Below are positions 1-64,000 of a stretch of DNA of 64,000 nucleotides, one piece after another. Under the pieces are notes generated by a model that ran no database searches, was not told where the DNA came from, and saw only the letters and a list, made by a program, of their open reading frames with translations. Made by a program: the position numbers and the translations under genes. Source of the DNA: Zygnema circumcarinatum SAG 698-1b (lineage: Eukaryota; Plantae; Zygnematophyceae); contig CM074810.1 in the NCBI GenBank assembly GCA_037447605.1, positions 1,212,880-1,276,879 of the forward strand. The letters are read 5' to 3'. Numbering within the stretch: the first letter of the stretch is position 1; each line of letters starts with the position of its first letter.

Positions 1-1303
1 ATAGAAACCTGTTGCATCTATTGAGCAAAAAAGGGAGCCGCCCTCAACAGCACTCCAGCCACAATACCCAGTTGCTAACCGGACAAATCCAAGATAAATG
101 CATACAGGTAGGCATCCAAAGGCAAACAATCCGAAACCCACCTTCGATGGGGCTAAAGTTGCCTTTTTCTGGGCATTCAAAATGGAATCCGCATATCTCC
201 CACGAAGAAGTGCAGCTCGCGTTGCAGCTTCATTAGTGAGCACAGGAATCGGTACAGAAGGTGAAACTTCTGCAGCCGGAGGTCCACTTCCTTCTGGCAG
301 ACACACCAAAAGCACTATGATAAGAAGTAGAGACCAGCAGCTGTTTTCAACTAATTCACATGCCCGAAAACCATAGGTAGGTTTTGACTCTGACGTACAC
401 AAACAAGAAAAACATCATTGCATGAAAGAAAATCACATCCAGAGGTACAGCAAATTGGACAAAATCCGAATCCAGCACGAGCCTTAGTTATAATTGGCGT
501 CTCTTTCCAAAAGGGCAATGGTGCAAAATACGACCTCTGTTTCGACAAAGCTTCCATCCACAAGCAGAAAACCATAGCCAATTCCCCAGAGACAACAATT
601 CTTTTCCATACCTGCAACGGGCGTTCCAACAGTGTTCTTGGCAGCATCATCCCTTTCATCTTCAACCGATTTGTTAACCCCCTCCCCCTCCGCAGGAAGC
701 GCCTGCGATGCCGACCTGGGTGTTACTGGATGTACTGTTACTCCTGCACCCGCTTCCTCGTCCTTCACGGTTCCTGCACACAACAACGTCAACAGATAGC
801 TAAAGTCCAGGTCCCTATGTATCGATATACCTAGTACACCTGCTGAGAGAGGCCTACCTACATGCCTCTCCATAAGTTTGTCCGAGTAAACTCCACTGCT
901 TTTAGGCCATATCTACAGGCTTCGAGATTTGTCAAAGACAAACCCCAATCCAGGGCTCGACATACTTCAAGTCAAGTACTTGTGTGTGCCCACTCAGGGT
1001 AAGGCCCCCCTATCACCACGCGTAATAACTTTACCAGCCCAGAGCCACGCATCGGTAGCGTGACGTGCGTTAAAAAAAGTGCGTTGTCGTGTCAACCACA
1101 AACAATGTCTCAGCATGCAAGTCACTCTTAGAGCACGCACTTTTTGCACCGTCAGTCTTGGCGGCCGGACTGCCCTTCGGCTCGTTTGCGGCCCCAGAAC
1201 CAGCAGCTTCCTGCAGCAGCAGCCGCGGTCGAAGCATCGAGAAGGTTTAGCTCTCATCTTCTGAGAACTAGACGCTGAGATGCTCACCTCCGTCGATGTT
1301 CTA

Positions 1304-4300
1304 TCACATGACCTAAATGGCTATTTAGCTGGCAGACACGTAAGGAAAGCTATTCCAAACCAAGTACCTTCCGAAAACTCCTCAATCACAGCAGAGATAT
1401 GCCAAGCACAGTCGGAAACCCAGGAAAGGCCCTTGAATCTTTCGCAAGAACTGCACGACAGTTCAGCTGTAATCAAGCAAAAGACGACGGACTAAGGCAA
1501 GAAGGGTGAGTCACCATACCTTATCATGAGAAGCCCTTGAACCTCCTTTAGACTGAGCTTCGTCAGCCTCTGACTCACTCCCAGAGGATCCACTCCCGGA
1601 TTCACTGTCTGCAATCACATGGAACATGAAAGACGCCCACTCAGGGAGCCAGACACTCAACAAGAATAACAGTCTCAGCTAATGACGATAATAGTGACGA
1701 CACATACATAAAAGTACGAAAGAGCTCACTGATGGCAAACTGTAAAAATAGGAGTCGAATACAGATGCCCCGAAGGATACAAAAGGACAGGCTACGACAG
1801 ACAAGCTTTCTGGTGCAGAAAGTCATATAAAAATAGAAAAAAATGAAGTTAAGGATAGCAAATGAGCAGCAAAAATAACGCTTTTGCATCGACTTGACCT
1901 GATCAGGAAACATCCACTTACCACTTGAAGACGAGCCACTATCATCACTACTTGAACTGCCGGAGCTGCTAGATTTAGCCCCACCGTCCTTTGTATCTTT
2001 CTCAACCTCCACAGGCGCAATTGGCCCAGCAGGCTGGTCATCGTCAATGTCGACCTCGTCTTCTCCTTCACCTGCATGAGTTCCAACAGATGGATATGAC
2101 AACCATTCCCTTCGCAGGTGAACGATGCAAAACGACGAGCCTGCTACCAAATAAACTTCAATACAATTACTTTCTTTGGAAGGGCATCTATCATACCTCG
2201 TTTCTTCGACGGGAGCTGTGAAGTCTGCATGGGTGCAACAACATCAAACAGACATGTCATGAGGCCAAGCCACTTTAATACATTCGAAGCTTTTGAATTT
2301 CTCTGTGAGGACACCATCTTGTCACAGCTTCGTGAGAAACACAATAGTCTAGCATAAAAGTTGATGAAAAGAGACTCCGGAAGAAAAAACGACGTCGGAC
2401 TGACAGACATGGTCACAGCAAAAGCTAAAAAAAGTTCGCTAATGAATACAAACAATCAAGTGCAAAAGCCTGACAAGAGAAGGTTAACTACATGTATACG
2501 CAAAAAAAGCAAGAATGTGGCAGGTATATTCACATACTTTCGTTGTCTGCGCCCAATGTTGATCATCGTCGCCAGCCTTTCGCTTCACTTTATTCTTGCT
2601 CTTCATAACATTTGCTACATATCTCTCCAACTCCCACAACGTATCGTTGTCCATAGAATCAATATCGAGTTCTATTTCATCATCTTCATGACTGAGATTC
2701 GGCTGATTTGACGAGATGATCTGGACGATACGACCAAGTTTGTCACCCGGCAACTTGCCAAGATTGACACTCAACTTCCTCTTCTCCTCAAACGTCATTG
2801 GCCGCTTCTCTGTATCCTCCTTTCTTGGCTTCGGAAGAACAGGTGTTCGATTCCCTGGCTTTGATGGGGCAACTTGCTGCTTCTTCTCCTTCATTTCCAC
2901 CTGAGATTCTAGCTTTCTCAATCTGCGCTGCAAATCCTGTACCTCCTTCATCTCAATGTTGACCTGCTCTTCTTCTTCCCTAGACTTGACTTCATCCTCC
3001 CTAATCTTCTCAGCTATTTTCTTGTAAGAGGTTTCAAAAATTTTCCTCATCTCATCTGCCATTATATACACATCGCTGTTGCGAGGATTGTAAGTCATGG
3101 CATTGCCGAAAACCAATCTCACATCACTTGCAAAATCCGTTGGATGCGCATACTCTTGCGCCTTGAGCTTTGTATCCACAGTGCCAAGATCCATAGGCTG
3201 TTTGATGACAGTGAAATAATCTGGAAGCTTCAGCTTCACAACATCCACTGGCTTGTCAAACACCCATGCCCACTTGTGGCTCATTAGCCGCTTCAAGGAC
3301 GTCGTACACATTTTCATGATCTCGCTCATCCTTTTCGTATGAGCAACTTCTGATTTTTGCCTTTTCGAATTCCGAGACTCCATAACCTTACCCCCTCGTT
3401 TCACTCCAGCCACCTTAGACTTCGGTTTCTCAGGAGGCGGCAGTTTGTCTCGGCCAGACACGAAGTCCTGATTGATGTAAGCTGTATTTGCCTTCGGAGT
3501 TCTCTTCTCTTTACCGGCTGTTCCTGGAGTAGCATCGGAGAACTGCAAACTGGTCTGCCTGGAAATCTCAGGCATCCCTGATGCAGCTTCACTGTGGGCA
3601 GTCTCCCCCTCTTCAATCCGGCGTGACGGGATGTCGATCGTGACATCAGGAACCCATCTCCCGTTACCAGTTGCCTCTCTAGCCCCTCCATTCTCGACCT
3701 TGTATGTCCTCTTGCGGCTTTCTCCAGCAGACTCACTTGCAGAGGCAGTCGTCTTAGTTCGCAGTTCCTGCTCCCTCTCCTCAATCTTTGCATTCACTTC
3801 CATGACGGATTTCAATTCTTCAAGCAACTTCTCCCGCATCCTCCTCTTCTCCTCTTTTTTCTTCTTCTTATCACTGAGGGGACAGTCCCTATTTCCGCTT
3901 CCTGCTTGTGTAGATCCTCCATCGTCGATCTGATCGCTCCCTTTCGGCGCATCTGAATTAACACTCATAAATTTCCGCTTCGCACCGCGAGAATCATCTC
4001 CTTGTCCTGCATTCATTGCCAGCGGCCATTTTCCTTGAAGCTCTTTAGCTTCAACATGAGGCAACTTCTGTTTTGATGGAGCAGCTTTTAAATCAGATCG
4101 TGCTGAACTGCAACTGTCCAACCTTTTCAACTGACTGTGCCTTGTCCTTCTCCCCTCCGACTCACCGGACGTATCAAGAGTTGATATTGCTGGAGCAGGT
4201 AGGACAGGGCCGACAGGTACGTATGCATAGCCCTTAGGAGCTTTCTTTTTCTGAGCCTCCTCTCTTGTCAAAATGACTTCATTTCGTTTAGGAGGATCCA

Positions 4301-4346
4301 AGATAGACGGAGCCATTCCAGCGTTTACATGGACATCAGCAGTCAT
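1304..4346 (-). CDS. GTE-family bromodomain and extra-terminal (BET) protein; exons approx. 4346-2538, 2224-2197, 2071-1922, 1608-1520, 1312-1304
   Basis: Bromodomain (LMSHKWAWVFDKPVD..LPDYFTVIKQPMDLGTV..DVRLVFGNAMTYN) and ET domain (MTFEEKRKLSVNLGKLP..EIELDIDSMDNDTLWEL). GT-AG splicing keeps the frame through a Ser-rich tail (SSSSGSSSSDDSG..SGSESEADE). Start Met and last exon are inferred. Confidence 0.9.
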
Positions 4347-6420
4347 GTGCTTGTTTGTTCTCTGCACCTCCCGCAAAACATCGCAAACGAAATCTTCGTC
4401 ACAACTTTCTCCTTGAAAAAGGAAACACAGGAAATGACAGTCCAACATGAAAATATGCATGCAGGAAATCAAGAGGATTTCAATGACATCTCCTGCTAAG
4501 CTGTAAAAAGGAAATCAGAAATCTGCAGAAAGTTTTCGCGAAATACAGCAGCTCCAGAGCGTACTCCGAGACCAAGAGGATGAAGAGCAATTTAATATGA
4601 ATGTCAGAAATGTTGGCATCGAGATGAATCTTTTCAGGCATGGTAACAGGACGATGAAGGTAGGGTCACTATCTAACTCCACACATCGGGCGTGTCAGAC
4701 CCTAGCTTCACGCACCATAATTACTGCCAGCTTCACCAAGAAGTATTGCAGAAGCGCATCCAGTCCCCCTCAGACTGTGATTAACTTCAGGAACGAGAAA
4801 TTCTGTCTTTAGGTGAATCCACCACATGGCGAAATAAAGTGACTGTCAGGCTCCCACTACCTGCGGCTTAGTGGTGTGGTCCATACGCCGACAGGCGGAG
4901 CCAGTGTTAGGAAACCTCGCCAGTGTGTCAGAAGGTAGTGACGATCCGGGCACTTTCTATCGGAAACACTCCTGCAGAAGACCTAACCACTATATTGACA
5001 GTACGGCCTCCCTATCCGGCACCCTCAACTAACCAGATGTATTTATCACTTTCAACGCCCTTAAGGTCTGTCCACCATTCCTCTGTACCAGTTCCACGAC
5101 ATTCAGCCAGTCTTAAGCTTAGGCCTTTACCCAGATCTTTCTCAGACAATATCCTTCCGCGCTTCCAACCCTAATTTCCTCTGCGCTACGCGTCGCTCTC
5201 CGCCTTCTCCCGCGGGTCTAGCAGGCGCATGCAGGCTCCAATCACCGCCTGCCGACCGACCGACCCCTGGAGCGCTCTTCCCCTGCAGCCCTGCCCTAAC
5301 CCCCCGCGGAGAAAGATCGAGAATGGCGGCGCCTGCCAGCGGTCCCCATCCTCCCATTTATAGGGTTGGAAGTGCGTCCGGCTGCCCTCCGCCGTCCGTT
5401 CGCGCGCGATATGCAGCGCATCGGACGGCGGAGATTGCGCGAGGTTGCGTGCGGGCCTGCCTCCTGCCGGTCCTCGGCGAGCGCTCGCACTGGCCCGCCC
5501 CGCGAAGGCGGAACCTGTACGGACGGACTGGGACCGCCGCGGGCCCAGTTTGAATTTTCGCTTTGGCGCTTCTAGGAAGTTGGCGGGCTCTGTACTTCAA
5601 TTTTTTTTTGGGTCGAAATTGCAACTAGAGTCTTGTGGAAACGTTTCCAAGCGAATGATATTCCTATGCAATATGTGCCATTGAAGGGCTGGGCGGACAG
5701 ATGGGCGATGACTATATACAGCACATGAACCACCCATGGCTACATGGGTTCGTTCCCACATGACAAACATGTCTCATGGACTTCCAAGATCTGCCACTGT
5801 GGATGGATAGACGATTCTTAGAGTCCTGCCACCTATTCACATGCATCCAATGTTCCCATTAGAGATACCCACAAACAAAAAGCCACCGACGGGCGCAATC
5901 CCCATTCACACTAAGAGGACTCGTCCTTGCCTTCATGATTGATCTCCGTAACTGGCAATTGTCAGCCAAGAAAGGGACATTACCTCATTCATCGGGAGAA
6001 CAAGAAAATCTCCACTCGTCCATTGTGATGCACCCTAACGCTGGCATGCCATATAGTATAAGGGAAGACCTAGCAGCGGCCTAGCCTCAGAAGCCCACTG
6101 ATTAAACCCAAGGGGATGACTGCTGTATTGCCTGCACTCGCATGTACATCCTCAAAGACGAACTCATGATAAGCATTCGGGAAGGACCCTTAGTGCACTG
6201 TTTCCTGTGAATTCTCGCCAACGTCTTGAGGTTAACGCGGCCTGAAGCAGATAAAGGCAGCGATATAGACTGCCGTGCAGAAGGGTTTCATGTGAGCAAT
6301 TTGAGAGCACCTACACCACATGGCAACTAAGACTCTCCTGCAGAGTTGCACTCTCACAATTCTCACCCATTGGGAGCTCCGAGTCATCACCCCAGTGATG
6401 GAAGTGGATCTACATTACCC

Positions 6421-9257
6421 TCATCTTTGTAGCACAACAGAGTTGACCAATCCTGCAGCCTCTATCGTCTCGCTCGGGTCGGTGAGCGGCTTTGGTGGGA
6501 AACCCATACTCTGCAGCTGGTAGGTGCTGTTGCTGCTTGGACGGGAAGATTCAATGAATGCTCGTATGTCACCCACTGTATGGTCAAGATTGAAGCGAGC
6601 AACCATCCGACTTCCATCCGCTAAACGGAGTTGCACTGAAGTCGAAGGTTTCGTGTCATCCACTACAAGTCCTGCAATTTGCAATACGTGATCAGCTTAT
6701 GACGACAGACAAAATTCAGAACAGCATGATAAGCTGAATTCAAAAGTTCATCTGAGAGAAACAAGGACTCACTTCCAGCATATGCTGACCTAGATTAGGA
6801 AACCACAGCCAGTTATTGCTGAAAGGAGAAAGCATTCCCGACATTATGTTAAGGTGCTGCATATTTTTGGGATAACCTACAGACCATCCATCACCTGCAT
6901 CTCGCAATCTGCTAACTCAACGTGTGCCACTCCTTCCAATAAGTCGAATCACTCGGTTTTTTCTAATGCAAATACCAATGAATCCAGTACCTTAAACAAA
7001 CACTGCCTTAAAGATCGCACCTTGACGAGTTGAAGCATTGCTCGTTGATAGAGTGGGAGAAGGCTCAGTTGCCACTGCAAAACCACCTAAAGTTCGACCA
7101 ACACCAGAAAAGGCCACGTATCGTGGCTCAGGAGGAGGCTGCAGAGGAGACAAACACACATCTCACGGTTAACACAAGGCACAAGCATAGCTGCCATGGC
7201 CCTGGAAGGAAGGAAGGAATGAAGCATTAACCAAAAGGACACTGGCTAAGTACATTTTCCTGCTGCTTCAGAGGCCAGACAGCGCCAAAGACCGTGGGCC
7301 AAAGACCATCCTGCAGAGCCTTTAAGGATGTAGCATAGGCTCCAAATGACATCAGGGGTTGAATCCTACCGTCCAATCTTCGTCCTTGCGGACGAGATTC
7401 ACCTCTACCGGGGAAACACGATCAGGCGGAGCCAATTCTCGTGGACATTCTCCGCGATTGATGCTCTGCAGACAGAGGACGGTGCGTTGCGCTACATTTG
7501 TTAGGAAGTAATGCAAAATCGAGGTCAGCAGCAATACTATACTCCTCTTTCGTCAGTGGAAATTGCAGCTTTCCTCCAACAGAAGCCAACAGCGTAGAAG
7601 CAGAGGTAGCAAGTTTGAAAGCATTACGCACAGTTAAGAAGCTAGAATTGGCAGGGTCCTCCAATCTGCGTAAGGGCCCATCGTCAACAGTAAACCCATT
7701 CCGCCAGAATGTGATAGTATAGCGATTCGATTTTGGCCGTTCTAATGCCACCGGCTGGGCACCTTCTACACTGTCTTCTGGTGAAGCTCCAAGAGTCCGA
7801 GCCCTTCCTGAAAAGGCACCTCCCCTCCGTACCTCGGGCGATTCAAGGTCCTCTGCATCTCCATCTCGTGCTCCAAATTGCCGCGCGCGTTCAAAAATGG
7901 CATCCACATTTGGAGTCCGCCCACCTCGCTTGGGATCTTGCACCATCATGCCACTGCTTTCACAGAATGCCACACCCCAACACATTCAAACGAAGTCCAC
8001 AGAGAGGAAACAAGCAACAGAAAGTCAAGCTTCCATACAAGGCACGGGCTCCTCAAGAGTAGCCCTTCTAAACTCCTGGCTGACGAGAATGAGAAAGATG
8101 GGCTTCTTCCGAGATACGGAAATTCTGATTAACATGCAATTAAGCTGCCGCAACAAACATCAGGAACTCCACTCGTGATGACCACGAAATCCAAACAACA
8201 AATTTGCCACCAGCCCATCCAACCCTTGTTTTGCCAGAAGCTAGAAAAAAAAAAAATGATGCAGCTACACGATCCATCTTGGTGAGAGCGCTAATGGCAT
8301 AAGTGATAGATGTCGACAGTGAGCCATTTTTGCAAACGGATTGGCACCGCCGTTTTTTTAATCAAAATTCAACACAGTTATTCCAGACTGTATTTGCAGT
8401 TTCCGAAGTTTCCCAAACCAATGACTGTTTCCCAAACTGTTGTTGGGAGACTGTTATTGTTGAAAACCGTTGACAACAGAAGAACAAACTGACGCTATGC
8501 AGAGCAATCACAAGCTAGTAAATAAAAAAAATCACAAACAGTAGGCATGATAGTCAGATTGGCAATTTACCGTATTCCAATTTGGCAAGTATCACTAATA
8601 ATAATAATTACGGGAAAACGCCACGTTGCTCAGGATGTTATGCAAACAATAACAAGAGATGCTGATGCATACATGTGTATGCATATATCGGTCTATAGAC
8701 CGATGCATTTAGAAAAAAAGATAAAGTTCTCCTACTAGCGTCTGAATCCACCCTGACGAAACGTGCTCTGAAGAGTGATTTGGTCCCAAGCAGCTCATTT
8801 GTTGTGATTGGGATTGTTGTGATTATAGAACGACTTGTGCCCACCTCTTTTCCCCGCCCGTATAGTACTCGTTAGGCTCTTCATCATCGTCCTCATCATT
8901 GTCCTCCTGCACTTTGTTCAAGTCAGATACTGTCTTGAATCTGCTGCTGGATGCGGCTCTAGAGGCCGCTTGCGAGGACCTTCCCCTCGTTGCAGAGGCT
9001 GCCTGTCCAAAAGTTTGAGATCTTGGCCCATGCTCCTCCTGATTGGAGGGCTGCCCTGAAGATAGTGGCTCCAATTCTTCCCGCTGATGAGTTGCAGCTT
9101 GAAGCCCTAAGTCCGCATGGCCGTCCTGGTCAAAGAAGGAAGATATTGCAGAATCAAGATCCCAATTGGAGCTCTCGAGAAAGAAGGCCGCCTGCTCTGC
9201 CTTCGCACTCGTGATTGAGCAAAAACTCGCAACCATTTCCTGCTTATCTGTGTCCAT
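6421..9257 (-). CDS. Plant UBX-domain protein, p47/Shp1-type CDC48 adaptor (UBA-like, SEP, UBX); exons 9257-8845, 7953-7632, 7465-7370, 7138-7021, 6671-6421
   Basis: UBA-like [18 protein letters not shown]; [16 protein letters not shown] across intron 1; [30 protein letters not shown]; SHP box [10 protein letters not shown]; [27 protein letters not shown]. Splice phases are consistent. Confidence 0.95.
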
Positions 9258-9757
9258 GGCCGCAGTCTGGCAGCCTCTCTTTCTTGTAAACACGCGTAGG
9301 GAACACGCAACAAGCAGCCTGAAAAGCCTACTACAGAACCTCCCTTCTCCTTCTCGCTGCTTTTCTTTCCAGCAGACACACCTCACAGTATGTTGACAGA
9401 AAGATGTGCGCCCTTCAAACTTTAATGGCACCCTTTTCCCTCCCCTTCCCGTATTGTAAGTTTGCCACCCTCTGTGGGAGAAGCGCCCTCTGTTGTAGCC
9501 TGTAGGCTGTGGCCCTCCTCGGCCGCACGTGCGAGTTGTTGACAACGCGAGCCCGTCCAACCAATGAGAGCGCGACATGCTCCTCCCCCAACTTCCTTTG
9601 CGTGATAAAAATCATTCCGTCGCAGTCCGAAATAGTTTGCATATATACGTTTCTCAGTTCCACATTAATGTATTCACATGTGTATGTGACGCACTAGTAC
9701 TACGACCTGTGAAAATCCTGGTTCTGTTGTCATTCCCGTTACCGGCACCGTGGTACC

Positions 9758-9805
9758 GTACGGTCAAGTACGGTCAAGTACGGTCAAGTACGGTCAAGTA
9801 CGGTC
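9758..9805. repeat. Tandem 10-mer (CGGTCAAGTA) x4 plus a partial copy
   Basis: Read directly; each junction creates GTAC. Confidence 0.9.
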
Positions 9806-9898
9806 CATTGCGGTAGCTCAGGCTGTTCCCACTAGTGGAAACAGCCTGTGGGTTGAATATTATTTCCTCGCTGGCCCTACGACGATTATTCTACTAAT

Positions 9899-10177
9899 AG
9901 GGGGAGTCAGACCTTGACCATCGCCCGCGGAATTGAAAGATTCCGCCGGCGGAAAGGTATTGATTTCGATTGCAGAATTCGGATCGGAAACCGCGGCTCC
10001 CCCCGAACCTGTCGGTCCCGTCCGTACTTCGAAATAGGTTACAAAAATGAGATACAGGCTCGGCGCCCGAGCCTGTCGAACGTCCACTTTTGGCGAAAAA
10101 GGCCTGCCGTACAACGCGGAATTGGCCCGACGGGCTCGCGGAATTGGTTTGGCGATGGACAAGGTCTGACTCCCCCT
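9899..10177. mobile_element. MITE, ~279 bp, ~27-bp terminal inverted repeats
   Basis: AGGGGGAGTCAGACCTTGACCATCGCC ... GGCGATGGACAAGGTCTGACTCCCCCT, flanked by AAT on both sides (or TA if the element starts at the G run). A related copy lies at 50223-50420. Confidence 0.8.
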
Positions 10178-10348
10178 AATATGTCCGTTGAAATTCGGGC
10201 AGCGAATTAGGGCGCGCCGCCTCCCTTAGTCCCTGTCCCAAGCCATGCGGAGGAAGGCGCCCTCCCTCCCCGCAGGCACCGCCCCTCCCCACCCTCGCCT
10301 TTGGCCGCCCCCGCGTCCCCTCCTGTCTCCGGCGGGCGCCTCCCGGCG

Positions 10349-13300
10349 ATGGCGCACGCGCGGTCTCTCTCTCTCGCGGCGGCGTTTTTCCTCCTCTGTG
10401 CCGCCGCCGCCGCCCCGCGCGAAGCCGCCGCTCAGGCCATGGACCCGCGAGACAGTGAGCCGCCGCGGCCCGCCCCCCCGCCCTCTATGGACGGGGAGAG
10501 GCGCCCTGCTCGCGTCGTGGCCTCTGTTTGTGCTTTTTGAAGCGGACCGCGGCCTCAATCTAATCCTGCATCTGCTCGCGCTTGGGTGCAGGGGACGCCC
10601 TTCTCGCTGTCAAAGCGGCAATCAACACCACACAAAATCTCTACGGACTTGATCTCACCTCCTGGACTGTGAGTAACCCCGACTGCCGCAATTGGCACGG
10701 GATCGAGGCGTGCGACGCAACCGGGCGCGTTACTGAGATGTGAGCCACACTTTGAATGAACACCGCTTGTGATGTTGGAGGCTCCGCGGATTCCATAGCT
10801 GCAGAGCTGCAGCTCGAGGCTGCGAGCAGGGTTCTGCGGGTAGAAGTCTCCTCAACAAGCGGCGAAAAAGGGCCGCCCGGAGCAGTCCTTCTACTGCTTG
10901 CGGCCCTTTCTTCTTCTGACACTCTCACTGCTAACTTGCCTTTGCTAACCTGCCTTGTGCAGACGTTTAGGGTCTTACTTATGTGGAGGAACCATTTCAC
11001 CTGCCATCGGTAACCTGACAAAGTTGACACGTTTGTGAGTGGCTCCATTTCAGAAGGATGCATTCCATGCATGTTTGTGAGTACAAAGTGATACGGAGGG
11101 CTCAAATGTTGGGACGTGCTAAATTAGTAGAAGCACTGAACCACTCAGCGGCCTCGCTACCTGTAATGCGTGTTCGCACCATGGCTCGGCTGCACATGCA
11201 CAAGCTTCAAGTTTACGATGACGCGTCACGTTTACGTGGTGTATTGCAGCTACTTGACTCCGTTCCTTGCAGCATTCTTTCCACATGAGTTTTCCATTTT
11301 GCTGGAAATATCGGCCAGACTCGTTGAGCCTTTTTTCTTTATTTTTGGCAGATACTTGCATTTGAATTCCCTAACGGGGTCTATCCCGGATTCTATCGGC
11401 AACCTTGCGAATCTGCTAACATTGTAAGTATTTTTCCCCATAAATCTGAAATGAAAGTCATAGGAATGCCAGTGATAGAAATGCTAGTCGTGGCAGCATG
11501 TTTATTCAGTGCCCTATTTTTTTTTTTTTTTTGGCAGAGACTTGTCTTCTAATTCCCTAACGGGGTCTATCCCGGATTCTATCGGCAACCTTGCGAATCT
11601 GCAATACTTGTAAGTAATTTTCCCCATAAATCTGAAATGAAAGTGATAGAAATGACAGACAGAGGAATGCCAGTGATAGAAATGCTAGTCGTGGTAACAT
11701 GTTTATTCAGTTCCTATTTTTCTTTATTTTTGTGCAGATCCTTGTCTTATAATTCCCTAACGGGGTCTATCCCGGATTCTATCGGCAACCTTATGAATCT
11801 GCAATACTTGTAATTAATCTTCCCCATAAATCTGAAATGAAAGTGATAGAAATGACAGACAAGGGAATACCAGTGATAGAAATGCTAGTCGTTGCAGCAT
11901 GTTTATTCATTTCATATTTTTTCTATCTTGGGCAGGTACTTGGATTTCAATTCCCTAACAGGGTCTATCCCGGCTTCTATCGGCAACCTTGCGAGTCTGA
12001 ACGAATTGTAAGTATTTTTCCCCATAAATCTGAAATGAAAGTGATAGAAATGACAGACAGGGGAATGCCAGTGATAGAAATGCTAGTCGAGGCAGCATGC
12101 TTATTTAGTGTCTATTTTTTTTATTTTGGCAGATACTTGGGTCCCAATTCCCTAACTGGGTCGATTCCGGCTTCTATCGGCAACCTTTCGAATCTGGAAA
12201 AATTGTAAGTATTTTTCCCCATAAATTTTAACATGAAAGTGATAGGAATGCCAAATAGAGGAATGCCCGCGATAGAAATGCTAGTCGTGGCAGCATGCTT
12301 ATTTAGTACCTATTTTTTTTTTTTTTGGCAGAGACTTGGGTCAGAATCCCCCAACAGGGTTTATCCCGGCATCTATCGGCAACCTTGCGAGTCTGAACGA
12401 ATTGTAAGTATTTTTCCCCATAAATCTGAAATGACAGTGATAGAAAAATGCCATACAGAGGAATGTCAGTAATAAAAATGCTAGTCGTGGCAGCACGCAT
12501 ATTTAATGCCCCCCCTTTTTTTTTTTGGCAGACGCTTAGGTTCTAATTCCCTAACAGGGTCTATCCCGGCTTCTGTTGGCAACCTTTCGAATTTGGAAAT
12601 ATTGTACGTATTTTACCCCATAAATCTGAAATGAAAGTGATAGAAATGACAGACAAAGAATTGTCAGTGATATAAATGCTAGTCGTGGCAGCATGATTAT
12701 TCAGTTTCATTTTGTTTTTTTGGCAAAGTCTTGGCTTCCAATGCCCTAACAGGGTCCATCCCGGATTCTATTGGCAACCTTGCGAATCTTTATTATATGT
12801 AAGTATTTTTCCCTTAAATCTGAAGTGAAAGTGATAGAAATGCCAAACAAAGAAATGACAGTGATAGATTTTTTTTGTCGTGGCAGCATGTTTATTCAGT
12901 GCCTTTTTTTCTATTTTTGGCAGGGGGTTGGGTTCTAATTCCCTAACGGGGTCAATTCCGGATTCTATCGGCAACCTTACGAATCTGCAATACTTGTAAG
13001 TATTTTTCCCCATAAATCTGAATTGCCAGAGATAGAAATGTCAGACAGAGGAATGCCAGTGAGATAAATGCTAGTCGTGGCAGCATGTTTATTCAGTGCC
13101 TTTTTTTTTTTTTTGGCAGGTACTTGGATGATAATTCCCTAACGGGATCGATCCCGGATTCTTTCGGCAACCTTGCGAACCTGCTAGAATTGTAAGTATT
13201 TCTCCCCTTTAATCTTAAATGAAGGTGATAAAAATGCCAAACAGAGAAATAACAGTGATAGATTTTTTTTTTTTCTGGCAGCATGTTTATTCAGTGCCTT

Positions 13301-15066
13301 TTTTTTTATTTTTGGCAAAGCATTGTCTTCTAATTCCCTAAAGGGGTCTATCCCGGATTTTATCGGCAACTTTGCGAATTTGGAAAGATTGTAAGTATTT
13401 AAGAAGCTGAAAGCCCCTCGCCCCGTATCAGATCGCACTGACGTGTCGAGAATCTTCCAACCAATCACGTCGCAGTGTTAGATACGCTTCAGATTCTTCC
13501 CTGCGCCCCTCCTGATCCGATCCCTCCGCTGTCGTACTGCACTCTCGCACTTCCTCCCTGCCGGTGCCAAGGGGTACAGGAGAGATGGAGGAGAGAGAAA
13601 GAGAGAGAAGTGAGGGAGAGAGAGAGAGTGAGGGAGAGAGGGAAAGGGAGGGAGGGAGAGACAGAGAGAGCACCTCCGGGCAGAGCGCATTCACACGGAT
13701 CCCATGGTCGGTTGGCACGTGACAACTCCGAACTTTGGTTTGCATTTGAGCAATCATTCAACCGAGTTTCAATTTTTTTGTTTTTTCTTGTCGCAAAACA
13801 TCCGCCGAGCTAGTGAGGCTTTTTATGAATATCGGTGGATGCTAATTCACATGCAAACGTTTTTGTAATTCTGAGGGGCATCATCCCGAACACTATTGAG
13901 AACCTCGTGACTTTGTATAATTTGTATGCCATTTTTTCTGAAATTATAAGTGCAATGACCTATTGCATCTTGCAAAAGCAGCAACTTTCGATGTTGTGTA
14001 TCCATGATTGAGTGGTAAATCTTTGCCGCGTAGTTGTTTTCACTTTTGGTGTTTATATACGAGTAAAATTTTATTCTCGCACTGCTATTTTGTGAGACTG
14101 CGTTTTGAGAATTCGACTATAAAACGTGGAGTTGAATACCTGATTTATTCATGTTCAGTCCAGAACCAACCTTATCCTTTTTGTTTAATTTTTTTTCGTT
14201 TTGTATGTCTGTAGGTTTTTGAGCAGCAACAAACTGGAGGGGAGAGTGTCCGGCTTCATCTCTAAACTCACCAAACTGTACTACTTGTAAGCACCGCTGC
14301 ATCGATAACGTTATATTTTCAGTTTCAATTTTTTCTCTCGGCCGAGCATTTGTATCGCTCAAACTATTGCATTTATTTCGCGCTTGCATGAGTTTTAAGT
14401 TTATCTCATATTTTTGGTCACTTCTGTCACGGCGCTGACTTTTTTGACGCACAATACTGCGCACTTTTGCATGCGAGAGATTAGACTTCGTTGTTGAGAG
14501 TTTAGGATTTAGAATTTACGGATTAGGGTTACGGTTTAGGCTTAAAGATTGTAAGTCTTAAAGTTTGAGGGGTTCAGGGGGAAGGGATAAGTCTCCGTTC
14601 AGAGACTTTGCAGACAGCACAAGCGAATTTTTTCAGTGGCTGTGACACAAGGAAGACTTGAACGGGGTCTGTTGGAAAGTTCCTCTCTCTCTCTCTCCCC
14701 CTCTCTAACGCGCCACCTTTAATGTCATCAGGTGGTTAGACAACAACAAGTTGACTGGCTCCATAAGTCTTGCGAGCTATAGCCCTTATGACGGGTACTT
14801 TTGGTTTCAAAACAACTACTTCTCCGGGCCAATCGACATTACATATAATGGGCAACCTTATTGCGTCTTCAACTTTACCAATAACTGCATTTATCGCAAT
14901 ACCACAGGATGTGGCGCAGCTCAATATCAGAGACCTCAACAAGAGTGCGCGGCCTTCTGCCAAAGCGGTGCTCCCAAGGGAGCGTGCGGGGGCCGCGGCA
15001 CGTGCGGGTATGACACGGCCATGTGTACATGCGACAAGGGATATGCGCTGGCATCGAACACGTGTG
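10349..15066 (+). CDS. 5' part of secreted multidomain gene: signal peptide, LRRNT cap, single-LRR 72-nt exons, LRR C-cap and EGF-like domain; exons 10349-10454, 10592-10739, 10963-11034, cassette array, 14215-14286, 14732-15066
   Basis: MAHARSLSLAAAFFLLCAAAAA signal; DALLAVKAAI..SWTVSNPDCRNWHGIEACDATGRVTEI (plant LRRNT); repeats of xLxxNSLTGSIPxSIGNLxxLxxL; WLDNNKLTGSI..NNYFSG..CGGRGTC..CTCDKGY. The locus continues into an N gap. Confidence 0.88.
11352..13390 (+). repeat. Array of 11 tandem exon+intron cassettes (~197-bp period), each with one 72-nt LRR exon starting at 11352, 11538, 11738, 11936, 12133, 12332, 12532, 12727, 12924, 13120, 13319
   Basis: Introns are highly similar (gtaagtatttttccccataaatctgaaatgaaagtgatagaaatg..ctagtcgtggcagcatgtttattcag..polyT..ggcag). 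All exons are 72 nt and phase 2-2. Units 8 and 11 have CAA in place of the CAG acceptor. Confidence 0.95.
13857..13923 (+). pseudogene. Degenerate LRR pseudo-exon
   Basis: Reads LRGIIPNTIENLVTLYN then tt|gtatgc donor, but is only ~67 nt, is frameshifted at its 5' end and is preceded by CAA. Confidence 0.55.
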
Positions 15067-15549
15067 GTGATTTGCAACCTGCTGCTTGTAGATACTTGCA
15101 AGAAAGGAAAAGTAAAGGGTGGCATAGGTTGTGGAAACTATTGCATTGCTATCAATATGATTCGGCCAATAGAAGAGGTTCAATTCTCGAACTTCTAGAA
15201 GCATATCGCAAGTATTACTTGGTGAACTCTGCAATCTCATTCAGTAAATGGCGCAGAGTTTGTAAGGATGTATCGAGAGTGCCGCTCCGACATCATGTTT
15301 GAAAATTTTGATAATCTTCTTGACCCATTCAAATCGCGTGCAAGCTACAACATATGTCGGCTCTATTTGCAGTAGCTAGATATCCTGCGAATTTGACCTT
15401 GCTGCTTTTCAAAGGAAAAATTGCGTAGCTCGAGAAGTGACAAAGGGATCTGATTTGCTGTGGAGATGTATAGCCTGAGAGGCACATAGATGATAAAATG
15501 TCACGTCAAAAGACTTGAAGTAAGTTTACTTTCTTCGGAATGGTTTCGA

Positions 15550-15649
15550 NNNNNNNNNNNNNNNNNNNNNNNNNNNNNNNNNNNNNNNNNNNNNNNNNNN
15601 NNNNNNNNNNNNNNNNNNNNNNNNNNNNNNNNNNNNNNNNNNNNNNNNN
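15550..15649. other. Assembly gap (100 N, true size unknown)
   Basis: N run; it lies where the papain N-terminal half with the catalytic Cys is expected. Confidence 1.
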
Positions 15650-15752
15650 GTTTGGGATTGATACATACATACCTTGATTTCTGAAGTGGTATTCTGGAAA
15701 GGTCAATGCCTTTGACTAAATGTTGCATCCGTCATGTTCCGTCAAAATGCAG

Positions 15753-18700
15753 GAAGTTAGGGTACGCATTCTGTCATACGAGAGTGTCCAGGTGAACGGC
15801 TGGCTTGGCCTTTTGCTTGCTCTCCAGCAACAGCCAGCAGTGGTTGCTATCGAAGCAAGTTCTGACAGTTTTTTGAACTACAACCCCGCAATGGTAAGCG
15901 TAGTTAGTGACTGATTCTGATCTCTAAACACATAAACAACTCGAAAGAAAAGGGAAAAAAAAACTTGCAAGTTCAACTTGCAAACTGTTTTCAATGGGAT
16001 GTGTCATTTTCATTGAGTATGTGACAGAAGATAACACATTCAAGCTTATACACAAAACAGAAAAATCTCAGAAGATCATCATAAAACTCAAAAAACTTTA
16101 TTTTATAAATGGGGGGGGGCTGAATACAAAATCACTTCAATCTTTCTCCTCTCTTCTCTCTTTCTTGTCTTTCTTTTTTTCTGGTCTTCAACTACTGCGC
16201 AGCGCTTCTTTTCTACTCACTGTCTATGCATCTAGAACATTCCTTTCTGAATCCTGTTTCTTGAAGCTCATGTCTCTTCTCGTCCTCTTCGCACATTCCT
16301 GAAAGTTCTCACACGTGCAATCTTACGCATCCACGTGCGATCCTACATATCCGTACAATTTCTGTACACTTGTCGTACATCATTCCGTGCAATGTCCGTA
16401 CAACTCGCAGCATCATCTATCACAGAGTAAAGGCATAGTAGCTATTTTGATGTACAACTGCATTTGTTTTTTTTTTTTTGCTCAGCAATGCTGTATGTTC
16501 TTCCTGCTGCAGGGAGTGTTCGATGACGAGGAGTGCTTTTCCGACGGTGTGGATCACGCCGTGGTCGTTGTGGGATACGATTTGACGGCTGCGATCCCAT
16601 ATTGGATCATCCGCAATTCCTGGGGACCCAACTGGGGGGACAAAGGGTACATGTACATGAAGGTGACGGGGGGATACGGAATTTGCGGCATCAATGTTAG
16701 ACCGCCAATTATACCAATCGTTCAACTTCCTGGTAGGAATGAATGCCAAGTGTCTGGTGATGCTTTGAATCAGGCACTGCTGGCTTTTATCGTTTCCTTG
16801 GGTGATTGAAGCTGAAGATGCCTTTATAATCTTTATCAGATTATAGAAGCTAGCAGTCTGCTGAGAATCTCTGTTCAGCTGGATGCATTGCATGCATGTC
16901 GGGATGGCTGGGGAAGGCCTTCAGTCTTTCTTGAAATTGACTTTAAGTCGTGAGAGAATCTAACTGTAGAAAGTCCCGTCGCCCAAAATATTTCTTTCGC
17001 TGCAATTAGCCTTCAACGTTGTAAACATTATACAAACATGCCGCGAACTGGAGTTTCAAACCCAAATATCATTTTGGCAAAAGTGCTCCGTCCATGCAAA
17101 AACTAGCATCGTGGCAAGAAGGGTTTTGAACGTTTCAGAATCGAGTTTCTGTGGCCTAACCATTTGGAAGAAAGCAGTACCACTTGACCACCACAGCAAG
17201 CAGTTTATCTCTTCTACTTAGTTTCCTTTCTTCATGAGCTGTGCAGCAAGTGATCCTTGCAACCTCTTCAGCTTCACCCGCCGAATTCTCCGGTTGGCGT
17301 ACGGACCGGGGCAGATGAACCCCTGCGGGAACGGAGTCTGCTTTCCTTCACTTTCCGGCACAACAAATGTTTGCGAATGTGCTGACAACTTTGTTAACGT
17401 TACGAACTCAGACGGAACGCAGACGTGTGCACCCGGTAAAAAAAAAAAAAGAAAAAAAAAAAAATGTCTACGAAATGATTTGTCCATGAAATGCCTACGC
17501 TTATGCTTTTATTCAATATTCTACATGTAGACTACGCACGTATCGACTCTGCTGGAAAAATAATTTACACTGCATCTGTCCTCGTGCAGCTGAATCTCCA
17601 AATCAAGGGCTACAGACCACAGTGTTCCAAGTTGAAGAGTGACCTTTCTTTCTTTGCTTCGTGATAGCTTTACATTTATTATTTCTGATCTCCTCTTGTG
17701 ATTCCGCTTCACGCCCTAATGCCTTACGCCTGATTGCCACGTGGCAGCGTCTCCATGCACGTTCACATCACGGAATCCGTGCGGCGTGGGCACATGCGTG
17801 GACAACGCAGCGCTCAACGGAACGTACATGTGCATTTGCCCTCTCGGCTATTCGCCGGACTCGTCCGAAGAGGCTCTCACCTGCCTCCCCGGTCCGCACC
17901 CGGCAGACTCGCAAACCCGGTTCAAACGTATATAGATATAGGCATACAGGCATTGATACGATAAGATATGTAAGGTATAGGCATTGTTTGCCTATATCTT
18001 CAAACATTAAATAACTGAAATTTTCGAAGGTTTACGAATACAATTTTGAAAATTTTGTTAATTGAATGTGTTTAAAAATTGGTTGACTTCATCGTCGTCG
18101 TTCTTTAAATTGCAGCTGTCCTTTTAGGTGGACGTCTACTGAGCTATACTGTCCCAGTGAATACCAGTTTACCCTGCACAAGTCTGTACGGAACATATGG
18201 CATACCCAAGGCAGTGCACAAAACAAGGTCAGTTCAAGGACTTGCTGCTAACGCATCGTGCTGAAAAGATATGGAAAGGAAAGCACGTTTCTCTTTCGAT
18301 TCAAGCAACTTTTGTGTGCAAAATATTTTGGTCTTGTTGGAAATCTCTCACCACGAAGCGCCATGTGATTCCTTGCGTGACATAAAACCAACTCTCTGCA
18401 CCCCTCTCCCTCTCCCTCCATTTCAGGGTCTGAACTGCAGCAGTCCCCTTCCGGGAGGCACTGTTGTGAATGTGACGAGTGCGAGCAACTGCTCCGTCAC
18501 GTATGCACTGGAGGAGGTCAGTGCTAATTCGAATGCTAATAATGATGGAAACAGTCAGCAACAACACGTAGATTTTCAAAAACGACGAGCAGGACCCGTA
18601 GACTGCCTACCTTACAGCCTCATAAGAAAGCATGGATCTTCATATACTCGTGTTCTGTATAATGATTATATCGTAGTACCGAGATTACTGCTGTTTGAAG

Positions 18701-19980
18701 CGGCGCTCTAAAAGTAGACATTTTCTTACTGGTGAGCGCAGGGAGACACGTGTACCTCCGTGGAGCAATTGTTTAACATCACAGCCCTGTCCGGCCCCAC
18801 CTCTCCGAATCCGGACTTGGACTGCTCACAGCTGCAGCCATATCAGCAGGCAACACTCTTTCTTTCGCTCTCCTTAGGGCAAATTAAGCCTTAAAGTCGA
18901 AAATTATGTTAGCGGTCTTGTTCTATGCTTCGTTGAGAAGAAGCACATTCAATTGCATATCCAGTCCACAGCCCCATAGTGCAGAATCTGACTGCTCCCA
19001 TGGCGTACGGTCCTGTGCAGGTCTGCATTCGAAGGGGAGAGCTCGCCTACCCGGGGCCGTGCAGTCGGCTGTACAGCGTGCAGCTGAACGACACGTGTGT
19101 TTCCATAATAAGCGGACTCATGGAGGGTGACGCCATCAAGTTTTTCACGCTAAACCCGGGTTTGTACTGCGGCCAGTTGCAGCTGTCGTTCAATGCCAAC
19201 AGCGATCTCAGTCGACAGGTAATGATCCCCCGTCCTTTTTTGCGTCTGCATGGCCGGGTTGAAATTAGGAGCTTGTGAGGCTAGTCATTGGCACAACCTT
19301 AAGCTTGCAGCACTCTCGAGGAGAGGAGAGAATGTCTATCAAACTTCACAATCACGTTAGAGTGTCCACTGCTTTCAGGATGTTGATTCAGATTTGACTG
19401 ATGATGTTGATGGTTTTGGACTAAGAGTAGTACAATGGGCATTTCGCCAGGCTAAGCCAAAGCGTTGCGAAGCAAGGTAGACTTTTCCTTTTGTGAAGTG
19501 ATCCTTCCAAGCTCCCGCCCGTTCACCCTCCTCGATCGTTTTTTTGTTTCGTTTTCCTTGTCGCGTATAAGCAGTTTTTTCTTGGGTCCAAAGGACTCTT
19601 ATCCAAGTCCTCGTCTAAAGGTTGCCAACGTCTGTTCTGATTTTGCTGCATTCAAATATCGGATGCTTTTCATGCCACTGGAAATCTCCGTTTCCTCTTC
19701 TTTTTCAAGATTCATCTTTCTTCATCCGACTGCTTCTTGCTTTCTGCAGGTGTGCCTTGAAGCGGCGGATTTGGGCCTGGGAAAGGGCTGCAAAGGGAGA
19801 CCTCACAAGCTGCAGGCGGGTGACTCCTGCATCAGTTTGAAGGCGTGCTTTTCAAAGAAGGAGACGTTCAAGAAGTTTAACAACGGCACGTCCTGCACTA
19901 AGAAGCTTCTGGAGACCCTCCGGGCGAAGGACACGACCGCGGCCAAAGTCTGCGTCCCGACAAGCAGCAAGTGCACGTAG
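15753..19980 (+). CDS. 3' part: papain-family (C1A) protease C-terminal half, 2 EGF-like domains, 4 Cys-flanked LysM domains; exons 15753-15893, 16513-16732, 17247-17435, 17748-17891, 18116-18227, 18427-18516, 18742-18849, 19021-19218, 19750-19980
   Basis: QQPAVVAIEASSDSFLNY; catalytic His and Asn in VDHAVVVVGY..YWIIRNSWGPNWGDKGY; EGF NPCGNGVC..CEC and NPCGVGTC..CICPLGY; LysM-like YALEEGDTC..NPDLDC..QQVCI, YSVQLNDTC..FFTLNPGLYC, HKLQAGDSC..VCVP. No transmembrane segment seen. Apparent frameshift in LysM1. Confidence 0.85.
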
Positions 19981-21568
19981 GCATGCGACTTTTGTCGCAT
20001 GCGAGAGCGGCCCATGGGGCGCGTGACGCCTCTCCTCCCTCGGCAGTTTCAGAGGAGGAGGCGGCGGTCAAACTTAGTATGGGTATGGCTCTACTGTAGT
20101 GCGCGTACCTGCACATGCATGGCATGATGAGGGAGTGGACGCACCATGGCAGTGGCATGCATAGGGGATGCATAAAGACACGCTTGGGGGATGCATGGAT
20201 GGATGGATTGTTCGTCGTCGGCTTTCGTTTCTCGTTGGCATTGCGTCGTCATGCAGACAGTCGATCCCGGCGTTTGGTTGGACAGCAGACCGTGATTAAA
20301 CGCGTTTCAAACATTGAGATATGTGACAAGCTGAAAATTGTGCTAATGAATGTTATGAGCTGCCTTTGGTCAGAAGTTGGAACATTTTCATCTTCATGTT
20401 GGTTTCTGGCACTGCGGGTCGATCTGCTTAACGGAGAATGGGCCGGGCCGGATTAGGGCGAGCCTGGGAAAATGAGCTCTTTTCATCAAAGGATTTTGCC
20501 ACGTGGACCATTCCTGCATTGACACGTGGCAGTGAGTCGGCCAGGCTCGAACCGAGCACTGGCGGGCTTCAAATAGGGCACTGCCGGGCGGGAGTCTTTG
20601 TCATATCAGCCCAGAGACGTGCCGTACAGGGTACGGATCGCAATTCCCGACAACAATGGGAGGGGCGCCACGTGCCGCCTTCGAGGCGCTTTGAAAAATA
20701 TAAAAAAAAATCTGACCAGTTTCCATGCGAACAGAGATTTCTCCTACTGAAGTCAGTTTGATCTGGTTACAGATAACATTTTGTACGGCCGTGGAAAGCC
20801 ACGGACGTACAAAATGTCGATCTTGGCCCGCCGGCGCGCCACGTCGGATAGCACAAAACTGGTTAGCCACGTGCCGGTTTCCAATTTGCTGATAGCTCCT
20901 CGCCCGGCGGTCACGTCACGCCACGCCACGGCGGGTCGTTGGCTGCGACTGCAAGCCGGCACCGCGCGCGGCCCCGAGATTCGTGACGGGTCTTCAGAAG
21001 CGACGTGGAGGCGCTCGATTGGAGAATGCCCGTGTTCCAGTCAAACGGGGTCGTTTGGGCTAGTCGAGGTCGCCACGTCAGCAACCTCACACGCCCTGAA
21101 AGATCCCGGACCCGCGGATCGCTGCAGATCTGTTCCATATTTTTCAGCCATTCAATCGGTCGTATCACTGCCACCCTTCCCACGAGGAAGATCTAGAATC
21201 GGATCTCAGCAAGATATCCATGGCTCTATGACTCAGCAGTAGATTTTTATATCCGGCCATAGAATCTACAAATCACGTATTCCAGGCGACCAGCAACCAA
21301 TAGCCGTCAGTACTGGAAGGCTGTTTTTACCTCACCATATCTGAATAGAATCTCAGGAGGATCTATAAGGGCTCCAGCCGGGTCCGAGAATCTCTGACTA
21401 GATTTGGGGTCCGCGACGAGCCCATCCCGTCCCCGCCCGCGTGACGTCCCGAGTTGCTCCGCGACAACCGACAAAGCGCGCGCGCGCGCGCGACCGTGTG
21501 CCTTTGTGCGGCGGTCCGCCGCTCGTCCTCGCGCCTCGCTCTCGCCTGCCGCTCGCTCTATCCCTGCC

Positions 21569-21701
21569 ACCCTCCCTGCCTCCCTGTCTCCCTGTCTCCC
21601 TCCCTCTCGCCCTCCCTCCCTCTCGCCCTCCCTCCCTCCCTCGCTGCCTCCCTCCCTCTCGCCCTCCCTCCCTCCCTCCCTCCCTCCCTCCCTCCCTCCC
21701 T
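21569..21701. repeat. (CCCT)n-rich microsatellite upstream of the hydrolase
   Basis: Read directly. Confidence 0.9.
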
Positions 21702-21768
21702 GCGCTGCTTGCAAGGCCGACACTGCCCACGCCTGCGCACGCGCGCGCCGGACCTCGGGGGGGGCGCC

Positions 21769-22656
21769 ATGGCTGACTGGATGTTCGTGCAGAAGACGCT
21801 TGTCGCCAATAGCATCAATATCACATACTACGAGAGCGTGCCGCCCCCGCAGCTAGCCATGTCCCCGGGCTTCGCCGGCCTTCCGATCCTCGTCTTTCTA
21901 CACGCCATGTGGCTAAGTGGCTCCACCCTCATTGTTGCGACCAGCAACTTGACCAGCCACTACAGGGTAGTGCTCCCTGATGCCCGTGGCCATGGCTACT
22001 CCACGCCTATTCCTGCAGGAAGCTTCAGAATGAACAACTTAGTTGACGACGCCGTTGCTGTCATATCACACGTGTCACCTGACGGCCCCGTCTTGCTTAT
22101 GGGAACCTCCATGGGAGCCGCCACTGCTGCCAGAGTTGCAAGACGTCACCCCTCCCTTATAAAGTCTGTCATCTTGGAAGAGCCGCCGTGGATTCGCTTT
22201 CCTGGAGAGGCTGTTCAGTGGTCTACTATAGACCCTGTAACGCACACTGAGATGCCTGATTATGTGCGTACCCTGAAGGCCCTATCGGATGAGGAGTTCA
22301 AGCTTTTGGATACTGCAGGCGTAGGGCTACCGCCCCTGGCGCTATCGAACTTGGCAGCATGGCGGCTGTTTGACGTGGACAACTGTGAAGGAACTTTGGC
22401 TTCAGTGGATACTGCAAACACGGTGGCCGTGCCAGGCATAAAGGTTAGGGCGCTCCTGCAGATAGGGGACTTGACGACGACAGGGTCTCAGATTAATGGT
22501 TCTAAGATTCAGCCGGAGGTCGCCAAGTTCATAGTGAAGACATGGAAAGAAGGGCGACTCTCCTTCTACCCGGGAGGGAATCATTGCCTGCACGAAGCAC
22601 CCACGGCAGAGGCGTGGCAGGAGGAGGTGTTGGCGTTCTTCGGTCCAGGAGAGTAA
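21769..22656 (+). CDS. Intronless alpha/beta-fold hydrolase, 295 aa
   Basis: LVFLHA, YRVVLPDARGHGYS, nucleophile elbow GTSMG, VILEEPPW, C-terminal GGNHCLH catalytic His; ATG in strong context (gccATGg). Confidence 0.9.
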   Translation: MADWMFVQKTLVANSINITYYESVPPPQLAMSPGFAGLPILVFLHAMWLSGSTLIVATSNLTSHYRVVLPDARGHGYSTPIPAGSFRMNNLVDDAVAVISHVSPDGPVLLMGTSMGAATAARVARRHPSLIKSVILEEPPWIRFPGEAVQWSTIDPVTHTEMPDYVRTLKALSDEEFKLLDTAGVGLPPLALSNLAAWRLFDVDNCEGTLASVDTANTVAVPGIKVRALLQIGDLTTTGSQINGSKIQPEVAKFIVKTWKEGRLSFYPGGNHCLHEAPTAEAWQEEVLAFFGPGE

Positions 22657-23870
22657 GGGAAGCTTCTTAGGCGTAGGATACTCTTTTCCTTTTTCAAATC
22701 GTAGGTGACCTTTTACCTGTAGGAGCAAGAGCAATATTTGTACAGTTCGAAAAAAAATATTTTTTCTACGTTTGCATTGGCTAAGCGGACTGCAATGAGG
22801 AGTGTATAGAGTCTTTTCTGTCAGTTATGTGAGTGGTGTTCTTCAGTTGGTCGGAGCAGTAGCTGCTAGTGTTCCATAATGCGCTGTTTAATCGTTACGC
22901 ATTGTTTGGTAACGTTGAAATTGTCAAAATAGGCGGTCAGGACTGTCCGAATGAACCAGAAAATCGCGTGCAGCAGCAGCCCCCTCCGAACATTCTGTAC
23001 ATGTATGTGAGTGTGAGCATTTCTGCGAGCAATCATCGCTGTGCGCAGTTTTTTGAGCAGCAGAAACCTGAACATCTTGTAGTCTAATTTTCAGCAAATG
23101 AAAATTGTTAAGTTTATGATTTTGTCATTTCCTTTGGAAGGAGAGTCGTGTAAGTGTGCTAAGGACATGTGTTTGCGTGACATCACTTATTGAGATGTGT
23201 GGTTTATTGGCACATAACTCTTCAACCTGTGAAACGTCGTCCTTTCTGCATGGTGTTAACTGCCATGAATAGCATATGGTGTGGTATGGAATAGCACGGC
23301 AAACCATCACAAATGCATGAAAAGGAAACACGAAAACTTGAAAGCATGAAAGCCGAAACTGACATGGAGATCTAACCAGGAAGCGAGAGAAAGCACATCA
23401 GACGTATTACTGCCTGTCCTGCACATGGAGCCAGTTGCAGCACACAGGAAAGTGGGTGCACATTTTATACATTACCAACGATAGAGTCATAGCACAGAGG
23501 TTAAGCTAAATAGGAAATTATACGTTTTCGACTGAGTATCCTGCTGCCTATCAAAGTTTGACTAACTAATCTGATGACTACAACAGCCGGATGTATAGAT
23601 TACATTCGGACAATGCTACGTCTTTTTCATGATCAAAATATCTTTCGTTGCAGTGTTGCATGAAACCCCTCGAAGACTGTCAACCTAGTAATGCCACACA
23701 CAACTGACACAAGTACAGTGAGATAGGGGGCGTAGGAATCTGACAGCTATCACTCCCACTGCAAGAGAGCTGCAGACACAGACAGGGTCCATAAGAAAGA
23801 GAGCCTGAACTCACCAAATCTTCCTGAATACACAAAGCATACTTCAGCCATATGTATGGTATGGCAAAAG

Positions 23871-26800
23871 TCAGCGAAAGGAGGGGGTTCCACTTCCCCA
23901 GATGGAGCGGATGCTCGGCTTGGTTGGCGTTACAGAGCGTCTTCCTGAACCCCAGGCAGTGCGCGTTATTCGTCCTGGAGGAGGGGTTTGAGATCGAGCC
24001 TTATCTGCCCTGAAGACTGCTTTCTCCTCATTCAACTGACCTCCAAAATCCAACGGCACTGCCATCAACCCTACTTCACTTCTTGCTTCCCCTACACTCT
24101 GTACCTTGATTCCCCTCTCTTCTGCTTGGAGCTCCTTCCCTCCCTCCTCCAATTCTTGACCTTTCAGCTGCATCTTTTCCGGAGCAGCTCCCTCCTCGTT
24201 CAGTGCTACTGGCAAGTCAGCTCCCACTACCACCGCGGTAGCTGTTGAAGAGAACCCCCCTTCTTCTCCAGCAACATTATGACTAGGACTTCCTCCGACT
24301 TTGATGCCAATTTGTTGAGAGTCTTCCTCCAATCTTGAAGCAGGGACCAAGAATGCTTTGAAAGACCGGCGAGGTTTGCCACCTTCGTCTTCCGTATCGC
24401 TGGCCAACCACAGGGCTGGAAGCTTGGTGCGAACAGGGGTCTGATTGGACACCTTTGACTGTGGGAATTTTTGCTGAATTTGCTGGACACCTGCATTCTC
24501 CTTGTCTAATGCTGCACTTGGAACAGGAGATGTACACCCCTGCTCACCTGTCTGCAACTGCCCATAGTTTCTAAGAGCCAACTCCTGGGTTTTGCGGTAA
24601 AGAAAAGCATCTGCCAAGTGGACTTTACTGGAATTTGGCTGAATACGTTGTGGCATGAGTGTTCCAAGACCATTCCTGCTCTGAACTGTGGCTCGATTGC
24701 GGCGAAACTGTCGGTCCTGCCTCTCCATCAGTCTGGGAGAGCTCATACGAGAGGGAGATGAAGGTCTATAGTAAACGTCTTGGGACTCTTTGGGAGTCTC
24801 CGAGGTTGCTCGTCCAACGCGGGTCTCCATAGGTTCGAACCCACTTGTTTTGCTCTGACTGTAGAATCTCGTTGTAGATGAAGAATCGACAAGTGTTTCG
24901 CCATTCCCGTATAAGACTTCTTCCTTGGCAGTCATTTCAGGGTTCAGAATCGCAGATACCTGCCTTCTATGTCCAGTTCGATCGGAAAACCCTACACTAG
25001 TTGGGACGGTGAGAGTTGATTCTTTTGCGAAACTCTTGTGGGAGCGAAACATATGTCCAGTGACCAGTTTCATTCTTTCAGCTTCTTGAGCAATGAGTGA
25101 AGACTCCAACCTCTTGCTAGTAGAGCGAGCTTCACCGGCAATCTCAATAGGGGAAAATCTCTTCCCCTCTTTCATGGCTCCATCTCGTTCTGCCGAACCC
25201 ACCACTTCTCTCGTGACTTTTTTCTCTGTTGGTTTTGATTCCTTGGAGGGAACTGGACTTCCCTGGGCTGAATGTGAAGGAGAAGGTGGCCGGGAGGTAG
25301 AACTTTTTCTTTCACTCTCAGGATAAATAGTCGTTTTCAGTGAAGCCGACCTCTCTATCCCCGCACCTGAGAGCCGCCGCATGTGGCTCTGGAAAAAACA
25401 GGCAACAAGGGAGGAGGGTTTTCAGAGGATTAGTCAAAGGGACAGGAGAGGAGTGTCTTCACATATACAAAAAAAAAAAAAAAAAAAAACCTCGTCGTCG
25501 CAAGCAGACAATGACTAACGACCAGTTATTTAACCTCTGAACTGATATTCCCCATTCAAACGAAAGGACCTGCTCCGTGATATGTGAAGCCGGTAGAAAT
25601 TACCTCCCAAGAAATAACTATGACACTATTTGGAAGTATTTATATCATACATAGCATCTTCTTTGGCCGCAGTTTGAGATTCTCTCCATTTGCTTCAGAG
25701 AGTTAGTGACTGCAACAACTATTATATACTATACTATATACACTATATATTATATACTATATGGTCAGCTATATTCAACTTACTCGTGCCAGAGACTCCA
25801 CAGCTGTTCTTAAGGAGAGCGCCATTTGCGCTGCCCGGTCGAGCTCCACCCTTCCCTCCCTCCACTGCCTTTCAAGGGCTTCCCTTTCCACAAGGAGAGA
25901 GTTTCGCTGTGCCTTTAACGTCTTCGACTCCTCGTCAATTGTGCCGCCACCTGCACTTAAGATCCGGCCAGAATTCTTTTGGCAATTCACATCAGAAGCA
26001 GCTTGGCTCTCTTCAGGCAGAGGGCACATGCGATCAGTGAAAGCTTTGTTCAGAGCATCATCTCCCTCTTGGAAATGTTCCACTCGCACATTTGCCCCCC
26101 CCTGCTGCTGCTGACCCCATACAAGCTTTTCCTCCTCTTCTGAACAATCCTGGTCGCTAGTTTCCTCCTGCTGCTGGAGGGACAATAGTGGATACAGCTT
26201 CACTTCCTCGCCTGCTGCAACATTCCATAACTTTCGAACAGGACTCCTTGAACCTCTCCATGATCCCCCTTCCCTTACTTCCTTTTTACTGTCAAAAGCA
26301 GGCTCTGAAGCTGCAGCTCCGTCATGACGTCTCCTATCTGGCGATGAAGGATGACTGGAAGGGCCCATGCTCAGAGGACTTCCAAAACCTTCACTTAGTA
26401 GCACAGTATCCGTCCTCGCTTCTCGCGATCTCATCGTTGTCTCCGCTTCATCATACTTCTCAGACACAGAAAAATGAGACTCTTTTCCTGGAGATGCACT
26501 TGGTAACCGTGATCCTCCTTCACTCACACTAATATAAGGACCGAGACTTACGTAGCCTTCTGTGCTGAGCTCCTGGTGTTGGTCCTTCATTCCCTTCATC
26601 TCCTCCTTGTAGACAAGAGGTTGACTGCAAGTTGTCTGCGACAAGACCGAGTTGCTATTAGAAAGTTGGCTGGCGATTGACGCAATTTCTTGATTGGTCT
26701 CCATCACTGGCATTCCGTCTGCTCCCCTAATGGCCCATTCCCAGAGAAGTGACTTTCTTTGGGCTTCGAGTTCTGGATTTTCCTCCTCTACAGCACCATT

Positions 26801-27331
26801 TGGAAGAATCTCGCTTAGTTTCTCCAACTGTCCTTGTTCTGTGCCTATTTGCGTCGCAGGCTTGTCCTGCTGCGATGCCTTTACTATTGGCATTGCATCA
26901 ATGGAAAACTCCCTATGTTTAATGTTCAAGCTTTCTAAATATGCAACACCTTCAGTAGCCACTGCAGGACTGTTTTCAACTAGCTTATCCTGCTCAGTTT
27001 TCAAAGACTCTTTCCTCTGCCCAGGCTTCTCATCATCTGTTGACTTAATCATGCTTGGTATCTCTGGCTTATGCGTTTCAACCCAATCATTATCGTCTGG
27101 CCTGTCTTCACCAGGTAATCGTCGAATTTCCACACTCTGCTTAGCCTTTGATTCATCCCATCCCATCATCTTTTGCAGAGCTGACGTAGTGTGCTGCCCT
27201 CCGTCACTAAAACCTGCCTGGCAGAGAGAAACTTCAATGTCTTCACTTTCGTCACTTGTAAACAAGTCACCCTCTGTATCAGGGCCCCATTCGTCTCTGT
27301 CGTAGTGGGCGGCGTTAATCTTGAAGGACAT
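23871..27331 (-). CDS. Uncharacterised ~1020-aa low-complexity protein with a central coiled coil; exons 27331-25784 and 25388-23871
   Basis: Two long ORFs join in frame through a GT-AG intron (..ESLAR|SHMRR..). Acidic N-terminal half, coiled-coil-like LLVEREALERQWREGRVELDRAAQMALSLRTAVESL, basic Ser/Pro/Arg tail. No family recognised; start uncertain. Confidence 0.7.
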
Positions 27332-27719
27332 CTCTGCTGTCGTCCCGGCCGTCTTCCAATTTTCCTCGACCCATACCTCTGTTAGATCAGCCAGCGAGGA
27401 AGAAATTTCAGATTCATGAAGTAATGTGATTAAGCTAACTTTTTTTCTCAGAGGACCTGCTGCAATAGTATTTTCTTTAAATTTGGTATTAGCGGAAAAC
27501 CTAGTCAGCATTCAGAAGCAAGGATACAGGATCCCCGCCGATTGGCGAGATAAGTAATTCCATAGATGACGTGAGAACATGTGTTTTGTATGTCAAGCTT
27601 GAATGTGTTCTCTTCTGTCACAACGTTCTCACCTTGCATGTCCGCCTTGTCCAGATTTAAGGTTCAGAAGAGGACGGGAAGACGGATTCTGTTCGAGAGA
27701 GGGCTGGGGGCGACGGCGT

Positions 27720-27894
27720 GGAGGAGGGAGAGGGAGAGGGAGAGGGAGGGAGCGAGGGAGAGGGAGAGGGAGAGGGAGAGGGAGAGGGAGAGGGAGANNN
27801 NNNNNNNGGAGAGGGAGAGGGAGAGGGAGAGGGAGAGGGAGAGGGAGGGGGAGGGGGCGAGGGAGAGGGAGAGGGAGAGGGAGAGGAGAGGAGA
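27720..27894. repeat. (GAGAGG)n microsatellite containing a 10-N gap
   Basis: Read directly. Confidence 0.95.
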
Positions 27895-28803
27895 GTCGCC
27901 GTTGGCGCTGCGGCCCACAAGGCTATTGACCGTTGGCAGAATTCAAAACTTCAAACTGCAGCAAGCGTGAGGATTCCATAATAACGATTTTTGGAATTCC
28001 GGGAATTCCTCCATTGTGGAGCATTGTCCAATAGCAGCTCGCGACGCTAGCAATTCTGCCCACGTGGCGAGTTTCCATTGGACGAACTATGCAGGATTTT
28101 CTTGTGATTCGTACAACCGAACATGGAACTGTAAAAAAATGTTTTACGGGAATGGTGTCAATAACTGTACGGATGGAGTCACACGCGCCAAGTGTTAGGG
28201 AGTTCTGAACCCCTAGGCGTTTCATCGTATGGACTATAATGATGTTGATCATGTTGTTGTTGGCGGCTGGGTTTTAGGAAGGAACTGTGTAGGGTAACAG
28301 AATTCTGAGATTTTGATAACTGGAGCCTTGAGGGAAAAGTATAGGATGCTTATGCTCCAGGTTTGCTTTGGAGTAAAGATCCAAATGTGTTGTGTATTGA
28401 GTGCTGGTATGAAGTATTGGATGATTGAGCTTGTCTAACATGTCTAAGAAAGGGTATTCCTCCAGAGAGGAAACATAAAAAGTTGAGAAGGAAGAAGGAC
28501 TCGGTCCAACAGGATTCGCAACGATCTATTACTGCATAGGCGTTTTTGTGGAGGGTTGGAGCCTTCCATGGAAGGCCACAAAGGGAGCATTCCACAACCA
28601 TTGGATTGGGAGCCAAACAACAACTGGATGGCAATGAAGTGATTGGACGTCTAGCAATTTCCAACCATTGAACCCAATGGTTCCGGCCATTGGCAGTGGT
28701 TGGCTGGGTCGCGAATCAATGGACGTTCATGTACATTCGATGGCATGGCCATCGCGAGACCATTGCCACATTTTCTCCTCATAGAAATATTTTTGACATG
28801 AAA

Positions 28804-29058
28804 GGGGAAAAATGGCATTTAACTCACGATGGCGAGGCCATCATTTTACATGGACAAAAGCAGCACGGGGAACCACGAGGAGCACATGAAAGCCAACGCT
28901 AATAAGAGAACTAGAATTCGTTTGGAGTCAATACGCAATACGCTTCTATCTTTTGTCCTTAGGTCCTTTGCGACCAGTCCCTCGTGGTTCCACATGCTGC
29001 TTTTGTTCATGTACATTTGTTGGCCTCGCCATCGTGAGTTCAATGACATTTTTCCCCC
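28804..29058. mobile_element. Inverted pair of a dispersed ~80-100-bp repeat family; other copies at ~28725-28780, 32866-32963, 33111-33194, 55237-55342
   Basis: Shared core GGGGAAAATGGCATTGAACTCACGATGGCGAGGCCA..ACATGGACAAAAGCAGCACGTGGAACCACGAGG..GTCGCAAAGGACCTAAG. Confidence 0.75.
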
Positions 29059-29306
29059 GGGTTTTTTTTTTTTTTTTAATCCTATGGCGTCGTCGACTCG
29101 TCGTAACTGATGGGAGATGTAGTTCGCACGTGGAAACGGCTTGTTGCATGGAACTTGTGTTCGTACAATACGGGGGTACGGTGTCGTTCAGTGTAACGCT
29201 ACAGTTGCAGTAAAGCTGGTTATTGACAGGAACTCTGAAATGTAAGAAATCTGAGCACATAGAACCATATGAGTTCCTGTGACCCACCTTGAACCTGTCC
29301 TACCAA

Positions 29307-29495
29307 ATGCGATTCCCGCGGTACAAGATCAACTTCAAACTCTCCGATGATCGGCTCAGGATCAACTCAGCTTTTGGCAATTCCACCAGGGAGCTTACCC
29401 GCCTACTCGTGAACCCGTCCAGGAGCATCCCGTTGACCCCGGGTTCAGGGCGCTCCAGGCGGAGGTTCAGCGCGCCTGTCTGGAAGCCGCCATAG
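29307..29495 (+). promoter_or_regulatory. 62-codon upstream ORF of eIF5 with a poor-context AUG, ending WKPP-stop
   Basis: MRFPRYKINFKLSDDRLRINSAFGNSTRELTRLLVNPSRSIPLTPGSGRSRRRFSAPVWKPP*. Context is caaATGc, versus gcgATGg for the main AUG. Plant eIF5 genes are known to carry a conserved peptide uORF. Confidence 0.7.
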
Positions 29496-29948
29496 TAGCT
29501 TCCAGTGCCTGCCTGCATACGCTCCCGCCTGCCTGCCTCCCGCCCTCCGCGCACGCCTGTCAACCCTTGCAGGAGTAACTTTTTTTTCTTCAAGCAGCCG
29601 TTGCAGGACTGTGAGCGCGAACATCTGCCGCAGCGACTCTGTCATATTGCCTTCTTTTTATGTCTGAGCCCATTCCCCCCACACTTCTGTTGGGAAAGTA
29701 TTGTCCCACAGCTCGGAAGAGGCGTAAACTGACAGGCGTAGGTCACGCAGGCGGGGATGGGATAGGCCCGTCTCGGACGCCAAATCTAGGCAGAGATTGT
29801 CGGACTCGGTTCGAGCCTGTCAGATACTCTTGATATTCTATTTAGATATATTAAGGTCACTAGAGACTTGCATTACTGACGGCTACTGGTTGCTGGTCGC
29901 CTGGATCCGTGATTTTTAAAAACCCTGAAAACCAATCCATTTTTCGCG

Positions 29949-32012
29949 ATGGCTGGTTTAGTGAACATTGGAGAGGACAACCAAAACGATGGCTTCTATC
30001 GTTACAAGATGCCCAAGCTGCAGACAAAGATTGAGGGTAGGGGAAATGGCATCAAAACAAACGTTGTGAACATGGTGGATGTCGCGAAGGCGTTAGCGCG
30101 CCCCCCGTCATATACTACGAAATTCTTCGGATGTGTCCTTGGAGCCCAGTCCAAGTTTGACGAGAAAACTGGAACATCCACTGTCAACGGTGCACATGAT
30201 ACATCAAAGCTTGTGCAGCTTCTGGAAGCGTTTATCAAAAAATATGTGCAGTGTTATGGTTGCGGGAACCCAGAGACGGAGATTGTTATCACCAAGACTC
30301 AGATGATAACGCTGAAATGTGCGGCATGCGGTTTTTTGTCGGATGTCGACATGCGGGATAAGCTGACGACCTTCATTCTCAATAATCCGCCGGAACAGAA
30401 GAAAGCGAAGGGTGCGAAGCTGCGGAGAGCAGAGAAGGAACGATTGAAGGCTGGAGAGACTGCAGACGAGGAAGCAAAGTCGTCAAAGAAGCCGAGCAAG
30501 ACAAAGGGGGAGGAGAGTGCAAAGAAGCCGCCAAGGAGGAAGGACGATAAAGAGAAGGCTCCATCACCGGATGCCAGTCAGAAAGATGACGACGAGGTGG
30601 CGGACGATGATGACGTCGAATGGCAGACTGACACATCAGCCGCTGCAGCGGAGCAGCGCAGGTTGGAGCAGCTGTCAGCGGCGACGAGCGAGATGGTTAT
30701 GCTGCATGTTGATGAGCACCAGAATGGCAGTGCGAAGAACAAGTCTGGTAGGAAGGGAGGTGATGATGATGAGCCTGCTTCTCCTCCTGCGTCTCTCACG
30801 AGGGGAAGTGCAAGGAGTTCTGTTGAGGATCAGCAGGAAGACGAGGAAGACGAAGACGAAGAAGAGGAGGAAGAGGAGCTGAGTGAGCTTGAAAAGTTGG
30901 TATTTGAATTGAAAGACTATGCAAAAACGCACAACTTGGCAGAAATCGCTGCATGTGTGCAAAGCAAAGGGAAGGCATCACAGATCCTAGTTGCTGCCCT
31001 ATTTTTAGCTCTCTTTGACGGCGTTGGGAGGGGACTTTCTAAAGAGGTTGACAAGAAGAAAACGCTGTTGAAGAAAGTTTTGCCTGATGAAGATGCGCAG
31101 CTGCGGTTTCTTGAAGCGCTAGAATTGTATTGTGGAGTGACAAAGCCTGACGCCATCAAGGAGACTGCACTGGTTTTGAAGGTAAGTTGTTGTGACATTG
31201 ATTAGATCAGTAGGATAGCAGTGCTGTTGATGAGAGGCATGTTTGCTACTGAACAACCGTCTTGAAGAGATTAATAGGTTGCACAACTATCGATGTAGCC
31301 GACGGCTGTTGTGGGTTTGCTGCTCACTGGATTGGTCATCGTCGATTAAGCTGACGATTGTGAGAGGACTACGCTGGGGTGACACTTCTCAAGTGCTCAC
31401 TGTAACATACTGTCAATGCATGTCAACAGGCTTGGACTGTTGTTGCATTCTATTCTCCCGTGTTTACTGTCCTAACTGCTTGTCTAGAATCTTAGGTTTC
31501 CAGCTTCCCATGTCTGGCTGAAAGGTGCTCGATTTTGTAGGCGATTTTGAATAATCATATTATTTATAAGATCTTTGTACCATTTCTTCTAATGAGGTTG
31601 CGTCCTTTCCCTCATCATTCTGGAATCTTTGCTGATTTCGATATTATATTTTACTTGGCCTTGTTATTCCAATGGCTACAGAAAAAAAAAGGCTTGTTGA
31701 TTCCTTTTTTTTCCTGAATTCACACCTCTGCCCCTTGAGGTTATGCAAGAGTGATCATTCCAATGCCACATCTCCTTGTTTTCAAGTTGTCCGTGAACAG
31801 TTATTCAAACCCGTTCTGATATTGCGCTGATGTCTCAGGTGCTTTATGACAATGATATTGTGGAGGAAGATCAGATATTCACATGGTTTTCTCGCAAGAG
31901 TGGAATCGCGGAGCTTGGAATCGATGCAAAGGCAGTGGCGTCAGTGCGCAAGGAGGCCGCTCCTCTCGTGAAGTGGTTGCAAGAGGCTGAGGCTGAGTCA
32001 GAGGAGGAGTGA
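29949..32012 (+). CDS. eIF5: Eukaryotic translation initiation factor 5; exons 29949-31181, 31839-32012
   Basis: FYRYKMPKLQTKIEGRGNGIKTNVVN, zinc ribbon YVQCYGCGNPET..KCAACG, W2 domain ending LYDNDIVEEDQIFTW..VKWLQEAEAESEEE. Confidence 0.98.
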
Positions 32013-34745
32013 GGCGGAGCTATTAGGAGACTGGCAGGGAAGTTGAACGTGTGACTATGACTAGGAGAGTCACTTTGGAGATGTGAAAACGTTGCAGTTG
32101 GTCTCTCATCAGACATGGTAGAGGTGGAGCTTGGTCTGGAGGCCTTCAAACTGTCTTGCGAATGTCAAGTCAACTTGTTGCTTTCTAAGAGCCATGCGGC
32201 AGAAATTTCAATGCATTGTGTCGGATGCTGAGTTTGACTGCTGTGCAGGGATATGGTGGGTGGGATGGAGGGAGGGTGGGAGGGAGGGAGGGACATACAA
32301 CCCTTCAACCTCGTTTGTATCTACTGGGAATGGAAGGGCCCTGCAACTGCTGCTCTGGGGAGTTCTGTTTCATTTGTGTGTATGCATTTTCAAAATTCTC
32401 TCGTGTTCGAATTCGCGCATGCAAACCACCAGTCATCCAGTTTACTGAAACTGATGTGTCATGTATCTTAACGACTGTTCATTTTCTTATTTGTCTTTTG
32501 TACTGTTAATGTTCAATGATAGCGTACCTCACCGACGCAAGTAAATGTTGTCAACTTGCTTTCCTTAGGTGAGAATTGCCTTTTGAACGTTTTCCCAAAA
32601 GTAGAACACTGCGTTGTGAGAGTTGTGCGCACACGGTATTTTGGGTATGAGTTGTGTTCTGCCGTCTAAAGATATACTCCTGACTTGAATCTTATCATAC
32701 ACTGCGAGACGAAATCTAAAGATATTTTGTGCATTTGAAGTTAACGATACACCGCGATACGACTCTTTTAGTATACGGTACACTGCCCCTTTGAATTGTA
32801 GGATACACCGTTATACGACATCTCAGGATCTCATCTCAGGATAAGCGGCTTATTTGAAGACTACTGGGGAAAATGGCATTGAACTCACGATGGCGAGGCC
32901 ATCAAATGAACATGGACAAAAGCAGCACGTGGAACCACGAGGGACGGGTCGCAAAGGACTTAACCACAAAAGGAAAAAGCTAGGAGCAGAAAACTATGCC
33001 TAGACTCAACAACGCAGGCCTCCCTAGAAGCAGCAGCGAAGGTCACCGATGTTTGAGAATATTGTGTGATAGGAAATCTAAGAATACACTCAATGCTCAT
33101 TCTCTATAGGAGGAGAGAAATGCCATTGAACTCACGATGGCGATGCACCAAACGTACATGGACAAACACCAAGGTGGAACACGAAGGACCTAAGACTGAA
33201 GATTTGAGAGTTAGAGAGTTAGAGACTTATGAGTGTTCTCAGACTCTGGTTTGATTATGGAGGGGAGCATGAGAAGCAGATCTTAAGACGATTGTGCTTC
33301 TGAGTGGGGAGAAGCATTCAGAAGTCGCTACTCTGCCGTATGGCAAGCTCCTGAAATTGCGAGTTGTTGCCGAGACTGTGAAACACGGCGAGGAGAGTGC
33401 GGATCTACTAGGTGGGGGCGGAGTGTTCTTTAAGCTGACGGGAACCGTTTCAGATGGACATGATTCCAGCTGCGATGAGTTTGTTTTTTCGTGTTTTTTT
33501 GTGATTTCTGGAGTCATGCTATTATGATCACTATGTTCGTGACTTCACATCCTCTATGCAGCAGGGAATGCGCATCAATTGCAACAAAGTTGGTCTCGCC
33601 CGTGACCCCCCCTCCCCACTCCCCCCACCCCCATGCCCCTCGTCCCTCAGCACCTCTTTCTTTTTAGCTACGGGGTTCCCCCATGCCCCAAGTCCCCTTG
33701 CGCCCCTTTCCTTTTAGCTACGGGTTCCTCTCCACCCCACCCTTCCGCCACGCCCCCTGTTCGCCTGCCCCCTCCCCCTTCCCCCATTCCAGAATTTGTT
33801 GCTTTGTGTTGCCTTAGAAGGTCCGTGAGGCACTTTGGGCCCAGCTGCCAGCTGCCAGTGCTCAGGTGAGCGCACCAGATTCAGCGCCGGCTTTGGCCCA
33901 ATCTTGTATTCTCAAATGAGGAATTTCTACAAGGAGGTTATATTTCAAAAAGACCTGGAAAAGCCGTTCAACCGCCTCTCGCCTGCCCGGATTTCTGATC
34001 GCTGCAGACGGGTCTGTCGGCGACTGCCCTGCAGGGGCGCGGCTCTGCTGGATGCAGACCCTGACTGGGCTTAGAGGGGAGTTCAGTCTGTCTCGGCGGG
34101 TTCTGCGGATTAGGAGGGGGAATAAGAGGAGGATTCTCAAGGTGAACTTGGTATCGTTAGCACTCGAGGACATAGTGAGGTAGTGGTGGAAACTAGAGTT
34201 AGTCAGCTCTGTTAAATAGTGGACTGCGAAAAAAATATGTAAAAGAGGGGATTCCATTTTCAGACCCGTATAAATAAAAATCGTAAGGAAAATTCCGTAT
34301 CAGATTTTGTCAATTGTACAAAGGAGGTGAAAAATGATATGACAGATGGACTGGGCCTCTACATGTCATTGCTTCCCTTGTTCACAGAACAGATTGAATC
34401 TGACCATGAGGTTAAACTATGCACCTTTTTTCTTGGGTTCCGCCTATCAACTCCTCCCTTGGGGAAGGGAAGCGAGATCCCTAAAACATAGGTAGGCATA
34501 CGAATGTCTCTGCCCTCTATCACTACATGAGTGAAAAAATATACTGCACACGGAAGCATAGCTATACTGCACACATGTAAACCACACACTAAGCCGCCTC
34601 CTCGAAAAACCGACAAACGAACACCCGAAATGAGCCTGCTGCAAGCCATGGCCCAAAAGCATACCTATAAAAGCTGCTGCTTGCAGCCTTCCCTTTCCAG
34701 TCCTTGCCACACCAACGAAATGGGGGCCGTGCGTACCCCCTCGGG

Positions 34746-37242
34746 TTAGGTCTTCTCTTGGCGGCCCCACTGCACATTCAGATGCTGGCAGTCTTCCATT
34801 GCATTCAGGACGTCCATGAGAGCAGCCTTCCGTCTTGCTGCAACAGCTGTTTCCCCTTTCTGAATTTCCAGATTGTCGCGGGATACACTGCCGTCTCCCT
34901 TTATGTTCCGTGGATGCTTCCACTTCCATTCAAATTGGAAAGCTGGGCTCACAGTGCAAAAACATAAAAGTATGGTCAACATTCACGTGTTCTCTCCGAA
35001 GCCCTGAAGGTACGCCAAGGGTTGGGTAGTGACCTTACCTCCTCAGTCATTAAATATGGGGAATAGACTGCTTCTAGTAGGCCTGTAGCTCGGCCTCATG
35101 TTCTATGCAACTCCACATCCTGTTGCACGATTTAATCAATAGCCTTTTCCTGACAATGTATGAATCTGTGAACGACATCTTAGTGCTTCACTGGGGAGCT
35201 TTGCAAAATATGGAGAGTACCTCTCCAGCAGGCATGCAGAGCTTGGGCATTCAGGTCTTCAGAAAAAGTAGATGACATTTCCTCACCTGCAGATCTAGTC
35301 TTGAAGCTCCCGACTTTGCATAAGACACTCCATGGCCGTCCGGCCCGCGTTGATTTAGCTCCACCCGGAATCTCCCCGTTATGCTGCTTCAAACTGGCAC
35401 AATTGACATAAAAACACGAAGGCAAAAGCGTATTAGATTCATCGTAAATTTCAATAGTACATTAGCAAAAGAAAATGTCCAACAACACAGCTTACAGCTC
35501 ATCGAAAGGTGTAACTCCATCCACATGCCACATGCCCAGCATTTAAGTAGAACAAGGACTGGAACGCCCACTAGCATGTTCTAACTTATATATACGTGTC
35601 CCATTTAAAAATGAAGCAGAAATGGCGAAGCATCTTCAAAGAGTGATAAGTATCGAGATGTTGAAAAATTTGCAAAACATCCAATTGAACTGTTCAGCAT
35701 ACTGCATCTAACTGCACAAAGGCACTTTCAGTAAGACGTAACAAAGCCTAAACAGCAAAGTCTACTCTTACAAGGGAAAAATAGACATAGTCAGCCACAA
35801 TGAATGAAGACATACCGTCTTTCCATGTCATTACTGACACCAACATATGTCTTTTTCTTGTCCTCTGATATCAAGCAGTACACAACCCATTCCTCCACAA
35901 CTTCCACTTCATCTTCGTCTGCAGCCACACTAGCTTCCACCACGTCACTCTCCTCTCCATTGCTAGCCTCGTGGCTACCTTTTCTTTCTAACAAAGCTGT
36001 ACCAGAGGCCTTTGCATTCCCCTCCTGTTTCCAAAGGCTCCGTTTTGCTTTCCCTTTTTGTTCGGAGCCTTGCAAAGTTTCACCATGTTTAAGACCTGGT
36101 GTAGCACTTGGAGAGGATTCATCAGCATGACGTCTCCCAGCTGGACTGCGCATCCCAATAGAAAGATACTCCAAGGCGTCCAGCCCGTAGCGAGCCAACT
36201 CCTCATAAAGAGCCGCGGCTTTGCGGACTGGATGCACGCGACGATTCACTTTGTGCTTCAATTGAGATTGTTCAACAGGAGTATCACTGCTGGTGCTACT
36301 GACATTTCCTGGATCTCCATTCGCGCTCTTATTTGTTCCAATTAAACGACTAGAAAACGTTCCTTCAAGAGCGGCCACAGAATCCGCAAAAGTCCCCTTG
36401 ATTCCAGAACCAGCGTAAGCCAGCTTACCAAAGTCCCTCTGCAAGCCCCACCTCAAATCTATCGGGCTTCTTACATCTCTCCTCAATTGACCGAGATGTG
36501 GCAGAAGGTGCGTGTTCCAGAAGCCGGCGACAGGAAGTCTAGTCCTTATCTCCCGGCGCTTCCTTTTTCTGCCTAATGAAAAAAAAGAATTTTTACAGAT
36601 GCTCAAGAAGCCCAAGTCTGTGAAACAAAGCTTTGAGCTAATCCTGGGAAGCACTCCAGAACCGAGATTTTGGAAACTATGTGTGACTGGTCTGACTGAC
36701 GAAATTGTCCGCAATATCGCAGTTATAAATACTGAATCTTTCAGCAAAACCCTGCAAATGGCTATCTGTGAGTTCTGAAACCATAATTTAGGGATACCTC
36801 CAGCTGTGCCCCAAGCAAAATGCGGCCTATGTCGGTTTGCCAATGTGTGCCTCCCTTGCAAACGCAGTCTGCGATGACTCAAGTCAAGATTGATAAATTT
36901 GTACTGTACTGGGATATAATTAGGAGAAGTTTGTCTCCTACAATCGAACGTAGTTGCAACTTCTGCAGCACCATCATGCCGCAAGGTCTCACGATTCGAT
37001 GAATCTCTATGGAGCGCAGGACGACTCTGCGAACTACTCCTTTCTCCGCATCCTGCACAGTTCTCTGCAAGACGCTCACGAATGGCTTGAAAATCGTTCC
37101 GCAAGCGTCCTCTCAGCAGAACTGCACGGTCAGATACCTTCACTCGAAGAATGCATGGAGGGACCGGGCCAGCGACAATGTGGGAAAGCCCTCTAACGGA
37201 GCAGTGGCGGAGAAAAGCAGGTGGAGAAACGACTGTGGTCAT
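34746..37242 (-). CDS. SLX1-like GIY-YIG nuclease domain protein with a long N-terminal extension; exons 37242-35816, 35393-35287, 34942-34746
   Basis: WVVYCLISEDKKKTYVGVSNDMERRLKQHNGEIPGGAKSTRAGRPW..FKTRSAAFQFEWKWK assembled across two GT-AG introns. Confidence 0.88.
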
Positions 37243-37706
37243 GCTGCTGAACAGAGCATGGCAGCCCTCCGCACCACTCCTGCTTCCATTTGCTGCACCC
37301 TCACACGACTGCCTGCAGCAGCCCCCACCCCCGCGCCATATGCGCTAGGCTTTATATTATTACAGCAGACTTCAATGGTGGACAGAAGCAAGCATCGAAG
37401 GAAATGTGTGTGAGAGAGTGAGAGACAGGGAGCGAGAGAGAGAGGAGAGAGAGAGGAGAAGCGCAGGTCGGGAGAAAAACAACCCTTGCCATCGCGAACT
37501 TTTTAATTGTCGATGGTTGTCCAATGAAATCCTGCCACGTGTAAAAAGTGTCGACGTGGCGTTCCGCCAGTGGACGACGGTCGGCCATAGTTTGGCAGCG
37601 GAGGGAGGGCCCTGGAAGGGAGACAAAAGGAGAGGCTCCCAGGCCTCGTCCAAGATTCACCGTCCTTGCATTAGTTTAGAAACAGTATCCTGTCGTATTT
37701 TTCAAA

Positions 37707-38657
37707 GGGTAGTGATATTTCCACCCCTTTTTTGGATCCAAACACCCCTTCCCGGCCGGGCAGATTTCAAAAAGGATTAAAAACGGAAAATGCTTTTTTC
37801 ACACCTTTTTGGAATCGATACCCACCCTCCATCGGCAGATTTTTTTTTTGCGAAACAAGGAAATAACCCGTCAACCCATTTTGAATATCCCGCCTACCTG
37901 AATTTTTTTTCACGCGTGCGGTCAATCGCAGCCGTCGATCCATTCGCAGATCGCAACACGGCAGATCACTATTTGCTCTGCAGCCGGGCTCGGTCACAGC
38001 GAATGGCACGTGCCCACGTATCCCGCCAAACTCGTCTCAAATGTTGTCCGTACAAATTTCGTACGGTCGCAACTTTGAGGAACCCAATATTTCGTACATT
38101 GAGAGCTTGGACCCAATCAACGTGTTCCACGTCCAAAAAGTAACACATGGCAGATGTTGATTGGCTGAAAGCTGGCAATGCACGAGATCTCGGGCCGAGG
38201 GACACGCGCACTCGCACGTGTCCCTCGGCCCGGCTTTGGCGGGACTCGTGGGCGCATTCCATTCGCTAAGATTGAGCCCGGCTGCAGATCGAACGGTGAT
38301 TTGCAGTGGTGTGATCTGCGAGGGAATCGACAGCTGCGATTGACACACACGTGTGAAGGACGGACACCCGCGAACGATCTCGTGGCGGACGGATCTTCCG
38401 CTCCGAGCGGATTCGAGCAGGCAGAAATTTCTTTCCCTCAAAAAAACAAATCAGGGAGGCGGGATACAGTATTCAAAAGGCGGTGACGGGGTATCATTTT
38501 CCTTGGTTAGCAAAAATAAAATCAGCCGACGGATGAAGGTGGGTATCGATCCCAAAAAGGTGTGAAAAAAGCATTTTCCGTTTTTAATCCCTTTTGAAAT
38601 CTGCCCGGCCGGGAAGGGGTGTTTGGATCCAAAAAAGGGGTGGAAATATCACTACCC
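37707..38657. mobile_element. Non-autonomous long-TIR (Mutator/foldback-like) DNA transposon, 951 bp, 8-bp TSD TTTTCAAA
   Basis: GGGTAGTGATATTTCCACCCCTTTTTTGGATCCAAACACCCC.. is matched in reverse at the right end almost perfectly for ~120 bp and imperfectly to ~290 bp. Direct repeat TTTTCAAA on both flanks. No coding capacity. Confidence 0.92.
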
Positions 38658-39108
38658 TTTTCAAAATTCGGTTTTATGATAACAAGGTACTGATACTGTT
38701 TTGGGTTTGTCTTGAAACCAACTGATCGTCACCTAGATCACGCGCCTCCAACAGAAATTGGATAGTCTAAAGTACACAGTGTACGGCACTGTACATAATT
38801 GTACGGTTACGTACGGCCTCATTGTGTACAGTACAGTACAGTACCGCACGTAACTGTACGAAATAACAGCATAGTTCAGTTTACCGTGATGTGTAACTCT
38901 CACACATGTGACATCTGCGACGAAAATAAAAAGAAATAAAGACAAAGTTTTAGACTTCAAACTTGTGGTTACAAACCGAGTTCACGAGTGGCAACCTGAG
39001 TTTTCAAAGGTACAAACTCGAAAATTGTCCTCGAAGCAGCGAACAGGTCGCACCAAACGGGGTACAGCGGACAGGGCGGGCAGCCGGAGCGGGAGCTGCG
39101 TGGAAGCC

Positions 39109-42100
39109 ATGGCGGGCGCCGCGGGCGTGGAGCAGGAAGCAGCTATGGAGGGCAAGCAGGAGGAGGCCGTCACAGAGGGCGTGCAGCAAGATGCAGTCTC
39201 GGGGTATGCAAAGGAAGAGGTAGCCATGGGCGGAGACAAGCAGGAGACAGCCATGGAGGGCGTGCAGCAAGATGCTGTTGCGGAGGGCGCAAAGGAAGAG
39301 GCAGCCCTGGACGGAGTCGAGCAGGAGACAGCCATGGAAGGCGTGCAGCAAGATGCTGTTTCGGAGGGCGCAAAGGAAGAGGCAGCCATGGACGGATTCA
39401 AGCAGGAGACAGCCATGGAGGGCGTGCAGCAAGATGCTGTTTCGGAGGGCGCAAAGGAAGAGGCAGCCATGGACGGATTCAAGCAGGAGACAGCCATGGA
39501 GGGCGTGCAGCAAGATGCTGTTTCGGAGGGCGCAAAGGAAGAGGCAGCCATGGACGGAGTCAATCAGGAGACAGCTATTGAGGGGTTGCAGCAAGATGAT
39601 GTTTCGGATGACGTAAAGGAAGAGGCAGCCATGGACGGATTCAAGCAGGAGGCAGCCATGGAGGTCGTTCAGCAAGATGCAGTTTCGCAGGGCGCAAACG
39701 AAGAGACAGCCATGGACGGAGTCAAGCAAGACACAGTCATGGAGAGCTCGCAGCAAAATGTTGTCCTGGTCCGCGCTTTGCAGGAGGTCGCCACTTTGCT
39801 ACCCGAGGTTCGTATGGAGGGAGCGGAACGGACCTCTTTCATCGCCTCTCCTTCAGTCGTTCTCGCTGCCTCTCTCGGCGACTCTGCTGCTGGTCTGGTT
39901 GAGCCGCATCCCGCCCTTGAGAGTCACGAGGGTGACGGGATTTCCACGAGGGCGGAGGAAATAAGCTCTCGTGTTGCGCTGGAGCTGCGGGGAGGGGCGG
40001 ATGATGAGAAAAAGGTAGTCGAGGAATTGGAACAAGAATCAAAATTTTCGGCCCCTCCAGCCATGGAAAAGAGAGGCGCAGAGGGGAAGGAGGGAGTAAA
40101 TCCTCTCGTGCATTTCTCGCTAAAGGAGCTTGAGGTATCGGTCAATGAAAAGGAAAGGGTGAAGGAGGAACAAGGTTCTTTGCCCTTTCTAAACGCGGTG
40201 GAGGACAAAGTAAAGGGCCGTATTCCTGAAGAAAATCCCCTCTTGGAGAATTCTGAGGATCTCAGTGACGCAAAAATTGAGGCGTCGACTGGTGGTAGCA
40301 TGGTACAGGGAAAGAAGAAAGACGAGGAGGACGTTTGCTTTATCTGTTACGACGGGGGTGACCTAGTCGTCTGCGACAGGAGGTGAGGCTCCACAGAATG
40401 CATAGGAAGCTTTTTTTTCTTTCAGTGCCGTCTTAGCTATGATTTTTAGCGTACATCGTTTTCAATGAAGTACTTGGGGCTTGTTTTTAACTTTTCTTAT
40501 GTTTTCTTGAATAGCAAACAAACCTCGTTTGGGATTGTTTTTTTGGAACTGGAATCGTAAGAATTGAGTAAAGAGTTTATTTGCGGTTCCTTTGAAGGGA
40601 CTCTAATTTGTTTTAAGCTTGTGAGGCTAACGATCAAAGTCAGTGATCATTACCCTTGGTCACTGCTTATTCTCAGTTGTTGGTTGGTCCGTCGATTAAA
40701 TCACTTCCTTTTGCCGTTCCAGTAGTATGCTTGCAACTTGAAGTGCAAGAAAATGTGACCTTGCTCATGGGTTAGATTTGTGCCAGCTGCTTTATTGAGG
40801 GTTTCAAGACACTGGAATGTGTAGAAACAAAACAAAACAAGTTTGAGCCAACTTAAGAACACTATTGAAAGTATCTTGCACTCTTTTTTCCTTCGTTGAT
40901 TTGCCGCAGGTCGTGCCCGAAGTCTTATCACCTAGAATGCTTAGACAGCCCGCCAGATTTATTTGTCAGCGGTGGGAATTGGCACTGCGGTTAGTTTTTC
41001 TATGCTCTATCCCTTTCTAACATCGGTTTTGGCCAACTCGCATGTCAACTTTTTTACTTGAGCAATTTTACAGAATTTTTTTCCTTTTTTATTTGCAGCT
41101 CTGCTGCTTTGGGTATTCGAGTCTAGCTTAGCATGTTATGTATGCTGCTGCAGTTGAGGCTGGGTTCATTCGCCTTGTCAATAATTTTAACGATAGAGAG
41201 GAGGTTTTCACTAGTCGTTTATAGGTAATTCGGTTAGTAAGCCTCCAAGAGCCTTTCAGATAGTCATCGTAAATCTATATCCTTAATAAAAAACTTTACT
41301 ATTTGTGCATGGATTAATCATTGCAGAGGTAACTAGAAAACACAAAAACAAACATTTCTGTAACATCCATCTGCTTGTGTTTGCTGCATTTTTGGTGGCG
41401 CGAAGATAGATGCTCCTCTCCTTACAGAGATGTTTGTGTTTGTGTTTTCTATTAAGGACAATTTTGTGTTTACTCGATGGTTTTTGAACTTTTTGAAAAG
41501 TCCTTGAGAACAGTAGCATTCTGAAGGCATTGTTCGAAGGCTTTTTTTGACAGTTGTTGTTGCAACAGACTGGCATTGTTGCAGGACATGCAAGAAAGCA
41601 GCGATCATCCAGTGCCAGACTTGCTTGTGGGCGTACTGCCAAGTTCATTACAACGAGGAAGGAGGAGATTGGTTTCGCTTTGACCGTCGAAAGGCCCTTT
41701 GCGACGATTGTTTTCCTCTTGTCAAAATCCTTGAGAACTGTGAAAGCTTTGGGCCTGATGGGGTAAGATGCTGCCTATTCCTTTCTTTGTTGCCATTTCT
41801 TGTAAACAGGTTGACCACAGAAACAAGAGAGTGGCTTTGGTTGCTGTGTTTAGTGAATCAAAGCATGGCTTTTTTAGATTCTTGACATGGGTCTACAATT
41901 TGTTTATACTTTGTTCATTTTATTTGTTCGTAAGTATTTAATTTGTGTAAGTTGGTGTTGCTTTTTCTGTGTTTGTGGGTCTCTCTAATTTTCGTCGCTG
42001 TCATCCTGCTGAGCTTTGCAGAAGAAGATTGATTTCGACGATCCTGATACACACGAGAACTACTTTAGAGAGTATTACATAACTTACCATCAAAAGAAAT

Positions 42101-45100
42101 TAGCACCGCACATTCGGAAACACAAAGACTTAAAGTTGCGAACACAAATGAAACAGGCAGAGCGTATGACAGATGCGATAAACATGGAGGAGGAGGTAAT
42201 CACGGAAGCTGGAAAGAAGAAGAGAGGGCGAGGCAGACCCAAAGGCAGTGGCAGAGCGGGAGGGCGAGGGGCAAGTTTGGCATCTCCTAACGGGAAGGCA
42301 AATAAACGGTTGCGGTTGGATCACCCCAGTGTAAAGAGTAAAGAATCAAGTGAGGATGAAAAAGAAAACGAGGATAGAACAAGGGCAGAGGAAGAGGAAG
42401 CAGCAGAGAGCATGGAAGAAGAAGCAAAAATGGAGAAAGATAATGATGAGGAGGATGAAAGTGATTCACTGGAGGAGGAAGTGGCGCAGCAGGAAGAGGC
42501 TCGTTTGGTATTGCCGGATAGGGACTTGGACGGATGGGCCAGTACGGATCTGAAGGCTTTTCTCACAGGCAGGGGGGTGGATGCATCGGAGCGACTGCCA
42601 TGGCCGCAGTTACTGAAGCATATATGGGAACACATCCGCGAAAACAAACTGAAAGTGAGCTACCGTCACTGCATAGAGCGTGGATAGTACCGTCGATATC
42701 ATACCGATGCGCTCAATATTTGTCGCTACACGGTTCTTCCAGTCTGCAGGTTTAAAAGATTCGATTTGATTTGTTCCATGCCTTTGCAGGGGGGAGCCTT
42801 GTAGAAGATATCGATATTGTTTGGATTTTTGCAGCATGTTAATGTATGCTGTCATTCTGGGGCACGTTTGTTGAATCCACGTATCCTCTGTGTTCCTTTT
42901 CCACGGATGTAAGGCACGGTATAACCCTGGCAGTGCAGGAGATGGAAGTCATTCTCGTTCGTCTGACCCTCCCTCCCTCTCCCTTCATGTAGGAGGGCAA
43001 GAATTGTCGGAGTGGAGGAAATTCTGCTTTAGGACAGTGGAAAATTTGCGCAGACTGGAGACTGGTATGTTTAGGACAAGTGAAGTATTGTAAGCTTATT
43101 GAAGGAGGGAGGTTTGTACTTGCAGGACCCGCAAGAAAAAGAGAAAATCTGTTGCGATCAGGTGTTGACAGACCTCTTTGGAGTGGCTTCAGTTAGACGG
43201 AATCAGATTCCCGCAATTCTGTCAAGACATTATGCAAAAACTCCGGGCAGCCGACGTAGGAGAAACCGATCTCGCGGAGTAAAGGCTGAAGCTGATGCGG
43301 AACAATTGAGACAGGAAGAAAAGGGAGATGGAGCAGGAGAGTTGGACGAGGAAAATTACAGGAGTCAATGGAAGGCGGGTTCTGGAGACAACCTTAAAGT
43401 CAGCAGAGCGGGAAAGAGGGTGAAGAGAGGCTCGCATGGGGGTAGGAGACAAGATGTGCGACCGGATGCGAATGATTTTGCGAAAATTGATATGACCACG
43501 ATTGGGTATATCTATCTAAACAGACCTTTGCTGGAGAATCTCCTTGATGATCCTGATTTTGACGGCAAGGTGGTGAACTCATTCGTCCGCATTCGCCACA
43601 ATGATGTTTCCTATCGACTTGTACGAATAGTAGGTACGTGTGGGAAACACTTTGTTGCAAAGTTTTTTGCTTTATTCAAGAGAAAAGTTCTTATAGCGAA
43701 GTAGTAATGCGTGACATACATGTGAACGCTAAGTTCTAGCAAATCAAAATCAGATCTTTTTTTTCCCAGCGGAAGATGAGTTTCCTGCAAAGCTTTGCAT
43801 TAGTAGTTACAAACGGAGAAAGGTAAGTGTGTTGAAGCAGGTGTGAGCAGTGAAACGGAGACATACAAAGTGGGCAGCAAGACCTCCAACAAGGTCCTTC
43901 ATATTCTGAATAGTCGCAGCAAGGCGGAGTCAGTCACCATTGAAAACGTCTCCAGCAAACACTTTACAGAGGTGAGGCAGCCGCACTAAACTTTATGCAA
44001 ATCTGTTTATGCCCCTCAATGAGTTGAACTGGGTTTGGCTTTTTCAATCAGTTTAAATATGCACTCTGAATACAAGACATTTGTGTTGCAGGCGGAGTGT
44101 ACCAACTTGCGTAAGCTCATGAAGTGGGGCGTACTTCAACGTCTCACAGTTGTGCGTGCTATCCACTTTGCTCCTCTGCTTTTTTGCAAATGGGTCTTCT
44201 GTTTTATCTGCAGAAAGTCGAGATGAATAGTCACAACTCCTATGCACTTAGCTCTTGGAAAATAGACGGAGGAGGGAGTGATTGCCTGACTTATTGAACC
44301 AACATGGAAGAACCTTTAGTACGATGAACAGTGACGTTTGAGTCCATGCATTGCCATCTGAGAAGACAAGGAGTTATTCTGCTTTCTTTTGACTGAAAAC
44401 GTTTGTTTGGCGGTGGTGCGTGCAGGGAGAGATTGAGCAGAAGGCTCTTGAGTTGCAAAAATCTAAACTACACGAGGTACTGCAAATTTCTACCTCCCAC
44501 ACTATTGTGATGATCGTTTGCAAGCAGCGAGGCAAGGTCTGCGTCTGCTGTCGTTGTATGAACTCTTCCTTATAATGTCCATCACATTCTTGAGGTGCAG
44601 AAATCTAATTTACTTTAAACATGGATTTGGCTTTCCATGTTGAGCAGTGGTTTGAAGTGGAACGACAAAGGCTGGTCAACCTGCGGGACCGCGCAAGTGA
44701 AAGAGGAGACAAGAAAGAATATCCTTTCATCATTTCCAACTTGTCTTCCGATAAACTGAATGCTGAACTGATGTTGAATGCAATCATGTTTTGGCCTGAA
44801 GGCAGTACGATTTCTTTAGGACCTTTAGTCTCTTCGATCAGCTTGCATTCACATTGCAAGCTCTGTTCTGCGTTGGTGGCTTATGACGGCAGACAATCAC
44901 ACATCGTGTCCATGTATGAAAGTATGCTGTACAGTTTCTGTGCCGTTACCCTTGACTGAAACTGATCTGACACCCTGCGGATTCATGTGGAGGAACTGAA
45001 GAAGCTGGCCAGTCAGGAGTATCGCAATGCAAAACTGGGCAGCCCCCCAAAGGTGGAGGCAGACCCGAAAATGTCGACGATTTCTGTGTCCGAAGAAGAG

Positions 45101-46959
45101 GACGAGGAAGCTGACAATCCAGGTACAGGTGATTTCATTTTCCCGGCAGCGTATATTCTATTCAGTGTTGTTCGATAAGGCTTAGTCTTTTTCACATGTA
45201 GTTTGACATTACTAAAACGATTCAGTGGGAGCAGTACTATTCGGGAAGTCAGTAAACATGTACAACAAACATCTTAAACCCTTCTAGGTTGCAACTGAAT
45301 CGTGCCTTTCGCAGGCAAATAAGTTTCACATGTTGGTTGTACTATCTGTCAGACAGGCAACTAGGGTGGTGATTGCTGATAACAGTAGATGTAATGGCTA
45401 CGAAACGTGAATGGCGTATGTTGCAGTGGTATAAGTTTCCCACGTTGTCCTCTAGCAAGTTGTGATGAAACAGAGTTAGTAAAGGAATATTGTGTATTCA
45501 AGGGAGCGGTAGTTTTCAGAATGGTGCATGCACAAGTATCGCTGATGTGGCCTGATCTATTTCGCTTTTCTCTTTTTCCACAGGTGCATTTGAAGTGGAC
45601 TCAAGGGATAGTAAACAGAAAACTGCATCATGGGGCCGGTCGGAGTGGGGGCAGCGAAATTCCAGCGTTCGCAGGCCGGGCAGAGAGAGAGAGCCGAGTT
45701 TGTACTCAAGTCGTCAAGAGGAAGGGAAAGGGCAATGGACTTTGACCTCTGTCCTTGCGGAGAGTGAAAAAGATGGGTGGGCAGTAAGACAGGGAGGAGG
45801 AGGAGGGGGGAGAGAGGGCACGGCAGGGGGTAAGGGAGGATGGGAGGAACGCGTGAGTAGGACTCCTCTTGCAGCCTCCCTTGGAGATGGAGATTCGTGG
45901 GGGCTTGTAAGGAGGCCCGCCCCGCCTCCCTCTGCTGGTTTGGTTGCCCGAGTGTTAAACCCACTCCCTATAAACGAGGACGAGGAGGTATGGCACTATC
46001 AAGACCCTTCAGGCACAGTACAGGGTCCATTCTCGTTAGCTCAGCTTCGAGAGTGGTTCGAAAAGGACCTAATTCCGTCAGATTTGAGAATTTGGAAGGC
46101 CGGCCAGGAAAGGGATGTGCATGGAGTGGAGATTTCAAAGCTTATCAGCAAAGCAGGTCGGGATAGTGTCGACCCTTTACTTGCACAGCCGGCTTTAGAA
46201 CTGCCACTTCCACCTCCACCTCCACTACCAACTCTAATTCCACAAACGGGAGGTTGGGGTAGCCCAAGACCTCAAGAGTCAGAGAGGCTGGGGGGGAGTA
46301 TCTACTCAACCCCTGCCTCAAGCAGCAGGGGTGGATGGGGCGACGCGTTGGAAAAGGATGGGTGGAGGAAGAGTGGAGGAGGGAACGATAGTTGGGGAAA
46401 CAGTGGACTTGCCGATGAGTGGGGAAAGAGTGGAGGGGGAGCCAATGATGGGTGGGCGAAGACTGGAGGAGGAGGGAGCGATGGGTGGGGGAAGAAAGAA
46501 GGAGGGCACGATGGATGGGGGGGTAGTGCAGGAGGGGACACTGGTTGGGCATCTCAAGGCGTCAAAACTGACTCCTTGGGCACAAATGGTGAAGGGGGGT
46601 GGGGGGTTCGAGAAGACCAAGGAAACAAAGGATGGCAGGGAGGCCATGAACGTGAGGATCAGCGGAGGAGGAGTGCAGGAGGAACACCAAATGGAAAGAG
46701 CAGCTCCGATGGAAGTCAAGGTTGGAGTTCTGACAAGAAAAGGAGGGATTCTGAAGGAAGCAGTTGGAGAGATAGCACTGAAAAGGGCTGGGCTCGTAGT
46801 GATGACGACCGTAGGGGTCTGAATCAGGGTAGAGAAGGGGACCACAGAGGGGGATATAGTAGAGGCGGAAGAGAACTTTTCAAGTCCGACAGGCCTTGCC
46901 GCTACATGGCCCAGAAAGGGTATTGCAAAAGTGGTGACAAATGTGCCTTCAAACACTGA
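39109..46959 (+). CDS. NERD-like chromatin/RNA protein (PHD, SWIB, Plus3, GYF, CCCH); exons approx. 39109-40382, 40910-40989, 41569-41762, 42022-42654, 43126-43633, 43841-43971, 44092-44151, 44426-44476, 44648-44718, 44974-45122, 45584-46959
   Basis: [30 protein letters not shown] (PHD); IWEHIRENKLKDPQEKEKICCDQVLTDLFG (SWIB); FDGKVVNSFVRIR..YRLVRIVG (Plus3); WHYQDPSGTVQGPFSLAQLREW (GYF); CRYMAQKGYCKSGDKCAFKH (CCCH). Confidence 0.92.
39142..39755 (+). repeat. Coding minisatellite, 81-nt (3x27-nt) unit, about 7 copies
   Basis: MEGVQQDAVSEGAKEEAAMDGFKQETA repeats; gccatggag recurs at 81-nt spacing. Confidence 0.92.
44719..44973 (+). other. U12-type AT-AC intron
   Basis: Donor ATATCCTTT, branch CCCTTGAC ~18 nt before the AC acceptor; removal gives in-frame GDKKDLRIHVEELKKL. 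Confidence 0.88.
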
Positions 46960-48150
46960 GTGATGCTATGATTGCTGTGATGGCTCATGTGGCGTCGTGC
47001 ACACAGAAAAGAAGATCCAATAAGTCCCTTGGTCATAGGTCCGCTGCGATAGGTCCAGGAATGGAGGTAGAGGAGAGTGAGTGTAGGGAGAATGCCGCAC
47101 CTCTCATGTGTGGCCTCGAGCAATTCCAGAAGAGATATCGAAGCTTACACTTAGCTGAACTCATTGCGCTTCACTTTTCTCCTCAGGAGGTACCGGACTG
47201 AGTACTGAGATCCTTTTCCGTAGCTTTCGAGAACTGCCTGGGGCATGTCCTTGGTAGACATCAGGAAGGTGCATGTGTGGCTCGCATGGGCAGGCCCGAG
47301 GGCCTGAGGCTCAGGGCCTCTCCTATATGAACGCCCCCCTGTGAATCTGAATTTGAGACTGTAACGTGAGCAGCTTCTTTGTCATCACGAACCGGATGCG
47401 TGGTTTCCCTGTCTTCTTTACGGGTGTTGTTCCGTTGGCCAGCATGTGGTGGGGGACCAAGTGGGCAACCACGGCGATGGATGAATGGGTTGAACAACAT
47501 GCGAGTCAAACTGCTAAAAGCTCATAATGCAAAACGTTATAACTCACTCATAATGCAGACAAGTCGCCAAATAGAGGAATGCAGCGCCTTAAGCCCCCGT
47601 CGGGCCTTCGCTGGGAAGCAACGCCCTGCTATGCTATGCTATGCTGCAGGCCGCCTGCTCCGACTGCCATCCCATCCCATCCCATCCCATCCCATCCCAT
47701 GCCGTGGGCTCGCCCGATACTTCGCGATACGTCCCGATATCAACCAATATCTCATGATACTGACGCTACCGCCCGATATCCTCGAACGAACGAACGGGGG
47801 GGCTCGCCTGCTCCAGGCGTTCCTGCCCGACACGCTCCATGCTCACAGTTTAACAGGACAGGACTTTTTATTACTTCAAATACAGCGTAAACACGCAGTT
47901 ACACGGCGGAACAGCCGAAAGGACGCTTGGCATATTCGTACATGCTGGTACATCTGTACGATTCGTACGGTTCGTACCTTTCGGACATCCCACATCTTGA
48001 AGGGGTGACACGTGGTGGCTGGCGTTGCTGAAGGGGCGAGGACGGGCAGACGCCATGGCCGGGAGCACCGCCATGGCGAGAAGCAGCGCAAGCGTTTGAA
48101 GCCTCCGCCGCCCGAGGGCCGCCGTCAGCGGGCCTCTTTCGTCCGCAAGC

Positions 48151-49854
48151 ATGGAGGCCGGCTTCTTGCTCTCTCCCGCCTGCCCTCATCTCGTCAAGGC
48201 AGGCAAGGGGTCAGCTGCGGTGGAGACTACGTCGTGGAGCTCTGTGTCATCCAAGTGCTTGCAGCGAGCGGCCCCTGTTTCACGCTGCGGGAGACTTGGA
48301 GAGAGGACCTCTCTGATAGGACGGCCCCTTTATATAAAATGGGTGTCAGGCTCCAAGGAGGAGGGAGCAAATGCAGTCCGGGTCAGCGTCACTGCTGCTT
48401 TTGCAGGAAAACGTCGCGCTTGTGAGCGAAGGATTTCTGGTAACGGCTCGTCTAATGCAGCTCCTTTTCTGACGCAAGTCGCCCTTCGCCTGCCGGCCGT
48501 TTTTCTTCTGTTCAGAGCTGCATTGTTGCATCACTACAGTAGAATAGGGGTAGCTCTTTCGGCAGCAGGCGAGACGAGTCAAGTGGATAACTCGGAAGAG
48601 GGTACCAGGAGGGCGGCATTGCAAGTAGAAAAGGAGAGTGATGCGAGAAGCTCGTATAATTTTATTTTGAATAAGGTTCGGCAAGTGGTAGAGTATTGGG
48701 AAGCCTGTCAGGTGAGAGAAATTCAGGGCCATCCGTTGCTGCAGCAGGGAGGGTTGGGCCTTGCATTAGGGCTTCTGACGGCCAGCCTCCCGGGGCCCTC
48801 TGTGGCTCAAAGTCACCTTAGGAGCGTAGTGGCGAGTTTGAGAGCGAATCCGACCTTCATGTCAGCTCTTATTGCATGGGCAATGGCACAGAGCCTCAAG
48901 GTGCATTTTTCGCAGCTCCTCTGTCATTTGATCATTTAATCTTCTGTGTGTTTTTTGTGATGAGCTGCATGCTTGACCAGTCGTTTATGTCTAGCGTAAA
49001 TATGGACACAAGAGCAGTATGTTTCCTATTCTTTAGTCCACACTGCGCAAGGTCCACGCCTTTTCCTCCGCAGTGGCCTGGTCAAGTAGAGCTGAGTCGC
49101 GGTCATATGATACCTTGTCCTTTGCTCCTCTGAGTATGCTTCTGTTGTAAAGCTTGATCGAGCAATGACTTGGAGACTCTTTCAGGTCTGTGCGATCAGC
49201 CACTGGATGCGCTGTCATTCTATGCAGTCAGTGGAAATTCCGTTCTCCTTTTTTTATCACTGCAACTCATGCTCATTGACAGCACTTGTCTGCTTCCCTT
49301 CAGGTTGTTACAACGTACGCCGTGGAGCGGAGATTTAACTGGAAGATGATCATGGCATCAGGAGGCATGCCCTCATCCCACTCTGCGCTGGTCATTGCAT
49401 TGACGATGTCGGTGGCGCTTCTCCATGGTCTCAGTGGGCCTCTCTTCCCCGTCTGCCTTGGCTTCAGCCTCATAGTCATGTATGATGCCACAGGCGTGCG
49501 CTATCACGCAGGCATGCAAGCCGAGGTATGTGGTGTTCTCCCAGTTCCATGACGAGACCTGAAGTTCAAAATGGAATCTTTTTGGTCCTTGATGTTGGAA
49601 TGTTGATGGAGAGGGAGGGAGGGAGGGAGGGGAGAGGAGAGAGGTGGGAACTTCATAGGGTCTGGGCGATTGGAGCGGTTTTGCAGGTGCTGAATGTGAT
49701 TGTGGCCGACCTGTTTCAAGGGCATCCGGTGAGTGAGAAAAAGCTTAAGGAGCTCTTGGGGCACACGCCTCTGCAAGTGGCCGCAGGGGCTCTCCTTGGA
49801 GGACTTGTCGCTTATTTTTATTCCAACAGCTCTTGGGCGATTGTTGGATCATAA
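48151..49854 (+). CDS. DUF212 acid phosphatase/vanadium haloperoxidase-related membrane protein with N-terminal extension (probably plastid-targeted); exons 48151-48900, 49304-49525, 49688-49854
   Basis: NPTFMSALIAWAMAQSLK, SGGMPSSHSA, IVMYDATGVRYHAGMQAEVLN, LKELLGHTPLQVAAGALLG. Confidence 0.92.
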
Positions 49855-50222
49855 GGCAGCCGGTTGTACGGAGGCATAATAATGTCTTTGGGCCAAAGGG
49901 CTGGGGTATTGTAGGTTCTCTTTTTGGCAGCAAATCTTATTTTTGGTTTTTGTAGCATGTTCACAAGGCTCAAAGTGTTCCTCTAGCTTTTCAAATTCTG
50001 GTTGTTGGAGTAAGAACCTGTGCCGCTACCTTCTCTGATCTCTTATTCATTGGCCATTCTGTATCCTTTTGCTTTTGCTTTTGCTTTTGTGTTGTGTATG
50101 TATCACCACATCCCTGTTTTTGCTTTTCACCTTCTGGCCGATTTGTGGTTTTTTGCTGAACGATTTGTGGTTTTTTGCTAAAAGACTGCGAAGGTGAAAG
50201 CGCTTCCACCTTATCAACCAAT

Positions 50223-50420
50223 AGGGGGGTCAGACTTAGCCCGGAGCGTACTAAATTCTCGAATTTAGTAGACTAAAAGTCAAAGTTTCGTGTACGAATT
50301 AGTCGGGATCCGCGGCTCCGCCGGCCCCAGCCGTACTGAAACGCGTACCTAGCCAATGCTTAATTCGCCCGACAGGCTTACTAAAACTGATTTGGCCATG
50401 GTCAATGTCTGACCCCCCCT
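50223..50420. mobile_element. MITE, ~198 bp, same family as 9899-10177
   Basis: AGGGGGGTCAGAC ... GTCTGACCCCCCCT, AAT on both flanks, shared internal CCGCGGCTCC. Confidence 0.75.
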
Positions 50421-51052
50421 AATATATGCTGCCATGTGACTTGGCTTGCTCAGGCTGGAAGGAGAGCAGGGAGCAAAACGAATATGCGAAGAAAATGAAA
50501 GATACCTCCAGAAAAAGCTTCTTGCAAAAAGATCTACTCAAGGACAAAAGAAAATAGTAAGCAAAGTGAAACTGAAAAACTTTGAAATGAAATTAAAATC
50601 TCTGAAGACGCCAAAACATAGCAAAGAAAAAATCCCTTCAGGCAAACAAATAACCGGTAACAAAAAGGGTATGCCGGCACTGCATGCCTTTAAGAAAACA
50701 GAGTAAAAAAAAGCAGCGAAAATAGCATTGTCTTTTTCACCCTTTTTCTTGCCGCCATTTCAGATACAACAACATGTGAAAAAAAAAAAAAAAAACACAG
50801 CTCCTTTCAAGACCAGGTTTGCTCTTCCTCGTGGTTTCTTTTCCGGTTGAACGCGGGAGGCCGACGGGGGACGACGGACTCTCCTCCGACGGCCTTTACT
50901 CAAGGTACCCAACTCAAATACATGCCAATCAGGGCTCTCCAAGTGGGACTTTTATGACGTGGCAGTCCGTGATTGGTTGTCTTTTTAGACACTCGAGCTC
51001 AATGGAGTCTCGGCCCTCGGACTAAAGACGGAGGGAAGAAGTGCTCCAAGGC

Positions 51053-51100
51053 AACCCTAATACGGTAATCGGCTCCTCCTAACCCTAATTCTAGCCCTAA
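51053..51100 (+). promoter_or_regulatory. Telo-box-like AACCCTAA motifs upstream of the ribosomal protein gene
   Basis: caaccctaat, taaccctaat and agccctaat within 100 bp of the ATG; telo-boxes are typical of plant translation-machinery genes. Confidence 0.5.
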
Positions 51101-51149
51101 TTCCGCCTCTCACAGTGAGCGGGAGGAAGGCTGCGGGAGGGCGAGCGCC

Positions 51150-53526
51150 ATGAAGCACCGCAACACGTTCCGCAAGCTCGGGAGGACCAGCAGCCACCGA
51201 TGGGCCATGCTCAGGTCCGCTTGATTGCCAGGAGGGGGGGAAAGAAAAGGGGAGTGGGGAGTGAGGTGGGAGGACTGGAGAGGGGAGAGGGAGAAGGGAG
51301 GAAGGGGGAGAGAGAATGGAAGTTGGATAGGAGGGAGGCGGGGTGGAATTGAGAGAAGAGAGAGCGAGATTTTGGAAAGAGGGGGGAAGGGGAGATGAGT
51401 GAGGAGGGGAGGACGAAGGTGGGCGGACGAGTTGGGAGGTGGGGTTGGAGAGAGGAGAGGGGAGCGAGTTGGGGGGAAATTTGAGAGAGTGGAGAGGATA
51501 GAGGAGAGCGGAGAATGACGAAAGGAGAGGAGAGAGTGGAGGAGAGAGGAAATGTGACAATGTTTCTCCCTAAATGCTTGAAGCGCGTACTGATACATCC
51601 ATGGCGGATCCGACCGCAGGACTATGGCGTCCCAGCTGTTGCAGCACGAGCGCATAGAGACGACTGTGGCCAAGGTGAGTCCTCCCAGACGCTGGGTTGA
51701 GTCAAGGGTTTAGCTCTACTTTAGGAGAGCTCTCTCAGCTTCTGCGTATCAACGCTCTTGCAATTGACTACGGGTCTGAATTCTGGGAGCTCATGTTTCA
51801 GCCTTTTGGCAGCAAATTGAAGGTTCTGGAGTGAGTGGTAGGTCCTGAAGCTGACATAGGTTATGCAAACCCTACAGCTGAGAAACCTTGATCATTCAAT
51901 AAATTTGAAGTCTCCTTGTCATGATTTGCGATGAATTCAGGCTAAGGAATTGAGGAGAGTGACGGATAACATGGTGCAGCTCGGAAAAGAGGTGTTTCTC
52001 TTCACGCTTGAAACCTTCCGCCTCCTCCTTTCAATTATCGCTACAGTGAGGGAATTTTATGTACACAGCTCATATTTGAACCATTTTTTGGTCCAGAACC
52101 GTCAAATTGGTGCCTCAGAAATTTCTTCCTTTATTTCTGATGTTGGTCAAACACTGTGGTGTGTCTTGCTGTATCGTGAGTCATTGCGATATGACAAAGG
52201 AATTTCGTTGTGACTGTAGAATTGTATAGAGATGCTGCCTGCTATACTAGTGTTTCCCGATGGAGATAAGGCTGAAAAGAAGTGTGGAGGGAGGAGTCAG
52301 GGAACATTAGCTGCAAAGCGACAAGCGGCAGCTGTTGTGAGGGGGGACGAGGAGCTTCATAAACTCTTTAGTTCTCTGGCATTACGCTACAAGTACGTTC
52401 TACTCCTTACCTTACAGGGCTAAGGGGCCAAAATCTGCATTTTTGTCATTATGTTTCACTCTATATTCTTGCACTTGCGTTTTGGGTGTGTGATGTTTGC
52501 GGTGATGCATTTTTGGAAGTAGCTTAAGCTTCATTTCTTTGGTTTGTGGTACATTATGATCTCAAGATTTGGCCTTGAATGGTTTCCCCGTTTGGTTTGT
52601 GGCCTGTTGTCGAGCGTTTCAATGATGGATGAATGGCAATATAGCTCTCAGTCCACGCAGAAACATCAAATTCTATCCAGTTGAGACTTCTAGCTCACTT
52701 CCTGATGCGTCGGGCGTGTATTTCAGAAGAGATTTTTTGAGCTTTTCATGGTTTCAGCCTTCTCCGCTTTCAAGTTGTCTAACTGGCATAACTATTTACA
52801 TGTATATGTTCGTCTTGTGGGTGCTGAGGAGTTTCAGGGACAGAGCAGGTGGCTATACACGTGTATTAGCGACGCGAATTCGGACAAACGATGCAGCGCC
52901 AATGGCATACATAGAGTGAGTCAAAGATTGTATTGGTAGCACCATGTTTTAAACTTAACACAATTGCAGTGTTCGCAAAGGTAGCAAATGTGTGCTTAAG
53001 CAATGCTTATGCTTGTTGTTTCTTTAGGGTACTCCTCCCGCTCGCTCTCTCTCTCTCAGGAGAGGGTGAACACAGAGCCGGCCAAGAGCAGAACCGCGAG
53101 CATGAATAGAAAGTGGTGGTGTTTTGGGGCCTCTTTCTATCATCTATTTCCAGGCGCAATCACATATTTGGGTATCCAGTTTGTTTGGGTGGAATGGATA
53201 CTGGATGTTCGGTTCCCACTAAATCTCAATATTCCCCCCCTTCCCCCCTCCCTCCTCCCTCCCTCCTTTCTACCTTCTTCCTTCCCTTTCTCCCTTTCTC
53301 CCTTTCTCCCTCTTCCTGCGCTCTCTCTCTCTCTGCCTGCATGCATGCATGCAGGCTTGTAGACCGGCCAGGAGAATTGCGGAAGTCGAACCCCCCCCAG
53401 CCCCCCCCCCCCCAGCGCGCCCCTCTCGCTCCCTGGCTACAGTCGCGCTACATCCGCCACTGGGCGCCGCCCAAGGCCCCGCAGGAGGAGGCGCCGCCGG
53501 AAGAGGACAAGAGCGACCCTTTGTAG
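51150..53526 (+). CDS. RPL17: Organellar (probably mitochondrial) ribosomal protein bL17; exons approx. 51150-51214, 51620-51674, 51941-51991, 52301-52392, 52838-52915, 53355-53526
   Basis: [75 protein letters not shown]; no plastid transit peptide. Confidence 0.95.
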
Positions 53527-53871
53527 CATCGCGCCGCGAGGCTGTAGCGGGTGGGGCCCACCCATCATGATGACTAGGCTCCTCCCACGGCCCCTCGAGG
53601 AAGCGTTTATGTTCAGAATTTTGGCAATCCTTTTGCAGAGTATGTGATAATAAGAGCCGCCGCCGCCGCCTGCACACGTGCAATCCATTTTTTATGGAGT
53701 ACTATTTCACACCCATTCTGTAAAAATCCCTAAGCACCCTAAATACACGAGAAAGCCCTAAAGACAAAAGTTGACCTCGTTTCCTCTGAGAGATGCATGA
53801 TGGCGGCGGTGGTGGTTTGACCCAAAGTTTGGATGCTGATTGGCGATTGGTAAGGCTGTCAACTCTGTTTG

Positions 53872-54816
53872 GAGGGGGAGGGGAAGAGGGGAAGAGGGGA
53901 AGAGGGGAAGAGGGGAAGAGGGGAAGAGGGGAAGAGAGGGGACGGGAGGGGACGGGAGGGGCCGGGAGGGGCCGGGAGGGGACGGGAGGGGACGGGAGGG
54001 GACGAGAGGGAGGGGACGAGAGGGGACGCGAGGGGACGGGAGGGGACGAGAGGGGACGAGAGGGGACGGGAGGGGACGAGAGGGGACGGGAGGGGACGGG
54101 AGGGGACGGGAGGGGACGGAAGGGGAGAGGGGACGAGAGGGGAGAGGGAACGCGAGGGGACGGGAGGGGACGAGAGAGGGGACGAGAGGGGACGGGAGGG
54201 GACGAGAGGGGACGAGAGGGGACGGGAGGGGACGAGAGGGGACGAGAGGGGACGAGAGGGGACGAGAGGGGACGGGAGGGGACGAGAGGGGACGAGAGGG
54301 GACGGACGGGAGAGGGGAGGGAGGGGACGGGAGGGGACGAGAGGGGACGAGAGGGGACGAGAGGGGACGAGAGGGGACGAGAGGGGACGAGAGGGGACGA
54401 GAGGGGACGAGAGGGGACGAGAGGGGACGAGAGGGGACGGGAGGGGACGAGAGGGGACGGGAGGGGACGGGAGGGGACGGGAGGGGACGGGAGGGGACGA
54501 GAGGGGACGGGAGGGGACGAGAGGGGACGAGAGGGGACGAGAGGGGACGAGAGGGGACGAGAGGGGACGGGAGGGGACGAGAGGGGACGAGAGGGACAGG
54601 GGACGTCAGGGGACGTGAGGGGACGAGAGGGGCCGGGAGGGGACGGGAGGGGACGAGAGGGGACGAGAGGGGACGGGAGGGGACGGGAGGGGACGAGAGG
54701 GAACGGAAGGGGACGGGAGGGGACGAGAGGGGACGAGAGGGGACGGGAGGGGACGAGAGGGGACGAGAGGGGACGAGAGGGGACGAGGGGGAGGCGGGGA
54801 GGGGGGGAGAGGGGGA
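53872..54816. repeat. G-rich minisatellite: (GAGGGGAA)n followed by about 85 units of GGGACG[A/G]GAG
   Basis: Read directly; almost no T on the + strand. Confidence 0.97.
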
Positions 54817-55707
54817 GCCGCGTCCACATGCATGTGTCGTTCACAGTTCCGACATTTCCCGTTCCATGACAGTGGTCATCACAACCCGCTCACATGCTCG
54901 ACAGTTCCGTTCCGTCGCTGGTCATGCGGTGACCTGGTCGGGACGTGTGAACCTCTACGCGACAAAAGCGCCGCCCTGCCAAGGCCGGGGCCGGGCCTCC
55001 ATGCGCGGGTTCAACGGCGGGTCCGGGATCCACCGGGCCGCGCTTGGCCGACGTGGCGCCTACTTGGCAGCCACGTCCGAGTAGATTCTACTCCAAAAAC
55101 GAGGCGGATCCACAAAACGTTGATTGGAATATCCAATCGCGCGTCGCCACGTAGCTACAAAACAGACCCTCTGCGGTAGAACCATTCACCCTCTGTTTCT
55201 GGTTGAAGGAAATGGACGGTTTTTTTTTTTTTTTGAAGTGGCATTGATCTCACGATGGCGATGATGCCATCACATGTACATGGGCGACATCAGCATCATG
55301 GAGAAGGAACCACGAGGAACAACTGGTCGCAAAGGACCTAAGCACAAAAGTTGCAGTTGCGGGAGCGGTTGATTGTACCTCGGCCCTCGTACAACGGTGT
55401 CGCCGTGGGTGGGAGGATGAACGGGAAACTTAGTACCATGGCGCCATCCAAGAGCAGATGCAATTTTAGCAGACAACATCGTCTTATTGTGTAAAGTATG
55501 TGTGTGAGTGTGTTTAAGACTTTCACATGCATTGGCCAAGTAAGGACCCACACAGAATGAACAGAATTCCAATTCATTTCCAAAAGCAGACTCTTGTTGC
55601 AAAAAAAAAGGGGTGAAAAACCTGCTGCACAACGCGGCCTTGACTACTTATTGACTACTAGTTATAGTCATTCGGTCACAAAAAAAGGGCTCTGAAGAAC
55701 ATTGGAG

Positions 55708-58700
55708 TCACAAAGCCACGGTTTGCACGCGTAAACAGTCGCATTTGAACTGAGGAGTCTGCCAGATTTCTGCACTGCTTGCCCTCCGAGCTGAGAGCAA
55801 AGTCAGCCATGGCTGGAGCCAGGGCTCATCGACTCGGCCAGAGGAGAGGGCAGCCGGGCAAGTAAAGCTGCACAGAAACATCGCCCACTCTATCAGGGGA
55901 ATGCGGAACCCTTGATGAGTAAGATATAGGGTGAGAGAGAGGGTAAGGAATTGAGAGCGATCAGAGGAAAAAGAGTAAACGGGAAGAGAATACAAGGAGA
56001 GGGAGCGAGTGATGGGATGTATTCAGCTCTGGCAGTAGCAGGGTGAAGGTGAACAATGGGGAGTTGGAGTGTACATTGCAAGCGAAGGAGGTCAGTGAGT
56101 TGTGGGGTCCTTGAGGGAAGTGAGATAAGCTGAAAGTAGAGGAAAGAGCGGAGAGACAGTGGAGTATGAAGCGTAAACCTGAAGTATGACATACAATGAA
56201 AGCCGGAAGAATGAAGGGTGTGGGATGAGGACAGGGGACGAATGCAAAGGACGGAGAGTGAACAGAAAGACAAGGGACGAGAGCGAAAGGGAGAGTGAAC
56301 AAAGGGAGCACGTGAGGATGGCGTGGAGGATGCCATAACGGAAAGAGCAGTTTACAGAGTCTCAGTCTTATCAGGTTGCTATCGGTCAGTTCAGAGGTTG
56401 GCAATGCTCTTTGATGCATTGTCTCTGCTTGGGGTCAGCTAAATGGCAGCCACAAGCCTTGGCAGAACTAATCACGACGAGGGGTGATTTCTTTGCTCTA
56501 AATGCTCACCTGAGGAGAAGTTCCACGTCTGAAGCGGCTCCTTGCAAAGGTTCAGCCTTCATCACCAGGGCATTACTGACAGGTACAAAACAACAAAACA
56601 GATGACACAATGGGCGTGAGCCGGTGGGGTTGGAGCAATAAGTCGCAAAATTACGAAGGCAACAACAAAGTAATATTTACCACTTTTGCTCTCAAGAACT
56701 CAGTTGTGACATTTGAAAAAAAGAAACATTTTGCTAAATCGATGGTGCCGGGGTTGGCCCAGAATACCAATAAAGTGCGTGTGTACTGAAGACCTTGAGA
56801 GACAGAGAGAGGGGTTGAGAGTGTGAGAGAGAGAGAAAGGGGGGGTGGGGGGAAGGGGGGGAGGAGGATGGGGAATTGCATCGTGGGTGGTGAGGATGTG
56901 CAAGATGTTCCATCGAATTTCAAAACATAAAGGAAGTTAGAATGTGGTGATTATAAACTTATGAGCAAAGTCAAACAACACCAAACATAGATTTCAGAGC
57001 TTCACTACAAACATCAGGCAAGGCCCAACCCACGGAGCTGCCAAAAAGCATGCGTTCAACTTCTTTTTCTTAGCAAGCGTGCAAAGCTCCCATCTACTTT
57101 CAAGTGGCAGAATTATTCAGGAGTGAAGAGTTGAAGTATGCACACAAGACCATTCATGCGATCCAACACACCAAGGTAGCAGCACTTTGTAAAGGTGAAG
57201 CAGGCTGTCTGACAGTGCAACAGTTGCTTCACAGCCTCTCTCCTTCCGAAAATAGTACACGAGTGGATACCCCAACAGCCAACTGCCCCTCCACCCACCA
57301 AAGAGCAAGGAAGACTCTCAGCTCTCAGACTTGGAAAGTCGCAGCATGTAGGGGAACCGAAAAAGTTCAAATAAAGCTGGACAATCATCATAATAATCGC
57401 TCACATATTGTCAGTTTCTGCTGAAAATAATCAGCATCACTTTTGTCTGGAGGAAATGCCTACCCATTGATAGTCGGCAGAGGCAGTTCAGATGCGTTCA
57501 AAACATCATCCAAATTCCAAACGCGGTCGTCTACACCCAGGCTTCCAGACGAAGAGGCAGTTTGCCAATTCTCAGTATCCACCGACTTGCTCGTTTTTAG
57601 CTCTTGCGTCCGAGTGCTCCCGCAAGGCAGGGTTGAAGAGAAGCTCGTATCTGACCCACTGCCATGGCTGGCAGTATGGCTGCTTCCACTGCGGGTTGCC
57701 CAGGAACTCAGCAGGGAGGAATGCAGAGCTGCCAATTGACACATAATAACTGGCCTCTCCTTCAGCCCTGCAAACTATCCAAATCCCATCAACATTGTGA
57801 AACAAGATGACATCAATAGTTTAAAATCACAACTTCAGACTTCTTCCCAGCCTCAGATAGATGTAATCGGAATAGCATTCTCGGTAGACAAACAAATCTG
57901 TAGGCATGAACTTCCTCCTTATGAAGACTTTAGTTTGAGAAGGGCCTACCCGAGGGGTCCCGCTGTCAAGCTCCACAAACTGTATGCACCCATCTTGAGA
58001 AACGTCATCCGCATTCAAGCTTTGCTGAAGACGTGCCAGAAGGCAATGGGGAGACGCCAAGCACAGGCAGTCCCCCAGCTGTACCACACAAAGGGAGAAA
58101 TTCACTCCTGGAACGCCCTGCATCCCTCAGCTTCTCATGTTCCTTTAGACCAGCAGCAATACAAATTACTTCACACGCACTACCTGTAGGAACAAATAAT
58201 CGGTTATCTGGTACGTGTAGAGATACATCCATTCACAGTTCAAATTGACGACGAAGTTCAGGATGCTGGAGCCAGCACGATGAAAGTATGACTTAAAATT
58301 TCCCTATTCTGAAAGTGCAAGAAAGCCATATCGTGGCACTGGGCCTAAACCGGGCTCTGAAAGCGCCAGTTGCACACCTGATAGCCAACTTGCAACAATC
58401 TGTAGTGCCTCTAACTCAAACATGGCTATCCAGCCTGCTTGATACAAGTAGGCTGCTGGCAAAGGCCGCTGGCCTCTTTCTGTGAACAGAATGAGTTTCA
58501 CCAATTCTATTTGATGAAATTGGCTGAGGAGTCTCTCTGTTGTTCAAAGCTACAGTTGCATAAACCACAGAAGAGTAAAAACGCACATCCAAAGAAACAA
58601 GGAAAGCTTGAACCGTTTAAGGGAGGACGCACATCTTTTAAACGTTCAATGGCAGAACACAGCTCATTGCTGCGAACTCGCAAATAGTCCAACATCACGA

Positions 58701-59317
58701 ATGAACGAAGCCCCGTTACTAAGGCAAGGACATCTGCATAGCAGTTCAGTTCCCTTCATCCGATCACCGTTCCGTTTAGACTGACTTAACTCCCGGCCGG
58801 TCCTTAAGACGGGCAAGAAGCCTTCATGCTCCTTGGCGACCTCAGACACAGTTCTCTGCGTCGACCTTCTCTGAAATTGCAGGAGCAAACAATTGAAGAA
58901 CATCGATAACCTGGGGAATCCTGCTAATTATAACTCTACGCGCAGTCAAAAGATCAATACTACGCCAGTAACAGTAACAATACGTTGCAAATATTCAGAA
59001 ACAAGAATCGATTGACGGTGACTCTTCAAAATAGAAACACCTATCGCTGCAAACCCTGCCTGCAAAACAACGCCGCATTTGCAGTCTAACAAACACGTGA
59101 ATGTGTATAAGCCACGAAAGGCAGTGCATTGGCTAGCCCTAACACACCTAATAAATCAACTATCTCCCACCGCGACAAAGTGTAATAAACACATATCCAG
59201 CTTCTGGTCGCCGCCTTCCTCACCGTAAGCAAATCGACGCCAAGACCTCCGGAACGAGCTGCCAAGCCTTGCTGTCTGCAGAAGCGCTACGACCATCTCT
59301 GCTCCCTGACGGTCCAT
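55708..59317 (-). CDS. DUF4504/UPF0739 (C1orf74-like) protein; exons approx. 59317-59224, 58732-58633, 58117-57950, 57774-57465, 57282-57172, 56574-56509, 55867-55708
   Basis: Spliced reading DVLALVTGLRSFVMLDY ... LPTINGWLLGYPLVYYF ... LLSFTCPAAL ... VAL*. Motifs recalled from this family; not obvious in the ORF track because the exons are short. Confidence 0.72.
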
Positions 59318-59674
59318 GTCAGCTCTCAGCCCCTCCCTCCGTCCCTCCCTCCCTCCGGACGCAACGGCCACCGCATCCCCCTCCCTCCCTTGGCCGTACT
59401 CACTGCCAAGTACCAACCTGCGCTGCGCGCCCTAAAGCGGATGCCGCGAGAGTTGACAGCTGTGGGCGGGCGGTTGAGCTTGCGTCTCCGTCTCCTCTCC
59501 TTCCACCCTCTATCGCTCTCGCCCATCCTCCAACTCGCGCTCTCACTCTCTCTCTCTCTGCTCTCCGGCAACCTGTCTGCTTGACCTTCTGACTTGCTGA
59601 ACCCGTGCAAGGAGCAAAGCGAGGCGTAGAAGCAGTAAAGAGCGGCTCTTGGAAGGCGCGAGGCAGTTGCAGGA

Positions 59675-63068
<3,394 letters not shown>

Positions 63069-64000
63069 ACAACCAATCATCCGCGACCTACTTGTTTATT
63101 TACACATCGCTTCTCCTGCAAAAGGCATCAGGACGAGCGTTGGAGGGCCCGCCTTAACTATTGTACTCAGGGGAGGAGGAGGGAGACTGGATCAAAGGGC
63201 CAGGCTAAGTGTATCTGAAGGGCCCAAAGATATCAGACGAGCCCAAGCTATTGGCTATCCATTGTGAAGCGAAGGCTGCTAAGGCATCTAAAGTTGGCGA
63301 TATGTATGGGCTGTTCAGCTTTACGCAAGGCACTACCTCCCACCACTGGTAGGGCCTTCCTTCGGCGGGGTAGTCCTCTCTCACTCTCTGATGTGCTTCT
63401 TCTGTAGACGCCCTCTCAACTTATTGAAATCTTTATGACTTAGCCCTTGTCGGTTAGAAAGGCCCTTCCCATGTGGAGCAGAGTGGTAGGGCGTGGGGGG
63501 AATAGGCAGAAGGGTGGGTCCCCATAGTTTACTCACTGTACCTAAATAATGCAAATCATTGATGTTACCCTCCGGTGACTAAGCTATTGTTCCACCTGTA
63601 TTTAATTCACTTGAAAATGGTTGCAGCATCACGCCTACTCGTCAATGGTGATGGTGCACACTTACGTGAAAACTCTTGTAATGCAAAAACTAGCGTTGTG
63701 CATGCACATGGATGTGTGCGTAAACCATGACATGAAATGTTCATGAAATCATGACATCAATTATCACAAAATCACGTTAAATGAAGCAGATGACATCACC
63801 TTCGCATTGGCACTTCATGTGGCCATTGGGACCAATGCCAATCCATATCAACCAGATCGCCATGAGCGAGACTTTGTAGAGAGTCCCAACATGAAGCCAA
63901 CATGAAAGTTGTGAGAGTGCTTTTTTGGAAGCGCGAGATGGTAGAAAGTCCCACCTCCCAGCATGAGGCCAACATGGGCGTTGTGAGAGTGCTGGGTAGT

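What the first reader, a model, noticed from the sequence alone, without database searches (positions are those of the whole stretch)
11352..13390. Cassette array of single-LRR exons with hypervariable ligand-facing residues straddling each splice junction
Seen: 11 near-identical ~197-bp exon+intron units. The scaffold NSLTGSIPxSIGNL is nearly invariant. Exon starts differ (YLHL, DLSS, SLSY, YLDF, YLGP, DLGQ, RLGS, VLAS, GLGS, YLDD, ALSS) and so do exon ends (LT, QY, QY, NE, EK, NE, EI, YY, QY, LE, ER). These codons often differ at 2-3 bases and look more divergent than the neighbouring intron. Known: those positions are the x residues of LxxLxLxxN, the concave binding surface of plant LRRs, and LRR exon shuffling has been described in brown algal ROCO genes. 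Inference: the intron splits that strand (xxL|xLxxN) and all exons are 72 nt phase 2-2. Any skipping, unequal crossover or conversion therefore stays in frame and builds a new binding strand from two cassettes, which amounts to a combinatorial diversity generator.
Basis: partly seen in the sequence, partly recalled or inferred. Interest (0 to 1): 0.92.

Follow-up and report, generated by a model that had tools for sequence, protein, structure and literature searches.

The report
Young LRR exon array, dead cassettes
A gene for a secreted binding protein in an alga related to land plants grew by copying one 72-base exon with its intron eleven times; the ligand-facing codons then changed about six times faster than silent sites and two copies lost their splice signal, a real but already familiar way for receptors to evolve, with no sign of an antibody-like diversity machine.

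Summary
There are eleven 72-nt, phase 2-2 LRR exons in ~197-bp units. The five xxLxLxx codons differ at 0.54 per base, against 0.16 in introns; dN/dS is 5.9 there and 0.30 in the scaffold. RNA contigs run unbroken through both, so they are not spliced in; a third, frameshifted remnant follows at 13857-13923. The array lies in a transcribed gene: signal peptide, LRRNT, LRRs, EGF. In one RNA run its last donor (GTGATT) is read through, so a link to the papain-EGF-LysM exons beyond an assembly gap is not shown. DNA depth points to many sister genes with the same exon and intron. The junction that splits the strand is old: it is the published 'type II' LRR exon and is also present in a Closterium homologue. 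Best reading: germline tandem duplication, recombination, diversifying selection and cassette death, as in Ectocarpus ROCO and Tetrahymena LRR genes. I found no evidence of combinatorial splicing or somatic rearrangement, though isoforms of the nine intact exons could not be seen. This scan has noted many such arrays elsewhere in this genome.

The parts
10349..10454 (+). Exon 1, signal-peptide-like leader (phase 1)
   Evidence: sequence; GT..AG joint 10454>10592 in RNA runs only
10592..10739 (+). LRRNT cap exon
   Evidence: spliced zero-difference RNA contig at depth 49
10963..11034 (+). First, divergent 72-nt LRR exon (L0), outside the young array
   Evidence: L0 to array exon 1 splice predicted contig ends 11005-11381 exactly
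11352..13390 (+). Array of 11 exon-plus-intron units, 72-nt phase 2-2 LRR exons, introns 114-128 nt at 84% mean identity
12727..12798 (+). Array exon 8: acceptor CAA, frame intact, not spliced in
   Evidence: RNA contigs 12616-12789 and 12760-12910 unbroken
13319..13390 (+). Array exon 11: acceptor CAA, three scaffold changes, not spliced in
   Evidence: RNA contigs 13276-13477 and 13300-13466 unbroken
12332..12403 (+). Array exon 6: splice sites intact, scaffold damaged (two prolines, S14F)
13857..13923 (+). Older LRR exon remnant: CAA acceptor, 67 nt, out of frame
14215..14286 (+). 72-nt LRR exon b after the array; acceptor used
   Evidence: RNA contig end at 14244 as predicted
14732..15066 (+). 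Last LRR, cap and EGF-like exon; donor GTGATT here, GTGAGT in paralogues; read through in run X7 to a stop at 15300-15302
15550..15649 (.). Assembly gap (100 N, true size unknown)
15753..16732 (+). Two papain-family (C1A) exons, 15753-15893 and 16513-16732; no catalytic-Cys motif in the window; link to the LRR gene not shown
17247..19980 (+). Two EGF-like exons and further small Cys-rich exons (LysM-like by eye only; no Pfam hit for the two tested)

Best explanation
The array is an ordinary, fast-evolving ectodomain of a secreted plant-type LRR protein in a zygnematophyte alga. One exon-plus-intron unit was copied in tandem by unequal crossing-over, helped by an ancient one-LRR-per-exon, phase 2-2 layout (copying shown by shared introns; crossing-over inferred). 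Units later exchanged segments (recombination signal shown). Selection for new binding surfaces fixed amino-acid changes at the five xxLxLxx positions while the scaffold was conserved (rates shown; ligand and selective agent unknown, a microbial or cell-surface partner is inferred). Units also die: exons 8 and 11 and an older remnant lost the acceptor and now lie in introns. The mRNA, where spliced, most likely carries nine array repeats, and diversity arises over generations and across a family of close sister genes, not within a cell.
For: Intron identity 84% among units. Omega 5.9 against 0.30; dN at the variable codons is 5.5-5.8 times dS whichever exon subset is used. Tree-free count: 21 extra alleles at codon positions 1-2 of the variable codons against 6.2 expected from introns, P 2e-6, while scaffold third positions match the intron rate. 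PHI-type test p 0.002-0.07 without the variable sites. Dead acceptors confirmed in zero-difference contigs and never branched in RNA. DNA depth at single positions is 13-57 times this locus's own depth in flanking parts and 110-210 times in array introns (not a copy number). Same register in Closterium. Precedents: PMC3341825, PMC11378527, PMC6564038.
Against: The joints among the nine intact exons were below the display cut of the one reads call, so a single isoform is assumed, not shown. Omega rests on 5 codons in 10 units and on a tree that recombination distorts. No ligand is known.
Confidence: 0.8

Rival explanations
1. Present state of this copy (compatible with the best explanation): it is a transcribed but decaying member of the family. 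Unspliced RNA around the dead acceptors ends the frame early, and the weakened last donor cuts it off from the downstream protease part.
For: Three CAA acceptors, one frameshifted remnant, a damaged scaffold in exons 6 and 11, and a donor change private to this locus. In run X7 unspliced contigs around exons 8 and 11 (depth 35-64) and across 15066 (53) are as deep as the spliced 5' contig (49), while intact introns are at 0-12. Retention of intron 7 or use of the AG two bases on gives a stop.
Against: Skipping exons 8 and 11 leaves an open frame of 460 codons to 15066, or 538 with read-through. Run X11 fits exon 10 spliced to exon b. No stop or frameshift in any of the nine intact exons. Contig depth is a poor measure of RNA level.
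Confidence: 0.4
2. Dscam-like or ROCO-like alternative splicing: intact cassettes are skipped in many combinations, each skip making a new xx|xLxx strand, so one gene gives many binders.
For: All exons are phase 2-2, so any skip is in frame. Exon ends and next-exon starts are uncorrelated (Mantel r 0.07). Ectocarpus ROCO genes give up to nine splice forms (PMC11378527). The splicing machinery can jump exon 11 here.
Against: No skip of an intact exon of this locus was seen; the listed joints carry other codons or exceed this locus's depth and come from paralogues. Where an acceptor is lost, much RNA stays unspliced. No conserved pairing or selector element was looked for beyond the shared intron, and the introns drift at the silent-site rate.
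Confidence: 0.12
3. Programmed DNA-level diversification (lamprey VLR-like copy choice from silent cassettes, or DGR-like targeted mutation).
For: Silent cassettes with intact frames; many sister units in the genome; third positions of x5 and x7 nearly fixed while first and second vary, which recalls DGR codons.
Against: DNA contigs of two samples show the window's order at single depth. Adenines in N9, N21 and the A-rich introns are not hypervariable. Silent sites next to the variable codons are nearly fixed, as selection predicts. No recombinase or reverse transcriptase was recognised by eye among the window's long ORFs.
Confidence: 0.03
4. Assembly artefact: collapsed or jumbled copies of a multi-gene repeat.
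For: Very many look-alike units elsewhere in the genome, and a gap 2 kb downstream.
Against: Zero-difference, single-depth DNA contigs span 11001-11394, 11832-12005, 12070-12401 and 12760-12906, and RNA contigs 12616-12910 and 13164-13583. No listed piece spans the whole array.
Confidence: 0.03

Closest known systems
Ectocarpus ROCO LRR exon arrays and type I/type II LRR exons (PMC3341825, PMC11378527)
   Same: One 24-aa LRR per 72-nt phase-2 exon; recombination among exons; positive selection on the binding face; inactivated exons that lost a splice site.
   Different: Here the exons have the type II register (xLxxN...LxxL), for which Zambounis et al. found no shuffled or inactivated exons in Ectocarpus. 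The protein is secreted, without ROC-COR. Whole exon-plus-intron units are tandem and near-identical, and no inverted intronic exon was found in the window.
Tetrahymena 90-bp-exon LRR genes (PMC6564038)
   Same: Tandem exon-intron repeat units, phase 2 introns, near-identical units across many genes, unequal crossing-over.
   Different: 72-nt plant-type repeat; no retrotransposon link seen here; far smaller scale.
Plant extracellular LRR receptors and R proteins (FLS2, GSO1, ERL1; xxLxLxx selection in R genes, PMC3113787)
   Same: Same plant-specific LRR consensus and the same five hypervariable x residues.
   Different: No transmembrane or kinase part in this locus; a very young exon-level array; algal host.
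Arthropod Dscam and lamprey VLR (my own knowledge; summarised in PMC11378527 and PMC3341825)
   Same: Arrays of interchangeable modules with variable binding residues.
   Different: No mutually exclusive splicing, cell-to-cell choice or somatic assembly is shown here.

Membership tests
Plant-specific extracellular LRR protein | 24-residue LxxLxLxxNxLxGxIP repeat | tested here: met
Plant-specific extracellular LRR protein | Signal peptide and Cys-pair LRRNT cap | tested here: met
   read from the translation; no signal-peptide predictor was run
Evolutionary LRR exon-shuffling arrays (ROCO/Tetrahymena kind) | One repeat per symmetric phase-2 exon | tested here: met
Evolutionary LRR exon-shuffling arrays (ROCO/Tetrahymena kind) | Recombination among units | tested here: met
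   PHI-type test, (p 0.002-0.07 without variable sites)
Evolutionary LRR exon-shuffling arrays (ROCO/Tetrahymena kind) | Positive selection on binding-face residues | tested here: met
Evolutionary LRR exon-shuffling arrays (ROCO/Tetrahymena kind) | Inactivated exons inside introns | tested here: met
   exons 8, 11 and the remnant
ROCO GTPases | ROC-COR domain | tested here: not met
   downstream exons are EGF and C1A peptidase
LRR receptor kinase | Transmembrane helix and kinase | tested here: inconclusive
   none seen in 10349-19980, but the gap at 15550 hides sequence of unknown length
LRR-EGF-papain-EGF-LysM mosaic (noted only in this scan) | LRR part spliced to a papain domain with catalytic Cys | tested here: inconclusive
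   order and strand fit, but the Cys exon is absent from the window and the donor is read through in X7
Dscam-type combinatorial splicing | Many alternative isoforms from intact cassettes | tested here: inconclusive
   low-depth joints not displayed
VLR-type somatic assembly | Cell-to-cell DNA rearrangement from donor cassettes | tested here: inconclusive
   no sign in DNA contigs, which drop rare variants
Diversity-generating retroelement | Adenine-specific change, template repeat and reverse transcriptase | tested here: not met
   adenines in N9, N21 and introns are not hypervariable

The most novel reading that the evidence does not exclude
This alga keeps a genome-wide pool of one interchangeable LRR cassette (tens of genes, perhaps hundreds of units). 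Acceptor-less copies serve as reusable donors, and skipping or exchange builds new binding strands fast enough to act as a recognition repertoire on secreted LRR or LRR-protease proteins in the sister group of land plants.
Probability: 0.12. Interest if true: 0.75.

Novelty: new member of a known kind. Interest (0 to 1): 0.3.

Why it matters
As it stands, it is a clean example of birth, diversification and death of LRR cassettes in a close algal relative of land plants. One small addition to the literature I could search: inactivated, reshuffled exons in the type II register, which were not found in Ectocarpus. I found no paper on such arrays in Zygnematophyceae. Young units with matching introns give a built-in neutral yardstick for selection. 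It would matter much more if long reads showed many isoforms or fast turnover between strains, because that would give plants' algal sisters a cassette-based recognition repertoire.

Tried and rejected
Metagenome search with an intron word: no match. Protein searches with single exons found no close relative: best 30-49% identity, named hits from Mesotaenium and Closterium; the tool's length limit makes those blanks weak. P0006 had no contig on record. Sister arrays could not be fetched as DNA, so they rest on read depth and on unchecked notes of this scan. Import of old, diverged conversion tracts as the cause of the variable codons was rejected, because silent sites beside them (L6, N9, L1 third positions) are nearly fixed. 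DGR-like mutation was rejected. A common origin of the two CAA acceptors is neither shown nor excluded: the introns before exons 8 and 11 are not close (distance 0.24), and G>A at CHG sites is about twice as frequent as elsewhere in these introns (0.11 against 0.05; that count includes the two acceptors), so repeated mutation is plausible. Two paper searches for the plant one-LRR-per-exon layout returned nothing. No structure was predicted.

Full report
Observation. Tandem Repeats Finder gives a 198-bp period, about 10 copies, over 11448-13400. Parsing gives eleven 72-nt segments starting at 11352, 11538, 11738, 11936, 12133, 12332, 12532, 12727, 12924, 13120 and 13319. Each is one base, 23 codons and two bases, so phase 2-2, with the intron inside the L4 codon of LxxLxLxxN. 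The ten internal introns are 114-128 nt and differ by 0.16 per site on average.

Variability. Five codons (x2, x3, x5, x7, x8, the x residues of xxLxLxx) carry 5-7 amino acids each among 11 exons. Diversity there is 0.54 per base, against 0.16 in introns and 0.12 in the rest of the exon. These positions are defined in advance as the solvent-exposed strand residues that are positively selected in plant R genes (PMC3113787). A tree-free count gives 21 extra alleles at their first and second positions against 6.2 expected from introns (P 2e-6); scaffold third positions match the intron rate and scaffold first and second positions are below it. A codon model on a fixed tree gives omega 5.9 (p 0.01 against 1) for these codons and 0.30 (p 0.001) for the scaffold. 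Pairwise estimates are the same when the dead or damaged exons are left out. Silent sites beside the variable codons are nearly fixed, which favours selection over import of old tracts. Caveat: five codons, ten units, and recombination inflates tree-based values.

Recombination. Neighbouring informative sites are more compatible than shuffled ones, also without the variable sites (p 0.002-0.07 by window size). Exon ends are not correlated with the next exon's start (r 0.07) or with their own start (r 0.08); reshuffling or saturation would both give this.

Exons 8 and 11 have CAA where the other nine have CAG. A third, older exon remnant at 13857-13923 also has CAA and is 67 nt, out of frame. 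Exon 6 has two prolines in the scaffold and exon 11 three scaffold changes. The next AG, two bases on, would shift the frame and stop translation; skipping 8 and 11 keeps an open frame.

The gene. Upstream lie a signal-peptide-like exon (10349-10454), an LRRNT exon (10592-10739) and a divergent LRR exon (10963-11034). Downstream lie LRR exon b (14215-14286) and an LRR-cap-EGF exon (14732-15066), then a 100-N gap, two papain-family exons, two EGF-like exons and small Cys-rich exons. No catalytic-Cys motif is in the window. The repeat matches plant receptor ectodomains such as GSO1, FLS2 and ERL1. Named relatives of the cap-EGF exon are from Mesotaenium and Closterium, and a neighbouring eIF5 is 62% identical to Mesotaenium's. 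The host is therefore probably a zygnematophyte. Zygnema circumcarinatum fits the genome size (71 Mb, PMC11096116), but this is an unverified inference.

Reads (one call, contigs only). Runs X7 and X11 behave as RNA, since they hold a GT..AG joint absent from DNA runs X3 and X5. DNA contigs at single-copy depth match pieces of the array with 0-2 differences, so the array is not an artefact locally; one of these samples may be the window's source. Contig ends can be read as splice marks, because a spliced and an unspliced form break a 31-mer graph at predictable places. The L0-to-exon-1 splice predicts an intron contig 11005-11381, exactly what X7 shows. Contigs run unbroken through both ends of exon 8 (X7) and of exon 11 (X7 and X11), so these are not spliced in at a level the assembly kept. 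An X11 contig starts at 13164, which fits exon 10 joined to exon b (or c) and none of the other acceptors tested, and another ends at 14244, which fits use of the exon b acceptor. In X7 the unspliced pieces around the dead exons (depth 35-64) are as deep as the spliced 5' contig (49), while intact introns are at 0-12. The donor at 15067 reads GTGATT here and GTGAGT in paralogues; X7 reads through it, which would end the protein at 15300-15302, before the papain exons. Paralogue mRNAs splice there to proline-rich exons. These are inferences from contig geometry; contigs drop rare forms, and the low-depth joints among the nine intact exons were not displayed.

Sister arrays. At 90% likeness, DNA depth at single positions is 13-57 times this locus's own depth in flanking parts and 110-210 times in array introns. 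This is no copy number, but it points to many close sister genes with the same unit; their mRNA junctions carry other variable codons (table 5c). Notes of this scan describe many such arrays on other pieces of the genome and a family of LRR-EGF-papain-LysM genes. I did not check those loci.

The split strand. Zambounis et al. describe the same register as 'type II LRR exons' in Ectocarpus kinases (PMC3341825). A Closterium LRR-EGF homologue has 72-nt exons cut at the same codon, and the tandem-repeat scan showed no exon-plus-intron repeat there. The junction is thus an inherited gene layout. It allows new strands to form after skipping or a crossover in an intron, but it is no evidence that this is done on purpose.

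Mechanism. Shown: tandem copying of the unit, past recombination, diversifying selection on the binding face, loss of cassettes by acceptor mutation, transcription. Inferred: unequal crossing-over as the copying route, a nine-repeat array in the spliced mRNA, and a microbial or cell-surface ligand as the selective agent (confidence 0.8). This copy may itself be decaying (0.4). Combinatorial splicing (0.12), somatic diversification (0.03) and artefact (0.03) are less likely.

Comparison and verdict. It works like the Ectocarpus ROCO arrays, including inactivated exons, and like the Tetrahymena 90-bp-exon genes. It is not a ROCO gene, and a Dscam-, VLR- or DGR-type system is not shown. What is slightly new is the lineage and the dead cassettes in the type II register. 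New member of a known kind; interest 0.3. The joined spliced model was not sent to any search or folding tool.

Noticed in passing
window 9758-9805: Perfect 10-bp tandem repeat (4.8 copies), each with a GTAC core, about 550 bp upstream of the LRR gene's start; GTAC is the SBP-box core (own knowledge), function untested.
   Followed up: no
window 13401-13975: The long intron after the array holds a GA-rich tract; DNA contigs of paralogues lack 13514-13704 and 13780-13974, the latter about one unit long and containing the exon remnant.
   Followed up: partly
window 15067-15302: Read-through of the weakened donor adds about 78 codons and a stop; an RNA contig of 483 nt runs on from 15026 towards the gap.
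   Followed up: partly
window 15753-19980: Papain, EGF, EGF and Cys-rich exons; the catalytic-Cys exon and prodomain are missing from the window and may lie in the gap.
   Followed up: partly
window 39123-39764: 81-bp coding tandem repeat (7.3 copies, 27-aa acidic unit) in the first long ORF of what looks like a PHD/SWIB/Plus3/GYF/CCCH protein (by eye).
   Followed up: no
window 37694-38670: Inverted repeat of about 229 bp at 87% identity, resembling a MITE or fold-back element.
   Followed up: no
window 53885-54792: Long 10-bp purine-rich minisatellite, about 93 copies.
   Followed up: no
window 28804-29057, 32866-33189, 55236-55350; 21267-21445 and 29742-29918: Short dispersed repeats in several copies and both orientations.
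   Followed up: no

Follow-up and report, generated by a model that had tools for sequence, protein, structure and literature searches.

The locus at positions 10349 to 19980 of the window, by which we mean the whole 64,000-nt stretch of Zygnema circumcarinatum SAG 698-1b DNA that was analyzed, is a real, transcribed gene of an apparently undescribed algal family. Probably it is a single transcribed gene and a recently damaged copy within an expanded family with the layout signal peptide-LRR-EGF-papain(C1A)-EGF-EGF-LysM x4. The modules, their transcription, the splicing of the right half and a frameshift with a stop in the first LysM-like repeat (LysM1) were all observed, as was the joining of LRR-EGF to papain in relatives. 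The predicted product of this copy is a signal-LRR-EGF-papain-EGF-EGF chain without an intact LysM, because one exon is 7 nt short, which throws the reading out of frame and ends it at 18431.

An earlier, sequence-only reading of the locus had named it an LRR-EGF-papain-EGF-EGF-LysMx4 protein. That name is wrong for this copy, whose LysM tail is cut off by the frameshift. The accompanying idea of a single polypeptide divides into two parts: that there is one gene is well supported by ungapped relatives, while the chain itself ends where the frame stops in LysM1, and its continuity across the assembly gap is one that we infer.

Gene model and the LRR head

The model consists of 25 exons, all on the forward strand (Table 1). 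Homology searches of the spliced model were made one exon at a time, and reads were examined over positions 14150 to 20050 (5,901 letters), so that the LRR array stands without read evidence. The left half is a single open frame of 508 residues, assembled from collinear exons with consistent splice phases, and comprises a signal-peptide-like leader, LRRNT_2, thirteen 72-nt phase-2 LRR exons and one exon encoding an LRR, a Cys-rich cap and the first EGF module (EGF1). To the right of the gap, the protease and the EGF modules take up two exons each and the LysM-like repeats five. The succession of signal peptide, LRRNT, about a dozen LRRs and EGF on same-strand collinear exons had thus been read correctly from the DNA, as had the lack of a transmembrane or kinase exon, neither of which was seen in the readable exons of the model. 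With an LRRNT_2 cap followed by 24-residue repeats, the head has the form of plant-type extracellular LRR proteins.

Table 1. Features of the locus, with positions counted from the first letter of the window.
Feature	Position	Strand	Evidence and remarks
Exon 1, start codon and hydrophobic signal-peptide-like leader	10349..10454	+	Sequence inspection, open frame
LRRNT_2 (LRR N-terminal cap) exon	10592..10739	+	Pfam PF08263, E 1.1e-5, exceeds cut-off
First 72-nt LRR exon, phase 2-2	10963..11034	+	
Array of 11 tandem 72-nt exons, each with one LRR, in intron-exon units of ~198 nt; concave-face residues vary	11352..13390	+	
LRR cassette with CAA at the AG acceptor site	12727..12798	+	Outside read coverage
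Second LRR cassette with CAA acceptor	13319..13390	+	Outside read coverage
Decayed LRR cassette, shortened, without AG acceptor	13857..13923 (approximate boundaries)	+	
72-nt LRR exon	14215..14286	+	
Last LRR, Cys-rich cap and EGF1	14732..15066	+	Phase-1 GT donor immediately follows the final Cys of EGF1; same in genomic relatives L005 and L009
Assembly gap, inferred to conceal at least 2 exons including the oxyanion Gln and catalytic Cys position	15550..15649	.	
Papain middle exon, phase-0 acceptor, without start codon or signal peptide	15753..15893	+	Spliced to 16513 in three RNA-type runs
Papain C-terminal exon, catalytic His 16555 and Asn 16615	16513..16732	+	Pfam E 2e-19; PDB alignment
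EGF-like 2	17247..17435	+	Cys pattern only; no Pfam EGF match; joint 16731-17246 in X17
EGF-like 3	17748..17891	+	Pfam EGF E 6.8e-7, passes cut-off; RNA joints
LysM1 first half, 112 nt, 7 nt short versus paralogue transcripts, frame shift near 18214	18116..18227	+	
LysM1 end and LysM2 start; this copy reads them out of frame and meets a premature TGA at 18431-18433	18427..18516	+	
LysM2 core exon, GC donor, 3' of the premature stop	18742..18849	+	PDB matches only LysM 4PXV and 5BUM, E 0.6; joints in reads
LysM3 exon, 3' of the premature stop	19021..19218	+	Sole PDB match 5BUM LysM, E 0.07
Cryptic 192-nt exon (AG..GT), stops in the LysM frame	19285..19476	+	Spliced to 19750 in X8 (record 27, joint 19474-19748)
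LysM4-like exon with ancestral stop codon, most divergent repeat	19750..19980	+	

The LRR array was confirmed as a series of 72-nt phase-2 exons, but two of the cassettes, at 12727 and 13319, lack the expected AG acceptor. Skipping the cassette at 12727-12798 keeps the frame, and use of the next AG would give a 70-nt exon. The LRR had also been called variable, and a comparison of the 11 tandem exons bears this out. At six concave-face codons, which were picked by LRR structure while the alignment could be seen and were compared over non-independent pairs, pN is 0.54 and pS 0.24, as against 0.08 and 0.22 at the other positions. The first 30 intron bases of the tandem units show a difference of 0.175. 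This concave-face excess of pN fits a diversification of the predicted binding surface.

Read-through of the EGF1 exon to a stop at about 15302 would add 78 residues without a recognizable domain, and this extension was set aside from the model. Unspliced contigs are present across 15026-15549, and an intron-retained short form ending near 15302 may occur.

The papain domain and the assembly gap

A C1A protease half with intact His and Asn had been recognized before any database search, and it stands: Peptidase_C1 is matched with 70.9 bits against a Pfam cut-off of 20.7, and the two residues align with those of cathepsin K (E 2e-15). The catalytic Cys was, as the sequence-only reading noted, nowhere to be seen. 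The search that it recommended found no such motif in the readable window, either by motif search or by tblastn with the Cys exons of relatives; Gln and Cys-Trp were found instead in the relatives L005 and L009. By comparison with these, the catalytic Cys and oxyanion Gln of this copy would sit in the gap. Neither L005 nor L009 gave a Pfam match to the I29 propeptide, and only about 45 residues lead from EGF to the mature papain domain in both. In the relatives, the LRR-EGF head appears to take the place of the I29 prodomain.

No gap-spanning record for this copy is among the read records listed. When the cap-EGF exon and the papain exon were used as queries, three relatives without a gap, all from other samples, were found to join the same LRR-cap-EGF module to a papain domain. 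The RNA contig L007 has the order LRR, cap-EGF, papain, with its papain domain 64% identical to the papain part of the window, and the overlapping contig L006 extends into LysM-like repeats; this relative (L006-L008) has stops within the N-terminal half of its papain domain. In the genomic contigs L005 and L009 the cap-EGF exon is followed by a phase-1 intron and then by the exons with Gln and Cys-Trp. These measure 189 and 224 nt in L009, which continues with a phase-0 intron, the same as at 15753, and an exon matching that at 15753, and runs on through His and Asn. The intron phases of the present gene are common to both genomic relatives. The true length of the gap must exceed its nominal 100 letters, since about 410 coding nt, judged from the relatives, are missing here. 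An X8 record (record 23) with the papain exons of this copy has 228 unplaced letters upstream of 15749, approximately the size of the 224-nt Cys exon in L009. Gap-ward ends of 127 and 115 letters are present in X7 record 17 and X1 record 3. From these relatives, we consider it likely that the left and right halves belong to one gene. Parts of the EGF1 and LysM4 exons occur together in a single X7 record (joint 15013-19749, one side being only 35 letters), which probably comes from a paralogue.

Two EGF modules had been proposed to follow the protease. The one at 17748-17891 was verified with Pfam (E 7e-7), and the one at 17247-17435 is recognizable by its Cys pattern only. A candidate exon at 17590-17631 was dropped: its phase is a misfit, and RNA loose ends link 17435 directly to 17748.

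The LysM-like tail and alternative readings

The tail is a series of divergent LysM-like repeats, for which binding of GlcNAc polymers is putative. A profile built on six of the repeats, some from the window and some from L006, matched only two PDB entries, 4PXV (E 2.3e-4) and 5BUM (E 6.1e-4), both LysM domains of fern or horsetail chitinase A. The cut-off for Pfam LysM (PF01476) was not reached, the best member scoring E 0.094 and the Pfam search of the locus giving no LysM match, and the LysM4 exon alone retrieved no LysM from the PDB, giving a weak unrelated match. A fold model of the LysM repeat (pLDDT 58) has two helices, and its top fold matches include LysM proteins, at a no more than suggestive Z 2.1 and E 2.7. 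A single-sequence fold of the LysM3 exon was discarded at pLDDT 41, and an ESM Atlas search gave matches that were unrelated or unnamed. Of the four LysM-like domains claimed at first sight, the likeness to LysM therefore holds through the profile matches to 4PXV and 5BUM, but the domains are not in frame with the protease.

The break lies in the exon at 18116-18227, which is entered in phase 1 and left in phase 2, whereas the exon at 18427 requires phase 0; canonical splicing accordingly runs into the TGA at 18431-18433, inside LysM1. The 15 letters of the window at this place correspond to 22 in two types of paralogue transcript. An assembly error is an unlikely source of the frameshift, as the short form is carried both by a DNA contig (X1 record 7) that matches the window exactly over 18174-18424, X1 being possibly the assembly's own source, and by X17 RNA with the spliced joint 18227/18427 (52 letters on the short side). 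Alternative donors that would keep the frame, a weak GC after 18210 and a GT after 18213, are present, and their use was found in no listed read. The exons of LysM2 to LysM4 are otherwise still open in the ancestral frame, and the damage is therefore probably recent. The splicing of the stop-containing cryptic exon to the last exon in X8 would be expected of a tail that is no longer translated. Given its lost acceptors, decayed cassette and cryptic exon, this copy is probably heading for loss in a birth-and-death family. The proposal that LysM domains dock the protein on microbial walls is inapplicable to a copy whose frame stops inside LysM1.

Three other accounts of the locus deserve to be weighed. 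It is rather improbable that two adjacent genes are involved, the left one for a secreted wall protein of the LRR-EGF(-Pro-rich) type and the right one for papain-EGF-EGF-LysM, and that the gap contains the stop of the first, intergenic DNA and the start of the second. The gap has only a nominal length, and relatives include standalone LRR-EGF and LRR-EGF-Pro-rich genes (L010-L013) that either carry a Pro-rich tail (L011/L012) or end right after the EGF (L010, L013). RNA contigs leaving 15066 run into a Pro-rich exon, but these Pro-rich loose ends probably derive from paralogues. Contig depth on the EGF exon is also far above that on the papain exons, and the same cap-EGF module heads receptor kinases of Mesotaenium. 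On the other side, all three ungapped relatives have precisely these modules joined, and in both genomic relatives the intron phases agree with those of the present gene. The X8 contigs of this copy add a weak argument, contig depth being unreliable, in that their depth hardly changes across the gap (20.6 at 14925 to its left, 20.5 to 21.6 to its right).

The remaining two accounts keep the gene whole and concern its product. The enzyme may be catalytically dead or altered, so that it serves for binding or as a decoy, or the gene may be a pseudogene that is still expressed but whose product has lost its importance. The Cys position would lie in the unread gap, the L006-L008 relative has its papain domain interrupted, and the copy bears several decay marks; its premature stop, three introns before the last exon, is a candidate for nonsense-mediated decay. 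We nevertheless find this account improbable, with His and Asn intact, Cys kept in two relatives, spliced contigs of this copy in both X8 and X17, and papain-exon differences from a paralogue that are mostly synonymous (four of the five single-base changes, plus one whole-codon change, in the part of the list shown). At the other extreme, a complete chain in which papain is active and all four LysMs are translated would make a wall-docking, recognize-and-cleave defense enzyme. The open LysM2 to LysM4 exons would agree with it, as would the frame kept in paralogue transcripts and the phase-0 donors after 18210 and 18213. We hold it to be highly improbable: canonical splicing stops at 18431, the short exon occurs in DNA and in spliced RNA contigs, the alternative donors, seen in no listed read, would delete the region of the second helix of LysM1, and X8 shows an exon with stops spliced in ahead of LysM4.

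Relation to known systems and proposed role

A single gene with a recently lost tail is thus the reading carried forward here, and parts of its layout have precedents. Chlamydomonas has proteins with LysM and peptidase_C1, reported as lost in angiosperms (PMC2728734), and C1A-lectin combinations are reported as not retained in vascular plants (PMC6362431). The present family resembles these in fusing a C1A protease to LysM in a green alga; the passages that describe them mention no LRR-EGF head or EGF spacers. The likeness is one of architecture, and the frame of the LysM tail is lost in this Zygnema copy, such that C1A and LysM on one translated chain are a property of the gene layout and not of this copy, with its stop at 18431. 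The papain-LysM fusion is therefore already known from Chlamydomonas, and it is the LRR-EGF-headed variant that is apparently undescribed. No paper was found on the LRR-EGF-C1A-EGF-EGF-LysM layout or on the LRR-EGF head, in a literature search that was thin on subscription journals. Protein searches returned no full-length annotated member; since they were limited by length and shared words, this blank is uninformative on the range of the family.

Individual modules also have close counterparts. With the C1A family (PF00112; papain, actinidin, cathepsin K/L) the gene shares the C-terminal half with His and Asn, and its relatives share Gln and Cys-Trp as well, but here LRR-EGF precedes the protease, EGF-EGF-LysM trails it, and the relatives are without an I29 match. 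The closest sequence or fold matches to the tail, of the same two-Cys subtype, are the LysM domains of chitinase A from fern and horsetail (4PXV, 5BUM) and of a Volvox chitinase (5K2L); the repeats here are divergent, below the Pfam LysM cut-off, and attached to a protease rather than a chitinase. The same LRR-cap-EGF ectodomain, 35-49% identical, is found in proteins of Mesotaenium and Closterium (ME000014S01168, GJP44996.1, CAI5978296.1), which terminate in a transmembrane-kinase part, a Pro-rich tail or a stop, and not in a protease. Its presence there points to a streptophyte alga of zygnematophycean type. A functional parallel is offered by tomato Cf-2 and Rcr3, where a papain-like protease works with an LRR protein outside the cell. 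Those are separate proteins, the receptor being membrane-anchored and signaling, whereas a single secreted chain without a signaling part is predicted here.

In the mechanism that we propose, the family protein would be secreted, and in intact members the LysM tail would hold it on polymers of GlcNAc, either chitin or peptidoglycan. The LRR-EGF head, standing at the place of the I29 propeptide in the relatives, would pick protein targets or gate the active site, and the papain domain would do the cutting. The present copy would supply at most a soluble signal-LRR-EGF-papain-EGF-EGF chain with no glycan anchor. As to the purpose of such a protein, defense against fungal or bacterial attackers is our leading guess, offered tentatively and at somewhat less than even confidence. 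A part in wall, mucilage or mating remodeling is possible though less likely, and a non-catalytic binding role, or some other, is a more doubtful proposition still. We also entertained, as an unlikely elaboration, a modular extracellular surveillance-protease system. In it, LRR-EGF would replace the propeptide and gate papain, specificity would vary through gain, loss and skipping of single-LRR cassettes together with the diversifying concave face, LysM would anchor the protein on chitin or peptidoglycan, and the present copy would be a natural soluble, tail-less form and not a dying one.

The main value of this copy lies in the correction of its predicted protein and in its indication that the family turns over rapidly; for experiments, a paralogue that is intact and without a gap is the better choice. 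If the family works as we infer, it would present a papain with a recognition module in the place of its propeptide, an arrangement that is directly testable. It would also mean that the functions of LRR receptors, apoplastic papain-like proteases and LysM proteins, which are split in land plants, are united in one secreted chain in their probable algal relatives.

Relatives of the gene under study

The papain domain is complete in a metagenome relative with compact introns (L009, a genomic contig; ENA ERZ19053313 scaffold_56531), where Gln, Cys, His and Asn are all present and the domain immediately follows the module formed by the Cys-rich LRR cap and EGF. A match to I29, the inhibitory propeptide usual in papain-like C1A proteases, was absent from this scaffold. 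A second, transcribed relative from a different sample set (L006-L008; SRR8128903, SRR8128904 and SRR8128906) has stops inside the N-terminal half of papain and is without EGF2, EGF3 and portions of the LysM tail; decay of family copies therefore happens elsewhere too. No second member of the LRR-EGF-papain-LysM family is contained in the 64,000-nt window.

LRR cassettes and surrounding sequence

Single-LRR exon cassettes form a tandem array at 11352-13923 and, as all are 72 nt long and in phase 2-2, cassette skipping preserves the reading frame. Two have lost their AG acceptor, with an identical CAG-to-CAA change in both, and one additional cassette has decayed. At the cassette at 12332, Pro occupies two usually conserved positions.

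The start codon is preceded, at a distance of approximately 550 nt, by a perfect tandem repeat (9758-9805; 10-nt unit, 4.8 copies) with GTAC cores inside, which lies between the gene and its divergently oriented neighbour.

Neighbouring frames and other repeats in the window
Feature	Position	Strand	Basis
Frame resembling a p47/PUX-type SEP-UBX gene	7425-7985	-	by eye only
Frame resembling eIF5	29913-31202	+	by eye only
Coding-type tandem repeat, 27/81-nt	39123-39764
Purine-rich 10-nt array, ~93 copies	53885-54817

Splicing and unspliced RNA

The intron following the LysM2 exon is of the GC-AG type (18849/18850), and RNA joints map there. An exon-like segment with a good acceptor (17590-17631) was rejected; its exit phase is wrong, and it is left out in the RNA seen. 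RNA-type contigs without splicing, identical to the gene, were found at 16608-17061 (sequencing runs X7 and X8) and at 15026-15549 (X7, X8 and X17). Were the intron in the latter interval retained, the protein would stop at about 15302, yielding a secreted LRR-EGF form.
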